DNA of 30,099 bases. Source: Planctomycetota bacterium (lineage in GTDB: Bacteria > Planctomycetota > GCA-002687715 > DRQF01). A program made the position numbers and the translations under genes. The stretch lies in assembly GCA_027001995.1 (NCBI GenBank), contig JALTLO010000158.1, forward strand, positions 1 to 30,099. Direction: 5' to 3'. The notes beneath the pieces were generated by a model. The model had not been told where the DNA came from. It did no database searches and saw only the letters and a program-made list of their open reading frames with translations. Positions 1 through 30,099 of this stretch are shown piece by piece (within the stretch, counting starts at the first letter, position 1; each line of letters opens with the position of its first letter).

Positions 1-826
1 GGTCTAGCAGACGATAGACGCGTTTGCAGATTTTCTGTATTTGAATCAAGGTTTCCTCAGGTATACCGGTGGCTTCGCTATTCTTGATCTCTCTTTGTTT
101 TTGGTATTCGATGTCGAATTTGACTCTCGCGGTGGCGATGCGAGACATTCCTCCGGTCATGTTGCCAAATTGCAACTCCCAAACGGGGAACACTTGAAGA
201 CGCTTGTTGCCAACGACGCCCACATAGAGCTCTCGGCCTTCAATGAATGATTCAGCAATAGCGTCTGTGCCAATTTTCTTGTGGATGAACTCCACTCTTT
301 CTGCCAGCGCCTCATCTGTGCTCACGATACTGGCCTGGGATATTCCGGCGGAGGCTTGCTCAATCAGGGATTTAACGATGACGGGAAACTGAAGTCTCTT
401 TGGCCTCCTGACCCGCAATCCGCGGCGGAAAACGGCGAAGTCAGGGACGGCGATGCGGTGATAGAGCATGAGCTTTTTTGACAGAGCCTTGTCCCGAGCG
501 AGAATGAGGCCCCTTGGGTTGCAGCCAGTGTAAGGGATGCCCATCAACTCAAGATAGCTCACGACGTTTTGGTCGAAGAGGATTTCGCCATCAAATTCGT
601 CCAAGAGGTTAAAGGCGATGTGCGGATTGAATTTTTCGATGGCCTCCCGAATGGGAGCGAGCTCATTGCTCATTCCCAGAACTTTGACGCGATGACCAAG
701 CTCATGGAGGGTCTTGAGGACGTCATAGTCCATCTTCCATGGTGCTCTTTCGATTTCTTCATCACAGGGGTTTTCTGGTGGCACCAGACTTTCGTGTGTG
801 ATTGCCAGAACGCGTAGTTTTCTCAT
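1..826 (-). CDS. D-alanine--D-alanine ligase-family ATP-grasp protein (3' end runs off the window)
   Basis: Not in the ORF track. Manual translation from ATG at 826: [20 protein letters not shown]...FNLLDEFDG...SYLELMGIPYTGCNPRGLILARDKALSKKLM...FPVIVKSLIEQASAGIS...ESFIEGRELYVGVVGN, typical Ddl-like ATP-grasp motifs. Open to the window edge. ATG overlaps the upstream TGA (ATGA). Confidence 0.85.
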   Translation of the reverse strand, partial: MRKLRVLAITHESLVPPENPCDEEIERAPWKMDYDVLKTLHELGHRVKVLGMSNELAPIREAIEKFNPHIAFNLLDEFDGEILFDQNVVSYLELMGIPYTGCNPRGLILARDKALSKKLMLYHRIAVPDFAVFRRGLRVRRPKRLQFPVIVKSLIEQASAGISQASIVSTDEALAERVEFIHKKIGTDAIAESFIEGRELYVGVVGNKRLQVFPVWELQFGNMTGGMSRIATARVKFDIEYQKQREIKNSEATGIPEETLIQIQKICKRVYRLLD

Positions 827-1869
827 AAGGAAAAGTGGTGCCTTCCTTCTTGGACGAAGTTCATCGTCTGCACGGTGAGCAGAACCGTAAAGTCTGGGAT
901 TGAGTCAACCTCATCTCCTTCCAACCTGAGTCCCAACTCTTTGCAACGGCTTGCCATGTCATCGACGACTAACTTGATGGCGTAGCGATAGACACCGGTC
1001 CAACGGCCGACTTTGGAGCCGATTTTGGATCGATTGCGACGAATAAACTTGGCTGCGGGCATGAGCGTGGTGTCGTCTCGGTCACCAGAAAACAAACGGC
1101 GTAAGTCGCGATCATAAAACCGTGGGTAGTCGATGGCGTAGCGCTCTCGCTTTTCTTGGTAGTGTTCGCCTAAGGTCTTCTCGATGCTATTGAGTGGGTC
1201 CACCTCTCCTTCGAATTCAACCAGGGGTTTCGACCCTGCCAGACTCTTCATGAGTTCTTCGACGTAGTTGAGTTTCTTGAGGGCAATCCACCCTTGGTAT
1301 CGACGTCGCCATGGGAAGTTGGGAGTGAGCCAGACGGCAAAGGTCTCAGCAAAGTCTTCATCTGGGTGACTTTGAGCGTACCAGGAATCTAAGTGCAGAA
1401 CATAGCTCTTGCTGTGGGGTCTGGGTGAATAGGTTTCTGGATACACCGCTGATGAAACACCGAATAATTCTTGGCGTTTCTTGCGACGTTTAAGTCTCCA
1501 GGCGTGATCCACAACATGGCCGATCTCATGACGCAGGATGCGGAGGCATTCCACCTGTGTCCCACCTTCGACTTCAAGCATTTGTGTTTTTTCGAGCTTT
1601 TCTAACCTTGGATGTGCCAAATAAAAAGGAATGGCCATCCCCGGGACTTTCAGGGGAGAAAACCACTCGTCGGAGAGCCAATAGTGGGGCTGGATGTGGA
1701 GTTGCTTACGCTCGAGCTCCCGGTAGACTCGGTCGACCCACTTTTGCACCCTTGGTTGCAATGAATCGATACCTAACTCGCACATAGGCAATTTGAGCAG
1801 CTGCTCATCGGTCCAGGATTCCCAGGGGAATGACCGATTTCGTTTAGTCGATGATCGTTGTGTCGTCAT
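823..1869 (-). CDS. putative zinc-binding metallopeptidase (Peptidase_Mx-like)
   Basis: 348 aa. HExxH motif ([11 protein letters not shown]) and downstream [15 protein letters not shown] motif characteristic of this family. Confidence 0.8.
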
Positions 1870-1889
1870 TGGGGCTATTGTTGCATCCT

Positions 1890-2513
1890 ATGGCAACAGA
1901 GTCTACAGATACTCTTGATGGCTTTGATTTTGGCGATGTTCCAGAAGTTCATGGGATGTTGGCATCCTCAGTTTTTGCTATGAATTGCTTACACGATTCC
2001 TTGGAGAAAAATTGGATGTTCGAACGTGCCCTGCAAGATCGCTATCGTGTCCTTTTCGCAGGATTCTCCGATTCTGAAGTTGGTGGACGGTGGGCTGAAG
2101 AATATGGCTCAGACTTTCAGTTTCACGTTGACGCTTTGATTTTGAATTTTGCGGCTGATCTGGCGGTTGATCCCAAAGAGGTGAATCAAGAGACAGTTCG
2201 TGTCATCTTGGAGGATGCTTTTCCGGCTCGCCTGGGGAATCGTCCCAAGGCCGCGGCTCTGCTTCCGGATCTTGTCTTAGACTTCCTGCTTTTCTTGTGC
2301 AGTGATGTGGGCATCGCCATGGAATGGGAATTCCGCGTAGCTGTAGACGCCTCTCGTGAGAGATTTCTTGATTTGATGAAAGAAGACGGTCGTGGGCGGC
2401 TCATGGCGCCCAAAACGACGCCCCACAAACGGGCCGCAGGCAAGATTGGACGAAACGACCCTTGTCCCTGTGGAAGCGGAAAGAAGTACAAGAAATGTTG
2501 CGCTCGGATGTGA
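1890..2513 (+). CDS. SEC-C metal-binding motif protein
   Basis: C-terminal [20 protein letters not shown]. Start moved to ATG 1890 to avoid overlap with the divergent gene; true start uncertain. Confidence 0.75.
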
Positions 2514-2640
2514 TTGCGCCCAACAATCCAGGGCTCCGCGGCGGCACATGGATGAACAATATAGGCAAGGGCTGCTGGGCTGACTTGCGAGACTTGTCAA
2601 AATAGAAATCGAATTGGAATCATTGAGAGAATAGAACTTC

Positions 2641-4437
2641 ATGGCATTGCTGAATGTGAAAAACCTTCACCATTCCTATGGTGGGCCCACCCTCTTGGAT
2701 GGCGTCGATCTTCAAGTCGAATTGGGGGAGAGGATTGGGCTCATCGGTCGCAACGGCTGCGGCAAGTCAACACTGATGAAGATCATTCAAGGACATGTGG
2801 TTCCTGAGTCTGGGGAGATGAGCAAGCAACGGGACATTCGTGTTCGCTCTTTGGGCCAAGATGTCCCTTCTGACCTCCAAGGGTCGGTGGAGTCTTACTT
2901 AAGATCGTCTGCATTGGAAGATCGAGAACTCGCCGACTGGGAACTTAAAGAAGCGATTTCTCACCAGGCGAAGGAGCTTCGGCTGAATCCTTCGGACTGT
3001 GCTCAATCCCTGTCCGCAGGTTCGAAACGAAGGTTACTATTGGCTGGTGCTCTCATTTCGAACCCTGACATACTTCTCCTCGATGAACCGACAAACCATC
3101 TCGACATGGAAGCGATACAACGTTTGGAAAAGCAGTTGCTGCGCTACAGTGGGAGTGTTCTTTTCGTTACTCATGACCGGGAATTTTTGCGCAAAATTTC
3201 TACTCGAATCATTGACTTGGATCGGGGTGAACTACGAAGCTACGACTGTGACTATGACACCTATTTGATCCGTAAATCCGCCGAGCTTGAGGTTGAAGAA
3301 AACGAGCGCGCTCAGTTCGACAAGAAACTGGCAAAAGAAGAGAGCTGGATCCGGCGCGGTGTACAAGGGCGACGAGCCCGAAATATGGGGCGAGTACGCG
3401 CCTTGCAAGAGATGCGACAAGACAAACGAGATCGCAGGGATCGTACGGACAAAGTGAAGGCCAAAGTTCAGGTCAGCGGCAATAGTGGGCGCCTTGTTTT
3501 GAAGGCTTCGAATATTTCCCACGCCTACGGTGAGAAGACAATTATTCGTGATTTCGGAATCACTTTGATGCGTGGCGACAGGGTCGGGATTATCGGCCCT
3601 AATGGCTGTGGCAAGACAACACTGATTAAGATCCTCTTGGGGGAACTCAAAGCAGATTCCGGTGAGATTCGCCATGGTACAAAATTGGATGTCGCTCATT
3701 TTGATCAACTCCATGGTGAACTGGACCCCGCGTTGACAGTTATGGAGAATGTCGGCGAGGGCTCGGACAAGATTATCGTTAATGGGGAGCCCCGTCATGT
3801 GATTGGCTACCTAGGTGATTTCCTTTTTACTCCCGAACAGGTTCGAGGTGGAATTACAAAACTGTCTGGCGGCGAAAGGAATCGTTTACAACTGGCGCGA
3901 ATTCTGGCGAAACCTTGCAACCTCCTCATTCTCGATGAGCCTACGAATGATCTCGATGTGGAAACTTTGGAGATTCTCGAAGACATTCTTTTCAATTTTC
4001 AGGGAACGATTCTGTTGGTTAGCCATGATCGCGCATTCTTGAACAACGTCGTGACCTCAACTTTGGTTTACCAGTCCGAAGGGCGCTGGAAAGAATTTGA
4101 CGGGGGCTATGACGATTGGCAGCGGCAAATCAAAGATGAACAGACAAAGAAATCCACTGCACCTCAGGTGGAAAAATCGAAGAAAGGCAAGCCCAAGAGT
4201 GAGAAGGCTCGTCGATTGTCCTTCAAAGAGAAAAACGAGCTGGAACAACTACCGGATCGGATTGATAAACTGGAGAGCGAAAAGGATGGCTTGATGCAAT
4301 TGATGGCATCGGCTGATTTCTATCGCCAACCCAAAGAAACGATCCGTGCGGCGAACGAGGATCTCGAAAAGACCACAAATGAGATTGACTTGCTGATGGA
4401 AAGGTGGGCGGAGCTTGAGGCAATCGCCAACGACTGA
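2641..4437 (+). CDS. uup: ABC-F family ATPase, Uup-type
   Basis: 598 aa with two ABC cassettes (GRNGCGKS/LLDEPTNHLD; GPNGCGKT/LSGGE/LDEPTNDLD), linker EESWIRRGVQGRRARNMGRVRAL, C-terminal coiled coil (LSFKEKNELEQLP), no TM segments. Confidence 0.9.
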   Translation: MALLNVKNLHHSYGGPTLLDGVDLQVELGERIGLIGRNGCGKSTLMKIIQGHVVPESGEMSKQRDIRVRSLGQDVPSDLQGSVESYLRSSALEDRELADWELKEAISHQAKELRLNPSDCAQSLSAGSKRRLLLAGALISNPDILLLDEPTNHLDMEAIQRLEKQLLRYSGSVLFVTHDREFLRKISTRIIDLDRGELRSYDCDYDTYLIRKSAELEVEENERAQFDKKLAKEESWIRRGVQGRRARNMGRVRALQEMRQDKRDRRDRTDKVKAKVQVSGNSGRLVLKASNISHAYGEKTIIRDFGITLMRGDRVGIIGPNGCGKTTLIKILLGELKADSGEIRHGTKLDVAHFDQLHGELDPALTVMENVGEGSDKIIVNGEPRHVIGYLGDFLFTPEQVRGGITKLSGGERNRLQLARILAKPCNLLILDEPTNDLDVETLEILEDILFNFQGTILLVSHDRAFLNNVVTSTLVYQSEGRWKEFDGGYDDWQRQIKDEQTKKSTAPQVEKSKKGKPKSEKARRLSFKEKNELEQLPDRIDKLESEKDGLMQLMASADFYRQPKETIRAANEDLEKTTNEIDLLMERWAELEAIAND

Positions 4438-4489
4438 ATGTGAGTACAGTCTTCAGTCAGATTCGCCAGTGTGGTCTCTAATTTTCTGA

Positions 4490-5752
4490 TTAGACGGGGA
4501 GGTAGTTGGCAACCTGAACCTGGTTGCGCCCATTTTCCTTGGCATGGTAGAGCATTTTGTCAGCTTCCATGAGAAGACCATGAATATCAAGGTCTGGGGC
4601 GTCTGAGACCCCGATACTCAATCGCAATGGGATATTTTGGCCTTCGAAATCGAAACGAATCGCTTCAACCCGTTGACGAAATCCTTCGAAAACGTCTTCG
4701 ACAGATTCGGAGTCGGCATCCACTACCACGACACAGAATTCCTCGCCACCGACACGGGCCAGAGCATCTGATTCCCCCAGTTGGTCGTCAAGGACGTCGG
4801 CAACCATCTTCAGGGCCTGGTCACCAGCGTCGTGGCCATACGTGTCGTTGACGGCTTTGAAATGATCGATATCAAGCATGCCAACCGCAATTGAAATCTC
4901 CCCCTTGTCACGTCGGGCGAACAACTCATCGGCAATGTCAAAGAAATGGCGCCGGTTGTAGAGTCCTGTGAGGTAATCTCTGGTAGCCGCGTTTGTAAGT
5001 GCGGTCATGTGTTCAACGAGCGTGATGTTTTGGGACACACGGCAATAGAATTCTTCGCGATAGAAAGGCTTGTGAATGAAATCGTTGGCGCCCGCTTTGA
5101 GCAAGCGCGCTGACAGCGTCTCGTCGTTGCTTGCCGACAGGCCAATGATCGACAAAGTGTCTTTATTCGCAAATGTTCGAGCTGCACGGATCAGCTGTGC
5201 GCCGTTCATGTTGGGCATCTCGTAGTCTGTTACCAACAGGCTAATGTCCGGATTCTCTTTCAAAAATTGCAGAGCTTCAGCGCCGTCTCTTGCCTCGAAG
5301 ACTTGTAATTGAAATTCCCTTAACATGTTGGCAATCATAGTCCGTGTTACTGAAGAGTCTTCTGCGACAAGCACTTTGACTGCGTGGTTATTCACCATTC
5401 GATTCACCAACTCGACGAGGAAATCGATGCTTGCAGGCCCGTCCTTCACGACGTAGTCCAGAACCTTCCAAGCCAAGATTTCCTTGCGTCTTGCTGAATT
5501 GAAGGAAGACGTAATGACAACGGTGGGGATGCCAGCATTCAGGCACATAGAGATGGCTTCTCCGTTTTCAGCCCCTGGCATTACGATGTTGACGAGGGCG
5601 ATGGTGAACTCGCTATTGCACTCTTTGATGGCGCATTGTACGTCCTCATAGTCATAGCAGATGACAATCCAAGCGTTGAGTTGGCGGTGCAATTGGTTGG
5701 CAATGACTTTCGCTTGGACGCCCGAGTCCTCGGCCAGCAGAATCTTCATCAT
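4490..5752 (-). CDS. response-regulator diguanylate cyclase (REC-REC-GGEEF)
   Basis: Two receiver domains (KILLAEDS; KVLVAEDS...VTDYEMP) followed by DYLTGLYNRR, DIDHFKAVNDTYGH and RVGGEEF. ATG 5752 is preceded by AAGAGGA. Confidence 0.92.
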   Translation of the reverse strand: MMKILLAEDSGVQAKVIANQLHRQLNAWIVICYDYEDVQCAIKECNSEFTIALVNIVMPGAENGEAISMCLNAGIPTVVITSSFNSARRKEILAWKVLDYVVKDGPASIDFLVELVNRMVNNHAVKVLVAEDSSVTRTMIANMLREFQLQVFEARDGAEALQFLKENPDISLLVTDYEMPNMNGAQLIRAARTFANKDTLSIIGLSASNDETLSARLLKAGANDFIHKPFYREEFYCRVSQNITLVEHMTALTNAATRDYLTGLYNRRHFFDIADELFARRDKGEISIAVGMLDIDHFKAVNDTYGHDAGDQALKMVADVLDDQLGESDALARVGGEEFCVVVVDADSESVEDVFEGFRQRVEAIRFDFEGQNIPLRLSIGVSDAPDLDIHGLLMEADKMLYHAKENGRNQVQVANYLPV

Positions 5753-6098
5753 GAAAACAGGTTTCCTCTTATTCCTGGGGCAAGTCTGTGGCTCAAAGCC
5801 GGCGTCCTGGCCTAATTGGTGAGGACTTTGCAACAACCCTTAACGAGCGCTGACAACGTATCGTCAAAAGAACATATTAAGGATAGATAAACTGGGATGC
5901 ATAAGAATGCACAACGTTTTGAAGAAAGTACTCGGTTGGATTCGCCAGTTTTCTTCAACTTAGGGCAATATCATGTGACCCACACCCCAGAACAATTGTG
6001 AAAAGGTGTAGTCAAAGCCGTCGTTGAGGTTTACGCTACTCCTGTCGTTGAAAGTACAGTCGAATGCCATGTTATCCCCCAACCATCATGGACGACGA

Positions 6099-6881
6099 AT
6101 GAAATATCTAAATGCAATCTTGCTTATGCTGCTTTGGGCAACTCCGGCTCTCCCGGCCCAGGAAGAGATTGTCACTCCTTCTTGGTCGCCGAAGGCTATG
6201 GCTGAGGTGGGCCCGGAATTGTCGAAGGGCGTAGCTTCGACGGCGAAAAAGGTCTTCGTTGCGAAATTCAAGAAAGCCAAATCGGTTGAGACCAAATTGG
6301 CTCTTATTGCTGACCTGCGAAAGACTGGGATCAGTGCCGTTTTTCTCAAGGATCTTTGCAAAATTGCAGAGCGGGAGAAGGACTTTCGAGTTCGTAGAGG
6401 GGCGGTCGAGCTCCTGGGAGCGATCGGGAGCAAGAAAGCCGTAAAATGTCTGATTCGGGTACTCAAGGCCAAGAAGAACCACGATGAAATGGAATTGCTC
6501 AGTGCCGCCGGGGAGGCATTAGGGAAGTGTGTGGTTGGCTCTTGTTTTAAGAGTGTCGAGAACGATTTTGAAAAGGGGCACGTGGACGCCAAGCGGGGCT
6601 TCATTCTTGCTTGGGGATTCTCTAAAGACTGGAAAGCCATCAAACTTCTTGGGGAATGGATTGAACCTCCCTCGCCTGCGAACGCTTCTTCACCTGGGAA
6701 TCCCCCCGCAGACTATTGGCGAAGGCGCCATAGTGAATGGCGTCAAGTCAAACGTCAGGTCGAATGGGCCCTTTGGTCCATCACGGGGAAAGTGTTCTTG
6801 ACGAAGAAGGAAGTCCTTGAATTTTACAAGAAGAACCCCAAACCGCCGAAAAAGAAACCCAAGAAGAAAAAACGTCCGTGA
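6099..6881 (+). CDS. secreted HEAT-repeat protein with Lys-rich C-terminal tail
   Basis: Signal peptide MKYLNAILLMLLWATPALPA-QEE; HEAT-like units (VRRGAVELLGAIGSKKAVKCLIRVL; AAGEALGK); tail KKNPKPPKKKPKKKKRP. Confidence 0.7.
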   Translation: MKYLNAILLMLLWATPALPAQEEIVTPSWSPKAMAEVGPELSKGVASTAKKVFVAKFKKAKSVETKLALIADLRKTGISAVFLKDLCKIAEREKDFRVRRGAVELLGAIGSKKAVKCLIRVLKAKKNHDEMELLSAAGEALGKCVVGSCFKSVENDFEKGHVDAKRGFILAWGFSKDWKAIKLLGEWIEPPSPANASSPGNPPADYWRRRHSEWRQVKRQVEWALWSITGKVFLTKKEVLEFYKKNPKPPKKKPKKKKRP

Positions 6882-6903
6882 GGATCAGGGATCGATGAGG
6901 GAA

Positions 6904-6931
6904 GAGGGAGGACTTCCGGGGATCCTCCCTC
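6904..6931. terminator. hairpin between convergent genes, possible bidirectional terminator
   Basis: GAGGGAGGA-N10-TCCTCCCTC, a perfect 9-bp inverted repeat between stops at 6881 and 6946; no strong U-tract. Confidence 0.5.
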
Positions 6932-6945
6932 CATGGACGTTTGTG

Positions 6946-7320
6946 TTATTCAGAACTGCCAGCGAGAATCTTAAGAAGATCGGTGACGGTAATGATGCCC
7001 TTGAGGGACCCATTCTCCATAATTGGCAAACAGCCAATATTGTTACCACGCATCAAATCTGCAGCAGTATGAAGAGAATCGGATGTGTTCGCCGTGACCA
7101 GGTCTCGCACCATAAAGTCGTCAACGGTCTTGTCCTTGCGAATCTCTTCGCCATGGGGGCCGCCCAAGTCACGTTCTGACACGATGCCAACCTTGCCGAC
7201 GTCATCAATAACGATCAGGTGATGGCAACACTTCATTTTCATGAGAAGCCAAGCTGCCTCTGCGGTTTCTTTGCTGGAGGTTGTCACAATGTCAGTTTTC
7301 ATGATGCTGTCGAGGCGCAT
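6946..7320 (-). CDS. CBS-domain (Bateman pair) protein
   Basis: 124 aa with two CBS repeats (HHLIVID..VGIVSERDL; IGCLPIM..LKGIITVTDLL); GGAG SD upstream. Confidence 0.9.
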   Translation of the reverse strand: MRLDSIMKTDIVTTSSKETAEAAWLLMKMKCCHHLIVIDDVGKVGIVSERDLGGPHGEEIRKDKTVDDFMVRDLVTANTSDSLHTAADLMRGNNIGCLPIMENGSLKGIITVTDLLKILAGSSE

Positions 7321-7482
7321 GATTTTCTCCGGTTGTTGCCTGGGCTGATCGCCACCTTGTGGGCGCCAGTGATGGCAAAGATTTGAAACTTCACTTCAGT
7401 CGCCATTCACGACCACGGCGGACATGAAAAGATCCTGTCTGAACAGGCTATGCTAGATGCACAAAGAGACAAGTTGTTCAGA

Positions 7483-7498
7483 AGCAAATCCAATGCCA
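7483..7498 (-). promoter_or_regulatory. sigma-54 (RpoN) -24/-12 promoter upstream of the CBS gene
   Basis: Minus strand reads TGGCATTGGATTTGCT, matching TGGCA-N6-TTGCW with exact GG-N10-GC spacing, intergenic and oriented toward the CBS gene. Confidence 0.65.
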
Positions 7499-7713
7499 TT
7501 ATTCCTCTGGTTTCCATGGGGAGGCTCAACGGGTCAGTGAACTGAAAAAAATAGGAACCCAGTGCGGTGGACTTCATGAGAGGTGGTCTGGCGAGAGAAA
7601 TTCTGGTCGTATCGATACTCGAAGAGATGACCAGATAAGGCGACTATCTTGATCTACAAGTGATGACCTGAGGGAAATCACGCACCCATGTGCCTTCTTG
7701 AGCCCCTTGACCC

Positions 7714-8307
7714 CTATGGGGTGTGTTTGGCCATTGTGAGGTGGTCGAAACTCCAGCTTTCAGGAGGTCTGTGAGGGGAGGTCATCAGGACAGTCATGGT
7801 TGGACGGCAAGACATGATCTCATTCACCAATTCTACGTACTCTAAGTCGAGCTCAGCGAAGGGCTCGTCCAGGAGCAAGAGTTGTGGTTCCAAGATAAGA
7901 GCGCGGGCAAGAGCGATGCGTTGACATTCGCCCCCTGAGATGGTTCTCAAATCTTGATTCAAGAATGATTGCAGTCGAAAGGATTCGATGGTCTCTTCGA
8001 CTCTTTTGAGACGGACATCCCGAGAGACTTTCCGACATTTTAAACCAAAGGACAAATTGTGGCGTAGCCCGCCTTTGAACAAGAATGGGGATTGCTCCAA
8101 GTAGACGATGTCTATGGCTGGGGCAGTGATGCGACAAGAACCTGACGTGGGTTGCTCCAGATTGGCGAGTACCCGAAGAAGAGTCGATTTCCCTGAACCG
8201 TTGGGGCCTGAAATCCAGCATCGATGACCGACGTCCAGATGAAAACGGTGAACGTGGCAAATGGATTTTCCCGCCTTTGACACATGGAGTTGATTGATGT
8301 CGATCAT
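7714..8307 (-). CDS. tupC: tungstate ABC transporter ATP-binding subunit
   Basis: Walker A GPNGSGKS, signature ISGGECQR, Walker B LLLLDEP; start overlaps the tupB stop. Confidence 0.75.
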   Translation of the reverse strand: MIDINQLHVSKAGKSICHVHRFHLDVGHRCWISGPNGSGKSTLLRVLANLEQPTSGSCRITAPAIDIVYLEQSPFLFKGGLRHNLSFGLKCRKVSRDVRLKRVEETIESFRLQSFLNQDLRTISGGECQRIALARALILEPQLLLLDEPFAELDLEYVELVNEIMSCRPTMTVLMTSPHRPPESWSFDHLTMAKHTP

Positions 8308-9011
8308 CGCGTCACTTCGCTGTTCTTTTTGCGGGTGAGAATGGCCAAGAATAAGGTGAAGGACAAGGACATGGAAAGTAGGATGATTCCCATAGCGATT
8401 CCTCGAGCAAATTCACCGCGACTGGTTTCCAAGGCAGTTGCAGTTGCCAAAGTACGAGTTCGGTTGGCGATGTTTCCGCCTACCATCACGGCAATCCCTA
8501 ACTCTGTGAGGCAACGAGCGAGGGCGGTGAAGATTCCCAACACCACACCGATGCGAGCTTCAGAGATTAAGGTAACTAGTTTTCTTATGGGCCCAGCTCC
8601 CAATGCCTGCGCTGTGTCAGCCACCCGGCGGTCTAAACTGCTGACTGCTCCTTGTGTCATTGAAAAAATGATGGGGAGGGCGAGAAGAAACTCACCGATG
8701 GCGATGGCTTGGGGTGAATAGAGTAACTGGAATTGACCCAAAGGACCTTGCCGCGAAAACATAGCAAAGCAAATCAACCCGACGAATACGGTTGGTATTC
8801 CCATGCCCGTGCGAAAGAAAATAACAATGATGTTCCGGCCCCAGAAATTCTTGTTGCCAACGATAGCCCCGAGAGGAAGACCAATGGCGGTTGCTAAAAG
8901 AACAGCACTCAAAGAGACTTGAAGTGTCAAGATGGCGGCTTTGACAATGGCAGGATCCCGTTGGATCGTGAGAGAAAAGGCATCATGTATTCCCTGCCAG
9001 ATCATGTCCAT
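8304..9011 (-). CDS. tupB: tungstate ABC transporter permease
   Basis: MGIPTVFVGL..SRQGPLG..LLY, ELGIAVMVGGNI..TRTLATATALETSRGEF: TupB-type motifs. Confidence 0.85.
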   Translation of the reverse strand: MDMIWQGIHDAFSLTIQRDPAIVKAAILTLQVSLSAVLLATAIGLPLGAIVGNKNFWGRNIIVIFFRTGMGIPTVFVGLICFAMFSRQGPLGQFQLLYSPQAIAIGEFLLALPIIFSMTQGAVSSLDRRVADTAQALGAGPIRKLVTLISEARIGVVLGIFTALARCLTELGIAVMVGGNIANRTRTLATATALETSRGEFARGIAMGIILLSMSLSFTLFLAILTRKKNSEVTR

Positions 9012-9017
9012 GGTAGT

Positions 9018-9860
9018 TCAGTTTTCTCTTGTCTTGAGTGGGCGAAAAGGGGTTTCTCCGCCACTGCGGAAGCGACCAATGATTTCTTGCGTCTTTGGGC
9101 TGAGCAGGTAATCGCAGAGTTTGTTGGCTCCTCGATTGTTCTCTTTTCCCCGGAGTTCTTCTCGAATGACTATTGCAGAATAGGGGTTCCCCAGTGTGGG
9201 ATGATCTTGCACCAGAATACGAAGATCGACTTTGGGCTTAAACCGAAGAAAAGTGGCACGATCGGTCAAAACGTAAGATTGTGTCTGGTGGGTCATGATG
9301 AGCGTGGCTCCCATGCCGCGGCCGCTTTCGATGCAGTCTCGCCAAAGAGCTTCTATGCCAGCGAGTTTGAAGAGTGTTTTTTCTTTACGATGAGTTCCGC
9401 TGTCGTCTCCTCGTGAAACATAGGGTGCAGAGACAGTCCGCAAGTGACTCAAGGCCATGGATGGGGTCATGCCCTCGATGCTGGCTGGATCGTCTTGGGG
9501 ACCCACCAGGATGAACTGGTTGGAGAAGAGGGAGGCCCGTCGACTTCCAGATCCCTCTTGCATGAAGAGCTCTTCGGCGCTGGGATCATGAACAATAATG
9601 AGATCGACATCCCCTTTGCGTCCCAGCTCCAGGGCTGCTCCGGTCCCCACGGCCAAGACGTCAATTCGAATGTTCTCTTGGTTCTCAAATGGTGGCAATA
9701 TCTCATCTAATAAACCGGAATCCCGGGTGCTCGTTGTGACTGCTAGTCGCAAGGATGTGCAGGGTTTGCCCCTTCGATTCCCGTCTTGGCAGGCAAAGAG
9801 AGCGACACATATAAAGAGGACGAGAGAGTGGAATCGCAAGGATGACCTCCATTTGAGCAT
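9018..9860 (-). CDS. tupA: tungstate ABC transporter substrate-binding lipoprotein
   Basis: LRLAVTTSTRDSGLL, AVGTGAALELG..GDVD, SRGDDSGTH, GMGATL, LTDRATF, NPY. Lipobox LFAC follows ATG 9860; the longer ORF-track start is unlikely. Confidence 0.85.
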   Translation of the reverse strand: MLKWRSSLRFHSLVLFICVALFACQDGNRRGKPCTSLRLAVTTSTRDSGLLDEILPPFENQENIRIDVLAVGTGAALELGRKGDVDLIIVHDPSAEELFMQEGSGSRRASLFSNQFILVGPQDDPASIEGMTPSMALSHLRTVSAPYVSRGDDSGTHRKEKTLFKLAGIEALWRDCIESGRGMGATLIMTHQTQSYVLTDRATFLRFKPKVDLRILVQDHPTLGNPYSAIVIREELRGKENNRGANKLCDYLLSPKTQEIIGRFRSGGETPFRPLKTREN

Positions 9861-10408
9861 GATGGCGAGAGGATAGCTTGTTACGCTTTGGCCGTCCATC
9901 TTGTCTGGCATGGCTGGAACATTCGCCGCTTCACGCTGTCTCAGATCGCTGAGATAGTTGGCTCTCAGAGATTCGCCAATTTGACAAGGGAGCCATTGGG
10001 ACTTTCTTCTGCTACCGGCGCCATGGCACCTATGGTTCCTCATGGGGGCAAAAGAAATCGCAGTAACCGGTTTTTGTTGTGGACAGTTTGTCCTGATCCA
10101 TGCTCATCGGTTGGGTGGACTGTGATTGAGGACTAATGAGCCTAACATGTTCGTATAACGATGCTTGCGTAAATGGCGAAGGATTCTGATAAGGCGATAT
10201 TCGAGCTGCTCGGACGGAGAGACGCTTCAATTGCCAACGTCAAGCTCGGTTTCTCGACTCCTTGACTTGAAGGGGGTTGGATTGGAGAAGAAAATACCAT
10301 GATTCGAAACCGTGATGTTCCATTGTCGGATCGTTCTACTATCGCCCTGGAAACCGGAGTTTTCCTTCGAATCTGAGTTTTAGATCCATCATCTTGGGAA
10401 GAAAAGAA

Positions 10409-11281
10409 ATGACCGCCACTGCTGCGACGAATGGTTGGGGAAAAAGTCAGCTTGTTTGGAGCTCGCTCATCTTCATCATTGTCGCTCATATCTTAGCCAT
10501 CGCTGGAATCGTCCATATTGTGACAGATTTCTCTTGGTGGACATTGGGCTTAGGTTTCTTGTGGTATCTCTTCAGTGGTTTGTCCATCACGGCGGGGTAT
10601 CATCGTTTGTTTTCCCACAAAAGCTACGAGGCACATGCTCTTGTGAAGCTGTTCTTTTTGGCTTTTGGTGCCGCCTGCGCACAGAACACGGCTTTGAAAT
10701 GGTGCGCTGACCATCGTGTTCATCACAAATTCGCAGATCAAGACTCCGACCCATACTCCGTCCGGGATGGTTTCTGGTGGGCTCACATTGGTTGGGTGTT
10801 TCACAAAGGGTGTGAGCGTCCCCATGTGTCTTGCAGTGACTTAGAGGCTGACCCACTGGTTCAGTGGCAAGCCAAACACTATATTGCGATTGCACTCTTC
10901 GTTGCGGTGGTCATTCCAGGAGCCCTTGGTTTTTTCTGGGATGATGCCCTCGGTGCTATTCTCTTTGCCGGCTTCACTCGTTTGGTCTGGACGTGGCATG
11001 CCACATTCTCCATCAATTCAGTGACCCATCGTTTCGGCAAGAAGACCTATTGCAAGAATGAGTCAGGGATGGACTCTGGGCTTGTGGCTCTTTTGACCAT
11101 GGGAGAGGGTTACCACAACTTTCATCATCGGTTTCAGACGGACTACCGCAATGGCATCAAGTGGTATCATTATGACCCATCCAAGTGGCTTGTCTTTATG
11201 ATGTCCAAGATCGGTCTGACCAGGAAGCTCGTTCGGGTGCCGCAGAAGGTTATCGACAACGCTCGGGCGGAAGTCAGTTAG
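10409..11281 (+). CDS. acyl-CoA / acyl-lipid delta-9-type membrane desaturase
   Basis: His boxes GYHRLFSH, DHRVHH and GEGYHNFHH; INSVTH; DYRNGIKWYHYDPSKW. Confidence 0.92.
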   Translation: MTATAATNGWGKSQLVWSSLIFIIVAHILAIAGIVHIVTDFSWWTLGLGFLWYLFSGLSITAGYHRLFSHKSYEAHALVKLFFLAFGAACAQNTALKWCADHRVHHKFADQDSDPYSVRDGFWWAHIGWVFHKGCERPHVSCSDLEADPLVQWQAKHYIAIALFVAVVIPGALGFFWDDALGAILFAGFTRLVWTWHATFSINSVTHRFGKKTYCKNESGMDSGLVALLTMGEGYHNFHHRFQTDYRNGIKWYHYDPSKWLVFMMSKIGLTRKLVRVPQKVIDNARAEVS

Positions 11282-11289
11282 GGCCTTTG

Positions 11290-12531
11290 TTGCGAATTCT
11301 TCATCTTACGCATTATTTCTTGCCGGAAAGCCAGGGGGGAACCCAGGCCTACGTCGCTCATTTGTCTCAATACCAATCGAGTTTGGGGCATGAGGTGGCC
11401 GTTATCACGGGATCGCCTCGGGTTGTGGATACTCCCCAAGTCGAGAATTCCATTTGGCAAGACATTCCCAGTCTTCGAATTTTTCGTTGTGGTGAAGAAG
11501 AGAGATTCTCTGGTGATGTAGGAAGTGCCCGCATCCTTGGCCTTGTGAAGGAGCGAGTGGAGGGGTTTGCTCCCGATCTTTGCCATATTCATCATTGGCA
11601 TGGCCTAAGCCGTGGGCTTGTTCCGATGATTAAGGAACTTGGTATACCTGTTGTTGTCACCCTGCATGATCTCTTTACCACTTGCATGCGTTTCTTTCGG
11701 ATGCCAAGTCCTCGGGAGTTTTGTGGAAGCGCCGTGGGGTTTGACACCTGCGCTGCTTGTGTCTCCCCAGACTTGCCTAACCGATCGTTAGCCGAAATAG
11801 AGGCTTTTGCACGAGATCGATTTCAGAGCTATCAAGGGGAATTGAACGCTGCGGACGCCGTGTTTTGTGTCAGCCTAGCCCAAGGAAATCTGCTTCAGTC
11901 GATTCCGGGTTTTGATCTGGCGAAAATGAAGGTGCTGCCCATAGGTGTCCCGAAACTGTATGCATCTCATGGGACTTACTCCACGAAGTTGACAAGTGGG
12001 CCTCTCAAAGTTGTCTCTTGGGGTGGGGTAGAGCCTCGAAAGGGGGCTCATCTCATTGCCTCCGCTCTTGCTAAGATCGGCGATCCAACCGATTTTGAAT
12101 TGCACCTCCATGGCGAAGTCGCATCCCCGGAATACGCCCAAGAGATAGTGGCGAAAGCTGGGGCAGTTCCGGTGACGTTTCATGGCCGCTATAGCGATGA
12201 GCGTATGGCTCGTTTCGCCGCGGAGTATGATTTGGCTGTCTTTCCTTTCATTGCTTTCGAAACTTATGCTTTGTCCGTAGATGAAGCTCTTCACTTGGGA
12301 ATTCCCTTAGTGGTTTGTGATCGTGGTGCGCCAAAAGAACGATTGGGAGGAAGGGGCCGAGTTTTTCCTGCGGAAGACGTGTCGGCCCTGGCGAAACTCA
12401 TAGATGAACTTCGCAGGAATCCGTCGCGCCTCAGGACGATGGCGGAGAATCATCATAGCGCCAAGCTTCTTCCTGCCCACGGCGCTGCACTCGATCTGGC
12501 TTACGGGGTGGTCTTGGGTGATCAAGGCTAA
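11290..12531 (+). CDS. glycosyltransferase family 4 (GT-B)
   Basis: RILHLTHYFLPESQGGT, PDLCHIHH, VVTLHD, RKG and E-x7-E (ETYALSVDE). Probable TTG start 8 nt after the desaturase stop. Confidence 0.88.
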   Translation: MRILHLTHYFLPESQGGTQAYVAHLSQYQSSLGHEVAVITGSPRVVDTPQVENSIWQDIPSLRIFRCGEEERFSGDVGSARILGLVKERVEGFAPDLCHIHHWHGLSRGLVPMIKELGIPVVVTLHDLFTTCMRFFRMPSPREFCGSAVGFDTCAACVSPDLPNRSLAEIEAFARDRFQSYQGELNAADAVFCVSLAQGNLLQSIPGFDLAKMKVLPIGVPKLYASHGTYSTKLTSGPLKVVSWGGVEPRKGAHLIASALAKIGDPTDFELHLHGEVASPEYAQEIVAKAGAVPVTFHGRYSDERMARFAAEYDLAVFPFIAFETYALSVDEALHLGIPLVVCDRGAPKERLGGRGRVFPAEDVSALAKLIDELRRNPSRLRTMAENHHSAKLLPAHGAALDLAYGVVLGDQG

Positions 12532-12697
12532 GGCCGTGAATCACGACCAACGACCACGATCTCTTGCAAGAGCGCAGCGTGGGGATATTCCAGAGCTTAT
12601 CCCCGTTTGGCCCAGTTATTTTCAAATTCTGTTCCCGAAAACTCTGATTTCAGGGAGTCAGTTGATGGAGAAAATGGTCAAACTCGGAGGTCGTCTT

Positions 12698-14344
12698 ATG
12701 TTGACGTTGCAGCGTTCCCTCGTTTCTATGGTCCTCTTCATGGGGATATCGTCCATGGCATGGGCCCAGGGGTTACCCCCGGTTCCAGTTCCTTCAGCGA
12801 ACGCCATCACTCCCTCCAAGGCCGTCTTGGGAAAGATCCTTTTTTGGGACGAGCAAATGTCTAGCGACAATCGCATGGCTTGCGGGACTTGTCATCGCAC
12901 TGAGTTTGGCGGCGGCGATTCGCGTTTCGGTGTCAATCCGGGGGTAGATAACACCTTTGGGACATTTGATGACGTCGTGGGCTCTGTCGGCGTGCGCCGT
13001 GCGGACAGCAACAATAGTTTCATGCCTGATCCCAACTTCTTTTTGTTTCCCCAAGTTACTGGTCGCCTCGCACCTACTATGATCAATGCGGCCTATGTCC
13101 CAGAAATGTTCTGGGATGGTCGGGCTGGAACTGTTTTCGATGATCCAGAGACTGGCGGCAATGTGCTCATTTCCGGGGGGGCTTTGGAGAACCAAGCTGC
13201 GGGCCCACCTCTCGCCAATGCCGAAATGGCCCATGACAATCGCAATTGGAGCGAAATTACGGCTAAGTTAGCTACTGTGATTCCTCTGAAATTGGCAACG
13301 AACATTCCGAACGACATGATGACTGCCTTGTCTACCAATCCAGACTATCCTTCCTTGTTTCAAGCGGCATTTGGAAGCCCTCAAATCACGGCGTCCCGCA
13401 TTGCTCAAGCGATTGCAACCTACGAACGAACTTTGATTTCGGATCAGACACCTTTCGATGCGTTCTTGGCTGGAAATATGAATGCATTGACACCTGGGCA
13501 ACAAGCGGGTTTGCAGACATTCCGCACCAATGGACGTTGCGATAACTGTCATGCCGGGGCGCTGACAACAGACAACAGCTTTCGCACTATCGGAATTAGA
13601 CCTCCCAGCGAAGATCCAGGTCGGATGAACGTCACGGGAAACGCAGCGGATCTTGGTGCCTTTAAGGTTCCGACTTTGCGGAACATCGGCTTGCGAGCCA
13701 ACTTCATGCACAACGGTAGGTTCTTCAGTTTACCCCAAGTTTTAGCGTTCTATGCCCGGGGTGGTGATTTCGTATTGAACCAAGACCCGATTATCGCCCA
13801 GATCAATTTGCCTCTCAATCAGCGGGCTAATTTGATCGATTTTCTGGTGAACGGTTTGACTGATCCACGGGTTGCTCAAGCTCAATTCCCTTTTGATCGT
13901 CCAACTCTCAACAGCGAAGTCAACCCATTTGGTTCGACGCTTCTGGGGACAGACTTAGCTGGCACCGGCGGGATTGCTCCTATCATGCTTGCCTTTGACC
14001 CGGTGAACATTGGCAACACAGACTACCGATTAGGCGTTACAACCACTTTGGGTGCCAGTACGGCCTATCTGCTCTATTCCGACGTTCCAGCAGCGCCGAA
14101 CACCGTGTTGGGTGGCGTCCCATTTGTTGTGGATCCAAATCACGGGAGTTTCGGGTATGTGGAAGTTTCAACCGCAGGGGGGATGTTGCCTGGAGACGGC
14201 TATGCGACCTTGCATTTTCCGATTCCTAACAACCCAGCCCTGATTGGGTTTAGCAGGTATGTCCAATGGTTGGTCTTGGACAATGGGAGTGCTGCATCCT
14301 TGTCCTTTTCCTCTTCTCGAGGGGCCGAGCTGGTCGTTTTCTAA
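12698..14344 (+). CDS. secreted di-heme cytochrome c peroxidase family protein (MauG/BthA-like) with an extra C-terminal domain
   Basis: GGAGG SD at 12686-12690; signal peptide ending AWA-Q; LGKILFWD, CGTCH, MFWDGRA, CDNCH, FKVPTLRN, FMHNG. Confidence 0.9.
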   Translation: MLTLQRSLVSMVLFMGISSMAWAQGLPPVPVPSANAITPSKAVLGKILFWDEQMSSDNRMACGTCHRTEFGGGDSRFGVNPGVDNTFGTFDDVVGSVGVRRADSNNSFMPDPNFFLFPQVTGRLAPTMINAAYVPEMFWDGRAGTVFDDPETGGNVLISGGALENQAAGPPLANAEMAHDNRNWSEITAKLATVIPLKLATNIPNDMMTALSTNPDYPSLFQAAFGSPQITASRIAQAIATYERTLISDQTPFDAFLAGNMNALTPGQQAGLQTFRTNGRCDNCHAGALTTDNSFRTIGIRPPSEDPGRMNVTGNAADLGAFKVPTLRNIGLRANFMHNGRFFSLPQVLAFYARGGDFVLNQDPIIAQINLPLNQRANLIDFLVNGLTDPRVAQAQFPFDRPTLNSEVNPFGSTLLGTDLAGTGGIAPIMLAFDPVNIGNTDYRLGVTTTLGASTAYLLYSDVPAAPNTVLGGVPFVVDPNHGSFGYVEVSTAGGMLPGDGYATLHFPIPNNPALIGFSRYVQWLVLDNGSAASLSFSSSRGAELVVF

Positions 14345-14420
14345 CCCAAACCGATCCTTGATTCGCTCTTAGAGCGAGTCTTCGATCACCTAATTCTCCC
14401 CCCTATAATTAGGAAACAGC

Positions 14421-14460
14421 GAGAAGGTGGTCCTCCCCCAAGACCACCTTCTCTTTTTTT
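14421..14460 (+). terminator. rho-independent terminator
   Basis: GAGAAGGTGGTC-ctcccccaa-GACCACCTTCTC-TTTTTTT: perfect 12-bp stem followed by T7. Confidence 0.85.
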
Positions 14461-14491
14461 CATAGTCGCTGTACAATTGTTCAGGTCAGCT

Positions 14492-15589
14492 ATGAATGAA
14501 CAAGAGAACAACCAGACGGTGACTCCCAAGACTTGGATTCTGCTAAGCGACAAGCTGGGAGACAATGCCCAGGTCAATCGCGTAGCCGATGAACTGCCTT
14601 GGCCCGTGGAGACTCGAAGTCTTGTGTTTCTCGAGCAGTATCGTTTGGGCAAGCCCGATTTTTCAGCTTCCCTCTATCATGTGGACTTAGCTCTTTCGGA
14701 TGATCTTGAGTCCCCTTGGCCTGACCTCATTCTGACCATCGGCCGCAGACCCGCCATGGTCGCCCAGTGGATTCGAAAGCAATCTCAGGGCAAGACGAAG
14801 GTGGTCCTTTTTGGTCGCCCGAAAGTTGGGCTGAGGGACTACGATCTTGTTATTGCTCCGGGGCAATACCATTTACCTCAGTCTGAGCACATCTTTCCCA
14901 TCAACTTGCCACTGATGCGGATAGATGAAGAGCGATTGAGGGTAGCGCGAGAGATTTGGCAAGAGCGTCTTGAAACCATGAAGAAGCCCCTCATCGCTGT
15001 GCTTGTGGGGGGTACGACCAAACCCTTTGATTTGACTGAGCGAGCCGGAAAAGAGCTGGCTCAAAAAGCTCTAACCATCGCTGACTCTTGCCAAGGTAGC
15101 CTCTACTTCACCACCAGCCGCAGGACGCAGCCAGAAGCAATCCGTGCCATGCGGGAAGTGTTGCCTCAGGCGATCCCATTCTTTGAATTCACCCCCAATG
15201 GTAATGAGAATCCTTTCATGGGGCTTATGGCCTGTGCTGACCGGTTCATCGTTACTGGGGATAGCGTTTCCATGATGGTGGAAGTGGCTGGGTTGGGGAA
15301 ACCCTTGGCAATCTATGAATTGCCACTCCAGAGGGGGCTGAGGACGTGGTTAGACCAAAAAATTCTCCGTTTTTGCCATCAAGAGGGAGCTCGATTTAAG
15401 TTTCTCCCTCGTTTATTGCAGTCAAGGGGGTTGATGGGGTATCCGAGAGACCTCACTCTGATTCATAAATATCTCTATGATTGTGGGGCAGCCCGTCCTC
15501 TGAGGCGTGGATTTCCTGCTGACGGTGCTATGATCGGCAACGATGTTGCGGCTGTGTCCCTGAGGATTCAGCAACTCATGGAGTCGTGA
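14492..15589 (+). CDS. mitochondrial fission ELM1-family protein
   Basis: WILLSDKLGDNAQ, PWPDLILTIGRR, DLVI, AVLVGG, TTSRRT, NPFMGLMACADRFIVTGDSVSMMVE: ELM1-family motifs. Confidence 0.85.
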   Translation: MNEQENNQTVTPKTWILLSDKLGDNAQVNRVADELPWPVETRSLVFLEQYRLGKPDFSASLYHVDLALSDDLESPWPDLILTIGRRPAMVAQWIRKQSQGKTKVVLFGRPKVGLRDYDLVIAPGQYHLPQSEHIFPINLPLMRIDEERLRVAREIWQERLETMKKPLIAVLVGGTTKPFDLTERAGKELAQKALTIADSCQGSLYFTTSRRTQPEAIRAMREVLPQAIPFFEFTPNGNENPFMGLMACADRFIVTGDSVSMMVEVAGLGKPLAIYELPLQRGLRTWLDQKILRFCHQEGARFKFLPRLLQSRGLMGYPRDLTLIHKYLYDCGAARPLRRGFPADGAMIGNDVAAVSLRIQQLMES

Positions 15590-15640
15590 CGACCCTGCAT
15601 GATCTCCGGACGATCGGAATGTGCTTAAGAGGACGAGTAG

Positions 15641-16579
15641 ATGAGACCGTTTTTCACCAAGTTCTGGCGCCAGTGCGTCGTGTCCGCCAACTTTTTTCGA
15701 TCGGTGGAAGACCGCATCGCCTTGGAGCGTCGACTCAGAGGAAAGGACGAAGCGAAAAAGCTCTCTGAGTGTGATTGCGCCCTCGTGTCCTTTGGCAAGA
15801 GTGGAAGAACTTGGTTGCGGGTCATGATCTCGGGGTTTTACCAAGCCAAACACGGACTTGGGGAATCTCAGATGATCGTATTCGATAATCTGCATCGCAA
15901 GAATCCTGCCATCCCCAAGTTGTTCTTTACTCACGACAATTACCTCAAAGATGAAACAGGCCATGGGGATTCTAAAGTTGACTACTATGGCAAGAAGGTT
16001 GTTTTCTTGGCACGCCACCCTGGAGATGTAGCAGTATCTCAGTATTTCCAATGGCAACACCGAATGCGGGATCACAAGATGTTGATCAATGACTATCCGT
16101 CAAAAGACGAGCCCATGTCAATCTATGATTTCGTCGTCGGAGAAAAGGCTGGGTTGCCAAAGATCATTGATTTCATGAATCTCTGGGCCGAGGAAGCTGG
16201 TGCTGTAGGGGACGTCCTCTTGGTTCGCTACGAGGACATGAAGTCTCAACCTCATGAGACCTTGCGCCGAGTCTTAGATTTCGTCGGGACACCAGGGACA
16301 GAGGATGAGATCAATTCTGCTATCGAATATTCTTCCTTCGAAAACATGAAAAAGATGGAAGAGAAGCGGACTTTCTGGTTGTCCGGGAGTCGTATGGTTC
16401 CCAAGGATCGAAAGAACCCTCATTCCTTCAAAGTTCGTCGGGGGAAAGTTGGTGGCTACCGGGACTATTTCGACGAAGCGGAAGAAGCTCATATTCAGAA
16501 ACTGATCTCGGAGAAACTGTCGCCCTTCTTTGGTTATGAATTGAATGATCAGGAAACGTCGGCGGAGGCTTCTTCGTGA
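15641..16579 (+). CDS. PAPS-dependent sulfotransferase (Sulfotransfer_1-like)
   Basis: 5'-PSB loop [10 protein letters not shown], 3'-PB motif [32 protein letters not shown]. Confidence 0.88.
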
Positions 16580-16610
16580 AAGTCGTCCAGAACTTCTCGA
16601 GAACTTGCTC

Positions 16611-18041
16611 ATGATGAATACCAGAACTGAAGTCGACTTGCTCGGTGAACTCGAGATCGACAATGCCCAATATTATGGCATCCATACTCAGCGGGCTCTC
16701 GACAACTTCAAGATTTCCAAGTGTCGGATCGCCGATTATCCTGTCTTCATTGAGGGCATGGTGGTTACCAAGAAGGCCTGTGCTTTGGCGAACAAGGAGA
16801 TTGGCACGATCCCTCCTGGGAAAGCAGACATGATTGTTCAGGCCTGCGATGAAATCTTGGGGAATGTGGCCAAGTACGTGCCCTATTTCCCGACGGATGT
16901 GTTCCAAGGGGGAGCAGGTACTTCGGTCAACATGAACACCAATGAAGTTATTGCCAATGTCGCCTTAGAAATGAATGGTCACGCTTTGGGCAGCTATGAA
17001 GTTTTGCACCCCAATGACCATGTAAACAAGTCTCAATCGACGAATGATGCTTACCCAACAGGGTTCCGGGTGGCTGTCTACTTTTATATGGGGCGTTTGA
17101 TTGAACAGGTGAATCGACTTATTGACGCTCTGGACGAAAAGGCCCATGCTTTCGTGGACGTCTTGAAGATGGGGCGCACTCAGCTTCAGGATGCGGTGCC
17201 CATGTCATTGGGAAGCGAATTCGGTGCTTGGGCTGCGAACTTGCGTGAGGAAACCAAAATTTTGTTGTCCACTCGGGAGCTCATTCTCGAAGTGAACCTT
17301 GGTGCCACAGCGATTGGGACGGGCGTGAATGCACCTCAAGAGTTTTCCGAGCTTTCCATCGCACACTTGAGACATCTTACGGACGCCAACTTTGTGAAGG
17401 CCGTCAATCTGATCGAAGCCACATCTGATACGGGTGCCTATGTCATGATTTCTGGCACCCTTAAGCGGACAGCGATCAAGTTATCGAAAATCTGTAACGA
17501 CTTGCGTCTCTTGTCATCTGGGCCACGGTGCGGTCTCAATGAGATCAACTTACCTCAGATGCAAGCGGGATCGTCAATCATGCCCGCGAAAGTGAATCCT
17601 GTCATTCCGGAAGTTGTGAACCAAGTCTGCTTCAAGATTATCGGCAATGACGTGACGATTTCGTTTGCGGCAGAATCTGGGCAGTTGCAATTGAACGTCA
17701 TGGAGCCGGTGATCGCTCAATGCGTGTTTGAGTCGATTGAGTTGCTTACGAGCGCCTGCACAACCTTAGCGGAAAAGTGTGTTCCTGGCATTACTGCCAA
17801 CGATCAACACACCAACGACATGGTCTACAAATCTGTTGGGCTTGTTACTTTCCTGAATCCCTTCATTGGTCACCACATGGGTGACGAGATCGGCAAAGAA
17901 GCTGTGAGGACTGGAAAAGGAATTAGAGAGTTGGTCTTAGAGAGAGGTCTTCTCTCCGAAGCTGAGTTGGACCGTATCCTCAGTGTTCAAAACTTGATGC
18001 ACCCGGAATACACCGCCGATCTTCACAAGAAGAGCGAGTGA
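16611..18041 (+). CDS. aspA: aspartate ammonia-lyase
   Basis: [45 protein letters not shown], signature [21 protein letters not shown]. Confidence 0.95.
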
Positions 18042-18069
18042 TCTTGAACAGGGGTTTGATTCTGCTTCA

Positions 18070-18879
18070 TCATCGGCTTTGACGGTCCTGCAGCTCCCGG
18101 TCGACTAAATCCCAATCAGCGGCGGAATCAATGTCAATGGCAGCATCGGCGTTTCTTAAGAATGCGATGCTGACTTGTGCACCAATTTTTCGGGTTAGGC
18201 CTTTCATGGCGGCAGCCACCGTCAGGCGCCCCAAAAGAAATAGGATCAACGTAGAGAAACTGATGACGCCAGCTATGCGCCAGGGCGTCTTGCGAAGGTT
18301 TTCAACTCTTCGCCAATAGTCGATGGCGAGGGCTCCTTGGCTTGTTTTGATGGCGAACAAATTGCAACCGCAGAACGCCCCGTCACGGAACCGAAGGGCG
18401 GTCCGTTTGTTTGACGGGAAAACATCAGTGACGATCTCGTGAGAAACCAGTGCAGCCACGGTGTCGGCTTCGATCTCGTGGACGGATTCGAAGAACTCTG
18501 TCAAGATTTCTAAGCTCAAAAACCCATGATCGGCTGTCGTGATCAGCGTTGGAAGGTCGTTGTTGGCGGCCGCGAGTGCTGCTTGGGCACTGGTGCATGG
18601 AGTTGTTGCTGGAGCCACCCAAGTAACCACACCAGATTCGATGAGTGCAACTAATTCTGGGCACTGGTTGAGAAGATCCGAGTTTGGCCCGACGATTGTA
18701 ATCTCGGCGATGTTGTCCGACTCAATCAGGACGTCTAAGACCCGTAGCAGGATGGGGCGACCTTGGATTTCTGCCAGTGCCTTGCAGGGTGCATTGGCAT
18801 GAAGCGCCACTGGGTCTGTTGACCCTCGATCACCTGCTAAGACGATCGCTTGAAATTTCTCGAGCGGTTGGTTTACCAT
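18070..18879 (-). CDS. MobA-like NTP transferase (nucleotidyltransferase, GT-A fold)
   Basis: AIVLAGDRG..KAL.EIQGRPIL, TTADH, GCNLF, AIDID; last gene of the minus-strand lipid operon. Confidence 0.8.
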   Translation of the reverse strand: MVNQPLEKFQAIVLAGDRGSTDPVALHANAPCKALAEIQGRPILLRVLDVLIESDNIAEITIVGPNSDLLNQCPELVALIESGVVTWVAPATTPCTSAQAALAAANNDLPTLITTADHGFLSLEILTEFFESVHEIEADTVAALVSHEIVTDVFPSNKRTALRFRDGAFCGCNLFAIKTSQGALAIDYWRRVENLRKTPWRIAGVISFSTLILFLLGRLTVAAAMKGLTRKIGAQVSIAFLRNADAAIDIDSAADWDLVDRELQDRQSR

Positions 18880-18884
18880 GAAAT

Positions 18885-19916
18885 TTAAGTCTTAGCTTTG
18901 TCTTCCTGAAGTGATTCTTTGTCTTGAGTCTCTGCTTTTTGCGTAGACTTCGCCGTGGCGAAAACGCCCCGGCGCCAAAGTTTGTAAAAAGTCCACCAGC
19001 CGAAAATCAGGGGGTGTTTCTTGACCCGATCGCTGACTTCTATCTCAACATGGGCATGCCTTCGTATTTTCCATAATGCGTAGTCGACTCCACCATCAAA
19101 GGTGAAGACAGCCTTGATGATCCTCAGGAGATTGAGTGATTTACCCATGAAACGTCGAGCCGCCCATCCCAAACGTAATCGGGTACGCTTGAAACCACTG
19201 TAGGGATTTGTGAACTGAGTATCGATCTTGGTCGGATCTAAACAGATAGAGCCCTGGGTCGGGAGAAGCAAGAGGGATAAGGTTCGGTAGTGGGTAGGTG
19301 CCTGCTCAACAATGCGACGGGATCTTTCTGTGTCTTCTGGTCGCAATTCACAACCGTAGCAGGCGGCCAGCCCTTTGATCCAGAATTTTGTTTGACAGAA
19401 CTCTTTCGGCTGCAAACACAGACTTTTTGACACGAATGTCAGGGCAGCTTGGGACAGGATTTTCACCAGCTGTTCCCTGGACTCATCATTCTTGACCATG
19501 GCGATCTGAGTTGGTTGTGTGTAGCGGCCCCAAAAATAGACCTGTTTGCAAGATGGGTCGGTGTAGCGCTGGAAGTCTCTGAGGGACACCACTGCATACT
19601 TGCAGCGATAAGTGTTGCCCTCTTTCTCAGCTTCCAAATAGAAAACATTGGGAGGCAAGACCCAATTGGAGACCTTGGCGCCCAGGGAATCGTATGCGGA
19701 GGAATAGCTCGAAACGACGACTAAGAGATCGTAGAGGGCGTCTGTCTTTTGGGCCAAGCCGTGAAGGACAGAACCATAGAAGATGATGCCCTCAAGTGAT
19801 CCTTGAAATCTCTGGTGAATTTTTTCGCAGAGCGCCTCAGTTGCCGGTCCCTTCGTGGGGGCAGTTGCGCGGGATAGGAAGCGTTGAACCGAAGAGAGCG
19901 CTTGAGTTTGTTGCAC
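18885..19916 (-). CDS. Tam41/Mmp37-like putative cytidylyltransferase (CpgC-like)
   Basis: Pol-beta-like signature IIFYGS...LYDLLVVV, plus PPNVFY, KYAVVS and YFWGRYTQP, paralleling Tam41 motifs (YGS, D-F-I, KYGVV, LAGRxxKP). GTG start 3 nt after the kinase stop. Confidence 0.6.
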   Translation of the reverse strand: MQQTQALSSVQRFLSRATAPTKGPATEALCEKIHQRFQGSLEGIIFYGSVLHGLAQKTDALYDLLVVVSSYSSAYDSLGAKVSNWVLPPNVFYLEAEKEGNTYRCKYAVVSLRDFQRYTDPSCKQVYFWGRYTQPTQIAMVKNDESREQLVKILSQAALTFVSKSLCLQPKEFCQTKFWIKGLAACYGCELRPEDTERSRRIVEQAPTHYRTLSLLLLPTQGSICLDPTKIDTQFTNPYSGFKRTRLRLGWAARRFMGKSLNLLRIIKAVFTFDGGVDYALWKIRRHAHVEIEVSDRVKKHPLIFGWWTFYKLWRRGVFATAKSTQKAETQDKESLQEDKAKT

Positions 19917-19919
19917 CGA

Positions 19920-21008
19920 TTAAACTCGAATGAAGCAGAGTTTTGGGCCCGCTTTCACCACAATCGGTTGGCCATCACGTGGCACGATTTCTTCTCCATC
20001 GAGAGTCACCGGTTCGTCGATGTCCAAAGTGATTTGCCAGCCCGTGTGGCTTTCGAAGCCATGCTCTCTGGTCAAGTATTTGTTGGGCTTACCACGGATG
20101 CCAGCCAAAGCAGCCCTGAGAAAGTTGCGATGAGAGTGAGCAATGGTGGTCAAACGAAGTGGGGCCCGTGACTTGCTCCAAAACGGCTTGAAACCCAATG
20201 CCATGCGGTCGAGGGTGGTGATGAAGAGAGCGGTGTACTCAGTTTCGTCCATGAGCTTGCCATCGACGTCAACTTTGATCGTTGTGGGGGAGAATGGTTT
20301 CCTACCCACCAAGAGACGAGTCAACAGGCTGGACACATGGACCGCTGTTCCCAAGACCGTCTTCATACCGGGAACCTTACTAGAATCTCGGTTGTCCCAG
20401 ATGACACGGGAGGCTCGATAAATGGCTGCGGCGCCAACAAAAAATCCATAGAGAGGTTGGTCTTCAGGTTGACGTTGGAGGCCTAAAGCAGTTCGTTTGA
20501 CAAGAACCGATTCGAAGCTCTGATCTTGGGGATTCTTCGCCCATTGGATGAGTCTTCGTATGGCTCGGTGAGGTTCTCCTTTGAGTCCCAAGTCACCGTG
20601 ACTCATGTTTGTTCGGCCACCGGCTAAGGCTGCTAAATAGGGGCGGGGCCCGTCCAGCTTTCTTCTTAGGATGTCGGTGACTACCATCCCTAATGTTCCG
20701 TCTCCACCATTTGCGCCGATGAGTGCCGTGGACTTCGCCAGAAGGGCATCAACAGCCTGAGTCACTTCTTCTGGTGTGTAGACAATGTAGTGATCGATTT
20801 CGGGATGTTGAGCTAAGACTTTCTTAAGCCGTTCCAAACCACCTTTCTTGTTGTGGTATCCCGGTCCACTAATGAGGCCCAATGATAAGGGGCCCTGAGG
20901 TTGGTCTTGCTCGGTCGCGCTGTCGCTGTCGTTTTTTGGATCCGTCGGTTCCACGATGGATGCACACCTGTTTTGTATCGAGTCAAAAAGCGACTGAGTG
21001 CTGCTCAA
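19920..21008 (-). CDS. diacylglycerol/sphingosine kinase-family lipid kinase (ceramide kinase CpgB-like)
   Basis: DAGK catalytic motif NGGDGT, GGRTNM, GFFVG, C-terminal LDGE; start uncertain (TTG). Confidence 0.8.
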   Translation of the reverse strand: MSSTQSLFDSIQNRCASIVEPTDPKNDSDSATEQDQPQGPLSLGLISGPGYHNKKGGLERLKKVLAQHPEIDHYIVYTPEEVTQAVDALLAKSTALIGANGGDGTLGMVVTDILRRKLDGPRPYLAALAGGRTNMSHGDLGLKGEPHRAIRRLIQWAKNPQDQSFESVLVKRTALGLQRQPEDQPLYGFFVGAAAIYRASRVIWDNRDSSKVPGMKTVLGTAVHVSSLLTRLLVGRKPFSPTTIKVDVDGKLMDETEYTALFITTLDRMALGFKPFWSKSRAPLRLTTIAHSHRNFLRAALAGIRGKPNKYLTREHGFESHTGWQITLDIDEPVTLDGEEIVPRDGQPIVVKAGPKLCFIRV

Positions 21009-21202
21009 GATTCAGACAATCGGTTCGTTGGCACTTACGATCGAAAAAGACAATCTGTATCATCTGTCTTCTCGCTGAATGATATACTTCCTCAGAGTAC
21101 CGATCAAGTCGTAAGAATCCTTCGCAGGTCCAAGGGAATCAAGGAGTTGTGTCAGATTGTCCGCCTCCATGCTGCTTCTTTTTTTGGCGTGGGAATCTTC
21201 TT

Positions 21203-22270
21203 TTATTCTGTTCGAAGCAGAAGTATGACGGCGAGAACCCCAATCAGGGCAGGAGGGGCCATGGCTGTCCATGCCGGATGGATTGTCAAGATGAGCCCGG
21301 CGAATCCACTTATTTGGTCTATCAAGTAAGCCAATACCCCCAGAATTGCCCCCCACACCGCTCGTTTTCCTTGGCTCGAGTCCCTGAGAGAACTAAAAAC
21401 GAAAGGCACAGCAAACAAAACCATAGCCAAGAATGCTAGTGGGCGGGAAGCTAAGTACCAAAGTGCTAAAGCGTGGTTTTCAGTAGCCAATCCTCGTTTT
21501 TTTCGGCTCTGGATTTCCGCGATGAGGTCAGTGGGGGAGAGTGTCTCTGGTGCCAAGGGAATCTTGCTGAGCTCAGCGATTTGAAGGCCAGAATTCCACT
21601 GTAGAGTGGCATAGGTTTGATGGCTACTTCCCATGTCATTGAACTTGGTCTCTTGAACTTCTTCTAACTTCCAGTTCTCGGCTTGGGAAATCTCTGCTCT
21701 TTTGGCGGTGAGATGGCGATTGAGGCGCCCAGTTTGGGAAAATTCTAAGATGATGAGGTCAGAGGGTGTGTCACCTCCCAACAGAGTGCCAATACGAATA
21801 AAATTGTTTCCGTCTTTGAGCCAAAATCCATCCTGAGTTTCGAGAGCTTCGCCTTTGGCAATCGCTGTAGCTCTTAATCGGCGGGCTTCCCTTTCGTATT
21901 TGGGGCCTATCCATTGAGCTACGACTATCATGATAAGTAAGACGGGAATGGATGCCTTGAGTGACGAAAGGGCGATACTCTTGACCGATGCCCCTATGGA
22001 TCTCATGGCGATAAGTTCGCTCTCTGCCGCTAAGCTGCCCAAGGAGAAAAGGGCGCCGAGCATGGCTGAGACTGGGGCAAGGTCAAAGAAACGCCGGGGC
22101 ATAGTCAGGAGCACATAGATGATAGCGTCACCTAGTTGATAGTCACCTGTGCCAACATGGTCCAATTCTTCGACAAAAGCAGCGAAACCGAAGAGTGTTA
22201 CCAAGACCAATACGACGAGCGTGAAGCCTCGATAAAATGACTTGGCGATGTAGCGGTCTAAGGTGCTCAT
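21203..22270 (-). CDS. lptG: LptG-family (YjgP/YjgQ) lipid export permease
   Basis: MSTLDRYI, YVLLTMP, LGSLAAESELIAMRSIG, GFWLKDG beta-jellyroll region, C-terminal TMs; ATG overlaps the lptF TGA. Confidence 0.88.
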   Translation of the reverse strand: MSTLDRYIAKSFYRGFTLVVLVLVTLFGFAAFVEELDHVGTGDYQLGDAIIYVLLTMPRRFFDLAPVSAMLGALFSLGSLAAESELIAMRSIGASVKSIALSSLKASIPVLLIMIVVAQWIGPKYEREARRLRATAIAKGEALETQDGFWLKDGNNFIRIGTLLGGDTPSDLIILEFSQTGRLNRHLTAKRAEISQAENWKLEEVQETKFNDMGSSHQTYATLQWNSGLQIAELSKIPLAPETLSPTDLIAEIQSRKKRGLATENHALALWYLASRPLAFLAMVLFAVPFVFSSLRDSSQGKRAVWGAILGVLAYLIDQISGFAGLILTIHPAWTAMAPPALIGVLAVILLLRTE

Positions 22271-23361
22271 GGTCGGCTTCCTTGCTTCAAACGAGAGCGC
22301 AGGAAGAGCGCGGTCAGAATCGTTGCCACTAGACCGTCGACCCAAAAAATCCCCGGCATTGGACCGACGATGCCTTGTTCAACCCAAGTCTTGGCCAAAG
22401 CCTGCAAGTTGAAGTAGATGATGTAGATGACCACAGCGAGAAGAAGGCGCTTGTAACGATCGCGGCGAGGTACGAAACTTGCCAACCCCACCGCCAAGAA
22501 ACCTAAAATCAAAGTTGAGATTGGTCTTGAGACCCGCCATTGGAATTCAGCTAAGTCCTCTGTGTTCTCATGTCGATTCAAACTGAGGGTTGGGGTTGCC
22601 TTTCTGCGAGTTCTCAAAGAGCCCTCTTCGTCACGGGAAAACGGGATGCTCAGTTCCTCGGTGGCAATCGTCATAGAATCGTCGGTTGCTCCCAGTTGCC
22701 ATCCTTCCATGTCGGAAAAGATGAACTCCGTGTCTCCTGTTACTGGGTTGTCAATTTGACGGACGCTCTTCGCCATCAAGACTGTTTGTTTTGCCTTCCT
22801 TTCAAGAAAGACAAAAACGCCACGGTGATTCTCTTCCTTGGTTTCTCCGTTTTGTCCTTCCACGAAAATGACAGTTTTGCCTTCGTCTTGTCCCAGGAAA
22901 ACTCCGTCTTGCACATCTTCTAGATTGAATTGCCGCTTTGCTTGAGAAAGAAGACGGTAGGTTTCGGCGTAGACCCGTGGGCGCGCCCAAATGGAAAGAC
23001 AGGCCACAGATATGGCGATTAAGACAAATAGCAGAGAGAGGGCTCGGAGCAGCCGCAGTCTCGAAAAGCCACAAAAAGACATAGCCGTGAGTTCGTAGTT
23101 CGACCCCAGACGACTGACACCTACGACTACGGTCAGGAAGGTGGCGATGGGGAGCAGCACCTCCATGGCAATGATGCTCTTTAAGAACACCAAAGTTGCA
23201 ATGGTCTCGACACGAATGATCCCTTGAGCTGCTTTCCCCAAGAACTCCGAGGCCGAGTATGCTGTGAAAATCGCCGTAAGCACGAAGAAGAAAACCAAGA
23301 TGGGCTTGGCCACTTCGCGAACTAAATACCGGCTCAGAATTGACACGAGGGCGAAACTCAC
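22267..23361 (-). CDS. lptF: LptF-family (YjgP/YjgQ) lipid export permease
   Basis: ILSRYLVREV, LLPIATFL, RL..ELTAM, AEFQWR.S.P, PR..RY, YIIYFNL. Confidence 0.88.
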   Translation of the reverse strand: MSFALVSILSRYLVREVAKPILVFFFVLTAIFTAYSASEFLGKAAQGIIRVETIATLVFLKSIIAMEVLLPIATFLTVVVGVSRLGSNYELTAMSFCGFSRLRLLRALSLLFVLIAISVACLSIWARPRVYAETYRLLSQAKRQFNLEDVQDGVFLGQDEGKTVIFVEGQNGETKEENHRGVFVFLERKAKQTVLMAKSVRQIDNPVTGDTEFIFSDMEGWQLGATDDSMTIATEELSIPFSRDEEGSLRTRRKATPTLSLNRHENTEDLAEFQWRVSRPISTLILGFLAVGLASFVPRRDRYKRLLLAVVIYIIYFNLQALAKTWVEQGIVGPMPGIFWVDGLVATILTALFLRSRLKQGSRP

Positions 23362-23728
23362 AGAACCAACCTGGAGCCGGGCAATCCCACCTGCGGCGGC
23401 TTACTCATGCTCATCAAAGCGATCTTCCTAAACCAGATATAACCAAATTACCATTCATTCGCCCCAAAATATTCCTCCAGTTTGAGAGACCAGGAAAGTT
23501 GACGACGACATGAGGAAGTTCCGGTTGAAGTTGGTTTCAAAGAGCCCCACCGTCCCTGTGACCGGGAAGATCGGGCAATTCCCTTTGTTGCCGGTGACTT
23601 TGGCCCGGATTTACGATAGCATCTAACCCGACTGTTTATGGGTTCGCGGCCCTTCGGCCGTGAACAATTCGGGCCTCGCTGGTTGAAGAAGAGACAATTT
23701 TCGTTTTGCACAGGTAACGGTTGAGAAA

Positions 23729-24448
23729 ATGCTCGAAGCCAAGTCATTGACCAAGAAATTCCGAGGTAAAGTGGCCGTTGATTCTGTTTCTTTTCATGTG
23801 GAGAAAGGGGAAGTTGTCGGGATTCTCGGGCCGAACGGAGCGGGGAAAACCACCTCATTTTACATGGTCGTTGGTCTGATCCCCTGCGACTCCGGTTCTA
23901 TCTTGTTGGATGGCCAAGACGTGAGTCGTCGCTCTATGCACTTTCGGGCTCGACTGGGTTTGGGATACCTACCTCAAGAGGCCTCCGTCTTTCGGCGTTT
24001 GAACGTCCGTGCCAACATCATGGCTGCCTTGGAATTGCGGGAGGATCTCAATGGAAGTGGGCGTAGGTCTGAGTTGGAGCAGTTGGTCGATTCTTTGAAC
24101 ATAGGGCATCTTCTCAACCGTAAAGCCATGGCGTTGAGTGGCGGGGAGCGCCGTCGGGTTGAGATCGCAAGGGCCCTGGCATCAAAACCTTCCTTTATCC
24201 TCTTAGATGAGCCTTTCGCTGGCGTGGATCCCATTGCCGTGGGGGATATTCGCGAAGTGGTTCGACATTTGATCGAGCGGAGGATTGGAGTATTGGTTAC
24301 GGATCACAATGTGAGGGAGACTTTGCAAATCTGTGATCGTGCCTACATTCTCAACAACGGGCGTATGCTGGCGGAAGGAACGACCGAAGAGATCTTGAGC
24401 AATGAAACTGTTCGAGACGTCTACTTGGGCCGCGATTTTTCCATGTGA
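23729..24448 (+). CDS. lptB: LPS/lipid export ABC ATPase
   Basis: [70 protein letters not shown]. Confidence 0.95.
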
Positions 24449-24687
24449 TTACCTCGGTGCTTTCAAGCGTCAAGCTCAGATTCTCTACGCCAGTATCATT
24501 TGTGATATTTGTCGGAGAGTCTTACTCTCGTGACAGTTCCCTATGAGTGGGAATTCGGTGCATAGAAAATCTTTTCTCCATCTTTCTCCGATTTATCTGA
24601 AAAAGAAATATTTTTCTTCACAGAAAGCATGAAGATCCCCCTTCTTAATACGGAGGGTCGGATTGTATGGCACAACTTCGATGATAT

Positions 24688-24764
24688 TTCCCCTCGCAAG
24701 GTTCCCCCCCTTGTGAGGGGGAGTGTTTTTCTTCTGATTCGGATGGGTTCAGGCCATCCGAATC
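24688..24764 (+). terminator. two strong hairpins in the intergenic region between lptB and the convergent small gene
   Basis: CCCCTCGCAAGG-ttccccc-CCTTGTGAGGGG (24690-24720, one G.U on the + strand) and GATTCGGATGG-gttcagg-CCATCCGAATC (24736-24764, perfect 11 bp). Confidence 0.45.
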
Positions 24765-24903
24765 GCTGGGTTTCATGGAGCCCCACCTTGCTCTAAGCTC
24801 ATGGCATTTCACAGTTAAGGAAAAACCATCTGGTGCTGGGGAGCACTACAGGCGAATGTCGACACATGCCTGGGATGGCTGGTCATAATTGGGGTCGATC
24901 TTC

Positions 24904-25215
24904 TTAGATCACTAAGAGTGTGATGGCGGCACCCAAGGCGATCACCGCGAAAATCAGCAAGTAGCGCCATGTGAAGGTGGATTCGTCCTTGGCGATTTCG
25001 CCTTTCTTCGCCATGGACTTGGAACTGACAGCTGCACTGGCTTGGCCGAGCTTTTTCATGTCTGACCGAGAAAGCGAGCGAAATGCTGAAGGAGCTTTCA
25101 CTGCCCTTGCAGCAGTAGTGGGGGCTGTTTCTTTCGCATTCGTTGTGGGCGTGCTCGTCATTCCAGGGACGAACATCAATAAGAAACCAAGGGCAAAAAT
25201 GTGTGTCTTGAGCAT
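24904..25215 (-). CDS. small exported protein with hydrophobic C-terminus (PA2779-like architecture)
   Basis: 103 aa; AAGGA SD; N-terminal signal-like segment, Ala/Thr/Lys-rich middle with LSRSDM, C-terminal YLLIFAVIALGAAITLLVI. Confidence 0.6.
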   Translation of the reverse strand: MLKTHIFALGFLLMFVPGMTSTPTTNAKETAPTTAARAVKAPSAFRSLSRSDMKKLGQASAAVSSKSMAKKGEIAKDESTFTWRYLLIFAVIALGAAITLLVI

Positions 25216-25230
25216 GATTTTCCTTCTCTG

Positions 25231-25761
25231 TCATTCACCCATGAGGTGATTGGGAATTGCGAGCAACGTGAGGCGCTCGCTGTTTTGCCACCAAGGCATG
25301 AGCTGGCTGAGGGTTAAGACCTTCAGCGTTGAATCTGGGCGATAGACCACGAGGTATTCGCCGTCCTCATCATATCCCACCACAAGGACCCAAAAGGCGC
25401 CATGGGGGGCAGCGTCCAAGAGAAGCAAAAGTGGTCGGCCTGCATCTAAGTTGTCGATGACTCCTGTTGCTTCTTGGCGAAGACTACCGGAAAAAGAGAA
25501 AACGGTGAAGCCTCTGTCTTCAAGAATTGTGAGGAGCTCATCACCGCTCAAACTTCTCTTTTGAATCGTTTCAATTGGGGTCTCTAAACCATAGTAGGAC
25601 TCCAATAGTTCCACTTCCGTTCTTTCTTTGTTCTTTGCCTCTTGATTCTCGTGCACTTCGATGAGGCACACTTGTGGTTGATCTGTTAGCTCTCTGAATG
25701 GGCTGGAACTACATGCGTTGACCAGGGCGAGCATGCCCAAGAGTGGCAGAAGTCGTGACAT
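25231..25761 (-). CDS. putative lipoprotein with degenerate C39-like peptidase fold
   Basis: MSRLLPLLGMLALVNAC lipoprotein-like signal; YYG, RGF...GSL, LDAGRPLLLLL, VLVVGYD and W..S.R.TL follow the C39/PA2778 pattern, but catalytic Cys and His are not seen. Confidence 0.6.
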   Translation of the reverse strand: MSRLLPLLGMLALVNACSSSPFRELTDQPQVCLIEVHENQEAKNKERTEVELLESYYGLETPIETIQKRSLSGDELLTILEDRGFTVFSFSGSLRQEATGVIDNLDAGRPLLLLLDAAPHGAFWVLVVGYDEDGEYLVVYRPDSTLKVLTLSQLMPWWQNSERLTLLAIPNHLMGE

Positions 25762-25800
25762 AAATGGAGACCATGGAACCTGAACAATTTTTGATGATGC

Positions 25801-25832
25801 AAAAGGTGAAGCCCGAGGCAATGCCTCGGGCT
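25801..25832 (-). terminator. GC-rich hairpin with weak U-tract
   Basis: AGCCCGAGGC-att-GCCTCGGGCT (perfect palindrome, 25810-25832) followed on the minus strand by TCACCTTTT. Confidence 0.6.
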
Positions 25833-26097
25833 CCTGTACAGAGTGAAATGCCGCACGGCATCAGCTCCGTCGAGCGGATGCTCAGAGGTGCGAACCTCTG
25901 TTACAATCACTACTCATATTGACACCCCCTTTCTGACAGGGCACAAACCCCAGCCGTCGCGCTGTGACACACGCCGCCGAGAACTCATCTTCCTTGGCGA
26001 CCCAAGGAAACACCAGTCAACCGTGATTCACGGTGTCGCTGGGTTGAGTGACGGCACCTGCCCTGCGGTACCTTGTCTCTCTCATCAGCAGACAGGC
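25801..26097 (-). ncRNA. candidate structured RNA / leader with SD-led 11-codon ORF (family not recognised)
   Basis: At least seven stems in ~300 nt, an AAAGGGGGTG SD before ATG 25917, and a terminal hairpin; see findings. Confidence 0.45.
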
Positions 26098-26514
26098 CTA
26101 TCATGCAGGTTCCTTCAGATCTGCCAAGAAAAATCTGGTGAATCTAGGATGAAAATTTAACCGACGATACGCAGCGCGTGTCCGGCGGCTTCATTCTTGG
26201 ATTGTTATTCGGAATTGAGAAAGCGTTGAGGCTTGTTTGAGGCTAGCCCGACTCATTCACGAGATCGTGGTCGTTGTGTGAGAAAACGTCTCGCAAAGAA
26301 AGCTCAGAATAACGATGCTTAGGACTTCTTTTCAAAACACGACACAGCCAGGAGTGGCAGCGTGTTCGTAATCACAACCAGGATTGCGACTTCACGTGGG
26401 TAGTCTGTGAAATCTTCTGTTAGTCAATGCGACCATGTGGTCGTGAGGGGCGATTGATGCAGAGTACGGGCGCTATGTCGCCCCTGGGTGCTGCGAGGTC
26501 GTGAATTATTCGGG

Positions 26515-27765
26515 TTAGAGAGTCTGAATCAAATTTGGCAAGAGGAACCAAGAGCCAGCAACCAAAAGGCCAGCCAAGGCAATGCCGCTGATCAAGAGGG
26601 TGCCGATTTCAGTCAAAAGCAGTGCAGCAATCCTTCCCTTGGCGATGCCAATTTGTTTGAGAGTATCTGTTTCTCTTTGCCTCATGCGGGCAGTCAGGAC
26701 ACACACTAAGCCAATCAAAAAGGATGTTGAAATCGCCAAGAGAACACTCACGAGGTCAAGGAAGGCTTTCACCTGAAAGACTTTTGCCATCAGCTCATCA
26801 ACGACGGCGATCGGTTTGACCATTTGATACAGTTTGCCTGACTTGATCCGGGCTGCGGAAATGACACCAGCCTTTGTGTCATGGGGGAAGAAAAGGATCG
26901 ATGACAACGGCAAGAGATTGGAGTCGCCGTGATAGTGAAAACCGGAAGCGTTTTCCTTCGTGACTTCGTTGTACTCGATCATCGCTCCGCTTACGGTGAT
27001 GTTGTCGCCCTTTTTCGCCAGCAAGAGATCTTCGGAAATCTCCTGGGGAGGTTTGTGACCATGGGAGAGCCCTTCCAGAATCCACGCGGTTCCAGTTGCG
27101 ACGAAGGCAGCTTGGTCATCCGGGGAATTGGATGGCAGTAATGTTCCCACAACGTGCATCTTGAGGGCCGCAGGTTTCGAGATGTCGTAGAGTTCCTTTT
27201 GGTCTGAAAACAAGAAGTCTCCAGGTTTCAAGTCTAAGCCTGCGGCCATGTCCGCCCCTAAGACGACTTCACCTAAACGAAACGGGAAGCGCCCTTGGTC
27301 GCAAGTGAGCTTTCTTTTTTCGAAGTATTCTGGGGATGTGGCGCAGATGGGGTGTCCTTGGGCCTGAAAGCGCAAATTCATGGGGATGGCCACTCCTTTG
27401 TTCCAGCCCGAAATGCGTTCGAAGAGGGAGAAGGGGACCGTGTCGAAATCTGCCGAACGGAAATAGAGGGAAGCCAAAGTGAGGTCGATTTGGTTGCCCT
27501 TCGATCCCAGAATGAGGGGAGTTGTCCGGGCGCGAGCTTTCAGGTCGCTATCGTAGTGGTCGACCAGGATGGTTGTCAGAGTCGGGATGGCGATGCTGAT
27601 GGCAATGCAAAGGACGACGACAGAGGAACGAAAGGGTGTGTGGGAAATCTGCCGCCAGACCACTGACATGAGACCGAGGTTCTTGCATAACCAAAAGCCA
27701 AGCCCGAAGGAAAGAACCCCCAAGGCCGCAACGATCAGAGACATGGGGATTGCTCCAAAGATCAA
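26515..27765 (-). CDS. ABC transporter permease, MacB/FtsX-type
   Basis: N-terminal TM, periplasmic domain (TPLILGSKGNQIDLTLASLYF, GRFP..GEVVLG), C-terminal FtsX-like RQRETDTLKQIG plus TMs; HGH and FHYHG motifs. Start uncertain (27765 or later). Confidence 0.8.
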   Translation of the reverse strand: MIFGAIPMSLIVAALGVLSFGLGFWLCKNLGLMSVVWRQISHTPFRSSVVVLCIAISIAIPTLTTILVDHYDSDLKARARTTPLILGSKGNQIDLTLASLYFRSADFDTVPFSLFERISGWNKGVAIPMNLRFQAQGHPICATSPEYFEKRKLTCDQGRFPFRLGEVVLGADMAAGLDLKPGDFLFSDQKELYDISKPAALKMHVVGTLLPSNSPDDQAAFVATGTAWILEGLSHGHKPPQEISEDLLLAKKGDNITVSGAMIEYNEVTKENASGFHYHGDSNLLPLSSILFFPHDTKAGVISAARIKSGKLYQMVKPIAVVDELMAKVFQVKAFLDLVSVLLAISTSFLIGLVCVLTARMRQRETDTLKQIGIAKGRIAALLLTEIGTLLISGIALAGLLVAGSWFLLPNLIQTL

Positions 27766-29027
27766 CGATTTCCCTCGCTTGTTTGGCTGCCCACACGGAA
27801 TTGTTCAAGGACTTGTGATGAACTGATTCGCCAATCTCCGTTGGCCCATTTAACGGTCATTTCGGCCAGATGTTCATTGGTTCGCATATGTGTGTGACCC
27901 CAATGATAGACTCGACCCAAGACACGCCAGCGAGTTTCGACAGTGAAACTGTCCCCGTTTTCTCCTAATGGTTCTTTGATCTCGACTTGCACCGGTGTCA
28001 CTTTTTGGATTCTACTGACTGCACCGCCTTGGTCCTGCATGATCAGACTGCCGTAGATTTGATCATAGATCTCTGCCAGGAGTTGACCACTTACACTACG
28101 ACTTAGGGCATCGTAGATTTCTTCTTCTTCAGTGTAGTCGAATGCTCGATAAATGTTGGCATGGAGAATATTGAATACATCGATGGATTCTTTTTGAGAT
28201 AGAGGCGGTGGGGTGTTCTCGGCAATAGCGGTCTTCCTGTGTAAAAAGGAGGAGGCGCCCATAGCTGCGATCAAGAGCGTTGCTGCGATGGGTTTGACAG
28301 GGATTGTCGATTTTCGCAAGAATAGGATGAGCACGACAATGACCCAAGCGGCTATCGGCAGAAGCCAGAGATAGGATGATCCGACTTTTTTGTTTCTATC
28401 GATCTTGGGCGCCGCCAAGAATTGTGGTGCCAGGCCTTTGTCACTTCCGTGCCAGATGTATTCGGGCTCTTCTTCACGGAAGGGAATGATCTCCGTCTTT
28501 GTACCAGCGGTCCATTCAGCGTTGATCAGAATGGTTTCATCCACAAATTCGGCCAAGGCCAGATTCTGTGGGTACATGCCCCAGTGTAGAGCAACGCTCC
28601 TTGGGGAGGTCTTGAGGCTGTAGGAGAATGTGACACGAAACTTGATGACGGCCCGCATTCCCATTTGCGGGAAGAACTCGGCGTCTGATTCTTCATAAGG
28701 CAAGATTTGGCAGTCTTTTTGGCTTGGACTCACAGCAATGCCATCAATCTTGACGGCCACTTCCTTTTGGAATTTTGCCAGCAGAGCTTCGCGCAGAGGA
28801 GCCACCTCGTTTTTTTCCACACTCTCTTCAAACAGGCGAGTTTGGCCAATCACTTCGTCACAGAAAACCAGATTAACGATGGCTTGTATTTCGACCTTGG
28901 ACTCCTCGATTTTTACTCGCAGATCGACGTCTGGTCCATCTTGAGGGTGCCTTGCGTTTGTGACACCAGGATCCCAGGAGCTTTCTAAGGCCCCTAAGAT
29001 GAGGATGATGAGGTGAAACGTGCGCAT
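27762..29027 (-). CDS. exported/membrane hypothetical protein with C-terminal HWGHxHxRxN motif
   Basis: GGAG SD before ATG 29027; signal-like N-terminus; two central TMs; NIYRAFD..EEEIYDAL..SV.G and VYHWGHTHMRTN; stop adjoins the permease ORF. Confidence 0.7.
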   Translation of the reverse strand: MRTFHLIILILGALESSWDPGVTNARHPQDGPDVDLRVKIEESKVEIQAIVNLVFCDEVIGQTRLFEESVEKNEVAPLREALLAKFQKEVAVKIDGIAVSPSQKDCQILPYEESDAEFFPQMGMRAVIKFRVTFSYSLKTSPRSVALHWGMYPQNLALAEFVDETILINAEWTAGTKTEIIPFREEEPEYIWHGSDKGLAPQFLAAPKIDRNKKVGSSYLWLLPIAAWVIVVLILFLRKSTIPVKPIAATLLIAAMGASSFLHRKTAIAENTPPPLSQKESIDVFNILHANIYRAFDYTEEEEIYDALSRSVSGQLLAEIYDQIYGSLIMQDQGGAVSRIQKVTPVQVEIKEPLGENGDSFTVETRWRVLGRVYHWGHTHMRTNEHLAEMTVKWANGDWRISSSQVLEQFRVGSQTSEGNR

Positions 29028-29253
29028 GAGAATCTCCGTGTCTTTCCAATGAAAGCTAACTTGGGAGCCACTCAGCAACAAGTCAGGTTGATCTTGTTGA
29101 AAATGCCGTCGAACTTAGCTTGTTGTTTGGCAACTCGGGTGAACCCCAAGATTGCCGATTCATGATATATTTATTGTGCGGAAGATACATGCAACATAAA
29201 CGTAGAGCTCATGAAGCGCTTTAGACTAATTCAAATTCTTTGGAAACATACCA

Positions 29254-30099
29254 ATGATAACACTGCGAGGTAGAGTCATACTGGGGGTCGTCCTCATCAC
29301 ATCCTTGTTCTCTCAGCTTTCCTTTGGCCAAGAGATGGAGAAAGGAAACGAGCCGAAACAGCAAGAAACGGCTATTCCTGAGCCAACGGAGATGGATGTA
29401 AGGATCTTTCAAGATCATGTGACTTGGCTGGCAAGCCCATTTTTGAAGGGACGTTTGCCCGGAACGCCTGAGATGGAGATCGCCCGCAACTATTTAGAAT
29501 TCTGGTTTAAGAAGGTTGGGCTTCGTCCTGCTTGGGGGGGCGACAACAATGTTGCCATTGGACATGAGGCCACCAGCTATCGCCAGCCATTCAAATTCGG
29601 AGGCAAACGCGCTGTTCGAGAGGCATCAATGGCATCCAGTGAACTCAAGCGCAGTCTTTCTTCAGGTGTCGACTTCAAGGGGATGGCACAGGGTGCAAAG
29701 GGGGAGATTGAAGGGGAGGTCGTTTTCATTGGCTACGGCATGAGCAAGGGCAAGGATGGCTATGTTAGCTATACCGATGATGATGATCTCACTGATAAGA
29801 TCGTCATGTACTTTTACTTCGAACCCATGGATGACAAGGGTAAGAGTCTGTGGCGATCTGATGGTTGGTCCCGGGCATCCTCCTCATGGCGAAAATCTCT
29901 ATCGTTGCGCCGGAAGAAACCTGCTGGTGTCATCATGGTGATTCCTCCTGGTGTTGACGATAAACGCGGGGAGTTGTCGCTGATCAAGGACCGTTCTCGT
30001 CAAGGTTGGCCTTGTCCGGTTGTGGTGATGAGTGCCGCTGCTGCCAATGACTTGGTGAAAGCTCAAGACCCAGAAGGCCGTGATCTCATGGCACTGCGG
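29254..30099 (+). CDS. M28-family aminopeptidase with PA domain (partial; C-terminus off the window)
   Basis: Not in the ORF track. Manual translation MITLRGRVILGVVLITSLFSQLSFGQE...HVTWLASPFLKGRLPGT...ARNYL..WF..VGLRP..SYRQPF...GEVVFIGYG...SY..DDLTDKIV..FYFEP. Open to the edge; catalytic residues lie outside the window. Confidence 0.75.
   Translation, partial: MITLRGRVILGVVLITSLFSQLSFGQEMEKGNEPKQQETAIPEPTEMDVRIFQDHVTWLASPFLKGRLPGTPEMEIARNYLEFWFKKVGLRPAWGGDNNVAIGHEATSYRQPFKFGGKRAVREASMASSELKRSLSSGVDFKGMAQGAKGEIEGEVVFIGYGMSKGKDGYVSYTDDDDLTDKIVMYFYFEPMDDKGKSLWRSDGWSRASSSWRKSLSLRRKKPAGVIMVIPPGVDDKRGELSLIKDRSRQGWPCPVVVMSAAAANDLVKAQDPEGRDLMALR

Follow-up and report, generated by a model that had tools for sequence, protein, structure and literature searches.

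A Conserved Structured RNA of Planctomycetota with an Extended Shine-Dalgarno Sequence and a Short Reading Frame

Introduction

A planctomycete contig carries on its minus strand an RNA of about 300 nt, structured, with an extended Shine-Dalgarno sequence (SD) and a tiny open reading frame (ORF) amid conserved folds, which raises the question of what such an RNA does. The stretch lies at 25801..26097 of the window, by which the whole 30,099-nt DNA analysed is meant. A first-pass annotation, made from the letters alone, had proposed either a riboswitch or attenuator for the downstream gene pair or a stand-alone, ribosome-engaging RNA. That interpretation is partly supported: there is support for the stand-alone option and none for the cis-acting switch.

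Similar designs are known from the rre genes, for which 30S binding has been shown, together with weak translation and a decay that needs the start codon. They are reported only from Alphaproteobacteria (PMC5711450). rreB of the Bradyrhizobiaceae is 165 nt long and encodes 14 amino acids, and rreR of the Rhodobacterales encodes 18. The rreB RNA co-sediments with 30S subunits, and mutation of its start codon to a stop codon extends the half-life from 10 to 37 min (PMC5711450). It is far scarcer than ribosomes, and twenty-fold overproduction left growth unchanged. Synthetic RreB and RreR peptides are unstructured, an ATG start is found in the Azospirillum rre, and the authors interpret the genes as small-protein genes (PMC5711450). 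Image figures aside, neither the main text nor one supplement of that paper mentions planctomycetes or a pseudoknot, and the parts of PMC10117765 and PMC13285730 that were available add nothing further on the relation to known systems. No planctomycete RNA of this kind is described in the literature covered, subscription papers and the motif lists in supplements of ncRNA surveys lying outside that coverage. The rre RNAs, described in 2016 and still poorly understood, had been taken to be confined to Alphaproteobacteria.

The Conserved Fold

The 297-nt stretch has a minimum free energy of -133.7 kcal/mol (z = -4.34), a value that none of 200 shuffles reached, so that its folding is beyond chance. 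When the sequence was read again, the coordinates given at first for the outer stem (26065-26059 with 25943-25937), the hairpins (26034-26020 and 26009-25990), the SD region (25934-25918), the ORF (25917-25882) and the GACACC word (26037-26032) were all correct.

The RNA begins with a variable 5' region (26010..26093), which holds the 5' strand of P1 (26066-26059) and lineage-specific hairpins and differs in length and sequence among homologs. The 3' strand of P1 (25936..25943) terminates 4 nt ahead of the SD, and within the order this outer helix shows a compensatory change from CA/UG to AC/GU. P3 (25990..26009) is an 8-bp hairpin with a GNCG tetraloop at 26001-25998. The P4/P5 arm (25949..25981) comprises P4 (25981-25976 with 25954-25949), a GACG bulge (25958-25955) and, from the comparative alignment, P5 (25974-25971 with 25962-25959) with its apical loop at 25970-25963. 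Downstream of the start codon, a 3' domain (25835..25905) encloses the stop codon by P6a, P6 and P7 together. P6a (25905-25896 with 25843-25835) was seen in duplex predictions and not counted separately for covariation; P6 (25893-25888 with 25856-25851) and the P7 hairpin (25881-25858, GACG loop at 25871-25868) covary in homologs. All these elements lie on the minus strand.

The RNA is real and conserved. In an alignment of 30 sequences, the 23 consensus pairs are formed in 96.7% of cells, compared with 78.9% after shuffling and at most 56.5% after sliding, and 15 of them change on both sides. The P4/P5 arm is paired in 100% of cells, with 4 of 10 pairs changing on both sides; in P3 all 8 pairs do so, and 97.9% of cells are paired. 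Since the 5' consensus structure was derived from this same alignment and the P4 sequence was in the search pattern, P3 gives the cleanest covariation evidence. Among 35 matches outside the model-building set, all 9 pairs of P6 and all 8 of P7 change on both sides, and 83.9% of their cells are paired (55.7% shuffled, at most 45.6% slid); these sequences were new to the model, yet the alignment itself was fitted to it. The GACG hairpin and the terminator are also kept in homologs.

The helices proposed at first fared unevenly. The outer stem, the hairpin at 26009-25990 and the terminator are retained in homologs; CAGAGGU/ACCUCUG is not, and the conservation of CCCAGC/GCUGGG is at most genus-level. 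The competing pairings GCCGUC/GACGGC and GACACC with the SD, which had been offered as the basis of a switch, are not kept in homologs and are mostly specific to the genome of the window. No conserved internal anti-SD was found across 65 members (mean z 0.09 and -0.46). The comparative fold leaves the SD unpaired. The lowest-energy fold of the window buries it and is more stable, by about 12 kcal/mol, than the fold forced into the comparative helices, the pseudoknot not being counted. In the largest family sampled (L191, L194, L197, L199, L201, L203), a word in the 3' domain looks like the end of the 16S rRNA and would be able to pair with either of the SDs. Such anti-SD-like words 3' of P6 are limited to some large-genome members and are not conserved phylum-wide.

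Distribution

The search for homologs and covariation that had been proposed for this locus revealed homologs across Planctomycetota, with helices that covary strongly. BLAST matched 17 of 61 relatives at E 0.1, and six matches were read as true copies; a second search of relatives, with 10 of 23 genomes matched, gave three further copies. A pattern scan of the genome collection returned 77 loci, 38 with the whole design on reading and 39 that were dropped, and 36 of the 38 belong to genomes labelled Planctomycetota; three coincide with loci from the genus and family of the window. Model R1 matched 34 of 151 genomes of the phylum, with 26 of 27 newly read loci proving to be members. Model R2, which spans the SD to the 3' helix, matched 72 of the 151, nearly always with one copy each, a count that errs both ways: four of its weakest hits were non-members on reading, and 25 candidates were scored per genome. 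Copies are present in closed genomes of the phylum. The RNA thus occurs about once per genome across Planctomycetota and has no Rfam match. The scan of the window gave no family at its cut-off anywhere, the best E-values below the cut-off near the locus being just 5.1 and 9.3, and 20 further loci were likewise without a match.

On reading, one BLAST hit (in G003, L010) and the model hits L139 and L204-L207 were rejected as non-members. Of these, L207 (G280:C2:82814-84180) shows a duplicated promoter-leader of about 190 nt ahead of two tandem prepilin-type ORFs. Several bins titled Chitinophaga, Kuenenia or Proteobacteria (L041, L061, L063, L106, L090) hold near-identical Pirellulales-type or other planctomycete copies and are likely mislabelled or mixed.

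Outside the phylum, R2 matched 12 of 39 genomes at E 0.05, several of them with a promoter, the same SD, a short ORF and a terminator. A Nitrospinales bin (L153:1501-1585, minus strand) contains an rre-like gene with a promoter, a GUCG-loop hairpin like P3, an extended SD, a terminator and a 14-codon ORF whose stop lies inside a long hairpin; it looks intermediate between the planctomycete and alphaproteobacterial forms. The forms in Acidobacteriota bins (L158, L164/L250, L251, L249) are minimal: the ORF has 6 codons, the terminator is conserved and one genome holds two copies. L249 resembles the planctomycete form; L158 and L164 gave no Rfam match. Candidates with a promoter, an extended SD and an ORF of 11-14 codons were seen in Armatimonadota bins (L160, L272, L287). 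A strict SD-start pattern was found in 6 of 61 genomes in the phylum of the Acidobacteriota bin (three with short ORFs), in 1 of 81 in the class of the Cellvibrionales bin, that one a long ORF, and in none of 101 in the phylum of the Opitutaceae bin. In Armatimonadota, a looser pattern mostly returned the 16S gene read backwards. Viral contigs gave seven pattern matches, two with short ORFs, and no sign of a phage-borne family.

The Shine-Dalgarno Sequence and the Pseudoknot

The extended SD (SD1, 25923..25934, minus strand) precedes an 11-codon ORF (25882..25917, minus strand), which starts with AUG 7 nt after the SD core and stops at UGA. It forms 12 contiguous pairs with the 16S 3' end including G-U and 7 without, scored on the 16S end of a relative as the assembly of the window holds no 16S gene. 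The first-pass annotation had called it the strongest SD-like sequence noticed in the window. Its pairing energy of -14.9 kcal/mol is exceeded by only 0.15% of 2,712 crude gene starts in the same genome, and within the family it is the weakest among 37 representatives. The family median is 16 contiguous pairs with G-U, a length reached by 33 of 53 members with G-U and by 9 of 53 with Watson-Crick pairs only. The five carrier genomes inspected have a canonical 16S 3' end (5/5), and the family consensus is the exact 16-nt complement of this end, finishing in the G of GUG. The extended SD is present in each of the 53 homologs studied closely, a frequency that is inflated, as is that of P4, by the presence of both in the search pattern or models; only the first BLAST hits are free of SD bias, and all six true copies among them carry it.

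A pseudoknot likely encloses the SD and the start codon, because the apical loop of P5 upstream of them is complementary to early codons of the ORF and the two change together between clades. In the window, the predicted 5' strand (25964..25968, in the P5 loop, supported by family-level covariation) would pair with a 3' strand at 25906..25910, that is, at +8 to +12 from the start codon and inside the stretch that an initiating ribosome covers. Cognate loop-ORF pairs scored 13.05 against 11.41 for permuted ones (8/10,000; n=20 of 30 seeds, near-duplicates dropped), 13.09 against 11.60 in a second set (28/10,000; n=22) and 12.87 against 11.14 in a third (0/10,000; n=31). The signal is a modest shift of the mean with a moving register, and closely related sequences do not count as independent. 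In just 4/20 and 5/22 cases does the cognate loop outscore all unrelated ORFs, and the 5-bp pairing of the window is not distinctive alone (score 11, against 11.6 for unrelated ORFs). Across the family, the predicted 3' strand lies at about +4 to +25 from the start. Positions +4 to +25 fall within the footprint of an initiating ribosome or at its edge.

Relation to the rre RNAs and CC2171

Among 201 alphaproteobacterial genomes, 37 contained the strict SD-start pattern, with 39 matches compared with 6 for a reversed control, and 27 of 30 loci fetched have a short ORF and a terminator. These loci fit the rre genes (PMC5711450). The Rfam family CC2171 (RF01867) scored above its cut-off at 5 of 20 of them and below it at 15. 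Expression of CC2171 was confirmed by Northern blot and no function is given in the part of the preprint available (bioRxiv 10.1101/2022.01.24.477521). CC2171 and the rre genes appear to be one class, and many loci (L216-L245) share a GGAGCARCCU word, read as E-Q-P codons, in mid-ORF. For 26 alphaproteobacterial loci, pairing of the bases that follow the start with the strand just ahead of the terminator scored 14.27 against 10.49 (0/10,000), and this lock lies mostly at +6/+8 to +13, where the pseudoknot strand of the window is found.

The planctomycete RNA very probably belongs to this rre-like class. Both groups have their own promoter and terminator, predicted from sequence in the planctomycete RNA, a short ORF without peptide similarity between clades and a genomic context that is not conserved. 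In both, the complementarity to the 16S 3' end reaches as far as the G of a GUG start, and a long-range helix, predicted in the planctomycete case, locks the stretch just after the start. They differ in the leader, which is about 10 nt in the rre-like loci and a folded 5' domain of 100-170 nt in planctomycetes, and in the lock itself, a nested helix with the 3' strand in the former and a pairing with an upstream loop, the predicted pseudoknot, in the latter. The planctomycete RNA, unlike the rre RNAs, also has GNCG/GACG loops and a stop enclosed by P6/P7.

Four rre traits can be compared with the window. A short ORF with a conserved frame follows directly on the extended SD, and the gene is predicted from sequence to stand alone, with promoter, terminator and variable context. 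The complementarity to the 16S 3' end amounts to 7 Watson-Crick pairs, or 12 with G-U, where rre genes have at least 16 nt, and the window starts with AUG in place of the GUG in whose G the complementarity of rre ends. The CC2171 model begins with the same extended SD and GUG as the planctomycete family; it has no 5' domain and is curated as a non-coding sRNA. Its best match below the cut-off coincides with the locus of this family in three genomes (G145, G158 and G066; 40.9, 26.5 and 22.8 bits), all short of the 75-bit cut-off, and it has no match at the loci of G000, the genome of the window, and G013. With three of five planctomycete loci found at this sub-threshold level, homology and convergence of the two groups are both possible. 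The planctomycete RNA thus likely functions like an rre RNA, yet lacks two rre hallmarks in the window as well as a CC2171 score above the cut-off, and adds a 5' domain, a pseudoknot and GACG loops. The RNA is less novel than the first-pass annotation supposed: Rfam holds no match, but the SD-start-short-ORF design was already described in 2016 for Alphaproteobacteria (PMC5711450).

This uncatalogued family of 200-300 nt, with its strong covariation, makes a good target for cryo-EM with 30S subunits. A phylum-wide version with an unconserved peptide moves the weight from the peptide to the encounter of RNA and ribosome, and the position of the lock near +8 to +13 in both groups, with a nested helix in Alphaproteobacteria and a predicted pseudoknot in Planctomycetota, provides a specific and testable mechanism.

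Proposed Mechanism

The planctomycete RNA likely binds free 30S subunits, by analogy with rreB. The SD and start codon would sit in the loop of the pseudoknot predicted from covariation, with the 3' strand over about +4 to +25. A 30S subunit could then dock on the SD but would have to melt the knot to accommodate the start region, because SD and start lie in the loop and the strand covers these positions, and initiation would be slowed. A ribosome that goes on to translate would unfold the RNA and expose it to degradation. The tight 30S binding, weak translation and start-codon-dependent decay assumed here are carried over from the rreB experiments. In a further step, the working part may be the RNA and not the peptide, and its fold and level may report the number of free, initiation-competent 30S subunits; the three GNCG/GACG loops would be likely docking sites of a putative protein or RNA that reads this state. 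Docking, knot-slowed initiation and decay on translation would together make the RNA a gauge of initiation-ready subunits. We give this mechanism slightly better than even chances, and that the RNA is a translation-gated switch seems evenly balanced. What is shown directly is the conservation of the RNA, its helices, the position of frame and stop, the independence from neighbours and the complementarity to the 16S 3' end. Several points weigh against the mechanism: the SD of the window is the weakest of the representatives and is followed by AUG, its lowest-energy fold buries that SD, the pseudoknot signal is modest, and growth was unaffected by the twenty-fold excess of rreB.

A comparable arrangement exists in the rpsO-type entrapment leaders, where a pseudoknot over the initiation region lets the 30S subunit dock and blocks its accommodation. 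Unlike the planctomycete RNA, which has no regulated gene, such leaders lie in cis to protein genes, and a repressor protein stabilises them.

The Short Reading Frame

In all 53 non-redundant members, the start codon lies 6-10 nt downstream of the SD core. The first in-frame stop is found 7-16 nt before the GACG loop in 50 of 53, the other three having variant loops, and this spacing recurs in 31 of 33 cases of the third set. In the other two frames a stop at that position is rare (0 of 106 and 1 of 62 cases). The stops comprise all three codons, ORF lengths range from 9 to 33 codons, and the starts are 32 GUG, 14 AUG (the window among them) and 7 UUG. Peptides are alike within clades and unrelated between them; a D-C-T-x-G-L-R-like core is shared by many Phycisphaerae and the order of the window, and across the phylum as a whole no amino acid is enriched. 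Reading of the UGA as selenocysteine was considered and rejected, given that homologs use all three stops and the frame beyond the stop is not kept.

These features bear on a reading in which the locus is a small mRNA with the peptide as its product, and structure and over-long SD merely hold expression low. The similarity of peptides within clades and the selection on frame and stop would agree with it, as does the small-protein interpretation of the rreB authors (PMC5711450). Against it, nothing is common to the peptides across the phylum over their 9-33 codons, codons are conserved where they take part in the pseudoknot and in P6, and the synthetic RreB and RreR peptides are unstructured (PMC5711450). 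Moreover, the third base of the Cys codon is invariant (30/30) while the first two vary, so that a silent position is better kept than coding ones, which points to a constraint at the RNA level. Selection acts on initiation and termination and probably not on the peptide, as judged from the kept frame and stop, the unrelated peptides across clades and that silent base. A peptide product is therefore unlikely, at roughly one chance in five.

The Second Purine Tract

A second purine tract (25895..25899, minus strand), a possible SD2, lies 7 nt before the last sense codon of the window and is also the 5' strand of a helix. Tracts at -15 to -10 from the stop pair with the anti-SD at -5 kcal/mol or lower in 33 of 37 representatives (the 53 members minus 16 close kin), compared with 14% of 2,749 ordinary gene ends. 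They stand 5-7 nt before the last codon, the same spacing as from SD1 to the start. That the tract acts as an SD for a ribosome at the stop codon is held as a possibility only, because it is also the 5' strand of P6/P6a.

On this possibility a more elaborate picture can be drawn, as doubtful as the peptide product. The RNA would clasp the ribosome, with the pseudoknot closing a ring between the mRNA exit and entry sides of the 30S subunit, SD1 holding an initiating ribosome and SD2 a terminating one. It would be the elaborate planctomycete version of a class, so far overlooked, of RNAs that sense or park ribosomes in several phyla, namely Planctomycetota, Alphaproteobacteria and single examples in Nitrospinota, Acidobacteriota and Armatimonadota bins.

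A slightly less probable proposal takes the RNA for a storage or quality-control device and not for a sensor: covering the 16S 3' end, it would park 30S or 70S particles, for instance in slow growth. The consensus complementarity extending 16 nt into the 16S rRNA end and the frequency of the second tract favour such parking, and a homolog assembles even from a metatranscriptome assembly of 6 million letters. The proposal fits poorly with rreB, whose RNA is far scarcer than ribosomes and can be overproduced without a growth effect (PMC5711450). In addition, the second tract is usually paired in P6/P6a, where transition-biased covariation could keep purines, and the conserved stop suggests that ribosomes are released.

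Genomic Context and Expression

A sigma-70 promoter is predicted at 26100..26127 (minus strand; -35 at 26127-26122, -10 at 26105-26100) with 9 of 12 consensus matches, and the predicted transcription start is near 26093. The promoter scan gave three sites against 0.9 in shuffles, and both boxes are kept in order-level homologs. The terminator claimed at first exists as a 12-bp stem (25801..25834, minus strand; 25834-25823 with 25819-25808) about 48 nt before the ATG at 25761; its U tail is weak, and the consensus terminator scan did not call it. Homologs end in a GC-rich stem with a T tail.

A homolog, L105, offers a hint of expression. Parts of its stretch occur in 18 RNA runs from 11 studies. 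In four metatranscriptomes from four studies, contigs span 1422-1658, inside the predicted ends at about 1416 and 1718, with 5' ends at 1422, 1426, 1426/1430 and 1443. These contigs, which come without strand, level or DNA control, hint weakly at transcription of the homolog, and the missing cover on its flanks carries no weight as evidence.

The neighbours of the RNA vary on both sides. Downstream, 36 of 49 loci have an ORF named by Pfam, of 20 kinds: 24 on the same strand (13 kinds) and 12 convergent (7 kinds), valS being convergent in four genomes of the order of the window. The RNA is predicted to be a stand-alone gene with its own promoter and terminator in a context that is not conserved, and it is likely transcribed on its own, as judged from the sequence. 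The stand-alone, ribosome-engaging option of the first-pass annotation is supported by this variable and often convergent context, along with the conservation, the promoters and terminators of homologs and the likeness to rre RNAs.

Control in cis of the lipoprotein pair downstream, by a riboswitch or attenuator, is highly improbable: the neighbours differ between loci, and with convergent genes downstream in 12 of 36 cases the RNA is not always followed by related genes on the same strand. The pair does follow the RNA in the family of the window (G000, G002, G005, G008), and in that family only. The weak U tail and the lowest-energy fold of the window, which sequesters the SD, would suit such control. 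Against them stand the 20 kinds of downstream genes, the 65 members without a conserved internal anti-SD and, as a weak point, homolog contigs that stop before the terminator.

Of the pair itself, 25231-25761 (minus strand) is predicted to encode a lipoprotein and faintly matches the PA2778 C39 peptidase family (E 0.032, well short of the cut-off), and 24904-25215 (minus strand) is a small secreted-looking protein with a hydrophobic C-terminal end; neither gave a Pfam hit, and both are conserved in the family. Upstream, 26515-29081 (minus strand) encodes two membrane proteins of 416 and 439 aa, also conserved in the family and without a Pfam or NCBIfam hit; by eye, the first looks like an ABC permease. 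In two lineages the neighbours include release-factor genes, bVLRF1 upstream (L006, L115, L028) and RF-1/PCRF downstream (L122, L124, L126). Other flanking genes include valS, a class I glutamyl-type synthetase, a Der-like GTPase and TruB. These flanks may have arisen by chance.

Other RNA Classes

The rre-like reading was also compared with better-known RNAs. Regulation by CsrA through GGA loops was considered and dropped, many of the loops lacking the A; a type I toxin mRNA was likewise set aside, the peptides being short, polar and unconserved. tmRNA is likewise a structured RNA with an internal short ORF; a pseudoknot lies ahead of the frame or around it, the stop sits inside a helix, and these features recur in the planctomycete RNA. 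The tRNA-like domain and CCA end of tmRNA (RF00023) are absent here, and the planctomycete RNA uses its own SD and start. The early impression that the locus resembles no tRNA, tmRNA, RNase P or SRP RNA was borne out by ARAGORN, which found nothing in the window, and by Rfam, where RNase P (RF00010), SRP (RF00169/RF01854) and 6S (RF00013) gave no match at the locus.

A diverged housekeeping RNA (tmRNA, RNase P, SRP or 6S), suggested by the single copy, the length of about 300 nt and an assembly, 92% complete, without an SRP hit or a clear 6S hit, is largely refuted, as the tmRNA (contig C47) and RNase P RNA of this genome lie on other contigs, SRP RNA is found elsewhere in 5 of 5 carriers tested (4 above the cut-off), no Rfam family matches and a multi-branched fold with SD and ORF is unlike 6S. 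Beside the RNase P gene and on the opposite strand, a weak 6S match (G000:C25:5539-5722, L026; 17.4 bits, E 0.585) may represent a diverged 6S RNA.
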